NCBI GenBank assembly: GCA_963727485.1
Contig: CAVSGM010000011.1
Location: forward strand, 672,001 to 736,000
Source of the DNA: an uncultured delta proteobacterium
Lineage (GTDB): Bacteria; Myxococcota; Myxococcia; SLRQ01
Length of the DNA: 64,000 nucleotides
Reading direction: 5' to 3'
Under the pieces are notes generated by a model. It ran no database searches and was not told the DNA's origin. It was given only the letters and a program-made list of their open reading frames with translations. Of this stretch, positions 1 to 64,000 are shown piece by piece. Numbering within the stretch: position 1 is the stretch's first letter; the number at the start of each line of letters is the position of its first letter. Position numbers and translations under genes: made by a program.

Positions 1-113
1 CGACCCGGCGCCTTGACCGTGTTCTGAGCCGCGTGGTAGCTATGGGCGTTCATCCGCCTATGCGCTGATATTTCCCTTTTCTTTTCCAGGTGTTACGCCG
101 TCTGGAGGTCCCC

Positions 114-1995
114 GTGCGGAAGCCCTCTCGCAGCCTGCAGCTCGTCACCCTCGTCGCCGCCCTCGGCCTCCTCACGGCCACCGGCTGCGTCCGCGGGAAG
201 TCCAAGGCCGCGAAGTCCGAGGCCGACAGCGCCTCGGAGTCGGCCAAGAGCCCGAGCGAGGCAAGGGTCCGAAGGGCGCGACGGCGGACTGGATCAAGCG
301 GGCAAGCTGCCGAAGGCGGAGATGGCGGGCACGCCCAAGGACGGCGGCCAGGTGACGGTGCAGCTCTACTCGAGCCCGCCGTCGCTGAACACCAACATCG
401 ACTCGGACCTCTGGGCCATCTGGATCGTCGACGACAACGTCTACGAGTACCTCGCCCGGCCCGATCCCTACGACGACCCGGACTACCGGTTCAAGCCGGC
501 GCTGGCCACCAGCTGGGACATCAGCAAGGACGGGCTGACCTACACCTTCCACCTGCGCCACGGGGTGAAGTGGCAGGACGGCCAGCCGTTCACCGCCGAC
601 GACGTCATCGCCACCTTCGACAAGATCATGGACCCGACGGCCAAGAGCGATGGCCATCCGGTCCTACCTCTCGGACCTGAAGAGCTACAAGAAGCTCGAC
701 GCCTACACCGTCCAGTTCGTGTGGAAGCGCAAGTACTTCATGGCCATGGACGCCCTGCAGGTGGCCATCCAGCCGGCCCACATCATCGCCAAGCTCACCG
801 GGCCCAGTACAACGAGGCGGCCAAGGACACCCTCAACCGCCACCCCATGGGCACCGGGCCCTTCAAGTTCGTCAAGCTGGGACACCAACGAGAAGATCGT
901 CCTCGAGCGCAACCCCAACTACTGGGGCAAGCAGGCCCACCTGCGACGCCTCGTGTTCCGCATCGTCAAGGACTCCACGGTGGCTAAGCAGCTGGCGGGC
1001 AAGGGCGAGCTCGATATGGTCGACCCGGGTCCAGCCCCAGCAGTGGGTGCACATGAACGACCCGGCGCTGGTGAACGACTTCTACCGGTCGAAGTTCTCC
1101 GCCGGGCTACGCCTGGATCGGGTGGAACGAGCACACGCGCCTTCTTCAAGGACGCCCGGGTGCGCCGGGCGATGACCATGCTCATCGACCGCAAGGGCAT
1201 CATCCAGGACATGATGTATGGCCTCCCCATGGAGACCAACTGCCACTTCTACTGGAAGAGCAAGGACTGCGATAACAGCCTCACGCCGCTGCCCTTCGAT
1301 CCCCAGAAGGCGGTGAAGCTCCTCAAGGAGGCCGGCTGGACCGACCACGACGGCGACGGGATCATCGACAAGGACGGGGTGCAGTTCTCCTTCACCTTCA
1401 TGATCCCCGCCAGCTCGGTGACCGCCAGCACATCGCCACCAAGATGAAGGAGGACTTCAAGCCGCGCCGGGATCGACCTGCGGGTCCAGCAGGTGGAGTG
1501 GTCGTCGTTCACCAAGCGGCTGCCCGAGCACGACTTCGACGCCTGCACCCTCCTGTGGGGTGGCGGGCCTCGCGGCGACCCCACCCAGATCTGGGCCACC
1601 GCCTCCGCCGAAGGGCGGCTCCAACTACATCTTCTTCTCCAGCAAGAAGGCCGACGCCCTGATGAAGGAGGCGCGCGGCGTCCTCGACCCGGCGAAGCGC
1701 CACGCGCTCTACCGGGAGTTCGGCAAGATCCTCTACGAGCAGCAGCCCTACACCTTCCTCTTCGTGAGCCCGAAGCTGGAGCTGGTGAAGCAAGCGCGTG
1801 CGCAACGCCAGGGAGACCCTCTTCGGCTGGCAGTGGCGGGACTTGTGGGTCGACCGACGCGCCCCGGAGAAGCCCGCCGCCCAGGCTGCGGCCAAGGCCG
1901 ACCCTACGCCCGCCGCCAAGCCGCCGCCAGCAAACTCCAACCCGCGCAACTGGGGTCCCCCATGTGGCGCTTCATCGTCCGGCGGCTGCTGCTGA
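114..1995 (+). CDS. Peptide ABC transporter substrate-binding lipoprotein (OppA/DppA family), split by several frameshifts; true 3' end uncertain (~1953-1995)
   Basis: GGAGG RBS then GTG at 114; lipobox LTATGC; family 5 SBP motifs (LATSWDISKDGLTYTFHLRHGVKWQDG, GTGPFKF, RNPNYWG, DARVRRAM) spread over ORFs 322..987, 650..1447, 1493.., 1560.., 1798.. Confidence 0.85.
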
Positions 1996-2961
1996 TGATC
2001 CCGACGTTCTTCGGGATCACGCTCATCTGCTTCATGGTCCTGCGGATGGCCAACAGCCAACCCCATGACCGCGGACCTGCAGATGGGCTGCAGCGGCGGG
2101 CGCGATCTCCCAGGAGGCCATCCGCAGCTCCGAAGCATCTACAAGCTCGATCAAGCCTTGGTACAAGCAGTACTGCAACCTGGTGAAGCGGCTGGTGACC
2201 TTCAACCTGGGCACCACCTGGCAGGACGGCCGGCCCATCACAGGAGGTCATCGGCGAGGCGCTGCCATCACGCTGGCTGCTCTCGGGCTCTCGCTGTTCA
2301 TCGCCTACCTCATCGCCATACCGCTGGGGATCTTCTCGGCGGTGAAACAGTACAGCCTGCTGGACCAGGTGAGCACGGTGGTGCTCTTCGCCCTCTACTC
2401 CCTGCCCAACTTCTGGATCGGCACCCTGCTGCTGATCTTCTTCGCCGGCGGCCACTTCCTCAACTGGTTCCCCTTGCAGGGCTTCCACGCCTTCCAGGGC
2501 TTCGACCAGATGAGCGTCATCCAGAAGATCGTCGACGTCGGCTGGCACATCATCCTGCCGCTCGCGACCCTGAGCTACGCGTCCTTCGCCGCGCTCTCCC
2601 GCTACATGCGCAGCGGGATGCTGGAGACCATCCGCCAGGACTTCATCCGCACCGCCCGGGCCAAGGGCCTCCCGGAGAAGAAGGTCATCTTCAAGCACGC
2701 CCTGCGCAACAGCGTCATCCCCATCCTCACCATCCTGGGGATGCAGGTGCCCTTCCTCATCGGCGGCTCGGTCATCGTGGAGACCATCTTCGGCATCCAG
2801 GGGATGGGGAACTGGCCCTCAAGGCCATCCGGCTGCCCGACTACCCGCTGGTGATCACCATCGTGGCCTTCACCGCGGTGCTGACCATGCTCGGCATCCT
2901 GCTCTCGGACATCCTCTACGCCATCGTCGATCCCCGCATCAGCTACGGGAAGGAGGCCTGA
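1962..2961 (+). CDS. oppB: Peptide ABC transporter permease (OppB/DppB), frameshifted
   Basis: Starts MWRFIVRRLLLMIPTFFGIT; EAA-loop DFIRTARAKGL; ends ILYAIVDPRI; pieces in three frames. Confidence 0.88.
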
Positions 2962-2962
2962 C

Positions 2963-4042
2963 GTGGCGCTCCCCGAGCAGAAGCCGCCCGTGGCGGCGAG
3001 ACCCCGACGCCGGGACCGGCGCGCCGAAGCCGGCCCACGCAGCGCCGGGGTACTGGCGTAGCGTGCGCCGCATCTTCTGGCGCCGCCGCCTCAACCGCGT
3101 GGCGACCTACGTGACCCTGGGCATCTTCCGGTGGGCCTCACCGGCAACTTCATCGCCTCGGACCTGCCCGATCCTCCTCCACTTCCAGGGCACGACCTAC
3201 GTCGCCCCCTGCCTCTTCCACCCGCCGCCCTGCAGCATGTACGACAACCAGCTCCTCGCCGAGGAGATGGGCGACCAGGACTGGGCCGTCTTTCCCGCCG
3301 GTGCCCTACGGCTACAACACCCACGACCTCTCGCAGATCCTCCGCCGCCCTCCCGCGAAGCACTGGCTGGGCACGGACCCGTCGGGTCGCGACGTCATGT
3401 CCCGGTGCGTCCACGGGACCCGGGTGAGCCTGGCGGTCGGGGTGGTGGCGGTGGCCATCCTGGTGCTCATCGGCGTCCTCCTCGGCGGCCTCGCCGGGTA
3501 CTACGGACGGCTCGCTCGACGGGGTCTGATCATGCGCATCGTCGAGGTGTTGCAGTCCATCCCCTCGCTCCTGCTCATCGTGGTGATGATCGCGGTCTCT
3601 CACCCCGACGGCTGGTGGGCGGTGGTGGCGATGATGGTCGTCATCGGTCGTGGTGGGGTGGACCGGCGTGGCCCGGCTCATCCGCGGCGAGATCCTCACG
3701 GTGAAGACCAGCGAGTACATCCAGGCGGTGCGCGCCCTGGGGGGCTCCGACGCCCGGATCATCCTCCGGCACATCATCCCCAACTCCATCAGCCCGGTGC
3801 TGGTCAGCGCCACCTTCTCCCTGGCCTCGGCGATCCTCATCGAGGCCGCCCTCTCGTTCCTGGGCTTCGGCATCCCGCCGGACATGGCCTCCTGGGGCGG
3901 GATCCTCTCCCAGGCCCGGTCCAACACCGACGCCTGGTGGCTCGCGGTCTTCCCCGGCTTCGCCATCTTCATCACGGTGACGGTCTACAATCTGCTGGGC
4001 GAAGGCCTCCGCGACGCCATCGACCCCAAGCTCAAGACCTAG
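2963..4042 (+). CDS. oppC: Peptide ABC transporter permease (OppC/DppC), frameshifted
   Basis: HWLGTDPSGRDV, EYIQAVRALG, RHIIPN, NLLGEGLRDAIDPK across ORFs 3131.., 3301.., 3650..4042. Confidence 0.88.
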
Positions 4043-4050
4043 GAGCCCGA

Positions 4051-4827
4051 ATGCGCATCAAGCTGGGCGAGCTGCTGCTCAAGGCCAGGGTGATCTCCGA
4101 GCAGCAGCTGCAGACGGCCATCGGCGAGCAGGACAAGTGGGGCGGGAAGCTCGGCACCATCCTGGTGCGCATGGGCTACCTCTCCGAGGACCTGCTCACC
4201 AAGGCGCTGTCCAAGCAGCTCGGCATCCCCCGGGTCGACCTCGACAAGAGCCAGCCGGCGCCGCTGGCCCTGCGCAAGGTGAAGGCCCAGACCGCCGAGG
4301 ACTACGGCATCCTGCCCATCGAGCTCCAGGACGACGGCGCCACCCTGGTGGTGGCCATGTCCGATCCCCAGAACGTGCGCGCCCTCGACGACCTCAAGTC
4401 CGCCACCGGCTGCCGGCGCATCATCCCCTACCTCGCCGGCGAGAGCGACGTGCGCCGGCACATCGGCCGGGCCTACGCCTCCGCGGACCTCCGCGAGGAC
4501 GGCGGGGGCGACGAGTTCAAGGTGGTCGACGCCCAGGGCCGCACGGTGATGAAGGCCATCGGCGACATCATGGCCGAGGGGAAGCCGGCCGCCGCTCCGG
4601 CACCCCCGCCTCCCCCGATCGCCGCTCCGGCACCCCCGCCTCCGCCGGTGGCCGCGCGCCCGGCGCCGCCGCCCGTGGCCGACGACGACGATCCGGTGGC
4701 GCTGCTCAAGCGCCTCGAGCGGACCCAACGCAAGGAGGTCCAGGCCCTCAAGGCCATCGTCGATCTCCTCATCGAACGCGGGGTGTTCAGCCGCGACGAC
4801 TACCTGGCGAAGGTGGGCAGGCGCTAG
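4051..4827 (+). CDS. Stand-alone MshEN / GspE-N-terminal domain protein (no ATPase domain)
   Basis: GGAG RBS, ATG 4051; tandem KLGELLLKARVISEQQLQTAIGEQ and KLGTILVRMGYLSEDLLTKALSKQ; VAMSDP; Pro-rich linker. Confidence 0.85.
   Translation: MRIKLGELLLKARVISEQQLQTAIGEQDKWGGKLGTILVRMGYLSEDLLTKALSKQLGIPRVDLDKSQPAPLALRKVKAQTAEDYGILPIELQDDGATLVVAMSDPQNVRALDDLKSATGCRRIIPYLAGESDVRRHIGRAYASADLREDGGGDEFKVVDAQGRTVMKAIGDIMAEGKPAAAPAPPPPPIAAPAPPPPPVAARPAPPPVADDDDPVALLKRLERTQRKEVQALKAIVDLLIERGVFSRDDYLAKVGRR
4591..4643 (+). repeat. 23-bp direct repeat (period 30) encoding AAPAPPP linker
   Basis: gccgctccggcacccccgcctcc at 4591 and 4621. Confidence 0.8.
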
Positions 4828-5925
4828 ATGCGAAAGAAGCTCGGCGAGCTGCTCCTCGAGGCGGGCCTCCTGGACGAGTTCCAGCTCCAGGCGGCGCTGG
4901 GCCACCAGCGCCAGTGGGGCGGCCGCCTCGGCGAGATCGTGGTGAGCAAGAACTTCACCACCGCCGAGGGCGTCGCCGACTGCCTCGCCCGGCAGATGGC
5001 CCTGCCCCGGACCAACCTCGCCGAGGGTGACCTCGATCCCCGGGCCGCCCAGCTGGTGCCGGTGGAGATGGCCGAGCGCCACGGGCTGGTGCCCGTGGGC
5101 CTCGAGGGGGGCGCCGGCGATCGGGCGTCGGTGCTGGTGATCGCCACCGCCGACCCCACCGATCTCACGGGCCTCGACGAGGTGCAGTTCCGCACCGGCA
5201 AGCGGGTGCGCGCCACCGTGGCCACCGACGCCGCGGTCCGCGCGGCCATCCGTCACGTCTACCATGGCGCGGATCTCCCGCAGCCGACGGACCCCAAGGC
5301 CACCATGGCGGCCTCGGGCCTCCAGCTCGAGCGGGGGACTTCCTTCGATCTCGGGGGGGGCGACGACGCCCCCGAGGCGCCTCCCGGGCCGCCCGTCGAC
5401 CTGCGGGCGGGCGCCTCCGACGACCCCCTCGGCGCCGAGGACTGGGACTTCGACGCCGGGGTCTCGGCCATCGGGCCCCTCACCGGCGCCGCCGCCGCGC
5501 CCCCGGTGGCCGATGACGGGGGCGAGGCCCTCCCGGAGATCGACGCCGAGGTCCTCGAGGAGGTCGACGCGGTCCCGGTGGACGACGACGGCCTCGACGC
5601 CCCGGCGGCCGGCGACGACGGGGACCTCGACGCCGACCTCGACGCCCTCGGGTTCGGGGGCGACGCGCCGGCCGCCCCGGCCCCGCCCCCGGCCGCCCCG
5701 GCCCCGGCCTCCCCGCCCCCGCCCCCGGCGCGACCCCCGGTGGACGACGCCCACGCCCGGGCCATCCTCGACGCCATCGATGCCCTCGCCGACGGCGAGC
5801 CGGCGCCCGAGGCGATGCAGCGCTACGTGAACCCCACCCAGATGGTCGCCGCCCTCATCCGCCTGCTGATCCGCCAGGGGGTCATCGACGAGACGGCCTT
5901 CGTGGACGAGCTGAACCGGAAGTGA
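4828..5925 (+). CDS. Second stand-alone MshEN / GspE-N-terminal domain protein with acidic/Pro-rich linker
   Basis: [25 protein letters not shown] and [17 protein letters not shown]; no Walker motifs. Confidence 0.85.
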
Positions 5926-6992
5926 CCTCCATGGCAAACCTCCTCGAGATCCACGGCCTCAAGACCGCCTTCCACACCGACGACGGCACCGTCGTCGCCG
6001 TGGACGACGTGAGCTTCACCATTGGCGAGGGCAAGACGCTCGGGGTGGTCGGCGAGTCCGGCTGCGGCAAGAGCGTCACCGCCCTCTCGGTGCTCCAGCT
6101 GGTCCCCGACCCCCCGGGGAAGATCATCGCCGGCGAGATCCTCTACCGGAACGAGGATCTCCTGAAGAAGGACGCCGAGTCGATGCGGCGCATCCGGGGC
6201 AAGAAGATCTCCATGATCTTCCAGGAGCCCATGACCTCCCTGAACCCGGTGTTCACCGTGGGGGAGCAGATCGCCGAGGTGGTCCGCCTCCACGAGGGCG
6301 CCGACAAGCGGGAGGCCTGGGAGCGGGCGGTCGAGATGCTCAAGCTGGTGGGCATCCCCGCGGCGGCCCAGCGCGCCAAGGACTACCCCCACCAGCTCTC
6401 CGGGGGCATGCGCCAGCGGGTGATGATCGCCATCGCGCTGGCCTGCAACCCCGACCTGCTCATCGCCGACGAGCCCACCACCGCCCTCGACGTCACCATC
6501 CAGGCCCAGATCCTCGACCTCATCCGCCGGCTCCAGGAGGAGCGGGGGATGGCGGTGATGCTCATCACCCACGATCTCGGCGTGGTCGCCGAGACCTGCG
6601 ACGACGTGGTGGTGATGTACGCGGGCCGGGTGGTGGAGCAGGGCACCGCCGAGCAAATCTTCGACCACCCCTCCCACCCCTACACCGTGGGCCTCCTCCG
6701 CTCAATCCCCCACTTCGAGGCGGGCGAGGGCGCCACCCGGGAGCGCCTCGCGGCAATCCCCGGCACCGTCCCCTCGCTCCTCGAGCTCCCCGGCGGCTGC
6801 CGCTTCCGCACCCGCTGCGATCGGGCCACCGAGGCCTGCGCCGCCGCCGAGCCCGAGCTGGTGGCGATGTCCGGGCCGGGGCACCGCGCGGCCTGCGTGC
6901 ACCCCTACGGCCCCGCGGAAGTCGGCACGCCCCCGCCCGCCCCCGGGCACGCCGACCCCACCGACGCCGCCGCCACCGGCACCGGCAGCTGA
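5922..6992 (+). CDS. oppD: Peptide ABC transporter ATP-binding protein (OppD/DppD); alternative ATG at 5931
   Basis: [25 protein letters not shown]-terminal GCRFRTRC. Confidence 0.93.
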
Positions 6993-7012
6993 CCCCCAGG
7001 AGCCGCTCCGAG

Positions 7013-8062
<1,050 letters not shown>

Positions 8063-8070
8063 GGCGCGCG

Positions 8071-8511
8071 GTGGACTGGCGGTTCCTCCTCGCCCACCAC
8101 CCGCCGTCCCAGTACGACCGGTGCGTCCGGGTGGGGCGGCTGCACCTGTGCACCCGGTGCCTGGGGATGTACCCGCCGCTAATCGCCGGGCTGGCGGTGC
8201 AGCTGGTCCTGACGGTCCACCACGCGGCGGCGCTGGTGGCGCGGCCCTGGGAGCGGTGGGTGCTGGTGGGGCTCATGGCCCCGGCGGCCTGGGACTGGAT
8301 CCAGGGCCGCCTCGAGCCCCACCGGGGCACCAACCGCTGGCGCTACGTCACCGGCGTGCTCCTGGGCCTCGGCCTCGCCCGGGCGGTCTACCTGAATGCC
8401 CGCACTCCCCTCCACGGGCCGGCCCTGGACGCGGTCGTGTTCCTGGTGATCGTGGTCCTCTTCGGGACCCTGATCCGCCCCCCGGTCGAGGACGACGGCC
8501 CCGGCCCCTGA
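8071..8511 (+). CDS. DUF2085-like small membrane protein
   Basis: LCTRCLGMY CxRC motif followed by hydrophobic helices; NRWRYVTGVLLG. Confidence 0.7.
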   Translation: MDWRFLLAHHPPSQYDRCVRVGRLHLCTRCLGMYPPLIAGLAVQLVLTVHHAAALVARPWERWVLVGLMAPAAWDWIQGRLEPHRGTNRWRYVTGVLLGLGLARAVYLNARTPLHGPALDAVVFLVIVVLFGTLIRPPVEDDGPGP

Positions 8512-8556
8512 CCTCGCCCGGGGACGGCGCCCGCGCCGGTGGGGTAGGATGCTCGG

Positions 8557-8582
8557 CAGATCCTTCGCCCTCCCTGGACGTA
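8557..8582 (+). promoter_or_regulatory. Candidate ECF-type autoregulatory promoter
   Basis: CAGATC-N16-CGTA ending 7 nt before the GTG start of the ECF sigma gene. Confidence 0.35.
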
Positions 8583-8589
8583 GAGGACC

Positions 8590-9241
8590 GTGCAGGTGCC
8601 CGTCGAAGCCACGGACGAAGAGCTCATGGGAGCCTACCTGGCCGGCGATGCCCGGGCCTTCGAGGCCCTGGTCCGCCGCCACCGGGGGCCTCTGTTCAAC
8701 TTCGCCCTGCGCTTCGTCGGGAGCCGGGAGAAGGCAGAGGATTCTGGTGCAGGAAACCTTTCTCAAGCTGGCGAAGCACGCGGACGGGTACCACCGCCGG
8801 GCGAAGCTCTCGACCTGGCTCTACACCATCGCCCGGAACCTGTGCATCGACGAGCTGCGCCGGGCGCGGCACCGCCGGGCGCTCTCCCTGGACGGCCCCG
8901 GGGCGATGGCCGCCGACGGGGCCGAGGGGGCGCCGCTCATCGATGGCGTGGCCTCCGAGGATCCCGATCCCGCCCGGGGCGCCGACGCCTCCCGGCTCCA
9001 GCCGGTGCTGGTCGCCGCCCTGGCGTCGCTCCCCGACGAGCAGCGGGAGGTCTTCGTCCTCCGGGAGTACGCCGGGGTGCCCTTCAAGGAGATATCGCGG
9101 ATCACCGGGACGCCCGTGCCGACGGTCAAGAGCCGGATGCGCTACGCCCTCGAGGGCCTCAAGCGCTTCCTCGCCCAGCGGGGGATCACCGCGGCCGACA
9201 CGGCGGGCGCGCCGGCGGTGCCGGGGACGGTGGGAGTCTGA
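8590..9241 (+). CDS. ECF sigma-70 factor, one frameshift near 8745
   Basis: DEELMGAYLAGDARAFEALVRRH; VQETF; STWLYTIARNLCID; region 4 TVKSRMRYA. Confidence 0.9.
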
Positions 9242-10642
9242 TGCAGGGACACGTGGAAGATCGCCTCCTCGACTACCTCTACGAGGAGCTCGACGACGGA
9301 GACCAGGGCGAGGTGCGCGCGCACCTCGCCGACTGCCCCCGGTGCCAGGCCGCCTACGAGGAGCTCGCAGGCACCCGGTCGCTCATGGCCGCGCTGCCCC
9401 AGGAGACCCCCGAGCGGGGGACCGAGTTCCTGGTGCAGTCGGCCGAGCGGGCGCTGCGCCTCCGGGAGGCGCGGCCCCTGGGGGCCCTGGCGCGCCTCGG
9501 CGCCTGGATCGCCCACCACCCGGTGTCCACCAGCCTCGCGGTGGCGGGGGTGGCGGTGGGGGTGGTCGTGGGGGTGGGCCAGTCCCGGGACTGGCGGATG
9601 GACGTGGAGGCGGCCCAGGCCCCGGCGGCGGCCGAGGTGCCGGCCGCCGCCGCGGCGTCCCGGCTCGCGGTGAAGGATTCGGGTGGACCCCGATGGCCAC
9701 CGGAGCCTCAAGGGCTTCCAGGACGTGCCGGCGGTCTCGGGGGAGGGCGGTGGGGGCGTGGCCCCGGGGACGCCGGCGCCGAAGGCGGCCCGGGCCGACA
9801 AGGCCGCCGAGGTCAACGCCGACCTCCTCGCCGAGGAGGGCCGGAACCTGAAGGCCCGGCATCCCCTCCGCGGGGAGGCGAGCGGCCGGTCCGGGCCCCC
9901 GCAGGCGACCCTCCAGGTGATCCCGAGGGGGCAGGGCGCGAGGGAGGCGAAGAAGAAGCAGGCCGTGGCCCAGGCCCCGCGGAAGCCGCGTGCCCGGCCG
10001 GCCAAGGCCACCGCCAAGGCGGTGCCCCGGACGAAGCCCCGGGTGGCACAGAAGGACGAGGCCCCGGCGGCCGATCAGGGCGTGGTCGGGGGGATCGTGG
10101 GCGGCAGCGTCTTGGGAACGGCGGCCCAGGGTCCGGCCGCCCCCGCTGCGCCGCCTCCGCCGGCCCCGTCGTCCGCCCCGGCCGCGAAGGCCGATTGGGC
10201 GGCGGTGGCGTCGGCCCGGCCCCCGCCTGCCACCGGAGGCGTCGCGGTCGCCGACGCCGAGCGGGCCCCGGCCCACCACCGCGCCCGGCACGCCGCCCGC
10301 CGGCAGGCCCGGGCGCCGGCCGCCGAGCACACCCGCGCCGCAAGCGCGCCCCAGCGGTACGCCGCCTCATCGGGCTCCGCCGGCCGGCCCGCCGACCTCG
10401 AGCGGGCGGTCCACCTCCTCGACGCCGGCGAGGCCAGGCGGGCCCTGCCCCTCCTCGACGCCCTCCTCGCGCGCCCCGAGGCCGGCTGGACGCCCCAGGC
10501 CTACTACGAGCGCTGCCGGGCCCGGATCGCCCTGGGACGGCGCGCCGACGCCGAGGCCGACTGCCGGCGCGTGGTGTCCGCCGGGGGCCCCTTCGCCGCC
10601 CGGGCGCGGCACCTGCTCCTGGTCCTCGAGTCCTCGCAGTGA
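9241..10642 (+). CDS. Zinc-binding (zf-HC2/ZAS) transmembrane anti-sigma factor with C-terminal TPR-like helices, frameshift near 9690
   Basis: TGATG coupling to sigma; HLADCPRC; one TM helix; Ala/Pro-rich linker; helical C-terminus in ORF 9683..10642. Confidence 0.8.
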
Positions 10643-10857
10643 CCCGCTGGCCGGGGCCCCTGACCTGCGTCAGGATCGAGGATGCATCGAGGAGGCGTCA
10701 CGGGGTATACTCCTGCGAACGCGCCTCCGTGGGGGGGTGGGTTCGGGATACTCGGGACCTCGAGGCCGTCGGCCCGGTCGCTTCGGATACTTTTTCTTGA
10801 GAGAGGGATCGCGTCCCGACCGGGCGCGAACCAGGACTCGATCAGAGGAGCCAGTCC

Positions 10858-11679
10858 ATGCTCAAAGGGAGACTGCCGCTGGTCATCGCGATCGTGCTCG
10901 GCCTGCTTGCCGGTGCCATCGCGTGGCAATCCATCGATCAGAAGCGCAAGGAGGTGCAGAAGGGGTGGAATCTGGTGCAGGTGATCGTCGCCGGCCATGA
11001 CATCCCCGCGGGCACCACCCTCGACCTCGACATGATCGCCCAGCGTGACATCCCCTCGCAGTTCGTCACCAACTCCATCGTTCGCCCCGAGTCGGCGAAC
11101 CTGGTGGTGGGCCAGAAGGTCCTGGTGCGGCTGCAGGCCGGCGACCCGATCATGTGGGCCGACTTCCAGAGCACGCGCGGCTTCGAGAAGCTCTCGACCA
11201 TCGTCCACAAGAAGGGTCGCGCGCTGACCATCAACGTCTCCGGCAACAACGCCGTGGGCGGCTGGGTCCGGCCCAACGACAAGATCGACATCCTGGGGAC
11301 CTTCCGGGATCCCAAGACCAAGGCCATGGAGACGGTCACCCTCCTCCAGGACATGATCGTCCTGGCCACGGGCAAGATCACCGGCTCCACCAACCTCCAG
11401 CTCCTCCCCGAGTCGGACCGCACCTACAGCAACGTCACGGTGCTCTGCCTCCCCGAGGAGGCCGAGATCCTCACCCTCGCCGAGAACATGGGCAAGCTGA
11501 CCCTGACCCTGCGAAACCCCGAGGACCTCGAGACCATGGAGGAGCGTGGCCGCGCCACCATCGACACCCTCCTCACCGGAGAGCGGATCAAGGCCCTCCA
11601 GAAGACGCGCCTGGCCACCATCCAGGTCATCCGCGCGGGTCACAAGGAGACCTCCCGCGGGGCAGGGCACGGAGGCTAG
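10858..11679 (+). CDS. cpaB: Flp/Tad pilus assembly protein CpaB/RcpC (SAF domain)
   Basis: N-terminal TM, SAF region VAGHDIPAGT, GRALTINV...AVGGWVRPNDKIDI, LTLTLRNPED. Confidence 0.9.
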   Translation: MLKGRLPLVIAIVLGLLAGAIAWQSIDQKRKEVQKGWNLVQVIVAGHDIPAGTTLDLDMIAQRDIPSQFVTNSIVRPESANLVVGQKVLVRLQAGDPIMWADFQSTRGFEKLSTIVHKKGRALTINVSGNNAVGGWVRPNDKIDILGTFRDPKTKAMETVTLLQDMIVLATGKITGSTNLQLLPESDRTYSNVTVLCLPEEAEILTLAENMGKLTLTLRNPEDLETMEERGRATIDTLLTGERIKALQKTRLATIQVIRAGHKETSRGAGHGG

Positions 11680-11685
11680 CGCTTC

Positions 11686-12531
11686 ATGGTCGCCCTCGTA
11701 TTCCTGCTCGTCGCAGGCTCCGTGTTCTTCTTCACCCTGGTGGTGGCCTCCGTCCTCCACCGGGCGTACGAGAAGTACCAGGAGCGCTACGTCACCCAGG
11801 ACATGCAGAGCTTCACCGAGGTTCTGCTCTTCGTCGACGCCCGCAGCCTCTTCATCCTCTCCTTCTGCTTCGCGGCGCTCCTGCTGATCAGCGCCGTGGT
11901 CGCGGGGATGGGGTGGATGTTCTGCCTGTTCACCACGGTGGGTGCCTTCATCACGCCCATCCTCCTGGTCCGGCACTACCGGGCCAAGCGGATGAAGACC
12001 TTCAACACCCAGCTGGTCGACGCCCTCCAGGCCCTGGCCAACGCCTTCAAGGCCGGCCTCACCTTCCCCCAGGCCATGGAGCACGTCTCCCGCGAGGCCG
12101 CCAACCCCCTCGGCCAGGAGTTCGCCCTCTTCGTCAAGGAGATGAAGCTCGGCGTGCCCCTCGAGGAGGCCCTGAAGAACATGGGCCTGCGGGTCGGGTC
12201 CGACGACCTCGACCTGGTGGTCACCTCCACCAACATCGCCCGGCAGCTCGGCGGCAACATGGCCGAGATGTTCGAGACCATCAGCGCCACCATCCGCGAG
12301 CGCTTCCGCCTCGAGGGCAAGATCGACGCCCTCACCAGCCAGGGGAAGCTCCAGGGTTGGATCGTCGCCGCGATGCCGGCCCTGCTCGGGGTGGTGCTCA
12401 ACTACATGCGCCCCGACCTGATGCAGCCGATGCTCAACAGCGCCTTCGGCGTGGTCCTGGTGGTGGTCATCATGATCTCCGAGGCCCTGGGCATCTTCAT
12501 CATCCGCAAGATCGTCAACATCAACGTCTAG
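11686..12531 (+). CDS. tadB: Tad inner-membrane platform protein TadB (T2SSF family)
   Basis: QLVDALQALANAFKAG, GGNMAEMF, IRERFRLEGKIDALTSQG. Confidence 0.9.
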   Translation: MVALVFLLVAGSVFFFTLVVASVLHRAYEKYQERYVTQDMQSFTEVLLFVDARSLFILSFCFAALLLISAVVAGMGWMFCLFTTVGAFITPILLVRHYRAKRMKTFNTQLVDALQALANAFKAGLTFPQAMEHVSREAANPLGQEFALFVKEMKLGVPLEEALKNMGLRVGSDDLDLVVTSTNIARQLGGNMAEMFETISATIRERFRLEGKIDALTSQGKLQGWIVAAMPALLGVVLNYMRPDLMQPMLNSAFGVVLVVVIMISEALGIFIIRKIVNINV

Positions 12532-12582
12532 GCCCCGGGGGCCTCGGAGACGTCTCCCCGGTCCGACGACGGGAGGTAATCG

Positions 12583-13461
12583 ATGAGCAACATCATGGCG
12601 ATCGTGGCGGTGCTGATGGCGATGGCCGCGGCGTTCCTCCTGTTCTACGGGATCTACGAGGGCTACCTCCGGCACTTCTTCGAGGAGGTCCAGACCCAGG
12701 ACGAGCGCTCGCTGCTGAAGTCGATGCAGAAGGTCATCCTGAGCCGCCTCGGGGTCATCAACCGGCGCTTCATGACCCAGCGCTACGAGATCCGCATCCG
12801 GCAGACGCTGGTGAAGGCGGGCGATCCGGCGGACATGAAGCCCGAGGAGGTCCTCGGCCTCCACGAGATCGGCGCGCTCCTCGGGCTGATCGTGGGGTTC
12901 TACGTCTGGGCGCTCACCAGCCTCGGGTTCTGGGTGGTCATCGTCACGGCGCTGCTCGCGGGCCTCTACCCGGCCATCTGGCTCCGGGACCAGGTCACCA
13001 AGCGCCACTTCCTCATCGCCCGGGCGCTGCCCTACAACATCGACCTGCTCACCCTCTCGGTGGAGGCGGGCCTCGACTTCACCGCGGCGCTGGCCAAGGT
13101 GGTGGAGAAGGGCAAGCCCGGCCCCCTCAACGACGAGTTCGCCCTGGCCCTGCGCCAGCTGAAGATGGGCAAGACCCGCGAGCAGTCCCTGCGCACCATG
13201 ATCGAGCGGGTCGACCTGCCGTCCCTGACCAGCTTCCTCACCGCCCTGATCCAGGCCGACCGCATGGGCACCAGCATGGGCAAGGTGCTGCGCATCCAGT
13301 CGACCCAGATGCGCATCGAGCGCACCCAGCGCGCGGAGAAGCTGGCCAACGAGGCGCCGGTGAAGATGCTCTTCCCGCTCATCGCCTGCATCTTCCCCAC
13401 GGTGTTCATGGTCCTCTTCGGCCCCATCGTCTTCCAGTTCATCTACGGTGGTATCCAGTAG
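12583..13461 (+). CDS. tadC: Tad inner-membrane platform protein TadC
   Basis: LPYNIDLLTLSVEAGLDF, QADRMGTS, RAEKLANEAPVKMLFPL. Confidence 0.92.
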   Translation: MSNIMAIVAVLMAMAAAFLLFYGIYEGYLRHFFEEVQTQDERSLLKSMQKVILSRLGVINRRFMTQRYEIRIRQTLVKAGDPADMKPEEVLGLHEIGALLGLIVGFYVWALTSLGFWVVIVTALLAGLYPAIWLRDQVTKRHFLIARALPYNIDLLTLSVEAGLDFTAALAKVVEKGKPGPLNDEFALALRQLKMGKTREQSLRTMIERVDLPSLTSFLTALIQADRMGTSMGKVLRIQSTQMRIERTQRAEKLANEAPVKMLFPLIACIFPTVFMVLFGPIVFQFIYGGIQ

Positions 13462-13470
13462 CGACCTGCC

Positions 13471-14874
13471 ATGGCGTTCACGCTGAAGATCACGGCCGGC
13501 CCCGGCGCCGGCCAGACGCTCAACTTCGACCAGGACGAGGTCACCTTCGGCCGCATCGCCGAGAACGACGTCGTCCTCTACGACCCCAACATCTCCCGCC
13601 GGCACTTCCAAATCCTCGAGGACGGCGGGCAGTACGTCCTCAAGGACCTGGGCTCGTCCAACGGGACCCGGGTCAACGGGGCCCGGGCCGATGAGCAGAT
13701 CCTCGACGACGGGGACGAGATCTCCGCCGGCGAGGCCGTCTTCGTGTTCTCCAGCCAGCAGGCCCAGGTCCCGGCGCGTCGGCCCCGGACGGCGACGCCG
13801 GCGACGCGCGGCGAGCAGCGCCCCGCCCGGCGGGGTGCCGCCGGCGGCCAGGCCCTGGCCCGACGTGGGGCGGGCGGGGCCATGGCCCGCAAGACCGCCG
13901 AGCCCCCGGCCCCGGTGGATCCCTTCGCCGGGATGTCCGCCCGGGAGCGGTTCCGGGCCCGGAAGGCGGCCGAGACGCCCCTGGGGCGCCTGAAGTTCTG
14001 GTTCCAGCGGCAGCCGAAGAATCGCAAGATCCTCCTCGGTGCTGGCGGTGGCCTGGCGGTCCTCCTGATCCTCGGCCTGGTGGTGAAGGCGGCCGGCGGC
14101 GGCGGCAACGTCATGGCCGGGTTCACCGACTACAGCCACCAGACCATCGACCTCTCCGGCGAAGCCACCCAGTCCGCCTTCGGCTACGGCGTCGACGGCA
14201 TCGACTTCCAGGCCAAGGAGAAGGTGACCTTCCGGTTCCGCTATCTCGGCGGCCGCGCCACCCTCTACTACGACGCCGGGTGGATCGACACGCCGACCGA
14301 GGTGGAGATCCGGGTCAACGACGAGCACATCGTGGGCGACGCCCCGGTGGCCATCCGCACCTGGGTCCGGGGCAACCAGCTGGTGCTCCCCTTCAAGTTC
14401 CTCAAGCCCAACGACTTCAACACCATCACCTTCGACAACACCCGGAACCCCGGGGCCAACCCGCCGGAGACCTGGGCCGTCGCCAACGTCCATGTCACCG
14501 AGCATCCGCTCCCGGATGCCGATCCGGAGGTGGCGAGGACGAAGTTCCAGCTCGGCGAGAAGGCCTACCAGGACCGGCAGATCAGCCCCAGCAACCTCGC
14601 CCGGGCCTGCCAGTACTTCGTGGACACCCGCGACTACCTCGAGCGCCTGCCCACCAAGCCTCCCCTCTACGACGAGGCCGTGGCGCGCATCAAGGAGTGC
14701 CGCAAGGAGCTGAAGGGACAGTTCAGCAAGCTGCGGTTCACCGCCAAGCAGTACGAGAACTTCAACCAGTACGATCAGGCGAAGGCCACCTATCAGCTGA
14801 TGCTGAAGTACTTTCCCAGCCCCGACGATCCCCGGCACACGGAGATCAAGCAGTGGCTGGATCAGCTGAACTGA
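13471..14874 (+). CDS. FHA-domain membrane protein with periplasmic beta-rich and TPR-like regions
   Basis: FHA motifs FGR, ISRRH, DLGSSNGT; single TM; helical C-terminus. Confidence 0.88.
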   Translation: MAFTLKITAGPGAGQTLNFDQDEVTFGRIAENDVVLYDPNISRRHFQILEDGGQYVLKDLGSSNGTRVNGARADEQILDDGDEISAGEAVFVFSSQQAQVPARRPRTATPATRGEQRPARRGAAGGQALARRGAGGAMARKTAEPPAPVDPFAGMSARERFRARKAAETPLGRLKFWFQRQPKNRKILLGAGGGLAVLLILGLVVKAAGGGGNVMAGFTDYSHQTIDLSGEATQSAFGYGVDGIDFQAKEKVTFRFRYLGGRATLYYDAGWIDTPTEVEIRVNDEHIVGDAPVAIRTWVRGNQLVLPFKFLKPNDFNTITFDNTRNPGANPPETWAVANVHVTEHPLPDADPEVARTKFQLGEKAYQDRQISPSNLARACQYFVDTRDYLERLPTKPPLYDEAVARIKECRKELKGQFSKLRFTAKQYENFNQYDQAKATYQLMLKYFPSPDDPRHTEIKQWLDQLN

Positions 14875-14959
14875 GCGCCCAAGGCAGCAGCCCGGGGGAA
14901 CGTCGCCCGCGGCCGGCACCAAGCCGCCGCCGAGCGTGCGACAACCGCGTGAAATCTCT

Positions 14960-14994
14960 TTGACATGCTGCGCCGGTAAGCATTTACTGGCGCA
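14960..14994 (+). promoter_or_regulatory. Sigma70-type promoter with overlapping inverted-repeat operator
   Basis: TTGACA(14960)-N17-TTTACT(14983); inverted repeat tgcgccggtaa-gcat-ttactggcgca (14969-14994, one mismatch). Confidence 0.6.
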
Positions 14995-15005
14995 CCGCGT
15001 CAGCC

Positions 15006-16568
<1,563 letters not shown>

Positions 16569-17770
16569 TAGGGGTCGGTCGGGGCCACCTTCATCGCCGC
16601 CTCCTCGGCGGCCATGGCGCCCTTGGGGTCGCCGGTGGCGTTCTTCAGCTCCGCCAGGGTGTCCCAGAGGCCGGCCTGCTTCGGGGCCTTGGCCAGGGCC
16701 GCGGCGGCGAGGTCCCGGGCCCAGGGCAGGAACGCCTTCTCCTCGAAGCAGAACCAGGCGACGCCGTTGACCGCGTCGGGGGTGTGGTGGGCGTCGGCGA
16801 GGTAGTGGGTGAGCTCGGACTTGGCCCGGGCCGCCTTGCCCTGCTTCCACCAGGCCACGGCGAGCTGGAAGGGCACCTCACCGGCCTGGGGGCTGTCGGG
16901 GAAGCGGCGCTTGAGCTCGGTGAGGACCTTCACCGCCGCCGGGTAGTCCTTCTCACCGCGGAGGTAGAGGTACTTGCCCAGGACCAGGTAGGCCTGGGCC
17001 AGGAGGGCGTCGACGTGGCGGCGCGCCTTGACCATGTCGCCCTTCACGTCGTCCCGGATCTGCGAGAAGTCCCCGGGGCCCCCGAGGCGGCTCACGTCGG
17101 CGGCGCCCCGCACCCCGGCCTCGGCGCCCCCGGAGAGGAGGCGGTCCATGGCGAAGATCCGGGCGAAGTGGCGCTTGGCGGGGATCACCTCGCCGCGGAC
17201 CGCGTAGCGCTCGCCGACCTCCTCGGCGAGGTCGAGATCCATTGGATGCGCCAGGGCCTTCTTGGCCAGCACCGGGAGGGTCCCCTTGCCCTGGCGATAG
17301 TCCTTCATGGTCTTCAGGAACTGCGCCGGGGGCTCGTAGCCGAAGATCCGGTCGATCTCCTTGCCGGTGCTGTCGAGGAAGAGGACGGTGGGGTAGCCGA
17401 CCACGTGGTAGCGCTTGACCACCTGCGGCCCGTCCCCCGCCTCGGCGTTCACCTTCACCGCCATCCAGTGGGCGGCCTCGGTGCCGACGTCGTCGCGGGT
17501 GTAGACCTTGCGGTCGAGCATCTGGCAGGGCCCGCACCAGGTGGCGTAGACGTCCACCATCAGCGGGCGGCCGGCCTTGCGGGCCCGGGCGAGGAGGGCG
17601 TCGAAGTGCCCCGTCTCCCAGTGGACCTTGGACACCGGGTCGTGGGCGCCGCCGGCGTGGGCGGCGGCAGGGGCGAGGAGGGCGACGGCCAGGGCGAGAG
17701 CGGTGCGCATGACCCCGGAGCATGGTCGGGGGCCGGGCACCGGGTCAAGCCCGGGCGTGCGCCCGCCGGG

Positions 17771-18418
17771 TCAGCGGCGCAGCGGGGTCACCAGGGTGAC
17801 CTTGGGGCCCTGGTGCCGGCGCAGGCCGTCCACCAGGGTGGCCAGGCGCCGGGCGAGGCGATCGGTCCCGGGCAGGAAGCGGATCGCCAGCCCCCCCGGG
17901 GAACCGGGCTCGCGCCGGGCGACCTCCCCGGGGATCCGGATCCCCAGGACCCGCCCTGGGGGCCGGAGGGTGACCACCACCGGCTCCCCGGGGTCGAGCT
18001 GGGCGGGGGTCCGGAGGAAGAGGCCGTGCTCGGAGATGTCCTCGGTGACCTCCTCCCAGACCAGGTCGCCGGCGCGCAGGCGCACCCGGAGCTCGGCGGG
18101 GACCCGGCCGGCGTGGCGCTCGATCCACTCGATGGGGCGGCCCGAGGCGTGGGCCAGGAGCAGGCCCCGGACGTGGCGCTCGGTGGAGAGCAGCTCGAGG
18201 CCCAGGCCCGGCGGGAGGTCCGAGGCCCCGGCGACCCGGCGCCACGCCACCCGGCAGCGGGTGCGGAAGGCCTTGCCGTCGCCGAAGCGCAGCTCCACCG
18301 GCACCTCGGTGCCCACCGCCAGGTTCTCCCGGGTGGGGACGAAGAAGCCTCCGAGTCGGCCGTGATCGAACCAGTCGGCGAGGAGCTCCGCCGGGCGGCG
18401 GTACCGCACGACGATCAC
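17771..18418 (-). CDS. Tandem PilZ-domain protein (myxobacterial type)
   Basis: Degenerate N-terminal PilZ (GGFFVPT, VAWRR) and intact C-terminal RHAGR / DISEHG motifs. Confidence 0.85.
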   Translation of the reverse strand: MIVVRYRRPAELLADWFDHGRLGGFFVPTRENLAVGTEVPVELRFGDGKAFRTRCRVAWRRVAGASDLPPGLGLELLSTERHVRGLLLAHASGRPIEWIERHAGRVPAELRVRLRAGDLVWEEVTEDISEHGLFLRTPAQLDPGEPVVVTLRPPGRVLGIRIPGEVARREPGSPGGLAIRFLPGTDRLARRLATLVDGLRRHQGPKVTLVTPLRR

Positions 18419-20400
18419 GGCGTGACGATCTCCAGGCGCAGCGTGGTGTCCATGGGGCCGGTGGCCGAGCCCTTGAGCACGTCGTGGCTGACGTAGAGCT
18501 GGGTGCCGTGCCAGGCGGCGTGGGCCCAGAAGCCGGCCGCGCCCTGGGTGTAGAGGTCCTGGCGGGTGAAGGTGGTGTCCCCGGCGCCGCGCTTCGAGAG
18601 CTCGAGGTCGCCGGTGGTCCCGTTCTGGTAGGCGACGAACCAGACCCCGCCGTGGATCAGCAGGGCGTTGTCGTTGCCCACCAGGGTGTTGGCGTCGGTG
18701 GCGGGGTCCCGGAGCCCGTCGTCGACGGTGCCGCTGTCGCTCACCGTGCCGTCCGAGGCCACCACCGCGTACTTCACGCTGCGGGCGCTGGTGTCCTGGA
18801 AGGCCACCACCAGGTTGCCCGAGCCGTCGATGGCCGCCGAGGGGAAGCGCCCCTGGTCGGTGCCGCTGCCCCCGGCGATGGTCTTCACCGTGCCCTTGGT
18901 GCCCGTCGCCGGGTCCACGCCCAGGGCCACCTTGAGGGTGCCGTCGGTGTGGTCGTAGTAGGCGACGTCGAGGTTCCCGGAGCCGTCGACCACCAGGCTG
19001 GGCATCAGGCCCACGCCCTCGGGGAGGCCCTGGAGGCTCGAGGCCTTGAGCTCGGTCTGGCAGGTGCCGCCGCCGCTGCCATTGTCGACGCAGGTCTGGC
19101 CCGAGGCGCAGGCGGGGCTGCAGGCGCCGGAGGTGGCGGTGCAGGTGGCGCCGCTGCCGGGATCCACGCAGACGGTGCCGCTGCCGCAGCTCCCGCCGCA
19201 GGGGGGCGGGGTGATGGCGCCGGTGTCCACGGTGACCAGGTCCCAGTCGGAGGCGCTGGTGGGCGCCGGACTCTTCGCCCGGGCCACCTTGAGGGCGGTG
19301 GTGAAGGCGTCGTTGCCGGTGCCGCCCACCTGGAAGTAGGCGATGACCGGGTCGCCGGCGCCGTCGAGGGCGATGCTGGTGTACTGGCCCACGTCGCCGG
19401 CGTCGTCGACGGTCTGGGTGCTCCAGCTGCCGCCGCTGCGCCGGGCGTACTTGAGGGCGCCGTTGTCCACGTCGTAGTAGCTCACGTGGAGGGTGCCGTC
19501 GGCCGCGGCGGCGATGCCGGTGAACCGGCCCACGTCGGGGCCCGGATCGGAGATGCCGCCCCGGGGGCCGTTGGGATCGGCGACCACGGTGCCGGTGGCG
19601 GGCACCCCGTCGACCCAGGTGGTGCCGGTCTCCTGGCCGGTGGCGTCGAAGGCCACCACCACCAGGTCGCCGTGGTCGCCGTCATAGGCGCTCACGTAGG
19701 CGCTGCCGTCGGAGAGGACGGCCAGATCGCTGTGCCGGCCCACGTCCTTGGCGGTGAGCGGCGGCAGGGGCTCGCACTTGCAGGTGACCTTCCCGAAGTC
19801 GCAGGTGTCGTCGATGTTGCCTGCCGGCTCGAAGACCGCGAGGGTCCCGGGGTCGCAGGTGACCTGGCAGGCCTTGGTGGCCTGGCAGCGGTCGTTGGAC
19901 ACCGAGCAGGCCTGGCCCTGGGGGCAGCTCCCGTTGCAGGGGTTCTCGCCCACGCACCACCCGGCGAAGCAGGAGAGCCCCGCGCCGCAGGCGCCGCTGG
20001 CGTCGCAGGTGTCGAAGGTGCAGACCTGCTGGTCGGAGCCGTTGACCGTCTTGGTCTTGCACACCTGGCCCGCCACCGTGCAGTCGGTGTCGGTGGTGCA
20101 GGTGTCGTACTTGTCGAGGCAGATCCCGGCGCGGTTGCACACCTGGCCCGGGCAGCACTGGTCCTCGCCGGAGGTGTCGCAGTAGCGCGGGCCCTTCACG
20201 CAGGTGTGGTCGGTCTTGTTGCAGGTGTACCGGGAGCCGTGCTGGGTCTGGCACTCCTGGTCGGTGGTGCAGCCGGTGCCGCCGTCGTGGGTGGTGTGCA
20301 CGGGGGGTTGGCCGCAGTCACAGCCGCCGGCGAAGCTGGCGAGGGCGAGGGCGGCGACCAGGCCGAGTCGTGCGACGATGCGCGTGCGAGTGCTTCCCAT
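18415..20400 (-). CDS. Cysteine-rich lipoprotein with C-terminal beta-propeller-like repeats
   Basis: Lipobox FAGGC; many CxxxxxC repeats; repeated blades such as GQYTSIALDGAGDPVIAYF and GRFTGIAAAADGTLHVSYYD. Confidence 0.8.
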   Translation of the reverse strand: MGSTRTRIVARLGLVAALALASFAGGCDCGQPPVHTTHDGGTGCTTDQECQTQHGSRYTCNKTDHTCVKGPRYCDTSGEDQCCPGQVCNRAGICLDKYDTCTTDTDCTVAGQVCKTKTVNGSDQQVCTFDTCDASGACGAGLSCFAGWCVGENPCNGSCPQGQACSVSNDRCQATKACQVTCDPGTLAVFEPAGNIDDTCDFGKVTCKCEPLPPLTAKDVGRHSDLAVLSDGSAYVSAYDGDHGDLVVVAFDATGQETGTTWVDGVPATGTVVADPNGPRGGISDPGPDVGRFTGIAAAADGTLHVSYYDVDNGALKYARRSGGSWSTQTVDDAGDVGQYTSIALDGAGDPVIAYFQVGGTGNDAFTTALKVARAKSPAPTSASDWDLVTVDTGAITPPPCGGSCGSGTVCVDPGSGATCTATSGACSPACASGQTCVDNGSGGGTCQTELKASSLQGLPEGVGLMPSLVVDGSGNLDVAYYDHTDGTLKVALGVDPATGTKGTVKTIAGGSGTDQGRFPSAAIDGSGNLVVAFQDTSARSVKYAVVASDGTVSDSGTVDDGLRDPATDANTLVGNDNALLIHGGVWFVAYQNGTTGDLELSKRGAGDTTFTRQDLYTQGAAGFWAHAAWHGTQLYVSHDVLKGSATGPMDTTLRLEIVTP

Positions 20401-20537
20401 GGTTCACCCTCCCAGGGCGGCGGGGCGCGAGCGGCCCCGGATCCGAAACATTGTACCGGGCCGGTGCCCTGCCCCTCAAGCGGCCCCCGGCCCGGTCCCC
20501 CTGCCCCCCGGCGCGCCGGTGATCTAGAGTGCGCCCC

Positions 20538-20891
20538 ATGTCACGGGTGGTGGTGGTGATCGCCTCGGGTCCGGAGCACGAGTCCCGGGCCCACGAGGGC
20601 CTGGCGCTCGCCCGGGCCATGCACGAGATCGGCATGCTCGAGGAGGTGCGGGTGCTGCTCACCGGGCCCGGGGTCCGGTGTCTCGACCCCGACGCCGCCG
20701 ACGCCGATCGCCTCCGGGACGACCTCGAGGGGCTCTTCGAGGCCAGGGTCCCGGTGGCCGCCTGCACCCGGAGCCTCTCGGAGCACCGGCTCCTCGACGC
20801 CGTCGCGGACCTCGAGGCCCTGCGGCCGGTGGGCGCCCCGACCTTCCTCTCGGAGCAGGTCCTCGCCGGGGCCCGGATCCTCACCTTCTGA
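20538..20891 (+). CDS. DsrE/DsrF-like small protein
   Basis: VRVLLTGPGV, VAACTRS, C-terminal ILTF. Confidence 0.7.
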   Translation: MSRVVVVIASGPEHESRAHEGLALARAMHEIGMLEEVRVLLTGPGVRCLDPDAADADRLRDDLEGLFEARVPVAACTRSLSEHRLLDAVADLEALRPVGAPTFLSEQVLAGARILTF

Positions 20892-20973
20892 TCCGGCCGG
20901 GCGGGAGGCCGGCGGGGGAGGGCAGGGCCGGGATCGGTTGCCCCCCGGTTGCCCGGCGTCCTACCGTGGGCCC

Positions 20974-22719
20974 GTGCATCGCCTGGTGACAGCGGCGGTG
21001 GCGATCGCCCTGGCGGCGCCGGCTTCTGCCCGGTCCCCCTATCGCCCCTGCGCCCACGCCGCCTCGGTGGTGGCCCGGGACCTCACCCCCGGGGCCGGGC
21101 CGAAGGATCTCGCCGCCCGGCCCCTCTACGAGCTCGAGCTCACGGTGCACCACCGGGCCGGCGTCTTCCGCCTCGAGGGCCGGGAGCAGGTGAGCTTCGC
21201 GGCCACCGGTCCCCGCCGGCACGTCGTCCTCCTCCTCCCGGCGCCGTCGCATCACGGAGGCCACGGGCCCCTCACGGTGCTCAGGGCGGCGGCGGCGGTG
21301 GGCCAGGGGAAGCCGCGGAAGGCCGCCTTCGCCCGGGGCCGCGGGCGCATCACCGTGACGCTCCCCCGGGCGCCGAAGGTCGGCGAGCGGGTGGCCGTGC
21401 GCCTCCGGCTCCACGGCCTGGTTCCGAGGACCGCCGGGGGGCTCCTCGGGGCGGTGCAGGGCTACCTCCACCAGCAGGCCCTCGGCGGCACCGTCCTCTC
21501 CGACTCGGACACGGCCAGCCTCCTCTCGCCGGAGCTCCTCCTGCCGCTCCGCCGCCACGGTGCCCCCTGGGTGGTGCCCGAGGCGGCGTTCGGGGCCCCG
21601 AGCCCGGCGCCGGTGGCCTGCCACCTGGTCACCGTCGACGCCCCCGGGGACCTCGAGGCCATCCCCAGCGGCACCACGGTGGGCACGGTGCCGGGCAAGG
21701 GCGGGCGGGTGCGCCACGTCTTCGTCGCCGCCGGGCGCCGGGTGGGCCTGGTCCTGGCAGCCAAGGGCCAGTCCCGGGCCACCCGCCACGCGGGGAAGGT
21801 CGAGGTGACCGGCGTCGCCGGGGACCCGGGGACCGCGACCTCCCTGGCCCGGGACGGCGCCGCGGCGCTGCGCACCCTGGCCCGGCGCCTGGGCCCGCTC
21901 CCCTGGAACCACCTCACCGTGGCCGTGGGCCCCGTCTCCGATCCCCTCGGGGGGAGCCGGGTGGGGGGCCTGGTCCTGGTGAGCCCCTACCTCGACCAGG
22001 CGCAGGGCTCGCTCATGGGCTTCGGCGCCTTCGGGGGCGGGATGATGCCCCCGCCCACGGAGATGGTGGTCACCCAGCAGGTGGCCCGGCAGTGGTTCGG
22101 GGAGGTGGTGGCGACCCCGGGGCCGGCGGCGCCGGTGGTCGAGAGCCTCCTCGCCGGGGAGGCCACCTTCGAGGCCGTCCGGGATCGCCACGGGACCGAC
22201 GCGGTGGCAGCGATCCGGCGCATCGCCCTCGCCGGTGCCTACTCCATCTACCGGAGCCTCGGGGGCGCCGACGGCCCGGCGGATCGTCCGGCGGCGGCCC
22301 TCAAGGACGTCACCACCTGGGCCGGCCTCTGCGGGGCCAAGGCCCTGGGCGTCTTCGGGCCCCTCGACGCGCGCCTCGGGCCTGCGAAGGTGGCGGGGGC
22401 GGTGGACGGCCTGGCCCACGCCCGGCGCTTCGGGGTGGTGGATCGCGCCGACCTCACCCGGGCCCTGGTCGCGGCGGCGCCGAAGCAGGCCGCGCGGATC
22501 CACGTGCTCCTCGCCCACTGGCTCGACCAGGCCCACGGCGACGCGGACCTCGGCGGGCCCAACGGTGCTCTCGGGGCGCTCTTCCAGGGTCTCCCGGGGA
22601 TGCCCGGGGGGCGGGGCGGCCAGGTCCCCGGGAACCTCCCGGACCCGGCGCAGCTCCAGCAGATGATGCAGCAGATGGCCCGGCAGCTGATGAAGCAGAT
22701 GCAGGGCGGCGGGCCCTAG
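20974..22719 (+). CDS. Secreted M1-aminopeptidase-fold protein with degenerate active site
   Basis: Signal peptide; LGPLPW, VVTQQVARQWFG in place of VVAHExxHQWFG; Gln/Met-rich tail. Confidence 0.72.
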   Translation: MHRLVTAAVAIALAAPASARSPYRPCAHAASVVARDLTPGAGPKDLAARPLYELELTVHHRAGVFRLEGREQVSFAATGPRRHVVLLLPAPSHHGGHGPLTVLRAAAAVGQGKPRKAAFARGRGRITVTLPRAPKVGERVAVRLRLHGLVPRTAGGLLGAVQGYLHQQALGGTVLSDSDTASLLSPELLLPLRRHGAPWVVPEAAFGAPSPAPVACHLVTVDAPGDLEAIPSGTTVGTVPGKGGRVRHVFVAAGRRVGLVLAAKGQSRATRHAGKVEVTGVAGDPGTATSLARDGAAALRTLARRLGPLPWNHLTVAVGPVSDPLGGSRVGGLVLVSPYLDQAQGSLMGFGAFGGGMMPPPTEMVVTQQVARQWFGEVVATPGPAAPVVESLLAGEATFEAVRDRHGTDAVAAIRRIALAGAYSIYRSLGGADGPADRPAAALKDVTTWAGLCGAKALGVFGPLDARLGPAKVAGAVDGLAHARRFGVVDRADLTRALVAAAPKQAARIHVLLAHWLDQAHGDADLGGPNGALGALFQGLPGMPGGRGGQVPGNLPDPAQLQQMMQQMARQLMKQMQGGGP

Positions 22720-22797
22720 GAATCCGGCGAGAGAAGCAGAACTACGAGCTCCAACCCCGGTGACTTGTCGGGTCACTTGATCAAGTAGATTCGATAC

Positions 22798-24118
22798 CTA
22801 CTGCAGCCATCGGTTCCCCTGTGAATCACCGATCATGCTCGGCTTGCCGGTCCTTGCCAGGCCCGGGCTCGGCGTCAGGATCTTCGCAATGGCCAAGGTG
22901 TGAGCACTACTGTCGGCCGCGTCGATGTACATCGCGCCGTCGTCGCCGAGAAGGACGGTGCCCAAGTAGCTGCGCGCGACGTCCAGCGACCAGAGCTTCT
23001 TCAGATCGGGTGAGAGCGCCGTGAGCGTGAGAGAGCTCGCCGCGGCACTCTCTGCGAAGGCCGTGATCGCGTAAATGGTTCCGTCGGCACCGACCGCCTG
23101 CGGTTCTCCAACTCCGTCCGTGGTTGCCGTGATCTCGCCGGTCGCGGCGTCCATGGTCACGAGCTTCGTGTAGCTGGAGGCGGAGTCAACCGGCCGGGCC
23201 ATGCCGACGATGGCGCCTTGGATGTCCACCAGCCGTCCCCATGTTTCTTCGCTTTGCTTCCAAAGAAGCCTGCCACAACGATCGTAGCCGACCGCCCACA
23301 TCCGCGGGAAGTTCCGCTGATCGGACGCGTCTGTATCCACTCCGGTTGCCCCAATAGGTGTCGGAAGTGAAAGCTTGGCGTCTCCGCCTCCAGGGTCGAG
23401 ATTCAAGCCCAAGCCTTCCCGGACTGGAGCGACAGCAGATCTTGCGCAACGAAGCTGACGCCATACCAAAAGGCACCTGTGCCCCAGAACGGCGTCAGGG
23501 ACAACTGAGTGTGCCAGATCTCATGAAGGTCCTTCAGATCGAGGAGTCGGACGCCCGTCCGGTCCTTGACGAGGATCCCGGCCGGGTAATCAAGGGTCGA
23601 GGAGGTGCGCCCGACCACGGCGTCAGCGGCGCAATCGCCACGTACACCAGGTCGTCGGTCCAGATCTGTACGTGCGAGCCGAGAATGAGGATGTGGTCAC
23701 CGTCCGGCATGATCTCGATGGTCAAAGAAGGCGTACCGGACTCAGCGATTCGACACCTGACAGGGCTGCCGTCGGCGCGGCTGAACGTGCAGATTGCGTT
23801 GCCGGTCGCGGCGACGATGTACTTGTTCGAGAGCACCAACTGATCCGTCTCTGGATGCATCGGGTAGGTGCGGACCCAAGCCACCTTCGGTGTGACGTTC
23901 AGAGCAGGATCTGGCTGTGACTGAAACGCGATATCGGGTACGCAGGTTGAATGTCCAGTGCCCGCATCAGCCGCTCCGCCGGCATCGGTCGCCCCGCCTG
24001 CGTCTGGAGACCCCACGGGTCCGTGCCCCGCACAGCTGCAACCGCCGATGAGGCTGGCCGCAAGGAGCACCCAGGCGGACAGTTGGCCGAGGCCCACCGC
24101 TCGTGCGTGTCGCCTCAT
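22798..24118 (-). pseudogene. Lipoprotein with PQQ/beta-propeller-like blades, two frameshifts (~23620, ~23410)
   Basis: ATG 24118 overlaps upstream TGA; LIGGC lipobox; DAG linker; continues in ORFs 23403..23618 and 22798..23469 (GADGTIY, KKLWSL, DDGAMYI). Confidence 0.6.
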
Positions 24119-26908
24119 GGCGTACAGGTGGGACTGGAAGGGGTGTTGGTGAGCGAGCATGCAAGGTGCGCCGCCATCACGCTCCAGTCGTCGGTGTCGC
24201 TTAGCGTTCGGTGCACGACACCGTCGGCAATGGGCAGAAACATGATGCTCGAGTTGCCTGCGTACTCATGTGCTTCCCGGAGGTTGTCATCCTGCCCCGC
24301 CTCGAAGAGCAGGCTGGGCGCCCCGGAGATTGTTTGCCATTCATTCCAGAGATAAAACGCCGGCTGGCTGAAGTCGAGCGCCCGCGGTGAGGACGAACGA
24401 TTGCCCTGCGACTGCTTCATCAGGACGCCGAAGTTGGGCTGATTCCAGACAAGATAGAAGCGACCGTCGTCAAAGTTGGTGTTACTGCGGCTGAAGGGCA
24501 TATAGGCCAGGGCGGGACGCGCCTGCACCAGTACGTAGGTGGAGGGAGTGCCGAAAATGGTGGAGGGATACCTGTACCAGACGCCGGTACTTTCTTGTCT
24601 GGCGAAGTCGACGAGGTAGCTGCCGGCGGCGGAGTACGGGGTCGCTTCGGGGATCGCGGCGAACAGGCGGCCGCTGCTTTCGCCATACAGGTATCCGGAC
24701 GTGAGGCCGATACCGGTGGTGGCGTTGGGGACGATGTCCGTGCCATCCGTCCACTGCTCGGGGCTTGCACTCATCGTCCAGGTATCCGTGAAGATGTCGT
24801 AGTCCCAGCGCCGCAGCTTGCCGCCAGCCGTCGCGTACACGCGCATCGCTCCGTTCCAGCCCGCCAAGGCGGGCGCGCTCGTGGCCGTGAGGCCCCCCAT
24901 AGGAAGTGCCTGCGGGGCTTCCCAGGTTGTCACGCCCGCCGAGCGAGTCGCTCGTTGGGAGACCAACGCGCCATCGGAGCTCCGAACGTACACCAGGAGG
25001 AGCGCAAACTGGCCGGTGTCGAAGTCGAGATACCCCTGTGCGGCTGGAGCCAGCGACGTGGGCACGCTGTTCGAAATCAGGGTGCCACGAGAGCCGGCGT
25101 TGGGTGACCAGGTGACGCAGGGGCCGTTTACGGGTGCGTTGCCGACGTCAGTGGAGCAATCAGCCATGGACGATGTCGAGCGCCACTCGAGCTGGTTCAG
25201 GCGATCGGGGTCGCCGGACCGGTCAATCAGGTAGAGCCAGCCGTTCAGCCGGGCCAGGACCGGGTCTTGCGAAACCTGGTCCTGGCCCTGATTGATACCG
25301 GACACGCGGTCGGCCCCCGTGTCGCATCCGCTCGGCGCGTAGGCAATCGTCGGGGCCCCTGGAGCGAGCGTCCCGGCGGGCTCCACCTGCCCGTCACGGT
25401 CCCAGTCGATTCCACCATTCGCGTCCGGTGTGAGATGCCACATCTGTTCGAACCAGGACTTCTGCGCTGTAGTCATCGTGCCCAGGCCGGTGCTCTCATC
25501 CAGGGCCTGCGGGTTGAGATCGGCGTGCGAGCCATCGGAGAACGTCGCCACGTCCCAGGGGGCGTACTGTTAGGCGTAGTTCATGATGCTGGGGTAGTTC
25601 GGCTTGCAGTTTGAATCGCCGTGCTCCGGCGAGCCGCCGTGGGTGATGTAGAGGTTGTGACCGAGCTCGTGGGCCATGTTGCGGCCCAAGATGGATGCCG
25701 GCCGTGCACAGTGACCTGGCGTGTCGCCTTGGCCACCGCCATTGTAGCCCGTGACGAGAACATGGTGGAAGAACCCGAGGCGGCCGAGATTGCCTAGCTC
25801 GGTCTCACAGCCATTCTCGTGGTCCATGCCCCCGGCTGGCTTTGTCGCCAGCCGTTCGGATCCTCCAAAGTCGTTCCAATCGGTGCTCGCACCGTTCGCG
25901 GCGGCGTAGTCGACGTGAACATGGACGGGCGTGCCCGTGGGACCACTTCGATAGTACTCCACCAGATCCTGAACCTGGACGGGAGGCGGTTTGAAATAGT
26001 CGATGCCTTCGCTACACGTCGAGCCGTCCGGGTTCTTGCACTCCTTCCAGTCCAGCTCCACGAACATGTCCGGCTGCGTCGGGTCGGCGCCCCAGGTGCC
26101 CAGCTTCACCGGAGTCGGCCCGTCGATGCCTATGAACTCGTCGCCGTCCTTGAGGCCGTCTCCGTCAGTATCGGGGTTGCAGGGGTCCGTGCCTATCATC
26201 GCTTCGAGCGCATCCGACAGGCCGTCGTTGTCGCAAGCGGGCGAGTGCGCGTCCTCGTCGATGATCAACCGCACCGGACCGGTGACTTGGCCAGGGTAGC
26301 CGCCGACGGCGATCCGGCAGTTCGGGCAGTCGACCGGAAGGTCCTTTAGCGCCTGGTACCCGACGCCCGTGTCGTCGTCTCCCGCAATCGCGTTCCCCGC
26401 GCTGCCGCTCGTGACGATCAGCATGGTATCCGAGGGCCCGGTGAGCTGCTCGACCGTCTGTACGCGCGTGAGCGCTGCGAGCCTGTTTAAGGGCCAGGAG
26501 CTCGCTCCGCCCAGCGAGATCGGCGTGTAACTTGAAGCGCTGCCGACCGTGATTCTCAGCGTGGCGGTGCCGTTGTCGTACTGCGAGTAGGCACGGGTGA
26601 CGACGATCAAAAGTCGAACGGAAGATCCTCCTGGGATAGTCACGAAGGAGGCCAAGGTCCCGCCGGAGTCGTCGTTCCCGGCGATCGGGTTCCAGCTCGC
26701 GTCGAAGACGTTGATCACGGAGTCCGCGCCAGAGCTGAAGATTCAATGTCTGGATCGTCACACTGGTGAACAAGGGTTGGGTGACGTAGTCCACCCTGAA
26801 GGGCGAGGCCGTGACGGGCTGGACGGTGGCATATCCCGCGTAGGCAGGCGAGGCGTTGGCGGCAAGGGCGAACGCAAGGGCAAGCGCGAAGAGGTTTCGC
26901 CTGGTCAT
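24115..26908 (-). pseudogene. Large secreted metzincin-type metalloprotease (~930 aa if intact); frameshift ~26740 and in-frame TAA at 25570-25572
   Basis: Signal MTRRNLFALALAFALAANASPAYA; PPC-like repeats (IAGNDDSG, IAGDDDTG); Ca-binding DTDGDGLKDGDE; HELGHNLYITH plus Met-turn SIMNY; ORF 24115..25551 is in frame after the stop. Confidence 0.75.
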
Positions 26909-26910
26909 GG

Positions 26911-27501
26911 CTACTCCCCGAGGATCTGCCGCTTCAGGGCAGCGCGGCGCCGGCTTGCATCGGGCGTGGTCTTGTCGAAGAGCCCCTGCTCCTGGGCCTT
27001 CTGCAGATAGATCTGCTGCCGGGCCCGGTAGTCGGCCGAAGGCGGCGGCAAGGCCGGGCCCGGAGGTGGGACGTCGAGCGGCTCTCCGGCCTTGGCTGCC
27101 GTCTTGGCGCTGATGTCCCGAGGACCGAGATGCGCCGCGTCGACATAGCCTGCCGGCAGGACGAAGGGCTTTGGCTGGTTCGGATTGTCTGCCCGAGCCT
27201 GAACCTGATTCTGCCAGGGCTTCGTGGCCCCTACGGAGCAGTTCGGCTGCTTGGAAGCCGGATCCGCCTGGCTGGCGCTCGCCGTCGTGAGGGCGGACCC
27301 GCGTGTGGCCACCGTGGGCCTTGCCTTCGAGGCGCTCTTTCCGGTGCAGGCGACAAGGCTGAGCGCGGTGAGCAGCGCAAGCAGGGGAACGCTTCTGGTG
27401 GTCTTCCGTGTGGACGGTTGGCGGGACTTGCTGCGTCGACGCAACGCGCGCTCGCAAGCGAGCCCTCCCGGCGGCTGGTCAAAGAGAAGTCCTAGTGTCA
27501 T
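26911..27501 (-). CDS. Hypothetical lipoprotein (start uncertain)
   Basis: LLALLTALSLVAC lipobox; stop lies 2 nt before the protease ATG. Confidence 0.55.
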   Translation of the reverse strand: MTLGLLFDQPPGGLACERALRRRSKSRQPSTRKTTRSVPLLALLTALSLVACTGKSASKARPTVATRGSALTTASASQADPASKQPNCSVGATKPWQNQVQARADNPNQPKPFVLPAGYVDAAHLGPRDISAKTAAKAGEPLDVPPPGPALPPPSADYRARQQIYLQKAQEQGLFDKTTPDASRRRAALKRQILGE

Positions 27502-27666
27502 GCCCCAATCAGTAACAGAAGCTAGGGCTATGTATCGATTGGGGATGTCAGGAGACCCTCCATTCTGCAGCCCGATCAGGCTAGGTGCCTCGCGGTAGAG
27601 CCTACCGCATGGCCATACGGAGCACCTGCACGGAGGCGCCGGGGGCCGCGGCGCCGGGGGCCGGGC

Positions 27667-29305
27667 CTACTCGGTGGCCAGGGCCGCCCGGCGCTCGAGG
27701 TCGCGGATCACCGAGGCGGCGAGCTGGCAGACGTGCTGGTTCACCCGGTCGAGGTAGGTGATGAGGTCCATGTGGATCGCCGAGGTCTCGTAGGTCTCGG
27801 GGACCGCCTGGTGGAGCCGCTCGAGGTGGGCCTGGCGCAGCTCGGCCTCGATGCGCTCGAAGTTGTTCCGGTGACGCAGCACCTTGCGCGCCAGGGTCTC
27901 GTCCCGGGTGGAGTAGGCGGCCATGGCCAGGTCGAAGTTCTCGCAGACCTTCTGGTGGAGGTCGCGGATCTCCTTCCAGCCCTCGTCGGAGAAGAGCAGC
28001 CCCCGGGAGATCATCTTCTGGGCGAGCGGCAGGATGTTCTTGGTGATCACGTCGCCGGCGTTCTCGATGTAGTTCGAGAGGGTGATCAGCTCGAGCTCCT
28101 GCTCGGCCTGCTCCGGGGCGAGGTCGCGCTGGGTGAGCTGGGCCAGGTAGAGCTTGATCTCGTTGTTGAGGATGTCGATGCGGTCGTCCCGGGACTCGAT
28201 GGCCGCCAGCAGAATCGACGTCGGTCTTCTCGAAGACGGTGATGGTGTCCTTGAGCATGTCGCTGGCGATGTCCGCCGCCCGGAGGAACTCCCGGGTGGC
28301 GTGGGCGAAGGCCAGCGCCGGGGTGTCGAGGGCCCGGCGGTCGAGGTAGCGGGGGCGGAAGACCTCGCCCGGGGGCGCCGGATGGTAGAGGCGCTCGAGG
28401 GTCCGGGCGGCGAGGTTGGTGAAGGGCAGGAACACCAGGGCCGCGGCGAGGTTGAAGATCGTGTGGGCGTTGGCGATCTGGTGGGCGAGGTCGGCGGAGG
28501 TCCACCGGGTGAGGACCATGAACGGGTGGAGGAGGAGCAGGGCGATGATGGCGGCGATGAGCTTGTAGACGAGGTTGGCCGCCACCACCCGCTTGCCCTC
28601 GGCGGAGGCGCCGACGCCGATGAGGATGGAGGTGAGCCCGGTGCCCACGTTGGCGCCAATCATCATCGGCAGGGCCACCGCCAGGGTGATGCTCCCGGAG
28701 AGCGACAGGGAGATCAGCAGGCCGATGGTGGCCGCCGAGGCCTGGACCACGCCGGTGAACGCCGCGCCCACCAGCACCGCCACCAGGGGGTTGTGGCCGA
28801 GGTAGCCGATGACCTCTTGGAACACCGAGGCCTGCTTCAGGGGCATGGTGGCGTCGCCCATCAGCTTCATCCCGAAGAAGATGAAGCCGAAGGCGAGGAT
28901 GAGCTGGCCGGTGTAGCGGACCCGCCGGCGCTTGGCGACGAAGCGGATGGCGAAGCCCACCGCCACCGCCAGGAGGCTCAAGTGGGAGACCTTGAAGGAG
29001 AGGATCTGGACGGTGACCGAGGTGCCGATTCCGGCGCCGAGGGTCACCGACATCGCCTGGGCCAGCGACATCAGGCCGGTGGAGACGAAGGCCACCAGCA
29101 TCACCGTGGTCGCCGTCGACGACTGGAGGAAGACGGTGACCGCGGTGCCCGAGAAGATGCCCAGGAGGCGGTTCTCGGTGAAGGTGGCGATGATCTGGCG
29201 CAGGCGGGCGCCCGCCACCAGCTGCAGGCTCTCCCGGGCCTGGCCGATGCCGTAGAGGAAGATGGCGAGGCCGCCGAAGAGGCCGATGACGTCGGACCAG
29301 CTCAT
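27667..29305 (-). CDS. Na+/phosphate cotransporter family protein with PhoU-like C-terminus, frameshift ~28212
   Basis: QSSTATT and QASAAT re-entrant motifs, GANVGT; C-terminus ETSAIHMDLI in ORF 27667..28659. Confidence 0.9.
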
Positions 29306-29406
29306 GGTCGCAGCTTCAACGGGCCATCGTAGACGCGGCCCGGATCCGCCTCAAGAAAACGGCGGCGCGCCGGCACCGGGCCCGGGGTGCCCGCAGGGAG
29401 CGGAGG

Positions 29407-31005
29407 CTACTCGAAGAGGGCCTCGACGAAGGCCTTGGGCTCGAAGGGGCGCAGGTCGCCGACCTTCTCGCCGACGCCGATGTAGCGCACCGGGAGCTTC
29501 AGCTCGTCGCAGATGCCGATGATGACCCCGCCCTTGGCGGTGCCGTCGAGCTTGGTGAGGGCCAGCCCGGTGAGGGGGACCACCTCGCGGAAGAGCTTGG
29601 CCTGCTGCACCGCGTTCTGGCCGGTGGTGGCGTCGACCACCAGGAGCACGTCGTCGGGGGCGCCCTCCCGGGCCTTGCCCATGACCCGGTGGACCTTCTT
29701 GAGCTCCTCCATCAGGGGCACCTTGGTGTGGAGGCGGCCGGCGGTGTCGGCGATGACCACGTCCGCGCCCTCGGCCTTCCCGTGCCGGATGGCGTCGAAG
29801 ACCACCGAGGACGGGTCCGCTCCCTCGGCGCCCCGGACCACCTCGGCGCCGACGCGGTCGCCCCAGACCTCGAGCTGCTCCACCGCCGCGGCCCGGAAGG
29901 TGTCGCCGGCGGCGAGGACCACCTTGAGGCCCCGGGCCGTGAGGCGGCCGGCGAGCTTGCCGATGGTGGTGGTCTTGCCCACGCCGTTGACGCCCACGAC
30001 CATGAGCACGTAGGGGCGCTGGGGGGCCTTGGTGGGATCGATGCCCTCGGCGCCGGCGGCGCCGTCCACCTGGAGCATCCCGGCAATCTCCTGGCGCACG
30101 GCGGCCTGGAGCTTCGCCGGGTCCTGGAGCTCGGCGCTCTTCATCGAGGCGCGGACCGTCTCCAGGAGCCGGGTCGCCGTGTGGACGCCGATGTCGGCGG
30201 TGAACAGGACCTCCTCGAGCTCCTCGAAGGCGTCCTCATCGAGCTTCTTCCCCAGGATCCCCGAGAGCCGGGCCACGAAGCCGCTCCGGGTCCGGGAGAG
30301 GCTCTGGGTGAGGGAGCCGCTGGGGGCGAGGAGGGCCTGCCGGCGGCGCTCGGCCTCCTCGGCCTCCCGGGCGGCCTGGGCCTCGGCCTCGGCCCGGGCC
30401 TCTGCCTCCGCCTCGGCGCGGGCGGCGGCCTCGGCCTGACGGGCGGCGGCCTCGGCGGCCTTCTCCTGGCGGATCCGCTCCTGCTCCTCGAGGAAGGCCT
30501 CCCGGCGCCGGGCCTTCTCGTCGGCGGGGGCGGCCTCACCCTCGGGGGCCGGCGGGCGCACGGTCGGCACGCCCTCGGTCAGGGCCTTCCCCGCCTCGGC
30601 CGGAGCCTCGCCGGCCTCGGGCTCGCCCCGGGCCTCGGGGGGCAGGGCCTCGTCGGTCTCGCTGGCAATCTCCGCGCGCCGGCGCCGCCGCGCCCGGAGG
30701 AGGGCGTAGACGAAGAAGAGGGCGACCACCGCCACCAGCGCGAACCCGAGGATCTCTCCGAGGGGCGGGGTCGCCGGGGCCGCCGCCGGGGGCGGGGCCT
30801 GGCCCGGGGACAGGGGCTGCACCGAGGTCTTCGGGGTGCCGTGGGGGGCGGCAGGCCCCGGGGCGCCGGGGGTCGGCGCCGGCGCGGCGGTCTTCGCCCC
30901 GGCGGGCGGGGCGGTCTTCGCCCCGGCGGGCGCGGCGGTCTTCGCCTCGGCGGGCGCGGCGGTCTTCGCCCCGGCGGGCGCGGCGGTCTTGGTCTGGGTC
31001 GGCAT
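29407..31005 (-). CDS. ftsY: Signal recognition particle receptor FtsY with N-terminal repeats and a TM helix
   Basis: GVNGVGKTTT, DTFRAAA, DTAGR, TKLDGTAKGG, IGVGE. Confidence 0.96.
   Translation of the reverse strand: MPTQTKTAAPAGAKTAAPAEAKTAAPAGAKTAPPAGAKTAAPAPTPGAPGPAAPHGTPKTSVQPLSPGQAPPPAAAPATPPLGEILGFALVAVVALFFVYALLRARRRRRAEIASETDEALPPEARGEPEAGEAPAEAGKALTEGVPTVRPPAPEGEAAPADEKARRREAFLEEQERIRQEKAAEAAARQAEAAARAEAEAEARAEAEAQAAREAEEAERRRQALLAPSGSLTQSLSRTRSGFVARLSGILGKKLDEDAFEELEEVLFTADIGVHTATRLLETVRASMKSAELQDPAKLQAAVRQEIAGMLQVDGAAGAEGIDPTKAPQRPYVLMVVGVNGVGKTTTIGKLAGRLTARGLKVVLAAGDTFRAAAVEQLEVWGDRVGAEVVRGAEGADPSSVVFDAIRHGKAEGADVVIADTAGRLHTKVPLMEELKKVHRVMGKAREGAPDDVLLVVDATTGQNAVQQAKLFREVVPLTGLALTKLDGTAKGGVIIGICDELKLPVRYIGVGEKVGDLRPFEPKAFVEALFE
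30881..30990 (-). repeat. 24-bp tandem repeat (~4.5 copies) encoding KTAAPAGA
   Basis: Unit gcgggcgcggcggtcttcgccccg repeated head to tail. Confidence 0.9.
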
Positions 31006-31111
31006 GGCGCGCGGACTCTATGACATCCGCCCGGCCGGCGGAAGCCGCGGGCCGGGGCCGCTTTCGCCCGCCGGTTCCAGGCGCTACCCTGGTCTCTCGG
31101 AGCCCCGCCCC

Positions 31112-31621
31112 ATGGCCGCACCCACGCGTCTTCTCGCCGTCCTCACCCTCGCCGCCGTCGCCGCGGCGGCCAGCCCGGCCCGCGCCGGCGCGCCGGCCCG
31201 GATCGACCTCGACGTGCAGGACGCCGCCATCGGCAACGTCCTCCGCCTCATCGCCACCACCGCCCACCTGAACCTGGTGGCCTCGGACGCGGTGCGGGGC
31301 CAGGTGACCCTCCACCTGCGCAACGTCCCCTGGCGCCTCGCCCTGAAGGTCGTGGTCCAGGCCAAGGGCTTCGCGGTGCGCCAGGAGGGCAACGTCCTCC
31401 GGGTCGACACCCCCAAGGCCTTCGCCCGGGAGGCCGAGGACGCGCTCCGCGCCCGGAGCACCGCCCGGGCCCTGGCGCCGCGGCGGGTCACCCTCATCCC
31501 GGTGAACTACGCCGCCGCCGCGCGCCTGGCGCCGAAGGTCCAGGCGGTCCTCGGGGACCGCGGCCGGGTCGACGTCGACGCCCGGACCAACACCCTGGTG
31601 GTGGTCACCGGGCGCCGGTAG
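31112..31621 (+). CDS. Secretin N-terminal domains only (PilQ-like N0 plus one N-domain), no beta-barrel
   Basis: Signal peptide; IDLDVQDAAIGNVLRLIA...VRGQVTLHLRNVPW; IPVNYA...VDARTNTLVV then stop. Confidence 0.8.
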   Translation: MAAPTRLLAVLTLAAVAAAASPARAGAPARIDLDVQDAAIGNVLRLIATTAHLNLVASDAVRGQVTLHLRNVPWRLALKVVVQAKGFAVRQEGNVLRVDTPKAFAREAEDALRARSTARALAPRRVTLIPVNYAAAARLAPKVQAVLGDRGRVDVDARTNTLVVVTGRR

Positions 31622-32024
31622 GGTCGGCGCCCGCCGCGGCCTCGGGCCAGTGGGAGAGGGCGACGAGGTTCCCCTCGGGATCCCGGAAGTACAGGGTGTG
31701 GCCGGTCTCCCGCTCGACGGCGACCCCGGCCTCGGTGAGGCGCGCCACCCACCCGTCGCGCTCGGTGGCCTCGACCCGCAGCGCCAGGCAGTGGTGCCCC
31801 GGGGCGTCGTCGCCCCGCCTGGGCCCCTCGGCCCCGGCGCGCTCCACGGCGAGGAAGCTGCCGTCCCCGAGGTCGAGCCACACCGACCGCGGCCGCCCGG
31901 CGTCGTCGTCCCAGCGGCGGATCACCCGGAGCCCCAGGACCCCGGCGTAGAAGCGCTCGGCGCCGGCGAGGTCGGTGACCAGCACCGCCAGGTGCGAGAG
32001 CCCCCGGGGCCCCGCGGGCCTCAC
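31605..32024 (-). CDS. VOC/glyoxalase family protein
   Basis: LSHLAVLVTDLAGAERFYAGVLGL; LYFRDPEGN. Confidence 0.9.
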   Translation of the reverse strand: MRPAGPRGLSHLAVLVTDLAGAERFYAGVLGLRVIRRWDDDAGRPRSVWLDLGDGSFLAVERAGAEGPRRGDDAPGHHCLALRVEATERDGWVARLTEAGVAVERETGHTLYFRDPEGNLVALSHWPEAAAGADPTGAR

Positions 32025-35000
32025 GCCGCCTCGCTCTCCTGCCCGGGCAAAGGCTCGCGCTCGCCGTCGTCCTCGTCCTCACGGAGGCGGACGCTCACCA
32101 GCTTCGAGCACCCGGGCTCCTCCATGGTGACCCCATAGAGGGTGTCGCCAATCTCCATGGTGGTCTTGTTGTGGGTGATGAGGATGAACTGGCTGCGCTG
32201 GGCCATCTCCCGGACGATGGCGTTGTAGCGACCGACGTTGTTGTCGTCGAGGGGCGCGTCGACCTCGTCGAGGAGGCAGAACGGCGTCGGCCGCACCAGG
32301 AAGATCCCGAAGAGGAGGCTCACCGCGGTCAGCGCCTTCTCGCCGCCCGAGAGCAGGTTCACGCTCTGGAGCTTCTTCCCCGGCGGCTGGGCGAAGATCT
32401 CGACGCCGGTCTCGAGCGGCTGGGAGGGATCGGTGAGGGCCAGCGACGCCTTCCCGCCGTTGAAGAGCCGGGGGAAGATCTTCTGGAAGCGCTCGTTGAT
32501 GAGCTCGAAGGTCTCCAGGAACCGCGCCTTGCTGGTCTTGTTGATCCGGTGGATGGCCTTGGTGAGCTGCTCCAGGGAGTCCTCGAGGTCGGCCTTCTGG
32601 GTGGTGAGGAAGGTGTGCCGCTCGGAGATCTCCTCGAACTCGGAGATGGCGGTGAGGTTCACCTCGCCCATCCGCTCGACCTTGCCCCGGAGCACGCCGA
32701 GGCGGTCGTGGTCGTCCTCGGTGGGCGGCGCCACCAGGTGCCATACGGTCAGGGCCTCGGCGAGGGTCATGGCGTGACGCTCCTCGACGCCCTCCTCGAG
32801 GTGGCGCAGCTCGAGCTCGAGCTCCCGGTCCTCGACGGTGAGCTGGCTGCGCGACTCGGCGGCGGCCTCGTGGCGCGTGCGCAGCGCGGTGAGCTGGTCC
32901 TCGTCGGTGGCGAGCTGCTTCGAGGCCGCGGACACGGTCTCCCGGGCCCGGGCGACCTCGGTGCGCAGCTTCCCCGCCTCGGCGACCAGGCGCTCGGCCT
33001 CGGTGCGCCCCTCGGTCATCCGGGAGTCGAGGTCCTCGAAGGTGGCGCCGCTGCCCTCGACCAGCCCCTGGAGCTGGGCGAGGCGGGCCTCGGTCTCGGC
33101 CCGGGTCTGGTCGAGGCGCACCCGGTCCTTGGCGGCGGCGTCCCGGCGCTCGGTGTCGCCGGCGGCCTTGACCCGTAGCTGGGTCACCTCGCCCTGGAGG
33201 CCCTGGTGCCGGGCCCGGGCGGCGGCGATCTCCTGCTCCAGGCCCTGGACCCGCGCCTGGCGGGTGGCCTGGTCCGACTCGGCGGCGGTGAGCGCCGCCT
33301 GGGTGCGCTCGGCGTCGGCGGCGAGCCCCTCGAGGCGCGCTTCCCGCTCGGCCCGGTCCCGGGCGAGGCCGGCGAGGCGCTCGTCGAGGCGCCCGAGCTC
33401 GTCGGCGACGCGCCCGAGCTCGGTCTCGTGGGCCACCAGGTTGAGCTGCTCGGCGTGGCTGTCCCGGGTGAGGCGGGCGAGGCCCTCGTCGAGGTTGGCC
33501 TCGCGCTCCTCGAGGCGCCGCAGCGACTCGGTCTCGACCGAGAGGGTCGTGGTGAGCCCGGCGACGGCCGCCTCGAGCTCGGTGACCTCGCGGCGGGTCT
33601 CGAGGAGCCCGGTGCCCGCGCCCTCCCGGGTGCCCCCGGTGAGGACCCCGGCGGCGGCGAGGACCTCGCCCCGGCGGGTGACGAAGGTGAGCCCCGGCCG
33701 CTCGGCGGCGAGGGCGGTGGCGACCGCGAGGTCGTCGACGACGACCACGTCGCCGAGGAGGAGCCGGGCGAGGTCGGCGTGGGCGTCGTCGGTGCGCACC
33801 AGGTCGAGGGCCGCGCCCACGACCCCGTCGCGCTCGGCCAGCGCCCGCGCCGACTGGGGATCGCCCCCGGGCACCAGGTCGGCCAGGGCCACGAAGGACC
33901 CCCGGCCCGCCCCCTCGGCCTCGAGCCACCCGGCGAGGCGCCGGGCGGTGTCGCCGTCGCGCACCAGGACCCACTGGAGCCGGGCGTCGAGGACCGCCTC
34001 CACCGCCTGCTCGGCGGCGGGATCGGCGTGGACCACGTCGGCGACCAGCCCGAGGATGGCCGAGGCGTCGACGCCCTCGATGCCGTCGTCCTTCTGGAGC
34101 ATCACCGAGCGCACGCCCTGGGCGTAGCCCTCGTAGTTGCGGAGGATGTCCTGGAGGGACCCCAGGCGGCTGCGCTTCTCGGCGAGGGCGTCCTTGAGCT
34201 CGGCGACCTGCTGCCGGCTGGTGGCGAGGTTCTCCCGGCAGGTCTTGAGGCTCAGAGCCTGGGCCTGCCGGTCCTCCTCGAGCTTGAGCTGGAGCTGGCG
34301 GGTGTCGTCGACGGTGACCGCCAGCTTCTCCCGGCCGGCCTCCAGCTCGGCGATCCGCTCCTCCACCGTGACCCGCTCGGCGTCGGCCTTCCCGGTGGCG
34401 GCGGCGAGCTCGGCGCGCTGGCGCTCGAGGGCCTCGAGGTGGCTCTTGCCCTGGGAGAGGGTGCGGACCACGTCCAGGGCGCCTTCGCGCTCGGCGTCGA
34501 GGAGCCCGGTGAGGCGCTCGACCTCGGCGGCGACGCCGGAGGCCTCCTCGGTGCGGGCGGTGAGGATCTCCCGGTCGGCGGCGATGAGGGCCTCGAGCTC
34601 GGCCAGGGCGGTCTCGGCGGCCTCGCGCTCGGCGGCGAGGGTCTCGAGGCGCCCGTTGAGCTCGGCGGCCTCGGCCCGGGCCTCCCGGGTGCGGACGTCG
34701 AGGCTCTCGCGCTCGCGGACCAGGCCGCTGACCCGCTCCTCGTGGACCTTCGCCTGCCCCTCGGCCTCGGTGGCGCGGTTCTGGATCTCGGCGAGGCGGG
34801 CCTCCTCCTCGGCGAGGCGCTCCCGGCGCCGGCGCAGGTCGGTCTCCAGGGTGGCGACCGCCTCGGTGGTCTCGGCGATCTCCCCGGTGGTGGCCTCGAG
34901 GCGGTGGGCGAGCTGGGTCCGCAGGGCGCTGACCTCGAGCCACCGGTGGGTGACGAGGTGGAGCTCGATCTCCTGGAGCTCGGCCTTGAGCTGCTTGTAG

Positions 35001-35653
35001 CGCTCGGCCTTCTTCGCCTGGCGCTGGAGGCTGTCGAGGCGCTTGCCCAGCTCGCCGACCAGGTCGCCGACCCGCAGGAGGTTCGCCCGGGTGTGGTCCA
35101 TCTTCCGCTCGGCGGCCTTCTTCTTGGCCTTGTAGCGGGTGATGCCGGCGGCCTCCTCGATGAGGGTCCGCCGGTCCTCGGCCTTGGCCGAGACGATGAC
35201 GCCGATGCGCCCCTGCTCGATGATCGAGTAGGCCTTGGTGCCGACCCCCGTCCCCAGGAAGAGGTCGGTGATGTCCATGAGCCGGCAGGGCACCTTGTTG
35301 ATCTGGTACTCGCTCTCCCCGGTGCGGAAGAGCCGGCGGGTCACCGCGATCTCCCGGAACTGCCGGTACTGCGCCGGGACCTCGGAGGCATCGTCGTTGT
35401 AGAAGGAGAGGGTGACCTCCGCCATGCCGAGCGGCGGCCGGCTCTGGGAGCCGTTGAAGATCACGTCGGACATGGACGCGCCCCGCAGGTGCTTGGGGGA
35501 CTGCTCCCCGAGCACCCAGCGGATGGCGTCGACGATGTTCGACTTGCCGCACCCGTTGGGGCCGACCACCCCCGTGATCCCCTTGTCGAACTGGATCACG
35601 GTCTTGTCCATGAAGGACTTGAAGCCGACGATGTCGAGCCGCTTCAGACGCAT
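32021..35653 (-). CDS. smc: Chromosome segregation protein SMC
   Basis: GFKSF, GPNGCGKSN, coiled coils, hinge, LSGGEK, LDEVDAPLD. Confidence 0.97.
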   Translation of the reverse strand: MRLKRLDIVGFKSFMDKTVIQFDKGITGVVGPNGCGKSNIVDAIRWVLGEQSPKHLRGASMSDVIFNGSQSRPPLGMAEVTLSFYNDDASEVPAQYRQFREIAVTRRLFRTGESEYQINKVPCRLMDITDLFLGTGVGTKAYSIIEQGRIGVIVSAKAEDRRTLIEEAAGITRYKAKKKAAERKMDHTRANLLRVGDLVGELGKRLDSLQRQAKKAERYKQLKAELQEIELHLVTHRWLEVSALRTQLAHRLEATTGEIAETTEAVATLETDLRRRRERLAEEEARLAEIQNRATEAEGQAKVHEERVSGLVRERESLDVRTREARAEAAELNGRLETLAAEREAAETALAELEALIAADREILTARTEEASGVAAEVERLTGLLDAEREGALDVVRTLSQGKSHLEALERQRAELAAATGKADAERVTVEERIAELEAGREKLAVTVDDTRQLQLKLEEDRQAQALSLKTCRENLATSRQQVAELKDALAEKRSRLGSLQDILRNYEGYAQGVRSVMLQKDDGIEGVDASAILGLVADVVHADPAAEQAVEAVLDARLQWVLVRDGDTARRLAGWLEAEGAGRGSFVALADLVPGGDPQSARALAERDGVVGAALDLVRTDDAHADLARLLLGDVVVVDDLAVATALAAERPGLTFVTRRGEVLAAAGVLTGGTREGAGTGLLETRREVTELEAAVAGLTTTLSVETESLRRLEEREANLDEGLARLTRDSHAEQLNLVAHETELGRVADELGRLDERLAGLARDRAEREARLEGLAADAERTQAALTAAESDQATRQARVQGLEQEIAAARARHQGLQGEVTQLRVKAAGDTERRDAAAKDRVRLDQTRAETEARLAQLQGLVEGSGATFEDLDSRMTEGRTEAERLVAEAGKLRTEVARARETVSAASKQLATDEDQLTALRTRHEAAAESRSQLTVEDRELELELRHLEEGVEERHAMTLAEALTVWHLVAPPTEDDHDRLGVLRGKVERMGEVNLTAISEFEEISERHTFLTTQKADLEDSLEQLTKAIHRINKTSKARFLETFELINERFQKIFPRLFNGGKASLALTDPSQPLETGVEIFAQPPGKKLQSVNLLSGGEKALTAVSLLFGIFLVRPTPFCLLDEVDAPLDDNNVGRYNAIVREMAQRSQFILITHNKTTMEIGDTLYGVTMEEPGCSKLVSVRLREDEDDGEREPLPGQESEAA

Positions 35654-35830
35654 ACGCTCACCTGCCGGACGCGCGCCCCGAAGGCCGCGGACGTCCCTTC
35701 CTGCACCAAACCACGGAAACCCCAGTTGAATTCAGGGCCTGCGCCTCCCCCGGGGCAGGAATGCGTGCATCAGCGTACAACCAGCAAGCGCAGGAGCGTG
35801 AGCGGTTGGGAGAGGCGCCGACGGGGGCGC

Positions 35831-35859
35831 ATGTTAGAGAGCCGCCCGGTGCAGTTCAA
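35831..35859 (-). promoter_or_regulatory. Candidate sigma70 promoter for smc
   Basis: Minus strand TTGAAC-N17-TAACAT, ~175 nt upstream of the smc ATG. Confidence 0.5.
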
Positions 35860-36064
35860 CGAAAAAGTGACGTGACACTACATGACACCGCATCATCGAC
35901 AGGGTCACGGGGCCGGCGCGCCACCGGCCAGGCGCCGCAACGCCGCGGAACGGCAGCGGGATCCCGCCGTCGGGCCCCGCCGGCGCCGGCGTCGTGACCC
36001 GCGGGGTGCGCCCGGGCGGCGGCCGCGACGCGGGGGATTGCCCCCGAGAAAGCACCGGGGCCCG

Positions 36065-37395
36065 GTGTCCCGGGAGGTCCGCCGGACCCTGGCGCTCGCC
36101 GCCCCGGTGATCGGCGCCCAGCTCGGGATGATGGCCATGGGCCTCACCGACACCCTCATGGTCGGCCCCCTCGGCGCGGCGCCGCTCGCGGCCACCAGCG
36201 TGGGCAACGCGGTCTTCTTCTCCATCCTGGTGCTGTTCAACGGGACCCTCATGGCCCTGGAGCCGGTGGTGTCCCAGGCGGTGGGCGCCGGGGCCCGGCG
36301 CGAGGCCGGGGCGCACCTGTGGCAGGGGCTGTGGCTCGCGGTGGGCTTCGGCGTGCCCCTGACCCTCTTCTTCGTGGACAGCACCTGGCTCTTCCGCGCG
36401 CTGGGGCAGACACCCGAGGTCTCGGCCCTCGCCGGCGCGTACCTCGAGGGCCGGTCCTTCGCGACGCTCCCGTTCCTCGCCTTCCAGGCCTACCGCAGCT
36501 TCTTCAACGGGGTGGGGCGGCCCAGGGCGGTGCTGCTGGTCACCCTCGCCGGGGTGGCGGTGAACGTCGGCGCCGACTGGGCCTTCATCTACGGGCACCT
36601 GGGGGTGCCGGCGCTGGGGGTGCTCGGGGCGGGGCTGGCCACCAGCACGGTGCGGGTGGTGATGCTCGGGGCCATCGCGCTCGTGGCCCTGGCGCCGGAC
36701 GTGTCGCGCTACCGGGTGCCGGTGGCGGCGCCCCGGCGGCGCGAGGTGTGGCGCCTGCTCACCGTGGGCCTGCCCATCGGGGGCCAGCAGTTCGCCGAGG
36801 TGGCGGTCTTCGCCGCCGCCAGCGTCCTCGCCGGCTGGATCGGCACCGACGCCCAGGCGGCGCACCAATCGCCATGTCCGTGGCCTCGACCACCTTCATG
36901 GTGCCGCTGGGGGTCTCCATGGCCGCCACGGTCCGGGTGGGCAACGGGGTGGGGCGCCGGGACCTCGACGGCGCCATGCGCGCAGGAAGGGTGGCCATCG
37001 TCCTCGGCGCCGGGTTCATGGCCGCCTCGGCGCTGCTGTTGGTGACCTTCCCCGGCCTCCTCGCCCGGGCGTTCTCCCCGGGGCCCGAGGTCCTGCGCAC
37101 GGCGGTGTCGCTGCTGACCATCGCCGCGGTCTTCCAGATCTTCGACGGCCTCCAGATCACCAGCGCCGGGTGCCTCCGGGGCGCCGGCGACACCCGCACG
37201 CCCTTCGTGATCACGGTGGCGGCCCACTGGCTGGTGGGCCTGCCGCTGGGCTGGCTGCTCGCCTTCCCCCTGGGCCTCGGGGTCCGCGGCCTGTGGTGGG
37301 GGCTCACCGCGGGGCTCATGGGCGTGGCGGTGCTCCAGACCACCTGGTTCCTCCGGGGGCGGTGGCGGGCGCGCGGGGCCCTGGTCACGGCGTAG
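36065..37395 (+). CDS. MATE-family efflux transporter (NorM-like), frameshift ~36870
   Basis: LAAPVIGAQL, DTLMVG, ATVRVGN, FQIFDGLQ, LRGAGDT. Confidence 0.9.
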
Positions 37396-37460
37396 GCCGC
37401 GTGGGGCCTGGGGCCGGGGCCCGGTTGACGCGTCCCCGCCCGGACCCGTACACACCTCGC

Positions 37461-38039
37461 ATGTCAAAGACCCGCTACGTCTCCGTCGACATCGAAGCCA
37501 CCGGGCCGGCGCCCGGGGTCTTCTCCATGGTCTCCATCGGGGCCTGCGTGGTCGGCGAGACCGAGCGGCAGTTCTACGCCGAGCTCAAGCCCATCACCGA
37601 CCGCTTCGACAAGAAGGCCCTGCGGGTGGCCATGCCGAGGCGCACCCACGACTCGCTCTACGAGACCGGCGAGGACCCCGGCGAGGTGATGCACCGGTTC
37701 ACCAACTGGCTCAAGGAGCTGCGGGAGCACGGGACCTACCACCTGGTGTGCGTGGCCCACAACGCGCCCTTCGACTGGATGTTCCTCACCTGGTACTTCT
37801 TCACCTACGTGGGCGAGAACCCCTTCGGGTGGGCCGCCCTCGACACCCGGGCGCTGTTCATGGGCCTGACCGGCAACGCCTGGGAGAAGACGCGCCTCGA
37901 GGACATCAAGAAGCGCTACCCGATGCAGAAGCCCCACACCCACCACGCCCTCGAGGACGCCATCGAGCAGGGCGAGCTCTTCGAGCAGATGCTCGAGACC
38001 CATCGGGCGCTCAAGCTCAAGAAGGGCAGCGAGGTCTAA
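37461..38039 (+). CDS. DEDDh 3'-5' exo(ribo)nuclease
   Basis: VSVDIEATG, HNAPFD, HHALEDA. Confidence 0.85.
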   Translation: MSKTRYVSVDIEATGPAPGVFSMVSIGACVVGETERQFYAELKPITDRFDKKALRVAMPRRTHDSLYETGEDPGEVMHRFTNWLKELREHGTYHLVCVAHNAPFDWMFLTWYFFTYVGENPFGWAALDTRALFMGLTGNAWEKTRLEDIKKRYPMQKPHTHHALEDAIEQGELFEQMLETHRALKLKKGSEV

Positions 38040-38089
38040 AGGCGGGTGGCCCGCGTCGCGGCGGGCGTCTCCGCCCGGCCCGGGCCCGC

Positions 38090-39458
38090 CTACTCGGGCT
38101 CCCCGGCCTCGCTCGACAGCTTCCGGTAGATCGTCCGCGCCGAGAGCCCCAGGAGCCTCGCCGCCAGGGTCTTGTCCCCGCCGGTGTGCCGCAGCGTCTC
38201 GTGGATCACCCGCCGCTCGAATCTCCTCGAGGGGCGTCCCGATGGGCACCACAATCTCCCGTGCCGGCACCGCGTCCGCCTCGCGCACCCCCTCGGGCAG
38301 GTCGCCCAGGTCGATGCGGTCGCCCCGGCAGAGCACCACCGCCCGCTGGATCACGTTCTCCAGCTCGCGGACGTTCCCGGGGAAGAGGTAGCCCTCCAGC
38401 GCCCGCATCGCCGGCTCGGTGAACCCCTTGAGCGCCTTGCCGTCCCGCTCGGCGAAGCGCCGGAGGAAGTGGTGGGCGAGGAGCGGGATGTCGCCGCGCC
38501 GCTCCCGGAGCGGGGGCAGGGTGAGGGTGATGACGTTGAGGCGGTAGAAGAGGTCCTCGCGGAAGCGCCCCGCCTCCACCTCGTCGGCCAGCGCCTTGTT
38601 GGTGGCGGCGACGATGCGCACGTCGGCGTGGAGGGTCTCGGTGCCCCCGAGGCGCTCGAGCTCGCCGCTCTGGAGCACCCGCAAGAGCTTGGCCTGCACC
38701 TCGCGAGACAGCTCGGTGATCTCGTCGAGGAAGAGCGTGCCGCCGTTCGCCCGCTCGAAGCGCCCCTCGCGCCTGGCCACCGCCCCGGTGAAGGCGCCCT
38801 TCTCGTAGCCGAAGAGCTCGCTCTCCAGCAGGGTCTCGGGGATGGCGGCGCAGTTCACCGCCACGAAGGCCTCCTCGGCCCGGGGCGAGAGGTCGTGGAG
38901 CGCCCGGGCGGCGAGCTCCTTGCCGGTGCCCGACTCGCCCTGGACCAGCACCGTCGCCGACGAGGGCGCCGCCTGGCGCACCAGGTCCATGGCCGCCCGG
39001 AACGCCGGGGACTCGCCGACGATCCCGCTGACCCCGGCGAGGTCCTTGATCCGCGCCCGCAGCGCCCGGTTCTCCAGGACCAGGGCCTGGCGGTCGAGGG
39101 CCTGGCGCATGGTCTTGACGATGGCCATGCGCTTGAGCGGCTTGGTCACGAAGTCGTAGGCGCCCTCCTTCATGGCCTCCACCGCGGTCTCCACCGTGCC
39201 GTAGGCGGTCATCAGGACCACCTCGGTCTCGGGCGCCACCGTGCGCGCGGCGCGGAGCAGATCGACCCCGCTCATCCCCGGCATCATCAGATCCGTGAGC
39301 AGCACGTTGACCCGGTGGGCGCGCAGCAGGTCCAGCGCCTCCTCGCCCGAGGCCGCCGTGCGCACCTCCCACCCCTCGCGGCTGAAGATGCGCTCGAGGG
39401 AGTCGAGGTTGCTCTGCTCGTCGTCGGCGACGAGGACGATGGGCGGCGAGAGGCTCAC
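38090..39458 (-). CDS. NtrC-family sigma54-dependent response regulator, frameshift ~38221 before the HTH
   Basis: Receiver (VADDE, TDLMMPG), GESGTGKE, GAFTGA, FREDLFYRL, Fis-type HTH in the adjacent frame. Confidence 0.92.
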
Positions 39459-39539
39459 GAGGGATCAACCGGGGGCGGCGCCGACGCTTCCCGGGAACCG
39501 TCCCCGGGACCATCGCCCAGCCCCGCTCCGTTCCTTATC

Positions 39540-40700
39540 ATGCCTTTGGTGAGGGAGATCGCGGCCATCGCGGTGGTGGTCGGCCTGGCCCTCCTGGGGA
39601 TGCTCCCGGGGCTGCGCCGCCTGCGATCCGCTCTGGGGCTCACGCACTTCGTGAGCTCGGGGCACCTCTTCCTCATCCTGGGCATCGCGCTCGGCCCCGT
39701 GGGCGTGGGCCTCCTCGACGACGCGACCCTCGCCGCCCTGGAGCCGGTGACCGTCTTCCTCCTGGCGTGGATGGGCCTCATCGTGGGCCTGCGCATGGAG
39801 GCCGCGCTCCTGCGCCGGGTCGAGCGCCAGAGCCTCACCCTCGCCGCCGTCGGCGCCACCCTCCCGGCCATCCTCGTGCCCCTGGGCCTGGTGTGGCTCA
39901 CCGGCCTCCACGCCCCGGGGCCGCTCCTGATCGCCGCCGGGTGCGCCGGGGCCACCGCCGCCACCGCGGCCACCTGGCTCCTCCGGGGCCAGCGCACCGG
40001 CGAGCTCGCCCTGGTCCACACCGCCGCCGCCCTCGACGACTGGGCCATCGTGGCGCTGGCCATCCCCGCCTTCGCCCTGGCCCACAGCGGCGGGACCCAC
40101 GCGGGGCTGATGGTCGTGGTCATCCTGGTCGCCGCCGGGGTCATCGGCACCGCCGTGGCCCTGCTCCTGCCCCACCTGCGCCAGGCCGGCGAGGAGCTGG
40201 TGGTGGGCGTCGGCGCCGCGGCGCTGGCCGGGGGCGGCGCCGCCTACGTGGGCCTCTCCAGCGTCGTCGCCGGGGCCGTCGCCGGGGTGGTGGTGGCCAA
40301 CGCCGTCCGGGGCCGCCGGGGGACCCAGCCCTTCTACGCCCTGGTCACCCGGGTGGAGCGGCCCTTCTACCTGGCGTTCGTGGTCCTCACCGGGGCGACC
40401 CTCACCTTCGCCCGCCCGGACCTCTGGGTGCCGCTCTTCCTGGTCTTCGTCGCCGGCCGGGCCCTGGGGAAGCTCGCCGGCGGCTTCGTCGCCCGGCGCC
40501 TCACCCGGGGCCGGCTCCACCCCCTGCGCCTCGCCGCGGTGAGCCTGCCCATGGCGCCGCTCGCCCTCGCCGTCGCCGCCGACCTCGCCACCGTCCACCC
40601 GGGCCTCCTCACCCGGGCGGTGCTGGTGGCGGTGGCCCTCGCCTGGCTCGTCTTCGAGGTAGGCGCCGCGGTCCTGGCGCCGCGCGGGGAGGCCTCGTGA
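39540..40700 (+). CDS. Cation:proton antiporter-like membrane protein (first of pair)
   Basis: About 12 hydrophobic segments; LGIALGPVG, AALDD, GRALGK. Confidence 0.72.
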   Translation: MPLVREIAAIAVVVGLALLGMLPGLRRLRSALGLTHFVSSGHLFLILGIALGPVGVGLLDDATLAALEPVTVFLLAWMGLIVGLRMEAALLRRVERQSLTLAAVGATLPAILVPLGLVWLTGLHAPGPLLIAAGCAGATAATAATWLLRGQRTGELALVHTAAALDDWAIVALAIPAFALAHSGGTHAGLMVVVILVAAGVIGTAVALLLPHLRQAGEELVVGVGAAALAGGGAAYVGLSSVVAGAVAGVVVANAVRGRRGTQPFYALVTRVERPFYLAFVVLTGATLTFARPDLWVPLFLVFVAGRALGKLAGGFVARRLTRGRLHPLRLAAVSLPMAPLALAVAADLATVHPGLLTRAVLVAVALAWLVFEVGAAVLAPRGEAS

Positions 40701-42004
40701 GGCGCGCCGGGGTCCTGGCCCTGGTGGTGGCGCTGGCCGCCGCGGCGCGCCTCCTGCCCCCGGGCCCGGCGGCGCGGCAGCTCGGCCCGGGGATGGCCCT
40801 CGGGGTGCTCCTCCTCGGGGGCTACCTCGCCGGCTCCCTGGTGGCCCGGGTGAAGCTTCCGCAGCTCACCGGCTACCTCCTCTTCGGGCTCGCCGCCGGG
40901 CCCGCGGTGGGCCGTCTCCTCGAGGGCCCGCTCCTCGACGCCCTGCGCCCGGTGGACGGGATGGCCGTGGCGCTGATCGCCATGAGCGCCGGCGCCGAGC
41001 TGCGCTTCTCCTGGCTCCGGCGCCACGCGGGGCGGGTGGCGGTGGTCGGCGGCCTGATCGGCCTCGGCGTCACCGCCCTGGTCACCGGGGCGCTGCTCCT
41101 GGCCCGGGCCCACGTCCCGTTCCTCGCGGACCTTCGCGGCGAGGCGGCGGTGCTGGTGGCGCTGCTGGTGGGCATCACCATGGCCTCCACCTCGCCGCTG
41201 GTGATCCTCGCGGTCACCGCCGAGACCCGGGCCCGGGGTCCGGTCACCGACCTCCTCCTGGGGGTGGCGGTGCTCATGGACCTGGTGGTCGTGGTCGCGG
41301 TGGGGGTGGTGCTGGCGTTGGCCCGGGGCCGCCTCGGGGGCGAGGCGGTGTCGGCGGTGCAGGTGGCCTGGGGCCTGGTGATCGACCTCGGCGGGTCGCT
41401 GGCCCTCGGCGCCGCCCTCGGGGGCGCCCTGGTCCTGTGGCTCCGGCGGGTGGGCCGGGAGCTGGCCCTGGTGGTCGCCGGGGTGTGCCTCGCCATCAGC
41501 GAGGTGGGCACGCGGATGCACCTGGAGCCGCTCCTGGTCGCCATCGCCGCGGGGATGGTGCTCATCAACTTCGGTGGGGTGCGCTCCGGGCACTTCGTCC
41601 GGGCCATCGAGCGGGTGAGCCTCCCGGTCTACGCCCTCTTCTTCGGCCTGGTCGGCGCCCACCTCGACCTCAAGCTCCTGGTCTCCCTGGGCGTCCTCGG
41701 CGCCGGGCTGGTGGCGCTGCGGGGGCTGGCGCTCTTCGGGGCCACCTGGGCCGGGGCGCGCCTCACCGGCACCGAGGTCCCGGTGCGCCGGGTGGCGTGG
41801 CTCGGCTTCGTGAGCCAGGCCGGGGTGACCCTCGGCATCGCGGTCACCGTGGCCCACACCTTCCCCGGGTGGGGCGACGCGGTGGCGGGACTGGTCATCG
41901 GGGTGGTCGCGGTGAACACCCTGGTGGGCCCGGTGCTCCACCGCCTGGCGCTGGTGCGCGCCGGGGAGGTCCACGCGGCACCCGAGGGGCCGGCGGCGCC
42001 CTGA
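40697..42004 (+). CDS. Cation:proton antiporter-like membrane protein (second of pair)
   Basis: GTGA overlap; KLPQLTGYLLFG, STSP, VLMD, SQAGVTLG. Confidence 0.78.
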   Translation: MRRAGVLALVVALAAAARLLPPGPAARQLGPGMALGVLLLGGYLAGSLVARVKLPQLTGYLLFGLAAGPAVGRLLEGPLLDALRPVDGMAVALIAMSAGAELRFSWLRRHAGRVAVVGGLIGLGVTALVTGALLLARAHVPFLADLRGEAAVLVALLVGITMASTSPLVILAVTAETRARGPVTDLLLGVAVLMDLVVVVAVGVVLALARGRLGGEAVSAVQVAWGLVIDLGGSLALGAALGGALVLWLRRVGRELALVVAGVCLAISEVGTRMHLEPLLVAIAAGMVLINFGGVRSGHFVRAIERVSLPVYALFFGLVGAHLDLKLLVSLGVLGAGLVALRGLALFGATWAGARLTGTEVPVRRVAWLGFVSQAGVTLGIAVTVAHTFPGWGDAVAGLVIGVVAVNTLVGPVLHRLALVRAGEVHAAPEGPAAP

Positions 42005-42069
42005 CCGGGCCGGAGCGCGTCTTGACCGCCCGGGTGCCCGCGGCCGATGGTGGATTCTCGGAGCCTGCC

Positions 42070-43302
42070 ATGGACGCGCCGCTGCCCCGCCACCGCCATC
42101 TCTCCAGGGCCCTCGGCCGGGTCGCCTGCCTCGGCGCCGCCACCGTCGCCGTCCTCGCCCTGGTCGCCGGCGGCTGCGGGGGTGGCGGCACCATCACCAC
42201 CGGCAACGGTCAGGACGGCGGCGGTCTGGTGGACGACGGCGGCACCACCGGCTTCGACGCCGGGGGCTTCGGCGGCGACGCCGGCACCGTGGACGCCGGG
42301 GTCGCCGACGCCGGCGGCACCCCGGACGCGGGGACCCCCGACGCCGGGACCGTGGACGCGGGCACCCCCGACGCCGGCGGAGGCGGAGACGGCGGGGTCG
42401 TCGACGGCGGCTTCGGCGCCCCGAACCACGGCTACCCGAGCTGGCGCGAGCGGGCCTTCCTGGTGCTGGTCAACGCCGTCCGCATGGCCCCCACCGCCTG
42501 GCGCGACAAGTACATGACCGACCTCGCCGTGGCCCACGGGTCCATCCTCGCCCCGGCCAACTTCCCGCCCCAGCCGCCGCTCCACTTCTGGTTCGACCTC
42601 GCCCGGTCGGCCCGGGCCCACGCGGCGGACATGGCGACGGGCTGCGGCCTCCAGCACGACTCGTGCAACGGCACCAAGTGGACCGACCGGCTCAAGCAGT
42701 ACGACCCCTCGGCCACCTACCTCGGCGAGAACATCGCCGCCGGCGATCCGAACCCGCGGCGGATGCTCGACTTCCTCCTCTGCGACGCCCCGTCCAATGG
42801 CGCCCCCTGCTGCGGCGACACCGACACCAGCTGCAACGGGCACCGGGTCAACATCATGGACCCGAGTTTCACCGTGACCGGCACCGGCTACGCCCAGGGC
42901 ACCCAGAACGGGACCTACTTCTGGACCGAGGACCTCGCCGACAACGCGCCGCCGGACACCGGGCCCATCGTCGCCGGGAGCCACGCCCTCCTGCCCCCGC
43001 CGCAGCAGTACGTGGCGCCGGCGCTGGGCTTCTTCCTCAACTATGCCGATCCCGCCGGAGCGCCCCAGTCGGTGACCCTCTACTTCGCCGGCACCGCCCA
43101 TCCGATGACCGACGATCTGGGGCCGGCGGGGCAGGGGACCTGGGTGTGGTCCACGGGCACCGGCGGTAGCGGGGCCGCGTGCCGGCTCTATCACTTCGAG
43201 GCGGTGGACAGCGCGGGGCACACCTGGCGGTACCCGGAGACCGGGTCGTTCGTGACCGCGGGGATCGGGGCGTGCTCGGCGGACCAGGATTGGGTGCAGT
43301 AG
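42070..43302 (+). CDS. CAP (SCP-like) domain lipoprotein with DAG-repeat linker
   Basis: VAGGC lipobox; (P/V)DAGT repeats; ARAHAADM, GENIAAG, GHRVNIM. Confidence 0.85.
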   Translation: MDAPLPRHRHLSRALGRVACLGAATVAVLALVAGGCGGGGTITTGNGQDGGGLVDDGGTTGFDAGGFGGDAGTVDAGVADAGGTPDAGTPDAGTVDAGTPDAGGGGDGGVVDGGFGAPNHGYPSWRERAFLVLVNAVRMAPTAWRDKYMTDLAVAHGSILAPANFPPQPPLHFWFDLARSARAHAADMATGCGLQHDSCNGTKWTDRLKQYDPSATYLGENIAAGDPNPRRMLDFLLCDAPSNGAPCCGDTDTSCNGHRVNIMDPSFTVTGTGYAQGTQNGTYFWTEDLADNAPPDTGPIVAGSHALLPPPQQYVAPALGFFLNYADPAGAPQSVTLYFAGTAHPMTDDLGPAGQGTWVWSTGTGGSGAACRLYHFEAVDSAGHTWRYPETGSFVTAGIGACSADQDWVQ

Positions 43303-43490
43303 CGCCGGTGCCGGCGACGTCACGACACGTCGCAGGCGAGGTGCTGCACCGCGGTGGGGGCGTTCGGGTCTGTTTCAGCGCGCCCGTTTGATCCAGCGCC
43401 AGAGACACACCGACTCTGGGCAGCCGTGCCACTCGGCGCCCGAACGCTTCCGGCGAGCACCCGTGTGAGCCCGGCCCCCCCGGGGTCGCC

Positions 43491-44186
43491 TCACCCCCCC
43501 GGCACCATGTGCAGCGCGATCGTGAACGCCGGCACCAGCACCGACCCCCCGGAGTTCTTCGGCAGGTCCACGGTCTGCCCGCCGTTCCAGTTGATCACGT
43601 ACGTGCCGTAGAACAGCGGATCCCACCGCAGCGTCGCGCCCATGGAGATCCAGGGCGCCAGGTACGCCTCGGCGCGCACCCCGGTGGTCACGATGAGCCC
43701 CCGCAGCGCCCGGTCCTGCCCCACGACGCCCCAGCCGGCGCCGACGAAGATCGACAGGTCCAACACCCGCATCTTGCCCCCGTGGACGAAGTTCCCCAGG
43801 GGATGCCAGGCGACGGTGAAGCTCGAGAGCCCGCCGCCGCCCCGGTTCGCCGAGCCGATGTTCCACCCGGTCCCGGTGAGCTCGAGCCCCAGGGTGAACA
43901 GGCCCTTGATGTCGTAGCCGATCCCCAGGGTCATGGCGAAGGCGTTCTTGGTCTCGCCGATCATCAGGGTAGGGATCTCGCCGGCGCGGTTGCCCACCTG
44001 CGGCTCCAGGGTCTTCGCCGAGAGCCGCCACATGGCGAAGCCGGGCTCGAGGCGGACGACCATCCCCTCGCCGGTGGCGGGCGGGGGGACGCCGGGGGTG
44101 GTCAGGGGGCCGTCGGCGAGCGCCGCGGCGGGGAGGGCGCAGGCGAGGGCGAGGACCAGGACGGTGCGGAGGATTGGGGCGCGCAT
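43491..44186 (-). CDS. Exported protein, probable outer-membrane beta-barrel
   Basis: Signal peptide; alternating beta-strand pattern with aromatic residues. Confidence 0.55.
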   Translation of the reverse strand: MRAPILRTVLVLALACALPAAALADGPLTTPGVPPPATGEGMVVRLEPGFAMWRLSAKTLEPQVGNRAGEIPTLMIGETKNAFAMTLGIGYDIKGLFTLGLELTGTGWNIGSANRGGGGLSSFTVAWHPLGNFVHGGKMRVLDLSIFVGAGWGVVGQDRALRGLIVTTGVRAEAYLAPWISMGATLRWDPLFYGTYVINWNGGQTVDLPKNSGGSVLVPAFTIALHMVPGG

Positions 44187-44270
44187 GACAGCAGCATACC
44201 TGCCCCATCGGGGACGTCACCCCCGGGATTGCGCCCCAGGCCTCCCGCCCGGGGTCCGGTCAGCGTCCGC

Positions 44271-45947
44271 TCAGCGCCCGGTGGCCACCGAGAGGACGTT
44301 CTCCATCCGCCCGCCGACCACCCGGGCGGTGAGGTCGAGCAGCGGCCCGCAGGCGGCGAGGCTCCCGGCGGCGAGGACCGCGAGGCCCCCGACCACCCCC
44401 CACGGGCCGCCGAGGATCCGGGCGCCCCAGGAGAGGAGGATGAGCGCGCCGGTGCCCATGCCCCCGAGGGCCAGGAGGCCGAAGCGCACCAGGGGGTGGG
44501 GGCCGCCGCGCTTGCTCATGGTGCCGAGCTTCGCCACGACCGGGAACACGGCGGAGGCGGCGGCCTGGACCGGGGCCAGGCCCGAGTAGACGACCACCCC
44601 GGCGAAGAGCGCGCCGAGCCACATCCACCACGGCGGCTGGAGGATGGGGAAGGTGAGGGCGAGGGTGGCGACCATCGCCACGGCGTAGGCAAGAGCGCCC
44701 CCGACAGCGGCGCCCCGGACGACGGTGGCGTCGTCGAGGGGCAGGAGGCGCTCGAGGACCAGGCCCTCGCCGAGGGCGGCGAGCTGGTTGCCGGTGATTG
44801 CCGAGAGGTTTCCGAGCGAGCCGACCACCGCCAGGGCGGCGATGAACAGGGGCCCGTACACGAAGCCGAAGGGGCCCCCGGTGGTGGCGGCTCCGGCCGC
44901 GAAGCGCGCCGCGCTGGCGAGGATGAGCGCGCCGAAGGCCGGGCCGACGAGGGCCAGGCGCCCCCGGGTGGTCCGGAGCACCAGGCGCAGGTGGACCCGG
45001 GCCACGGCGGCGGTCGCCGGCCGGCAGAAGGGGATGGGCCCGGGTAGGGGCGCGGCCTTGCCCCCGGTGGCGCGGGTGGACGGCGGCGGCGCCTCGAGGA
45101 GGCGGCGATGAATGCGGTCGGCGACGACGAAGACCAGGGCGGCGACGGCGACCAACAGGCCGAGCATCGCCGCGGCAAGGCCGAGGTCGCCGCGGATCGT
45201 CGCGCCCACCGCGGTGGCCCAGGCGGCGCCGGGATCGAGGGTGGCGAGCCAGGGCAGGGCCCTGTCCCAGGCCGCGTGGCCTCCGAGGACCGGCGCAAGG
45301 CGGTTCCCGAGCAGCGGCCCCATCGAGACCAGGGCCACGACGAACACCAGCGCGCCGATGCGCAGCCACCCCGAGAACCGGCGCCGGCGCATGACCCCCT
45401 CGGCGACCTGCTCGGCCAGGTCGCCGAGGGCCACCAGGAGGGCGAGGAAGACGAGCGACCCCACGGCTGCCACCACCCCGGCGGCGAGGCCCGGTCCCAG
45501 GGCGAGGATCATCCCGGTGGCGCCGACCAGGGCGGCGGCGGTGGCGAGCACCGGACCGCGCAGGGCCTGGTCGAGGAGGCGGAGGCCGTGGAGGACCCGG
45601 GCGGGGATTGGCTGCACCCGGAGCAGGATCTCCCGCTCGACCCCGTGGTCCCCCTCGCCGAAGAGGGGCCCGGTGACCATCAGGGCGAGCGGCAGGAGCA
45701 GCGCCAGCCCGAAGACCAGGGCGAAGAGCGGCACCGGGTGGTGGCGGGTGATGAGCATCCCGGTGACCACCGCGCCGGCGATCCCGGCGCCGAGGACGAT
45801 GGCCACCATCCCCAGGGCCAGCAGCGCCGGGATCAGGAGGCCCAGGACCCGGGAGATGGACTCGAAGCCGTCGTCGCCCTTGCGCTGGCGGACGGTGGCG
45901 AGGAGCAGGCGGAAGCGCAGCCGGAGGATGAGGCGGAGGTAGCGCAT
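44271..45947 (-). CDS. ABC-2-type exporter permease (multi-TM)
   Basis: ATG overlaps the ATPase stop; many TM segments; C-terminal part of ORF 44271..46781. Confidence 0.75.
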   Translation of the reverse strand: MRYLRLILRLRFRLLLATVRQRKGDDGFESISRVLGLLIPALLALGMVAIVLGAGIAGAVVTGMLITRHHPVPLFALVFGLALLLPLALMVTGPLFGEGDHGVEREILLRVQPIPARVLHGLRLLDQALRGPVLATAAALVGATGMILALGPGLAAGVVAAVGSLVFLALLVALGDLAEQVAEGVMRRRRFSGWLRIGALVFVVALVSMGPLLGNRLAPVLGGHAAWDRALPWLATLDPGAAWATAVGATIRGDLGLAAAMLGLLVAVAALVFVVADRIHRRLLEAPPPSTRATGGKAAPLPGPIPFCRPATAAVARVHLRLVLRTTRGRLALVGPAFGALILASAARFAAGAATTGGPFGFVYGPLFIAALAVVGSLGNLSAITGNQLAALGEGLVLERLLPLDDATVVRGAAVGGALAYAVAMVATLALTFPILQPPWWMWLGALFAGVVVYSGLAPVQAAASAVFPVVAKLGTMSKRGGPHPLVRFGLLALGGMGTGALILLSWGARILGGPWGVVGGLAVLAAGSLAACGPLLDLTARVVGGRMENVLSVATGR

Positions 45948-46717
45948 CAGCCCACCAGCCATTCCAGGCCCTCGGCGCCCTCGTCGCCGGCGCCGACCCG
46001 GTCGAGGAAGAGGGACTCGAGGGTGCCCCCGGGGCTCTCGGCGCGCAGGGCCTCCAGGGGGCCCTGGGCCACGAGCTTGCCGTGGTCGAGGATGCCGATG
46101 TGGTCGGCGAGCTGCTCCACCACCGCCAGGACGTGGCTGGTGAGGAACACCGTGCCCCCGCCGGCGACGAAGCGCTCGAGGACCCGGCGGATGAGGCTCG
46201 AGGCCACCGCGTCCACCCCCTCGAAGGGCTCGTCGAGGATCAGCAGGCGCGGGGCGCCGATGAGGGCGGCGGCCAGGGCCAGCTTCTTGCGCATCCCGTG
46301 GGAGAGCTCGCTGACCCAGGTGCGGCCCGTGTCGGCGAGGTCCAGGAGCCCCAACAGCTCGGCGGAGCGCTGGCGGCCCGTCGCCCCGTCGAGGCCCCGC
46401 ACCGCGGCGACGAAGTCCAAGGTCTCCTGGGTGGTGAGGTGGTCGAGGAGGGCGTGGCCCTCGGGGACCACGCCGATGCGTCGCTTGACCCCCACCGGGT
46501 CGGCCAGCGGGTCGCTCCCGAGGATGCGGAGGGTGCCCTCGGAGGGGGCCAGCAGGCCCACCAGGCACTTGAGGGTGGTGGACTTCCCGGCGCCGTTGGG
46601 TCCGAGGAAGCCGTAGAAGCTCCCCACGGGCACGGCGAGGTCGAGGCCGTCGACGGCCTTGAAGTCCCCGAAGCGGCGGGTGAGGCCGCGGGTCTCGATG
46701 GCGATGGTATCGGTCAT
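45947..46717 (-). CDS. ABC exporter ATP-binding protein
   Basis: GPNGAGKST, LSHGMRKK, LDEPFEGVD. Confidence 0.93.
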   Translation of the reverse strand: MTDTIAIETRGLTRRFGDFKAVDGLDLAVPVGSFYGFLGPNGAGKSTTLKCLVGLLAPSEGTLRILGSDPLADPVGVKRRIGVVPEGHALLDHLTTQETLDFVAAVRGLDGATGRQRSAELLGLLDLADTGRTWVSELSHGMRKKLALAAALIGAPRLLILDEPFEGVDAVASSLIRRVLERFVAGGGTVFLTSHVLAVVEQLADHIGILDHGKLVAQGPLEALRAESPGGTLESLFLDRVGAGDEGAEGLEWLVG

Positions 46718-46758
46718 GGGCTTCGCGCGACGGCGCCCGGCGGCCTATCCTGACACCC

Positions 46759-47208
46759 ATGCGGGCCAGGACCCTGACCATCGTCGCCGTCGCCCTCCTG
46801 GCGGGGCTCGGAGTCTATCTCTTCACCGGGCCCCGGCACATGGACCCGAAGGCCCGCATCGTCTCCGCCCTCAACGACGCCGCGAGCGCCGCCGAGCGCC
46901 GGGACGTGTCCGGGGTGATGGCGGTGGTGGGGGACGACTTCCACGGCCACGGCCTCGACCGCCAGCAGCTCGGCGCCTACCTCTTCGCCGAGCTGCGCCG
47001 GGCCTCGTGGCGCAAGGTGAAGCTCATGGGCATCGACGTGGAGCTCACCTCGGACACCACCGCCGAGGTCCACACCCGGGCCCTCCTCATGGAGGGCTCG
47101 GGGATGCTGCCCAGCGGCGCCTCCCGGTACCAGCTCGCCCTCGGCATGAAGCGCGAGGGCGGCGACTGGAAGGTGGTCAGCGCCCAGTGGGCCCGCGTCA
47201 GCGGATGA
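46759..47208 (+). CDS. Membrane-anchored NTF2/SnoaL-like protein
   Basis: N-terminal TM; C-terminal REGGDWKVV. Confidence 0.6.
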   Translation: MRARTLTIVAVALLAGLGVYLFTGPRHMDPKARIVSALNDAASAAERRDVSGVMAVVGDDFHGHGLDRQQLGAYLFAELRRASWRKVKLMGIDVELTSDTTAEVHTRALLMEGSGMLPSGASRYQLALGMKREGGDWKVVSAQWARVSG

Positions 47209-48841
47209 GGTCCCGGGACTCCTTGAGCCAGGGGCGCACCCACGACCGCTTGTGGTGGTGCTGGAGGCTCTTCGCCACCGCGCGCCGCAGGTCGTTCATC
47301 TTCCGGCGGCTGGCGTTGAGCGCGTGGTAGTACTTCAGCGCCTGGGCGAACTGGGGCACGGCGTCGTTGGGGTGGCCCTGGGTCATGTAGATCCAGCCCA
47401 TGGCCTCGTAGACCTCGGGGTAGGTCTCCCGGGCCTGCACCGCCTTGTTGAACATGTCGACGGCCTTGCCGTAGTCCTTGGCCTGCTGGTCGATGACGCC
47501 CATGCGGTAGTAGGCCTCGGCGGCGTCGGGGTTGAGCTTCACCGCCGCCTGGTAGCGCTTCATGGCGCCGTCGCTGTCGCCCTTCTTCACCAGGAGGTTG
47601 CCGTAGGCGATGAGGTAGTCGGCGTCCTTCTCCAGCTTGCTGCCCCAGAGGTTCATCACCTTGAGGGCCTGATTGGCCTGGCCGTCGTCGAGGAGGGTCA
47701 CCGCCGCCTGGTGGTACGCCCGGGGAGCGTAGGGGAAGGCGTCGAGACCCTTCTGGATCTCGGCGAAGGCGCTGCCCTGCTTGAGGTCGGCGAGCGCGAG
47801 GCCCTTGGCGAGGTGGGCGTCGGCGAGGTTCCCGTCGGCGGCGATGGCCTGGTCGGCGGCCTTCACCGCGTCGGCGGGCTTGCGCTGGTAGCGCAGGAGC
47901 TCGGAGCGCGCGGTCAGGGCCAGGGCCTTGAGCCGGGGCGAGAGCTGGTCCGCGGGCCGGGAGAGGACGTCCTTGAGGGCGCTGCGGGCGTCCTCGGTGA
48001 CCTTCCCCTGGGCGATGGCGACCCGGGTCTTGAGGACCCTGGTGCGCAGGTGGTCGGGGTTGGCGTCCAGCGCCTTCTTGATGAAGGTGCCGGCGTTGGC
48101 GTAGTCGCCGTCGTCGAAGTAGGTCCGGGCGCTCCAGTAGGCGTAGCGCGGGTCGGTCCACTCGGACTGCAGGGCGCGGCTGAAGGCGTCCCGGGCGTCC
48201 TTGATCTTGCCCTCGGCCCGCTGGGCGATGCCGAGGGAGCCGAAGATCGGCGACCCCATGCCGCCCTCGTTCACCACCCCCACCAGGACCTTCTCGGCGC
48301 CGGCGGCCTTGCCCTGACCCACGAGGATGAGGCCCCGGGCGGCGTAGCGCTCGGCCTTCTGGGCCTTGGCCTTGGCGGCGGCGTCGGTGTACTTCACCGC
48401 GTCGGCCTGGCGGCCCGCCTCGCCGTACTCGACCCAGAGCTCGGCGTCGGCGAGGCCGAGGGCCGAGAGGACGTAGGGGTCGCTGGCCTTGAGGGCGTAG
48501 GCCTGCTGGAGCAGGTCGGCGGCCTTCGTGAGGTTCTGGGGGTTGTCCTTGGCGAGCTGCGCCTTGGCCTTGGCCCCGAGATCCCGGACCGCCTCGTCGG
48601 TGTTGACGTGACGCCAGTAGAGGAAGAGGCCCGCGGCGAAGACCAGGGCCCACACCATGACGCTCAGGGCGGCCCGGCCGAAGGTCTCCCGGCGGCCGGA
48701 GTCGGTCCGCTGGAGGCCTTCGTAGAAGCCGTCTTCCTCGGTGCCAGGCGCGTCGGCCTCACCATTCAGGGTGCTCATCTCGGCACTGGCCTCTTCGGCG
48801 CCGGGAGCCGACAGGTCGGCTTCCCGTTGGGGGCTCGCCAT
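47198..48841 (-). CDS. Membrane-anchored tetratricopeptide repeat protein
   Basis: GGAGG RBS; one TM; many TPR-like repeats (AEAYYRMG, PEVYEAMG). Confidence 0.85.
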   Translation of the reverse strand: MASPQREADLSAPGAEEASAEMSTLNGEADAPGTEEDGFYEGLQRTDSGRRETFGRAALSVMVWALVFAAGLFLYWRHVNTDEAVRDLGAKAKAQLAKDNPQNLTKAADLLQQAYALKASDPYVLSALGLADAELWVEYGEAGRQADAVKYTDAAAKAKAQKAERYAARGLILVGQGKAAGAEKVLVGVVNEGGMGSPIFGSLGIAQRAEGKIKDARDAFSRALQSEWTDPRYAYWSARTYFDDGDYANAGTFIKKALDANPDHLRTRVLKTRVAIAQGKVTEDARSALKDVLSRPADQLSPRLKALALTARSELLRYQRKPADAVKAADQAIAADGNLADAHLAKGLALADLKQGSAFAEIQKGLDAFPYAPRAYHQAAVTLLDDGQANQALKVMNLWGSKLEKDADYLIAYGNLLVKKGDSDGAMKRYQAAVKLNPDAAEAYYRMGVIDQQAKDYGKAVDMFNKAVQARETYPEVYEAMGWIYMTQGHPNDAVPQFAQALKYYHALNASRRKMNDLRRAVAKSLQHHHKRSWVRPWLKESRDLIR

Positions 48842-48962
48842 GCCACCTCCGGAGTTCGTTGGATGCGCGTATCCCAAGTAATATCGGGTACGTTGACGGT
48901 CCTGGGTACCAGAGGGCCCGAGCGGGTGTCAAGGCGCACCCAGGGGCCTCTGGTGATCGATA

Positions 48963-49892
48963 TCACGGGATTGCCGAGGCCACCCGGGCGGCGACATCCG
49001 TAAGGTCCCGGGCGCCGCCGACGGCCCCGGCGGCCCGGCCCGCGCCGAGGAACGGCACCGGGCCCAGGGTGTGGGTGCGAGTGCCCAGATTCTCCACGTT
49101 TCCGTGGTCGCTGATGACGAAGAGGGTGTCGGTCGGCCCCAGGGCGCCGGCGCAGGCGGCGAGCGCCCGCTGGACCTCGGAGACCCGGGCCCGGGCGGCG
49201 GCGTGGTCCCGTGCGTGGCCCGCCTTGTCGGTGAGGAAGTACTCGAAGAACGAGAGGTCGAAGCGCCTGGCGGCGGCGGCGAGGCGGCGGCCGGCCTCCT
49301 CGGGGGTCAGGGGCTCCGGGGGCAGGCCCCAGCGCGCGGCCCCGGCCCCGGTGAGGGAGTGGGGGAGGGCGTGGCCGGCGAGGACGTCCTCGAAGGTGTG
49401 GAAGGCGAGGCCGGCGGCCCGGGCGGCGACGGTGCTCGCCGGGGGGCGGGCGAGGCGCGCCGGGACGTGGACCTCGGGCTCGGGGAGGGTCCTCGGGCTC
49501 ACGGCACGGACCCCCAGGGCCTCGAGCCAGAACCTGGGGTAGGCGTTGAGGACGGCGACCCGGTGCCCGTCGGCGACCGCGCGCTTGAACAGGTTGTCGG
49601 CCTCGAGGAGGGCGATGAGCTTCTTGCCCGGGAAGCCGAGGCGGTGGCCGCCGAGGTGCGCCGCGGCGTTGACCCCGGTGAGGATGGCGGTGTGGCCGGT
49701 GGCGGACTGGGGGCGGCCGGCGACGCCGAGGGTGGCGTCCACCAGCTGGACCCGGGCGCCTTCCGGGAGCGGGCCCGGCGGGGTGCCGTCGGTGAAGTGG
49801 GCCAGGAGCCCGGGCTCGGCGGCCAGGGGGTTCACCGCCGGGTCGCCGACCCCGGCGCCGAGGCCGTCGACGAGGACCAGCAGGACGCTCAT
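48963..49892 (-). CDS. Alkaline-phosphatase-superfamily metalloenzyme (phosphoglycerate mutase-like)
   Basis: VLVDGLG, PQSATG, TDKAGH, SDHGN, HT. Confidence 0.82.
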   Translation of the reverse strand: MSVLLVLVDGLGAGVGDPAVNPLAAEPGLLAHFTDGTPPGPLPEGARVQLVDATLGVAGRPQSATGHTAILTGVNAAAHLGGHRLGFPGKKLIALLEADNLFKRAVADGHRVAVLNAYPRFWLEALGVRAVSPRTLPEPEVHVPARLARPPASTVAARAAGLAFHTFEDVLAGHALPHSLTGAGAARWGLPPEPLTPEEAGRRLAAAARRFDLSFFEYFLTDKAGHARDHAAARARVSEVQRALAACAGALGPTDTLFVISDHGNVENLGTRTHTLGPVPFLGAGRAAGAVGGARDLTDVAARVASAIP

Positions 49893-51446
49893 GACCTTCG
49901 GCCGTGGCCCCCGCCGCCGGGGGTGCCGACGACCAGGACGTCCCCGGGCTCGACCTCGAGGCGGACCTTCCCGGGCAGCTCGGTCTCGGTGCCGTCGGCC
50001 TTCAGGAGCCGGTCGTGGCCCCTGGCCCCGGGCTGGCCCCCGGCGAGGCCCGGCGGCGGGTGCCTCCGCCGCTCGCCGATGAGGGTCGCGGTGGCGGGCT
50101 CGAGGAACCGGTAGGCCCGGCTCACCCCGTCGCCGCCCCGGTGGGCCCCGGCGCCCCCGGTCCCCCGGCGCAGGCGGTACCAGGCGACCTGGAGGGGGTA
50201 GGCGTGCTCGAGGGCCTCCACCGGGGTGTTGAGGGTGTTGGTCATGTGGCTGTGGATCCCCGAGGCCCCGTCGAAGCCCGGGCCGGCGCCGGTGCCCCCG
50301 CCCACCGTCTCGTAGTAGGCCCAGGGCGCGGGATGCGGTGCCCCCGAGGGCGACGTTGTTCATGGTCCCCTGGCTGGCGGCGGGGATGCGGTCGGGGAGG
50401 GCCTTGGCGAAGGCCTGGAGGAGCACGTCGACGAGGCGCTGGCTGGTCTCCACGTTGCCGGCGGCGACCGGGGCGGGGTACCGGGCGTCGACCACGGTGC
50501 CGGGCCTCGTCCGCACGGTCACCGGCCGCATCATCCCGGTGGAGGCCGGGAGGTGCTCGGGGGCCAGGAGCCGGAGCACGTAGAGGACGGCGCTGACGGT
50601 GATGGCGCGGACGGCGTTCACCGGGCCCTCGACCTGGGGGTCGCTCCCGGTGAGGTCCACGGTGCACCCATCGCCGTCGACGGTGACGGCGACGCGCAGG
50701 GCGATGTCCTCGGTCCCGAGGCCGTCGTCGTCGAGGACGTCCTCGGCCTCGTAGCGCCCGTCGGGGATGGCGGCGAGGACCGCGCGCATCATCCGCTCGG
50801 CGTGATCGGTGAGCCCGGCCATGGCGCCGCGGACCTCGGCGGCGCCGTAGGTCCCGGCCAGCGCCTCGAGGCGCCGGGCCCCGAGGCGGCAGGCGGCGAG
50901 CTGGGCCTCGAGGTCCCCCTCGCGCTCCACCGGCGTGCGCACCCGGTCGAGGAAGCGCGCGCGGACGAGGTCGCGGTCGAGGATGCCGGCGGTGACGATC
51001 TTCTCCGGGGGCAGGCGTACCCCCTCGTCGTCGATGTGGCGCGAGAGGGGCATGGAGCCGGCGGCGGTGCCGCCCACGTCGGCGTGGTGCGCCCGGTTCA
51101 CCAGGTACCCGAGCACCTGGCCGTCCACGTAGAGAGGCTCGACCACCGTCAGGTCCGGCAGGTGGGTGCCGCCCCGGTACGGATCGTTCACCCAGGCGAC
51201 GTCGCCGGGGCCGAGCGCCACGTCCTCGAGGACCGCCGCCAGGGCCAGGGGCGTCGACCCCAGGTGGACCGGGATGTGGGCCGCGTGGGCGACCATCTCC
51301 CGGTCGGCGCCGAAGAGGGCGCAGGAGAAGTCCCGGCGCTCCTTGATGTTCGGGGAGAACGCGGCGCGCATGAGCACCGCGCCCATCTCCTCGGTGAGCG
51401 CCGCGAAGAGGTGGCGCCAGACCTCGAGGGCGACGGGGTCGTCCAT
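49889..51446 (-). CDS. Hydantoinase B / oxoprolinase family subunit, frameshift ~50330
   Basis: SPNIKERRDFSCA, NDPYRGGTHLPD, GNVETSQR, MTNTLNTPVE, TPGGGG. Confidence 0.92.
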
Positions 51447-51468
51447 CCGGGGCGCCGGCCCGCCGGGA

Positions 51469-51747
51469 TCAGCTGGCGACGGTGAAGCCCGAGCCCTTGA
51501 CGGCCTTCTTCAGGGCGTCGAGGTTCGTCTTCGCGTCGTCGTACTTGACCACCACGGTGCCCTTGTCGGTGGCGGCGGTGACCTTCTCCACGCCCTTGAC
51601 CTTCTTCAGGGCCTCGGCGGTGTGGGCGGAGCAGTGGGCGCAGTGCCAGCCCTTGACCTTCAGGGTGACCGAGGTGTCCTTGGCGAACGCCGAGGTGGAC
51701 AGCCCGAGGGCGAAGAGCACGGCGAGAACGGTAAACAGGCGCTTCAT
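51469..51747 (-). CDS. Periplasmic heavy-metal-associated (HMA, MerP-like) protein
   Basis: Signal peptide; VKGWHCAHC; ferredoxin-like pattern. Confidence 0.88.
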   Translation of the reverse strand: MKRLFTVLAVLFALGLSTSAFAKDTSVTLKVKGWHCAHCSAHTAEALKKVKGVEKVTAATDKGTVVVKYDDAKTNLDALKKAVKGSGFTVAS

Positions 51748-51811
51748 GAGTGGGTTCCTCCTGGGGCGGGGAGTCTAGAGCGCCGGCGCCCCGGAGGACA
51801 AGAGGCGGCGC

Positions 51812-52087
51812 CTACCCCGCGGGCTCGTCGTCGAGGGCCTGGTGGAGCTTGCCCAGGAGGTCCCGGCGGGCGGCGTCGTCGTCCGGGGCGTCGCCACCGA
51901 GGAGGCGCCGCAGGTCGCCGACGGTCACCCCGAAGGCGCCGCCGAAGCGCTCGCAGCGGTCGCAGCCGGCGAGGTGGGCGTCGATCCGCGCGCGCCGCGC
52001 GTCGTCGAGCTCGCCGTCGACGTAGGCCGAGAGGTCCACCAGGACCTCGCTGCACTTCAGGCCTGCGACCGCGTGATCATCCTTCAT
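51812..52087 (-). CDS. Soluble zf-HC2 anti-sigma factor
   Basis: C...LSAYVDGEL...HLAGCDRC; no TM. Confidence 0.85.
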   Translation of the reverse strand: MKDDHAVAGLKCSEVLVDLSAYVDGELDDARRARIDAHLAGCDRCERFGGAFGVTVGDLRRLLGGDAPDDDAARRDLLGKLHQALDDEPAG

Positions 52088-52688
52088 CGAAGCCTCCCTG
52101 GCGGAGCGCCGCCATCAGCTTGAGGCGCGCGCGGTGGAGCCGGGTCTTCATGGCGGCCAGCGTGAGGCCCAAAGCCTCGGCGGCCTCGGGACCGGTGAGC
52201 CCCTCGAGGTCCCGGAGCACCAGGATCTCCCGGTCGGCCTCGGGGAGGGTGCCCAGGGCGGCCTCCAGCGCCCGGCGTCGCTCCGCCTCGGCGGCGCCGG
52301 TCTCGGGGGTGGGGCCCGGGGCCGCCGGCTCGGCGCCGTAGCCCGCGGCGAGGCCCAGGTCTTCCAGGGGCAGAGGGTCCGTGGGCTCGCCGGCCCGCAG
52401 GCGCCGGTGCCGGCCCGCGGCGTGGTGGGCGATGGTGAGCAGCCACCCGCGCACCGAGCCCGTCCCCTGGAAGCCCCCGGCGTGACGCCACGCCGAGAGG
52501 AAGGTCTCCTGGGTGACGTCGTCCGCCGCGGCGGTACTCCTCGTGAGGGTGCGGGCCAGGCGGTTCACCGCCCCGTGGTGCCGGGCGACCAGGGCGTCGA
52601 AGGCGTCCCGGTCTCCCGCCGCCGTGCGCGCGAGGAGCGTCAGGTCCGCGCGTGGCTCGGCTCCGAGGTCTTCGTCTTGGTCTTGCAC
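52077..52688 (-). CDS. ECF sigma-70 factor
   Basis: GDRDAFDALV, DVTQETF, WLLTIA, MKTRLHRAR. Confidence 0.9.
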   Translation of the reverse strand: MQDQDEDLGAEPRADLTLLARTAAGDRDAFDALVARHHGAVNRLARTLTRSTAAADDVTQETFLSAWRHAGGFQGTGSVRGWLLTIAHHAAGRHRRLRAGEPTDPLPLEDLGLAAGYGAEPAAPGPTPETGAAEAERRRALEAALGTLPEADREILVLRDLEGLTGPEAAEALGLTLAAMKTRLHRARLKLMAALRQGGFDEG

Positions 52689-52876
52689 GTGGAGACGCCG
52701 AAGAGCGTGTAGAGGGGGCAGCTGCCGAGGAGGCCGGTGGCCAGGGGCACGATACCAAGGAGGCCCCAGAGGGTCTTGGGGCCGATGAAGACCAGGCTCA
52801 AGACGACGATGCCCAGGATCACACGGATGACGCGATCGAGGGTGGCTTCGTTGTTGGGGAGGATCTTGGAGAGCAT
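52640..52876 (-). CDS. DUF2892 (YgaP-like) membrane protein
   Basis: NEATLDRVIR...CPLYTLFGVSTC. Confidence 0.9.
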   Translation of the reverse strand: MLSKILPNNEATLDRVIRVILGIVVLSLVFIGPKTLWGLLGIVPLATGLLGSCPLYTLFGVSTCKTKTKTSEPSHART

Positions 52877-52966
52877 GGGGTGACTCCTGTCGGGTGAAGG
52901 CCGGCGGCCGGGTGGGGCGCCGGGTGTGTGTTCACCGGGGAGGAGTCACGGGCCGGGGAAAAGGAT

Positions 52967-53588
52967 TCAGGCCTCGCCGCGCCGGGCGACCAGCACCGCG
53001 TCGTGGATGGTCACCTCGTTGCCGTCGGGGTCCTTGGCCTGCCGGGGGCGGGCGTCCTGGGCGACGAGGGTCCAGTCGCCCTCGAGGTCCGCCGCCACGT
53101 CCTCGGCGGTGAAGAGGCGGTCGGGGTCGCTCGGGCGCCGGACGCCGGTGTCGAGATCCGAGGGGTGGTGGCCGACGATGAGGAGCACCCCGCCGGGCTT
53201 CACCGCGGAGGCGAGGCGGCGGTACATGGGCCGGCGCTCCGCCGAGGCGAAGTGGAGGAAGTGGATGGAGACCAGAATCGAAGGCCGCGGCCGGGGGCGT
53301 CCAGGTGGTCGCGTCGGCGTGCTGCCAGGTGATGCGATCGGCGATCTCGGCGCCCCGCTCGGCGGCGTGGGCGGCGGCGCGCTCCAGGGCGACCGGGGAG
53401 AGGTCCACGCCCGTCACCCGCCAGCCCTGCTCGGCGAGCCAGACGCAGTCGGCGCCCTCGCCGGCGCCGATGTCCAGGGCGGTGCCCGGGGTGAGCCCGG
53501 TGGCCTCGGTGACGAGGTGGGGGTTCGGGTTGCCGCTCCAGATGCGGGTGGAGGATCGGTAGCGTTCGTCCCAGAAGGCTTGGTCCAT
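52967..53588 (-). CDS. Class I SAM-dependent methyltransferase, frameshift ~53277
   Basis: FWDERY, WSGNPN, LDIGAGEG, VKPGG. Confidence 0.85.
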
Positions 53589-53614
53589 GGCGGGGGACGA
53601 TAGCACCAGGCGCG

Positions 53615-55642
53615 CTACGGGGATCCGGGGGTGAGGCGGAGGGCGCCGCCGGTGACGACCTCGGCGCGCCAGCCGGCGGGGAGCCAGGTGGTGGACGAGT
53701 ACTCGGTGATGACGGCTGGGCCGGCCACCCGTGCGCCGGCTGAGAGGGTCTCGCGGTCGATGAGGCGTGCGGCGGTGGCCGGCGGGTCTTCCGGAGAAGG
53801 GTCGCGCGGGCCCGAGTGGTCCGGCTGCCCGTCTCCTGCGTTGGCTCCGGCGACCGGCGTCGGGGGGGCCGGCGCCGGCCCGCGGACGCGCACGCGCGCG
53901 GCGACCCACTCGACGTCCCAATCGAGCCTCATGCCAAACGCGTCGCCGTGGGCCTGGTGGAAGGCCGCCACGGTACCGTGCAGCGCTTCGCTCACCGGCA
54001 CCGTCAGCTCGTACGACTGCCCGGCGTACCTCAGGTCCGCCAGCCGGGTGATCTCCAGGCCGTCGCGCGAGTGCCCCTCGGCCGCGAGCGCATCGACGAG
54101 GTCGCTCGTGAGCTGCTCATAGACCACTCGGACCCGCTCGGGATCCGCCAGCGTGCCCTCCGCGCTTGCGCGCACCAGCACACTCCGCGCCATCTCCCGT
54201 CCGGGCCGCGCCGCCAGCATCCCATACGCCGACAAGAGCCCCGGGTGCCTGGGCACCAGCACCCTCGGGATCCCCAGCGCCGCCGCCAGCCCGCACGCGT
54301 GCAGCCCCCCGGCGCCGCCAAACGTCACCAGCGCGAGGCGCCTGGGATCGTGCCCCCGCTCCAGGCTGATGCGCCGGATGGCCCGCGCCATCACCGCCTC
54401 GGCGACCCGGATGATCCCCTCGGCGCACGCCTCGACCGTGAGCCCCAGCGCCCCGGCGAGCGGCCCCACCGCCTCTCGCGCGGCGCCGGCGTCCAGCGAC
54501 ATCCCCCCACCGAGGAACCGGCTCGGCGGCAGCCTTCCGAGCACCACGTGGGCGTCGGTGACCGTGGGCTCCGTGCCCCCACGCCCGTAGCACGCGGGCC
54601 CGGGATCCGCCCCGGCGCTCTCGGGCCCGACCCGCAGCGCACCCCCGGCGTCCCGGCGCGCGACGCTCCCGCCCCCGGCGCCGACGGTGTGGACGTCCAG
54701 CAGCGGCACCCGGATGGGCACCCCGCCCACCTCGGCCCCGGTGGTCACCGCCGGCTCGCCTTCGACGAAGCACACGTCCGTGGAGGTCCCGCCCATGTCG
54801 AAGGTCACCAGGGCGTCCTCGCCGGCCAGCGCCGCCAGGTGCCCGGCGCCGACCACGCCGCCGGCGGGCCCGGAGAGGATGGTGTGCACCGCGTCGCCTG
54901 CGGCGCGCCCGGCGGAGAGCACCCCGCCGTCGGACTGCATCACCGAGAGGCGCGTCCCCCCGGGGCGGGCGCCCAGCGCCTCGGCGAGGCGCGTGAGGTA
55001 CCCGGCCATCTTCGGGGCCACGTAGGCGTTCACCGCGCAGGTGCTGGTGCGCTCGTACTCCCGGTACTCGGGGAGGAGCCGGTGGCTCACGGTCACCGGC
55101 ACGCCGAGCGCCGCCTCCAGGGCCTCGGCGAGGCGCGCCTCCTGGGTCCCGTCCCGGTAGCTGTGCAGCAGGACCACCGCCACCGACTCCGGGTGCCGGG
55201 CGTGCACCGCCCGCACCGCCCGGCCCACCTCGGCGTCGGTCAGCGGCAGGGGCTCGGTGCCGTCGGCGGCGAGGCGGCAGTGGACTCCCAGGCGCCGGTC
55301 GGTGGGGATCACCGGGGTGGGGCGCTCGACCCGCAGCGCGTGGAGCGCCGGCCGGTCCTGGCGCCCGAGCTCGAGGACGTCCTCGAAGCCGGCGTTGGTG
55401 AGGAGCACCGCCCTCGCCCCCCGGCGCTCGAGCAGCGCGTTGGTGGCCACCGTGGAGCCGTGGATCACCTCCGCCACCGGCGCGCCCGCGCGGCCCGCCG
55501 AACCGAGCACCGCCTCGAGGCCCTCGAGGACCGCCCGGGCCGGGTCGTCGGGGGTCGAGAGCAGCTTGTGGGTGAACAGGTGGTCCCCATCCACGAGGAT
55601 CACGTCGGTGAAGGTCCCGCCGGTGTCGACGCCGATGCGCAT
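53615..55642 (-). CDS. Hydantoinase A / oxoprolinase family subunit
   Basis: IGVDTGGTFTD, HGSTVATNA, REYERTST, DMGGTSTD, GAGGGS, FGGAG. Confidence 0.94.
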   Translation of the reverse strand: MRIGVDTGGTFTDVILVDGDHLFTHKLLSTPDDPARAVLEGLEAVLGSAGRAGAPVAEVIHGSTVATNALLERRGARAVLLTNAGFEDVLELGRQDRPALHALRVERPTPVIPTDRRLGVHCRLAADGTEPLPLTDAEVGRAVRAVHARHPESVAVVLLHSYRDGTQEARLAEALEAALGVPVTVSHRLLPEYREYERTSTCAVNAYVAPKMAGYLTRLAEALGARPGGTRLSVMQSDGGVLSAGRAAGDAVHTILSGPAGGVVGAGHLAALAGEDALVTFDMGGTSTDVCFVEGEPAVTTGAEVGGVPIRVPLLDVHTVGAGGGSVARRDAGGALRVGPESAGADPGPACYGRGGTEPTVTDAHVVLGRLPPSRFLGGGMSLDAGAAREAVGPLAGALGLTVEACAEGIIRVAEAVMARAIRRISLERGHDPRRLALVTFGGAGGLHACGLAAALGIPRVLVPRHPGLLSAYGMLAARPGREMARSVLVRASAEGTLADPERVRVVYEQLTSDLVDALAAEGHSRDGLEITRLADLRYAGQSYELTVPVSEALHGTVAAFHQAHGDAFGMRLDWDVEWVAARVRVRGPAPAPPTPVAGANAGDGQPDHSGPRDPSPEDPPATAARLIDRETLSAGARVAGPAVITEYSSTTWLPAGWRAEVVTGGALRLTPGSP

Positions 55643-55694
55643 GGCGCCGGGATGATACACGCTGGCCCCGGGCCTTCTGCTAGGATCCCCGGCG

Positions 55695-56135
55695 ATGCGA
55701 CCCGCGCGCCTCGCCGCCCTCGTGGCCCTCTGCCTCGCCGCCGGCTGTGCCCACGGTCGGGACTTCTACTTCGACCACCTCTCGGACCACGCCCGGGCCC
55801 AGTACGCGAAGTACCAGCAGTTCTTCACCGAGCACCAGAAGACCCACTACCTGCGCCTGAAGACCGACGACGCCCGGGACCGGTTCGTCGACGGCCTCCA
55901 CATCCCCGAGCGCCTGGCGAGGTACCCCAAGTTCGTCCGGGACGCCATCTGGGACCAGCGGGTGGTGGTGGGCATGGACGAGACCGCGGTGATCCTCGCC
56001 GTCGGCCCCCCGGACCGGGTGGACCACGGCGCCGACCCCGCGAGCCCCACGGTGGACCGGCAGGTGTGGACCTGGGACCGGCGCCACCTCACCGCGCACT
56101 TCGTCGACCACAAGGTCTCCGAGGTGGACCCGTGA
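55695..56135 (+). CDS. Hypothetical lipoprotein with SmpA/BamE-like C-terminal motif
   Basis: LAAGC lipobox; VVVGMDETAVILAVGPPD. Confidence 0.65.
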   Translation: MRPARLAALVALCLAAGCAHGRDFYFDHLSDHARAQYAKYQQFFTEHQKTHYLRLKTDDARDRFVDGLHIPERLARYPKFVRDAIWDQRVVVGMDETAVILAVGPPDRVDHGADPASPTVDRQVWTWDRRHLTAHFVDHKVSEVDP

Positions 56136-57010
56136 CCGGCGCCCTGGCCACCGTCTCCTTCGTGGCCGAGCTGGCCCCGGTCGCCCCCGACACCCTCGAG
56201 GGCGCCTACCTCCACCTGGGCGCCGTGGACCAGGCCCGGGCCGCCTTCGCCGCCCGCCTCGCCGACGAGCACCGGCGCCTCGAGGACCGCCGGGCCTACG
56301 TCCTCGGGAGCCTCTCCGCCGCCCGGCGCTTCCTCGACGACGACGCCCCCGAGGGGGGCGAGGGCCTGGTGGCCGTGGAGGACGAGACCCGGGGTCAGCT
56401 CGAGGCCGCCGCCCGGGAGGTCGAGGCCTGGGCCGAGGCCGAGGGCGCCGCCCTCGACGCCGCCTGGGACGCCGCCGTCTCCGCCGTGGAGGACCGGTGC
56501 GCCGCCTACCTCTCGCACCACGTCCCCGAGGTCCGGGTCACCGTCCACCGCCTCGCCGGGGGCCGGCGCATCGTCCACCTCGCCCGCCCCACCCGCGACG
56601 ACGCGGTCCTCCTCTGCGCGCTCCTCGCCGGGCGCCCGCCCCTGCGTCACGCCTTCCTCGAGGACGACGCGGTGGACGCCGTCGACGGTCCGGTGCACCT
56701 CGCCGTGCGCACCGGCGACGTCGATCCCGAGGCCGTCACCAACCGGGGCGCCGAGGCCGAGGACGCCCTCGCCGGCGCCAGCGCCCCGCGCCTCTTGCCC
56801 ATCCGCGCCCACCTCCCGGTGCACCTGCCCAAGGTCGAGTGGCCCCACCTGCGCCTCATGGCCCGGGGCCCGGTCCTCGAGCTCGAGGCCCGCGCCGAGG
56901 GGGCGCCCTATGAACACGTGGTCTCCGAGGCCGACGCCGAGCTGTTCACCGGCTACCTGGTGAGCCTCCGGGTCCGCGGCCGCCTCGCCGTCGAGGTGGA
57001 GATCGAGTAG
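56132..57010 (+). CDS. Hypothetical protein
   Basis: GTGA overlap with upstream gene; host-like codon usage; 3' part of ORF 53816..57010. Confidence 0.65.
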   Translation: MTGALATVSFVAELAPVAPDTLEGAYLHLGAVDQARAAFAARLADEHRRLEDRRAYVLGSLSAARRFLDDDAPEGGEGLVAVEDETRGQLEAAAREVEAWAEAEGAALDAAWDAAVSAVEDRCAAYLSHHVPEVRVTVHRLAGGRRIVHLARPTRDDAVLLCALLAGRPPLRHAFLEDDAVDAVDGPVHLAVRTGDVDPEAVTNRGAEAEDALAGASAPRLLPIRAHLPVHLPKVEWPHLRLMARGPVLELEARAEGAPYEHVVSEADAELFTGYLVSLRVRGRLAVEVEIE

Positions 57011-57049
57011 CCCCCGGGGCCCCCGAGGCCCTGGGCCCAAGGAGTCGCC

Positions 57050-57841
57050 ATGCGCCGCCTCGTCCTCGTCCCCCTCGCCGCCCTGGTGGCTGCCGCCTGC
57101 GGCCCCCTCGGCACCACCGGCGCCGGGACCCAGAAGCTCTCGGTGGGCACGGTGCTCGCCACCCCGCGCCTCGAGGACCCAGCCGGCAACCCCATCCAGG
57201 ATCCGGTGGTGAACGCCGACGTGTTCTACGGCGAGCGCGAGATTGGCGTCCTCCCCTCGACGCCCCCCACCGGCATCCCCGGCGCCAAGGTCACCGAGCA
57301 CCTCTTCGACGACGTCGCCGGCACCGTGAAGCAGGTCCCCTTGAACGACCAGCAGACCGGCCACTACACCGCCGACTCGACCGCCTCCCCGGACCTCGGC
57401 CCCTACGACGCCCAGGCCGAGTACCGCACCGAGATCGAGGACGACCAGCCGACCCCCTACGTCCTCGACGCCACCACCGTCCCCACCCCCGAGACCCCCC
57501 AGGGGGTGCCGGCGACCCAGCCGAGCGGCGTCGACCTCGACGTCCAGCGTACCGGCACCGACATCGCCTTCATCACCGTGTTCAACCTCGACGGCGGCAC
57601 CGCCACCGAGACCTGGACCAACCTCCCGGTCACCGAGGTCGACGCCCTGGGCACCATCGCCGACCCCAGCCCCTACCAGGCGGCGAGCTTCACCATCCCC
57701 GGGGGCCAGGCCTTCCCCACCGCCGGCACCTACGCGGTGGTCCTCTACTCCGTCGCCCGGCAGGTCCCCGACACCAGCCTCGGCGGCGGCTCGGGGATCT
57801 GGGTCGGCGGCGGCGCCGCGGTCGCCCTGACGGTCCAGTAG
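57050..57841 (+). CDS. Hypothetical acidic beta-rich lipoprotein
   Basis: GGAG RBS; LVAAAC lipobox; Thr/Asp-rich. Confidence 0.75.
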   Translation: MRRLVLVPLAALVAAACGPLGTTGAGTQKLSVGTVLATPRLEDPAGNPIQDPVVNADVFYGEREIGVLPSTPPTGIPGAKVTEHLFDDVAGTVKQVPLNDQQTGHYTADSTASPDLGPYDAQAEYRTEIEDDQPTPYVLDATTVPTPETPQGVPATQPSGVDLDVQRTGTDIAFITVFNLDGGTATETWTNLPVTEVDALGTIADPSPYQAASFTIPGGQAFPTAGTYAVVLYSVARQVPDTSLGGGSGIWVGGGAAVALTVQ

Positions 57842-57850
57842 GAAGGCGCC

Positions 57851-60406
57851 TTGGCCCTGCGGATCCAGGCGAAGCGGCGGCTCATCGCCCTCTCGGCGGG
57901 CCTGGTCTCGGGCCTGGTCTGCGCCGGCCTCGCCTTCGCCCACTGGCGGCCGCTGGAGCGCCTCGACCTCCTGGCCTACGACGAGCTGGCCCAGTTCGCC
58001 GAGGACCCGGGGCAGGCCGACAAGCAGGTCCTGCTGGTGCAGATCGACGACGAGAGCCTCGCCTGGGCCTCCCGGGAGCTGTCCGCGAGCTGGCCCTGGC
58101 CCCGGGAGTTCTACGGGGTGATGGCGCGGAGCCTGCGCCAGTGGGGCGCCAAGGTGGTGGGCTTCGACCTGGTCTTCGCCCAGAGCCAGGGCGACGGGTG
58201 GTCCGACCTCGAGTACTTCCGCGACGACCTGAAGCAGGCCGGCCACGTGGTCCTCGCCGCCTCGCTCTCCCGGGGGACGCCCACGCCGCCGCCGAAGGTC
58301 GACCACGGGGTGCGCCTCGGCCACTTCGCCACCGCCGCCGAGGCCCGGGACAAGGCGGTGGTCCTGGTGAGCTTCGGCCACCGGGCCTACGTGGCGCCTT
58401 CGGCGGGCGGGGGCTTCGACGTCTGGGCCGGGGGCTACGACACGGCGGACGGCGCCGCCGGGGCCATCGCCCGCATCGGCGCCGCCCTCCAGCCGGTGGC
58501 CCCGAAGCTGGTCCCCGACGCCAGCGCCGCTCTCGACCGCCCGGCCTTCGTCAAGGCCCTCACCGCCCGCCTCGTGCCCCGGGCGGGGACGGTCCCCGCC
58601 GGCGCCCGGCCGGTGACCGGCGCCGCGCTCCTGAAGGACCGCTTCGCCCTGGGCGCCTACTCGGCGGCGGACCTCGCCCGGCAGCGCCTCCCGGTCGCCG
58701 ACGTGGGCACCCTCCCGGCGGCCCTCTTCCTCGGCGCCGCCGGGGGCGTGGGGATCGTCGACGAGACCCCCGACCCCGACGGAGTCCTCCGGCGCTTCCG
58801 CCCCTTCACCGACTTCCAGGGCGCCCTCTACCCCTCGCTGCCCCTGGCCATGGCGCTGGCCGGCGACCCCGGGCACCCGAGGGCCCAGGTGGTCCCCGGC
58901 CTCGCCTCGGTGGGCCGCTTCCACCTGCCCGTCGACGCCGGGGGGGCGGTGGGCATCCGCTTCCACGGCGTCCACCCCTACGGCGGCGGGATGGGCGGCG
59001 GGATCCCCGCCTGGCGCATCCTCCACGACGCCGCCCTGGCCCAGGAGGGCAAGGCCGGCACCCTGGACCACCGCCTGTTCAAGGGCCGGTACGTCCTGGT
59101 GGGTCCCAAGGCCGCGGGCCTCCTCGACCACAAGCCCTCCCCGGTGAGCGGCGACCACCTCGGGGACGACATCAACGCCGCCGCCCTCGACGGCATCCTC
59201 ACCGGCCGCTACGTCCGCCGGATCCCCGACTGGCTGGCGGCGATCCTCTCGCTCCTGGTGGCGCTGGCCTCGGTGATCGCCGCCATGGCCGCCTCCACCC
59301 GCTTCACCCCCACCACCCGGGGCACCTTCGGCGAGGTCCTGCGCCTCTTCGCCCGGGCGCTCCTCACCGCCGGCGCCGCCATCCTGGGCTTCGCGCCGGT
59401 GCTGGGCCTCGCCTGGCTCCTCTACGCCCACGCCGGGTGGTGGACCGGCCTGGCGCTCCCGGGGGTCGCGGCGTTCGGCGGGGTGTCGCTCAACTACGTG
59501 GTCTCCGAGTTCCTCGAGCGCCGGGACCGCCGGGCGATCCACGAGGCCCTGGGCATCTACACCAGCACCCTGGTCGCCGACCTGGTGGCCTCGGGCGGGG
59601 TCCACGCCCTGGACCCCAGGCGCGACGAGGTCACGGTGTTCTTCTCGGACATCCAGGGGTTCACCAGCTTCTCGGAGAAGATGGACCCGGAGCGCCTCGC
59701 CACCCTCCTCGGCTACTACCTCACCGAGATGACCGACGAGGTCCTGGCCCACGAGGGGATTGTCGACAAGTACATCGGCGACGCGGTGATGGCCTTCTGG
59801 GGCTGGCGCGAGACCCAGCCCGACCATGCCCTGCGGGCGGTGCGCTGCGCCCTGGAGATGCAGGCGCGCCTGGCGCGCATCGGCCCGGCGATCCTCCGCG
59901 ACTACGACGTGCAGCTGGTCACCCGCATGGGCATCAACTCCGGCGCCGCGGTGGTGGGGAACCTGGGCTCGGAGCAGAAGATGAACGTCACCCTCATGGG
60001 CGACACGGTGAACCTCGCCAGCCGCCTCGAGGGGGCCAACAAGGCCTACGACACCCGGGTGATGATCGGCGAGGAGACCTGGCGGCGCCTGGACGGGGCC
60101 TTCGCCGTCCGCGAGCTCGACCTGCTGCGGGTCAAGGGCAAGGCGAAGCCGGTGCGGGTCTTCGAGCCGGTGTGCGAGCGCGGGGCCCTCGGGGACGACG
60201 ACCGGGCCTTCCTCGAGGCCTGGGAGGCGGCGCTGGCACGGTACCGGGACGCGGACTTCGCCTCGGCCCGGGCGGCCTTCGAGGCCCTCCGGGACCTGCG
60301 CCCGGACGACGGGCCCCTGAAGGTCTACCTCGAGCGCTGCGAGGCCTTCCTCGCCGCGCCCCCGCCCCCGGACTGGGACGGGGTCTTCGTCATGACCCAC
60401 AAGTGA
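57851..60406 (+). CDS. CHASE2-domain class III adenylate cyclase with SPOR-like insertion
   Basis: CHASE2 (IDDESL, WPWPR, GFDLVF, DPDGVLRR); TMs; FSDIQGFT, DKYIGD, TLMGDTVNLASRLE; C-terminal TPR-like tail ending DWDGVF. Confidence 0.92.
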   Translation: MALRIQAKRRLIALSAGLVSGLVCAGLAFAHWRPLERLDLLAYDELAQFAEDPGQADKQVLLVQIDDESLAWASRELSASWPWPREFYGVMARSLRQWGAKVVGFDLVFAQSQGDGWSDLEYFRDDLKQAGHVVLAASLSRGTPTPPPKVDHGVRLGHFATAAEARDKAVVLVSFGHRAYVAPSAGGGFDVWAGGYDTADGAAGAIARIGAALQPVAPKLVPDASAALDRPAFVKALTARLVPRAGTVPAGARPVTGAALLKDRFALGAYSAADLARQRLPVADVGTLPAALFLGAAGGVGIVDETPDPDGVLRRFRPFTDFQGALYPSLPLAMALAGDPGHPRAQVVPGLASVGRFHLPVDAGGAVGIRFHGVHPYGGGMGGGIPAWRILHDAALAQEGKAGTLDHRLFKGRYVLVGPKAAGLLDHKPSPVSGDHLGDDINAAALDGILTGRYVRRIPDWLAAILSLLVALASVIAAMAASTRFTPTTRGTFGEVLRLFARALLTAGAAILGFAPVLGLAWLLYAHAGWWTGLALPGVAAFGGVSLNYVVSEFLERRDRRAIHEALGIYTSTLVADLVASGGVHALDPRRDEVTVFFSDIQGFTSFSEKMDPERLATLLGYYLTEMTDEVLAHEGIVDKYIGDAVMAFWGWRETQPDHALRAVRCALEMQARLARIGPAILRDYDVQLVTRMGINSGAAVVGNLGSEQKMNVTLMGDTVNLASRLEGANKAYDTRVMIGEETWRRLDGAFAVRELDLLRVKGKAKPVRVFEPVCERGALGDDDRAFLEAWEAALARYRDADFASARAAFEALRDLRPDDGPLKVYLERCEAFLAAPPPPDWDGVFVMTHK

Positions 60407-60420
60407 TCTAGGATGCCGAC

Positions 60421-60939
60421 ATGACTCGTGGCATTGCCCTGGGGACGATCCTCACCGCCGCGCTCGTGGGGTGGGGGCCTGCCGGCGTCGCCCGCGCCGA
60501 CGGGGGGAAGACCGAGGCGCCCAAGACCGCCAAGGTCGCCGAGGTCCGGGCGTTCATGATGAACGCGCCCCGGCGCTTCGCCCGGACGGTGGCGGTGGTC
60601 CACGCCGGCGACGAGGTCCAGCTCGTCACCCAGGTCAAGGGCGCCGACTGGTTCCAGGTGCGCTTCAAGGGCAAGCGCGGCTACCTCCCGCTCCAGGCCC
60701 TGGCGTCGGGGGCCTACGGCCTCCGGGCGGGCTCGGGTCGCGGCGCCGCCAAGACCACGGGGAGCTCGGTGCAGCTCGCCGCCCGGGCCTTCGGGCCCGA
60801 GGTCGAGACGAAGTACCAGGGCGAGCACCCGCAGGTCGACTACCAGCTCGTGGATGCGGTGGAGGCGGCGGTCCCCACGCCCCACCAGGTCCAGCGCTTC
60901 GCCGCCGCCGGCGGGGTGAAGCTCGGGGACGGCAAGTGA
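60421..60939 (+). CDS. Exported SH3(b)-domain protein
   Basis: Signal peptide; VHAGDEVQL...DWFQVRFKGKRGYL. Confidence 0.75.
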   Translation: MTRGIALGTILTAALVGWGPAGVARADGGKTEAPKTAKVAEVRAFMMNAPRRFARTVAVVHAGDEVQLVTQVKGADWFQVRFKGKRGYLPLQALASGAYGLRAGSGRGAAKTTGSSVQLAARAFGPEVETKYQGEHPQVDYQLVDAVEAAVPTPHQVQRFAAAGGVKLGDGK

Positions 60940-61958
60940 AGCGCCTGGTGGTCCTCGCCGCGGCCCTCGCCGCGCTCCCGGGGTGCAAGATTGTCAGCGC
61001 CGCGGCCACCGGCATGGCCAACGGGGTCAACCAGATCGTCGCCAAGCCCTGCGAGAACGGCGTCGGCGGCAGTCTCCAGGGCTCCTGCGCGGGGATGAAG
61101 CAGGCGGCGGAGAACGATCCCGCCCAGGCCTGCACCCTCTTCACCCCCCTCGAGGGCTACTACATCGGCCGGAGCGCCACGGCCACGGTGCTCGCCACCA
61201 AGTTCGACAACCACGTGATCTGGCTCGACGGCCAGGGCGCGAAGGCCCGGCCCACGGTGGCGCTGCGCTACCTCGACGACCTCGCCTCGGTGATCATCGC
61301 CGCCGCCGAGCGCACCCGGAAGAAGGGCGCCGCCGAGCGCGACCCGGGGACCTTCCGGGTGGCGGTGGTCGACTCGGACGCCCCCAACGCCTGGTCCACC
61401 CCCGGCGGGTTCACGGTGATCACCACCGCGATGCTGCGCCTGGCCCACTCCGAGGACGAGGTGGCGGCGATCCTGGCCCACGAGATGGGCCACGTGGTCC
61501 TCTGCCACGGACTCAAGGCCATCGTCGCCGACCGCCGGCGCGCCGGCTACCGCCAGGCGGTGGAGAGCGCCGCCGAGGCCAGCGACCTCTCGTTCTTCGC
61601 CCACGCCCTCGGCGACTTCACCGACAGCGTGGTCACCGCCATGGACCGCGGCTACGAGCCCGACTGGGAGCTCGACGCCGACGCCCGGGCGGTGCGCATC
61701 CTCGAGGCGGCGGGCTACGATCCGAACGCCCTGAAGACCGTCATCGCCCGGCTCCAGACCTGGCACACGGCCCACAAGTCCGAGAAGAGCATGGCCGACA
61801 CCCACCCGCCGGCGACCGAGCGCGAGAAGGCCATCGGCAACCCCCCGTCGCCCCAGGTGTCGAAGCGCGCCGAGGCGGTGCGGGCGAGGCGCTTCCACCG
61901 GGACCTCCAGGTGCCGCTGGCGAAGCTGGCGGGTGACAAGGCGACCGCGCGCCGGTAG
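60936..61958 (+). CDS. M48-family metalloprotease lipoprotein
   Basis: GTGA overlap; ALPGC lipobox; PNAW..PGG, AHEMGH, ELDAD, THPP. Confidence 0.9.
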   Translation: MKRLVVLAAALAALPGCKIVSAAATGMANGVNQIVAKPCENGVGGSLQGSCAGMKQAAENDPAQACTLFTPLEGYYIGRSATATVLATKFDNHVIWLDGQGAKARPTVALRYLDDLASVIIAAAERTRKKGAAERDPGTFRVAVVDSDAPNAWSTPGGFTVITTAMLRLAHSEDEVAAILAHEMGHVVLCHGLKAIVADRRRAGYRQAVESAAEASDLSFFAHALGDFTDSVVTAMDRGYEPDWELDADARAVRILEAAGYDPNALKTVIARLQTWHTAHKSEKSMADTHPPATEREKAIGNPPSPQVSKRAEAVRARRFHRDLQVPLAKLAGDKATARR

Positions 61959-61968
61959 GAAGACGGCG

Positions 61969-62715
61969 ATGGATCTGCCCAAGTGGTTCGGAGGCAAGCT
62001 CACCGGCGCGTCCCTCGGCCTGGCGGTCGGGGGGCCGGTGGGTGCGGCGGTGGGCGCGGTGCTCGGCCACGCGGTGGATCACCTCAACCGCCCGGAGGAC
62101 CCGAGCCCGATGGCCAGTAGCGACCCGCGCCTGCACTTCGCCACCCACCTGGTGGCCCTCTTCTCGGCGCTGGCCCACAGCGACGGGCCGGTGCGCCGGG
62201 AGGAGGTGGCGGTCATCCGCGCCTTCTTCCGGGACGAGCTGCGCCTCGGCGAGTCGGACCTCCAGGTCATCCGCCAGCTCCTCAAGGCCTCGCTCTCCCA
62301 GGACGTCGACGTCGCCGAGGCCTGCGGCTACTACCGGGCCCACTCCCGCCCCGCGGAGCGTCACCTCTTCGTCCAGGCCCTCTACGAGCTGGCGCTGGCC
62401 GACGGGGACATGACCCAGGGGGAGCAGGCCTTCATCAACGGGGTGGTGGTCCACCTGGACATCAGCGAGGCCGATCACCACGCCATCCGGACCCTCTTCT
62501 TCAGCGAGCCCAGCCTCGAGGCCGACTACGCGCTGCTGGCGGTGGAGCCGGGGGTCGACGACGTGGCGCTGAAGAAGGCGTTTCGCACCCTGGCCGCGCG
62601 CCACCACCCGGACAAGGTCACCCACCTGGGGCCCGACGCGGTGGCCCTCGCCGGCCGGCGCTTCGCCGAGATCAAGGCCGCCTACGACCGCATCCGGGTC
62701 GCCCGGGGCCTCTGA
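61969..62715 (+). CDS. djlA: DjlA-like co-chaperone (TerB-like plus J domain)
   Basis: N-terminal Gly-rich TM; AHSDG and ALADG TerB motifs; HPD in J domain. Confidence 0.82.
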   Translation: MDLPKWFGGKLTGASLGLAVGGPVGAAVGAVLGHAVDHLNRPEDPSPMASSDPRLHFATHLVALFSALAHSDGPVRREEVAVIRAFFRDELRLGESDLQVIRQLLKASLSQDVDVAEACGYYRAHSRPAERHLFVQALYELALADGDMTQGEQAFINGVVVHLDISEADHHAIRTLFFSEPSLEADYALLAVEPGVDDVALKKAFRTLAARHHPDKVTHLGPDAVALAGRRFAEIKAAYDRIRVARGL

Positions 62716-62720
62716 CGCCG

Positions 62721-63512
62721 ATGGCCCAGCCCCCCGTGTCCCAGGTCCCGGACCCCACCGTGGCCCCGGCGGATCCCGCCGAGCGCCGCCGCCTCCTCCG
62801 GGAGGGGCTGTGGGTCTGGGGCTTGAGCTTTGCCCTCCTCATGGTGGGCAGCTACGTCGTCGGTCCGGCCGTCCCCTGGGTGGCGAACAACCTGAAGACC
62901 GTGGCGGTGCTCGTCTTCCTCTACCTGCCCGGGTGGCTCCTCTGGAAGCGCGGCGAGACCTTCGCCGACTACGGGCTGACGCTGAAGCACTGGAAGCGGG
63001 ACGTGTGGCTGGCCCTCAAGCTCTCGCTGGTGATCTTCCCGGTGTTCATCCTGCTCTTCTGGGGCTTCGTGCTGGTGCTCACCCACGTGCCCGAGCCCTG
63101 GCGCAGCGATTCGGCGCCCTACACCCAGGGCCTGAACCCGGGCCTGCGCCTGCCGCCGCACTTCCTGCTCCTGGTGCTCACCCACTTCCTGGTGGTGGCG
63201 CTCCCCGAGGAGTTCTTCTATCGCGGGTTCATCTACGCCCGGCTGGCGGCGGGCTTCGACGAGCTGAAGCGGGCGAAGTGGATCTTCGGGATCCCCGTGG
63301 GCCCGGCGTTCTGGCTCACCGCGGTGCTCTTTGCGCTGGGGCACCTCACCGAGCCCTACCCCTGGCGGCTGGCGGTGTTCTTCCCGGCGCTGGTGTTCAT
63401 GTGGCTGCGGCTCAAGACCGGGACGATCGTGGGGGACACGATCTTCCACGCGTTGTCGAACCTGACGGTGGCGGTGCTCGAGGCGTGCTTCTTCGGGCAC
63501 CTGGGGCACTGA
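62721..63512 (+). CDS. CPBP glutamic-type intramembrane protease (myxobacterial MrtC-like)
   Basis: EEFFYRG, FALGH, RLAVFFP, FHALSN. Confidence 0.85.
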   Translation: MAQPPVSQVPDPTVAPADPAERRRLLREGLWVWGLSFALLMVGSYVVGPAVPWVANNLKTVAVLVFLYLPGWLLWKRGETFADYGLTLKHWKRDVWLALKLSLVIFPVFILLFWGFVLVLTHVPEPWRSDSAPYTQGLNPGLRLPPHFLLLVLTHFLVVALPEEFFYRGFIYARLAAGFDELKRAKWIFGIPVGPAFWLTAVLFALGHLTEPYPWRLAVFFPALVFMWLRLKTGTIVGDTIFHALSNLTVAVLEACFFGHLGH

Positions 63513-63527
63513 GGGGGGCCGAGGCGG

Positions 63528-63653
63528 GATCTCGAGTGCCAAGGCAGGGTGGAGGTCGTCGCGGTGACCATGGAGGCTGCGGTGGTCCGCCGCATCCCCG
63601 ATCACCTGGGCTTGCCCACGGCGCCGCGCCGACGAGGCCTGGCCCGCGCGACC
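63528..63653 (+). mobile_element. Short remnant resembling the C-terminus of IS91/ISCR-type transposases
   Basis: Translates DLECQGRVEVVAVTMEAAVVRRIPDHLGLPTAPRRRGLARA. Confidence 0.5.
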
Positions 63654-63654
63654 G

Positions 63655-64000
63655 CTAATCGGGCCCCATCGCCGGATCGCGCCGCGGCGCGCCCATGCCC
63701 ACCGTGCGGTACAGCGGCCAGCACAGCTCCTGCCAGAGGGTGCGCACGCCCACCGGCTCCACGCCGATGGGCGCGTCGCCCTTGTGCTTGCGGAAGGTGC
63801 CGAAGAGGCGGTCCCAGATGACCGTGTGGCAGCCGTAGTTGGAGCGGCTCTCCTCGAACGCCGAGCTGTGATGCACGAAGTGGAACTGCGGCAGGTTGAT
63901 GAACCAGCCCAGCCCGGACTCCGCCACGTCGATGTTGGCGTGGGAGAGCACGCCGAGCACGCAGCCGAAGTAGGTGGCCGCGAGGATCTCGCCCGGGCCG
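63655..64000 (-). CDS. Sterol desaturase / fatty acid hydroxylase family protein (3' part; start is beyond the window)
   Basis: HAN, HFVHH, NYG, WDRLFGT. Confidence 0.88.
   Translation of the reverse strand, partial: GPGEILAATYFGCVLGVLSHANIDVAESGLGWFINLPQFHFVHHSSAFEESRSNYGCHTVIWDRLFGTFRKHKGDAPIGVEPVGVRTLWQELCWPLYRTVGMGAPRRDPAMGPD

Follow-up and report, generated by a model that had tools for sequence, protein, structure and literature searches.

A divergent SPOR-family insert within the CHASE2 sensor of a conserved myxobacterial receptor carrying a class III cyclase domain

What is a SPOR-like peptidoglycan-binding domain doing inside the periplasmic sensor of an adenylate cyclase? The question is raised by a gene in the window, i.e., the whole stretch of 64,000 nucleotides of an uncultured member of the Myxococcota that was analyzed here, for which a first-pass annotation had read such a domain by eye within a CHASE2 sensor (58304..58485) and had proposed that the cyclase senses, or localizes to, denuded peptidoglycan at its own septum or in prey cell wall. 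The signals perceived by CHASE2 were "not known at this time" as of 2016 (PMC5192318, excerpt). The gene and the parts of its product, all on the forward strand, are as follows.

57851..60406, +: gene for a protein with a CHASE2 sensor, membrane helices and a class III adenylate cyclase domain (851 aa, TTG start)
57878..57946, +: N-terminal membrane helix, aa 10-32 (hydropathy)
57929..59266, +: CHASE2 periplasmic sensor, broken by the insert (Pfam, aa 27-472; modeled with pLDDT 89.6 and pTM 0.89)
58304..58486, +: SPOR-family core, beta1-alpha1-beta2-beta3-alpha2, aa 152-212 (Pfam, fold and profile matches)
58487..58591, +: helical add-on, aa 213-243, then a short fourth strand, aa ~244-247 (MSA-based model and alignments; lower confidence)
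59219..59506, +: membrane helices at the C-terminal end of the sensor, aa ~457-552 (hydropathy; the last helix lies below threshold and was recognized by eye)
59618..60151, +: class III cyclase domain with six catalytic residues (Pfam, alignment)

The protein is an inner-membrane receptor: CHASE2 (PF05226) is matched at aa 27-472 (E 3e-38, 132 bits against a cut-off of 26.3), hydropathy places membrane helices on both sides of this region, and Guanylate_cyc (PF00211) is matched at aa 590-767 (E 1e-24). A promoter scan returned 0 sites.

The SPOR-like segment lies in frame within this open reading frame and starts at aa 152 (nt 58304), between the VVLA motif (aa 133) and the DPDG..RR motif (aa 308) of CHASE2. 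Two CHASE2 motifs are separated by 227 aa in the window protein. Both could be located in 41 insert-bearing proteins, 40 of which have a spacing of 200-228 aa (the 41st, at 497, is due to a mis-picked motif); of 24 CHASE2 proteins without the insert, 22 have 82-145 aa and the remaining two 171 and 184 aa. Because this spacing is longer in the insert-bearers than in other CHASE2 proteins, the SPOR segment is a true insertion within CHASE2.

The start given in the first-pass annotation stands, but its end does not, as the domain continues to nt ~58591. In the MSA-based model and the alignments, the fourth strand lies at aa ~242-247, after a lineage-specific helical add-on, while a single-sequence model puts it at aa 219-221; since the two models disagree (aa 244-247 versus 219-221), the position of this strand is less sure. 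Helix 2 leads straight into the fourth strand in most orthologues, and approximately 26 extra residues, mainly helical, separate the two in the window's family, f1, as read from separate alignments of a region that the main alignment mis-registers. The add-on (pLDDT 66-68 at aa 213-232) is restricted to this family and its close kin. It sits where, in the SPOR domain of FtsN, a loop partly occludes the glycan site (PMC6895207, excerpt). In the whole-sensor model, built from 55 sequences (pLDDT 89.6), the insert is predicted to be packed against the CHASE2 body and not to hang on a loose tether (pTM 0.89).

SPOR identity was examined by profile and by fold. The excised insert has Pfam SPOR (PF05036) as its top match (E 0.007, 17.1 bits), so that the expected family did come first, but below its 21-bit cut-off, and NCBIfam gave no match for the insert. 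Pfam SPOR was matched at E<=1 by 13 of 52 orthologous inserts, and two of the 14 trimmed inserts that were rescanned exceed the cut-off (21.8 and 25.1 bits). A control alignment was made of 27 canonical SPORs from the same phylum (27 of 30 loci, three near-duplicate or shorter ones being left out), and its profile was validated on CwlC, FtsN, RlpA, DedD and DamX; at least 8 bits on this profile were reached by 18/52 inserts versus 0/52 reversed and 0/1040 shuffled controls. Profile-profile comparison by HHalign of the 52 inserts with the canonical SPORs gave 89.7% (E 1.9e-6), and that of 13 cores picked as the most SPOR-like gave 97.6% (E 3.5e-12). The insert-only profile also picked up stand-alone canonical SPOR proteins at four loci. 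Against PDB sequences, the 52-insert profile found no SPOR chain at E<=10 and had gelsolin and CutA as weak matches, the core profile had CwlC as its top, if weak, match (E 0.096), and phmmer with either the insert or the whole sensor found no meaningful match; an ESM Atlas query with the insert gave no usable match.

The single-sequence model of the insert (pLDDT 75) adopts a beta-alpha-beta-beta-alpha-beta fold, whose closest relatives among 48,161 chains are the SPOR domains of CwlC (Z 10.2, rmsd 1.7, 71 residues aligned) and RlpA (Z 9.7, rmsd 2.0, 73 aligned), followed by 6ozd (Z 8.8), which itself scores against the canonical SPOR profile (E 0.007); the best non-SPOR chain has Z 7.5. Foldseek ranks 6ozd, DedD and CwlC at the top. 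CwlC, RlpA and 6ozd lead again when aa 148-251 are taken from the whole-sensor model (Z 7.2-7.9, next 4.8), so that the structure prediction suggested for the periplasmic region does return a SPOR fold. The CHASE2 core of the model matches no solved fold above Z 4.8, so that the searches found no solved CHASE2 relative in the PDB, and Foldseek with the whole sensor found nothing at E<=0.001. As fold, profile and orthologue evidence agree, the SPOR identity of the segment and its place within CHASE2 are supported, and its SPOR ancestry is well supported. Mean information is 2.04 bits per position in the insert core versus 2.3-2.4 in CHASE2 proper.

The insert is widespread in one part of its phylum. 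A six-sequence profile found it in 207/368 genomes of the class and a 52-sequence profile in 196/401 genomes of the phylum, both tallies including one unpublished genome (G276), on which nothing beyond the genome tallies depends, and resting on 11 scored candidates per genome, so that absence means not found among these. By family, the 52-sequence profile gave 180/185 in f2, 9/10 in f5, 1/1 in f10 and two of the four other genomes of f1, then 2/64 in f3 (one real) and 1/23 in f6 (spurious); the insert was found in 0/10 genomes of four further families of the same class, and in 0/103 genomes across the rest of the phylum. Inspection by eye of marginal matches showed those in G080, G130 and G076 to be unrelated, four to be stand-alone SPORs, and those in G151, G021 and G011 to be real. 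Most insert-bearing genomes have a single copy, and several of family f5 have two.

A search with one orthologue retrieved 39 loci, mostly matching through the cyclase part. CHASE2 is annotated in all 38 database matches listed and a cyclase too in 36, and none carries a SPOR label; the matches are named from Archangium, Cystobacter, Myxococcaceae, Myxococcales, or Myxococcota or Deltaproteobacteria MAGs, and on account of these organism names family f2 most likely corresponds to Myxococcaceae. In a tree of CHASE2-cyclases from which the insert had been removed, 30 insert-bearers are split from 17 others (SH-aLRT 97, with a small outgroup and most same-family paralogues left out), a topology consistent with a single origin of the insert in CHASE2 cyclases. 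Recent horizontal gain of the insert was ruled out by this tree and by a GC3 of 0.99 across the whole gene, the same in the insert as in the remainder.

The output domain is intact in the window protein: D600, K640, D644, T714, N721 and R725 are all present, with Lys and Thr of the adenine type, and we take these six positions to be the two metal-binding Asp, the adenine-specifying Lys and Thr/Asp, and the transition-state Asn and Arg. From these residues, the window receptor is likely an active adenylate cyclase. All six are kept in 13/52 orthologues, i.e., f1 3/3, f5 3/6, f10 1/1 and f2 6/42 (the last tally including one frameshifted or truncated row), and the transition-state Asn is present in 17/52. 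Some class III cyclase variants function without this Asn. The f2 orthologues are likely often weakened or non-catalytic and, as only 6/42 keep the six residues, the conserved function is not cAMP output in every case.

Whether the insert can still bind glycan depends on the face that SPOR domains use for it. In RlpA, the side chains of Q270, R302, R309 and R311 touch the glycan, of which only the Gln is highly conserved; contacts are mostly made by the main chain, and a basic patch is kept across SPORs, though built from differing residues, while in DamX a Trp and a Lys of beta4 serve glycan binding (PMC6895207, excerpt). Using profile alignment and the residue numbering of that source, the equivalents of Q270, R309 and R311 in the window protein are R155, D190 and W192, and the strands by which canonical SPORs hold glycan also carry F159 (beta1) and Y180 (beta2). 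The counts that follow are descriptive, the sampled genomes being related.

Gln occupies the Q270 site in 27/27 canonical SPORs versus 2/52 inserts, and in 1/33 database proteins with a residue there; the inserts have R 28, L 10, K 5, F 4, Q 2, S 2 and A 1, hence Arg or Lys on beta1 in 33/52. The Arg pair of beta3, present in 27/27 and 26/27 canonical SPORs, is reduced to Arg in 10/52 and 0/52 inserts, with Glu the more frequent residue at the R309 site (E 20/52, R 10/52) and an aromatic at the R311 site almost throughout (W 46, Y 5, L 1; W or Y in 51/52), W192 being among the most conserved positions of the insert core. The F274 site, F159 in the window protein, has Phe or Tyr in just 18/52, while beta2 carries an aromatic (F/Y/W) in 49/52 and beta4 an Arg, R244 in the window protein, in 40/51. 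Median net charge is 0 in the inserts versus +4 in canonical SPORs, reaching at least +3 in 1/52 versus 25/27, and 14/52 inserts have no basic residue at any of four face positions.

Judged from these aligned residues, the canonical signature of denuded-glycan recognition fails in the insert, and affinity and selectivity for denuded glycan have likely changed, for which reason strict septal targeting is not assumed here. The denuded-glycan binding proposed at the outset is thus weakened, as the side chains of RlpA-type recognition are replaced rather than conserved, yet it is not refuted, since SPOR-glycan contacts are mostly main-chain and the basic patch varies among SPORs. We infer that the canonical Gln/Arg patch has given way to R155, Y180, W192 and R244, which would act together with a beta1 backbone that is unchanged.

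As this conserved set of Arg and aromatic residues stays on the same strands, the best reading is that of a remodeled wall-binding face, by which the divergent SPOR insert grips glycan of the cell's own wall and couples wall state to cAMP—a tentative reading, to which we grant slightly less than an even chance, a little over half of that share going to a true preference for denuded strands, i.e., the septal idea. The insert would bind strands of wall glycan of its own cell by means of R155 (beta1), Y180 (beta2), W192 (beta3) and R244 (beta4); binding, or displacement by amidase stripping or by movement of membrane relative to wall, would shift the CHASE2 dimer and the membrane helices; and the shifted helices would switch the cyclase. 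Wall state could reach the cyclase because the insert is packed on CHASE2. We count for this mechanism that the genome, which has 14 cyclase-like matches, also has 2 Amidase_3 proteins and 22 cNMP-binding matches, and that genes for wall-binding LysM proteins adjoin those of CHASE2 receptors elsewhere (PMC5192318, excerpt). A wider reading we consider rather unlikely: with a re-tooled SPOR domain, a receptor present almost universally in myxobacteria would sense the condition of their own peptidoglycan (strands stripped by amidases, or strain between wall and membrane) and pass it on as cAMP or, in many Myxococcaceae, without catalysis.

The genes around the cyclase bear on a different role for the insert. 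Several of the 40 orthologue loci by which they are counted run into contig ends.

56132..57010, +: unknown protein without signal peptide (29/40 orthologue loci; no Pfam match)
57050..57841, +: lipoprotein of no known family (28/40 orthologue loci; no Pfam match; Atlas clusters from Myxococcota, unnamed)
60421..60939, +: bacterial SH3-like protein, exported, encoded downstream within this gene run (SH3_3 at E 1.6e-4, under the cut-off; 3/40 orthologue loci)
60936..61958, +: M48 family metallopeptidase lipoprotein (3/40 insert loci; 7/10 same-class loci without the insert)

The two downstream genes were considered as a SPOR-specific cell-wall cassette and rejected as such on the M48 counts listed; M48 is a general companion of CHASE2 cyclases and not specific to the insert.

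The SPOR fold may instead have been co-opted for protein docking, with glycan binding lost and the Trp/Tyr face turned to a periplasmic partner, most plausibly the neighboring lipoprotein, or else to the second subunit of the receptor dimer; this is the main rival, which we nonetheless judge doubtful. It would explain why the canonical glycan residues are gone while the aromatic is fixed, and S. meliloti CHASE2 cyclases do answer a protein signal, by way of the outer-membrane protein NsrA (PMC13001267, excerpt). The lipoprotein adjoins the insert-bearing cyclase in those 28 of 40 loci even where orientation changes; next to 49 cyclase loci that lack the insert, ten of them with short flanks, no copy of it was found. 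However, it occurs in 151/190 genomes of f2 (G276 included) versus 180/185 for the insert, so that it is missing from genomes with the insert cyclase, and genomes in which no insert was found also have it (G001, G004 and family f7); it is therefore not obligate, and gene neighborhood cannot place a contact on the insert.

We think it improbable that the insert is a structural relic, i.e., a former wall anchor that no longer binds and persists only by virtue of its packing against the CHASE2 body. Its fixed orientation, predicted with confidence in the model, would agree with this, as would the strong drift of its surface positions and the degenerate catalytic sites of many orthologues; but the insert is retained in nearly all f2 genomes, those of 2-3 Mb included, conserved residues sit at sites whose equivalents in canonical SPORs point outward, and the CHASE2 of paralogues folds without any insert.

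Equally improbable is a sensor for predation, in which the insert would detect soluble, peptide-free glycan fragments from prey or neighboring cells. Besides its SPOR homology, this idea draws on the hosts, since Archangium and Cystobacter, from which proteins of this kind are named, are predatory genera. The 103 genomes of the remaining phylum in which the insert was not found also include predators, however, and the insert is present in small genomes; fragments would need to cross the outer membrane, and the canonical binding residues are changed. The suggestion that the cyclase senses prey wall accordingly found no support for an inner-membrane receptor with this distribution. Largely refuted, finally, is convergence, i.e., a ferredoxin-like domain without kinship to SPOR that has come to resemble it, for which the insert's score under the Pfam cut-off and the weak gelsolin and CutA matches of the 52-sequence profile could be cited, against the CwlC and RlpA fold matches, both HHalign results, two orthologous inserts above the Pfam cut-off, the 18 inserts versus no control on the canonical profile, the stand-alone SPORs retrieved by the insert profile and CwlC at the top of the core-profile search.

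With a remodeled wall-binding face as the preferred reading, the locus presents known parts in a newly found combination: a conserved receptor family with an unannotated SPOR insert. No description of a cyclase with SPOR inside CHASE2 was found in the mainly open literature searched, where the pair SPOR and CHASE2 was not queried directly, and the insert is invisible to routine annotation, none of the 38 database matches listed having a SPOR label. That SPOR is a promiscuous module makes the finding less surprising. Four residues and one deletable domain amount to a specific, mutable hypothesis for a conserved single-copy receptor in a bacterial family with cultured members. If wall binding is true, wall remodeling or envelope stress would be linked to cAMP signaling in myxobacteria through a directly cell-wall-gated adenylate cyclase, and a CHASE2 receptor would have a defined input; if it is false, the insert would be a clear example of a SPOR fold re-used for another role.

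Compared with known SPOR domains, i.e., CwlC of B. subtilis (1x60), RlpA of P. aeruginosa (6i05/6i0n), FtsN (1uta) of E. coli, DedD (6ztg) and DamX, the insert shares the fold, the motif pattern of beta1 and beta3, profile homology and a periplasmic location. In contrast with these domains, which terminate a linker, it sits inside another domain, has Arg in place of Gln, Glu/Asp and Trp in place of the Arg pair, and a neutral charge, and in the window's family it carries a helical add-on ahead of beta4. Within the same group of bacteria, CyaA and CyaB of M. xanthus are reportedly receptor-type adenylyl cyclases that sense osmotic stress (work of Kimura et al.), and osmosensing would fit a wall-tethered receptor. 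Acinetobacter AdvA, a membrane protein with an envelope role whose cyclase-like domain lacks catalysis, offers a precedent for the degenerate orthologues; compared by description, it is far more divergent, and neither CHASE2 nor SPOR is mentioned in the excerpt (10.64898/2026.04.03.716176). CyaD1, CyaD2 and CyaK of S. meliloti are likewise built of CHASE2, membrane helices and a class III cyclase, but are activated by a plant protein via NsrA, and the excerpt by which they are compared mentions no SPOR insert (PMC13001267). A Burkholderia operon also pairs a CHASE2 receptor, a histidine kinase, with a predicted wall-binding module, which there belongs to a LysM-FecR protein of its own; unlike here, the output is that of a kinase (PMC5192318, excerpt).

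An M48 peptidase repeatedly adjoins CHASE2 cyclases, whether the insert, a divergent SPOR-family domain within CHASE2, is present or absent (window 60421-61958; loci L008, L010, L011, L013, L015, L017 and L018), at some loci together with an SH3-like protein, an arrangement for which we found no report in the literature searched. The features flanking the window cyclase and its companions are:

56132-57010 (+), non-exported protein of unknown function, no Pfam match
57050-57841 (+), lipoprotein of a family without a Pfam name
61933-63512, DjlA-like TerB-DnaJ gene and myxosortase MrtX gene, after the cassette

The MrtX match scores 221 bits against a cut-off of 180. Of 40 orthologue loci, 29 keep the 56132-57010 protein close to the cyclase. 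The lipoprotein family, in which Asp frequently follows the lipidated Cys directly, is widespread (185 of the 309 genomes of the class), being co-directional with the cyclase in f1, the window's own family, and divergent from it in f2, a large family that is most likely Myxococcaceae. In many f2 genomes (L092, L093, L094, L124, L125) the cyclase gene is convergent with a thioredoxin-like 2Fe-2S ferredoxin gene, beyond which lie genes that, by eye, resemble NADH dehydrogenase subunits.

The window's genome encodes a second CHASE2 cyclase (L001:1099-3942), whose CHASE2 has its own non-SPOR expansions, with cNMP-binding genes nearby (G000:C11:968761-969888). Elsewhere in the window lies:

48963-51446 (-), hydantoinase B/oxoprolinase frame

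Of the 519 positions in the profile, this frame matches just 1-369 before it continues into a metalloenzyme gene. The stretch 49889-50305, in a different frame, resembles the absent tail; this break possibly reflects a frameshift or an assembly error.

All six cyclase catalytic residues are retained in only 6 of the 42 f2 orthologues sampled (including L091-L127), yet the gene is present in almost every f2 genome; these orthologues likely constitute a pseudo-cyclase lineage. Several genomes of the smaller same-class family f5 (L128, L131, L133, L141) carry two insert-bearing paralogues, and in the pairs sampled the catalytic residues are intact in one subtype and degenerate in the other.
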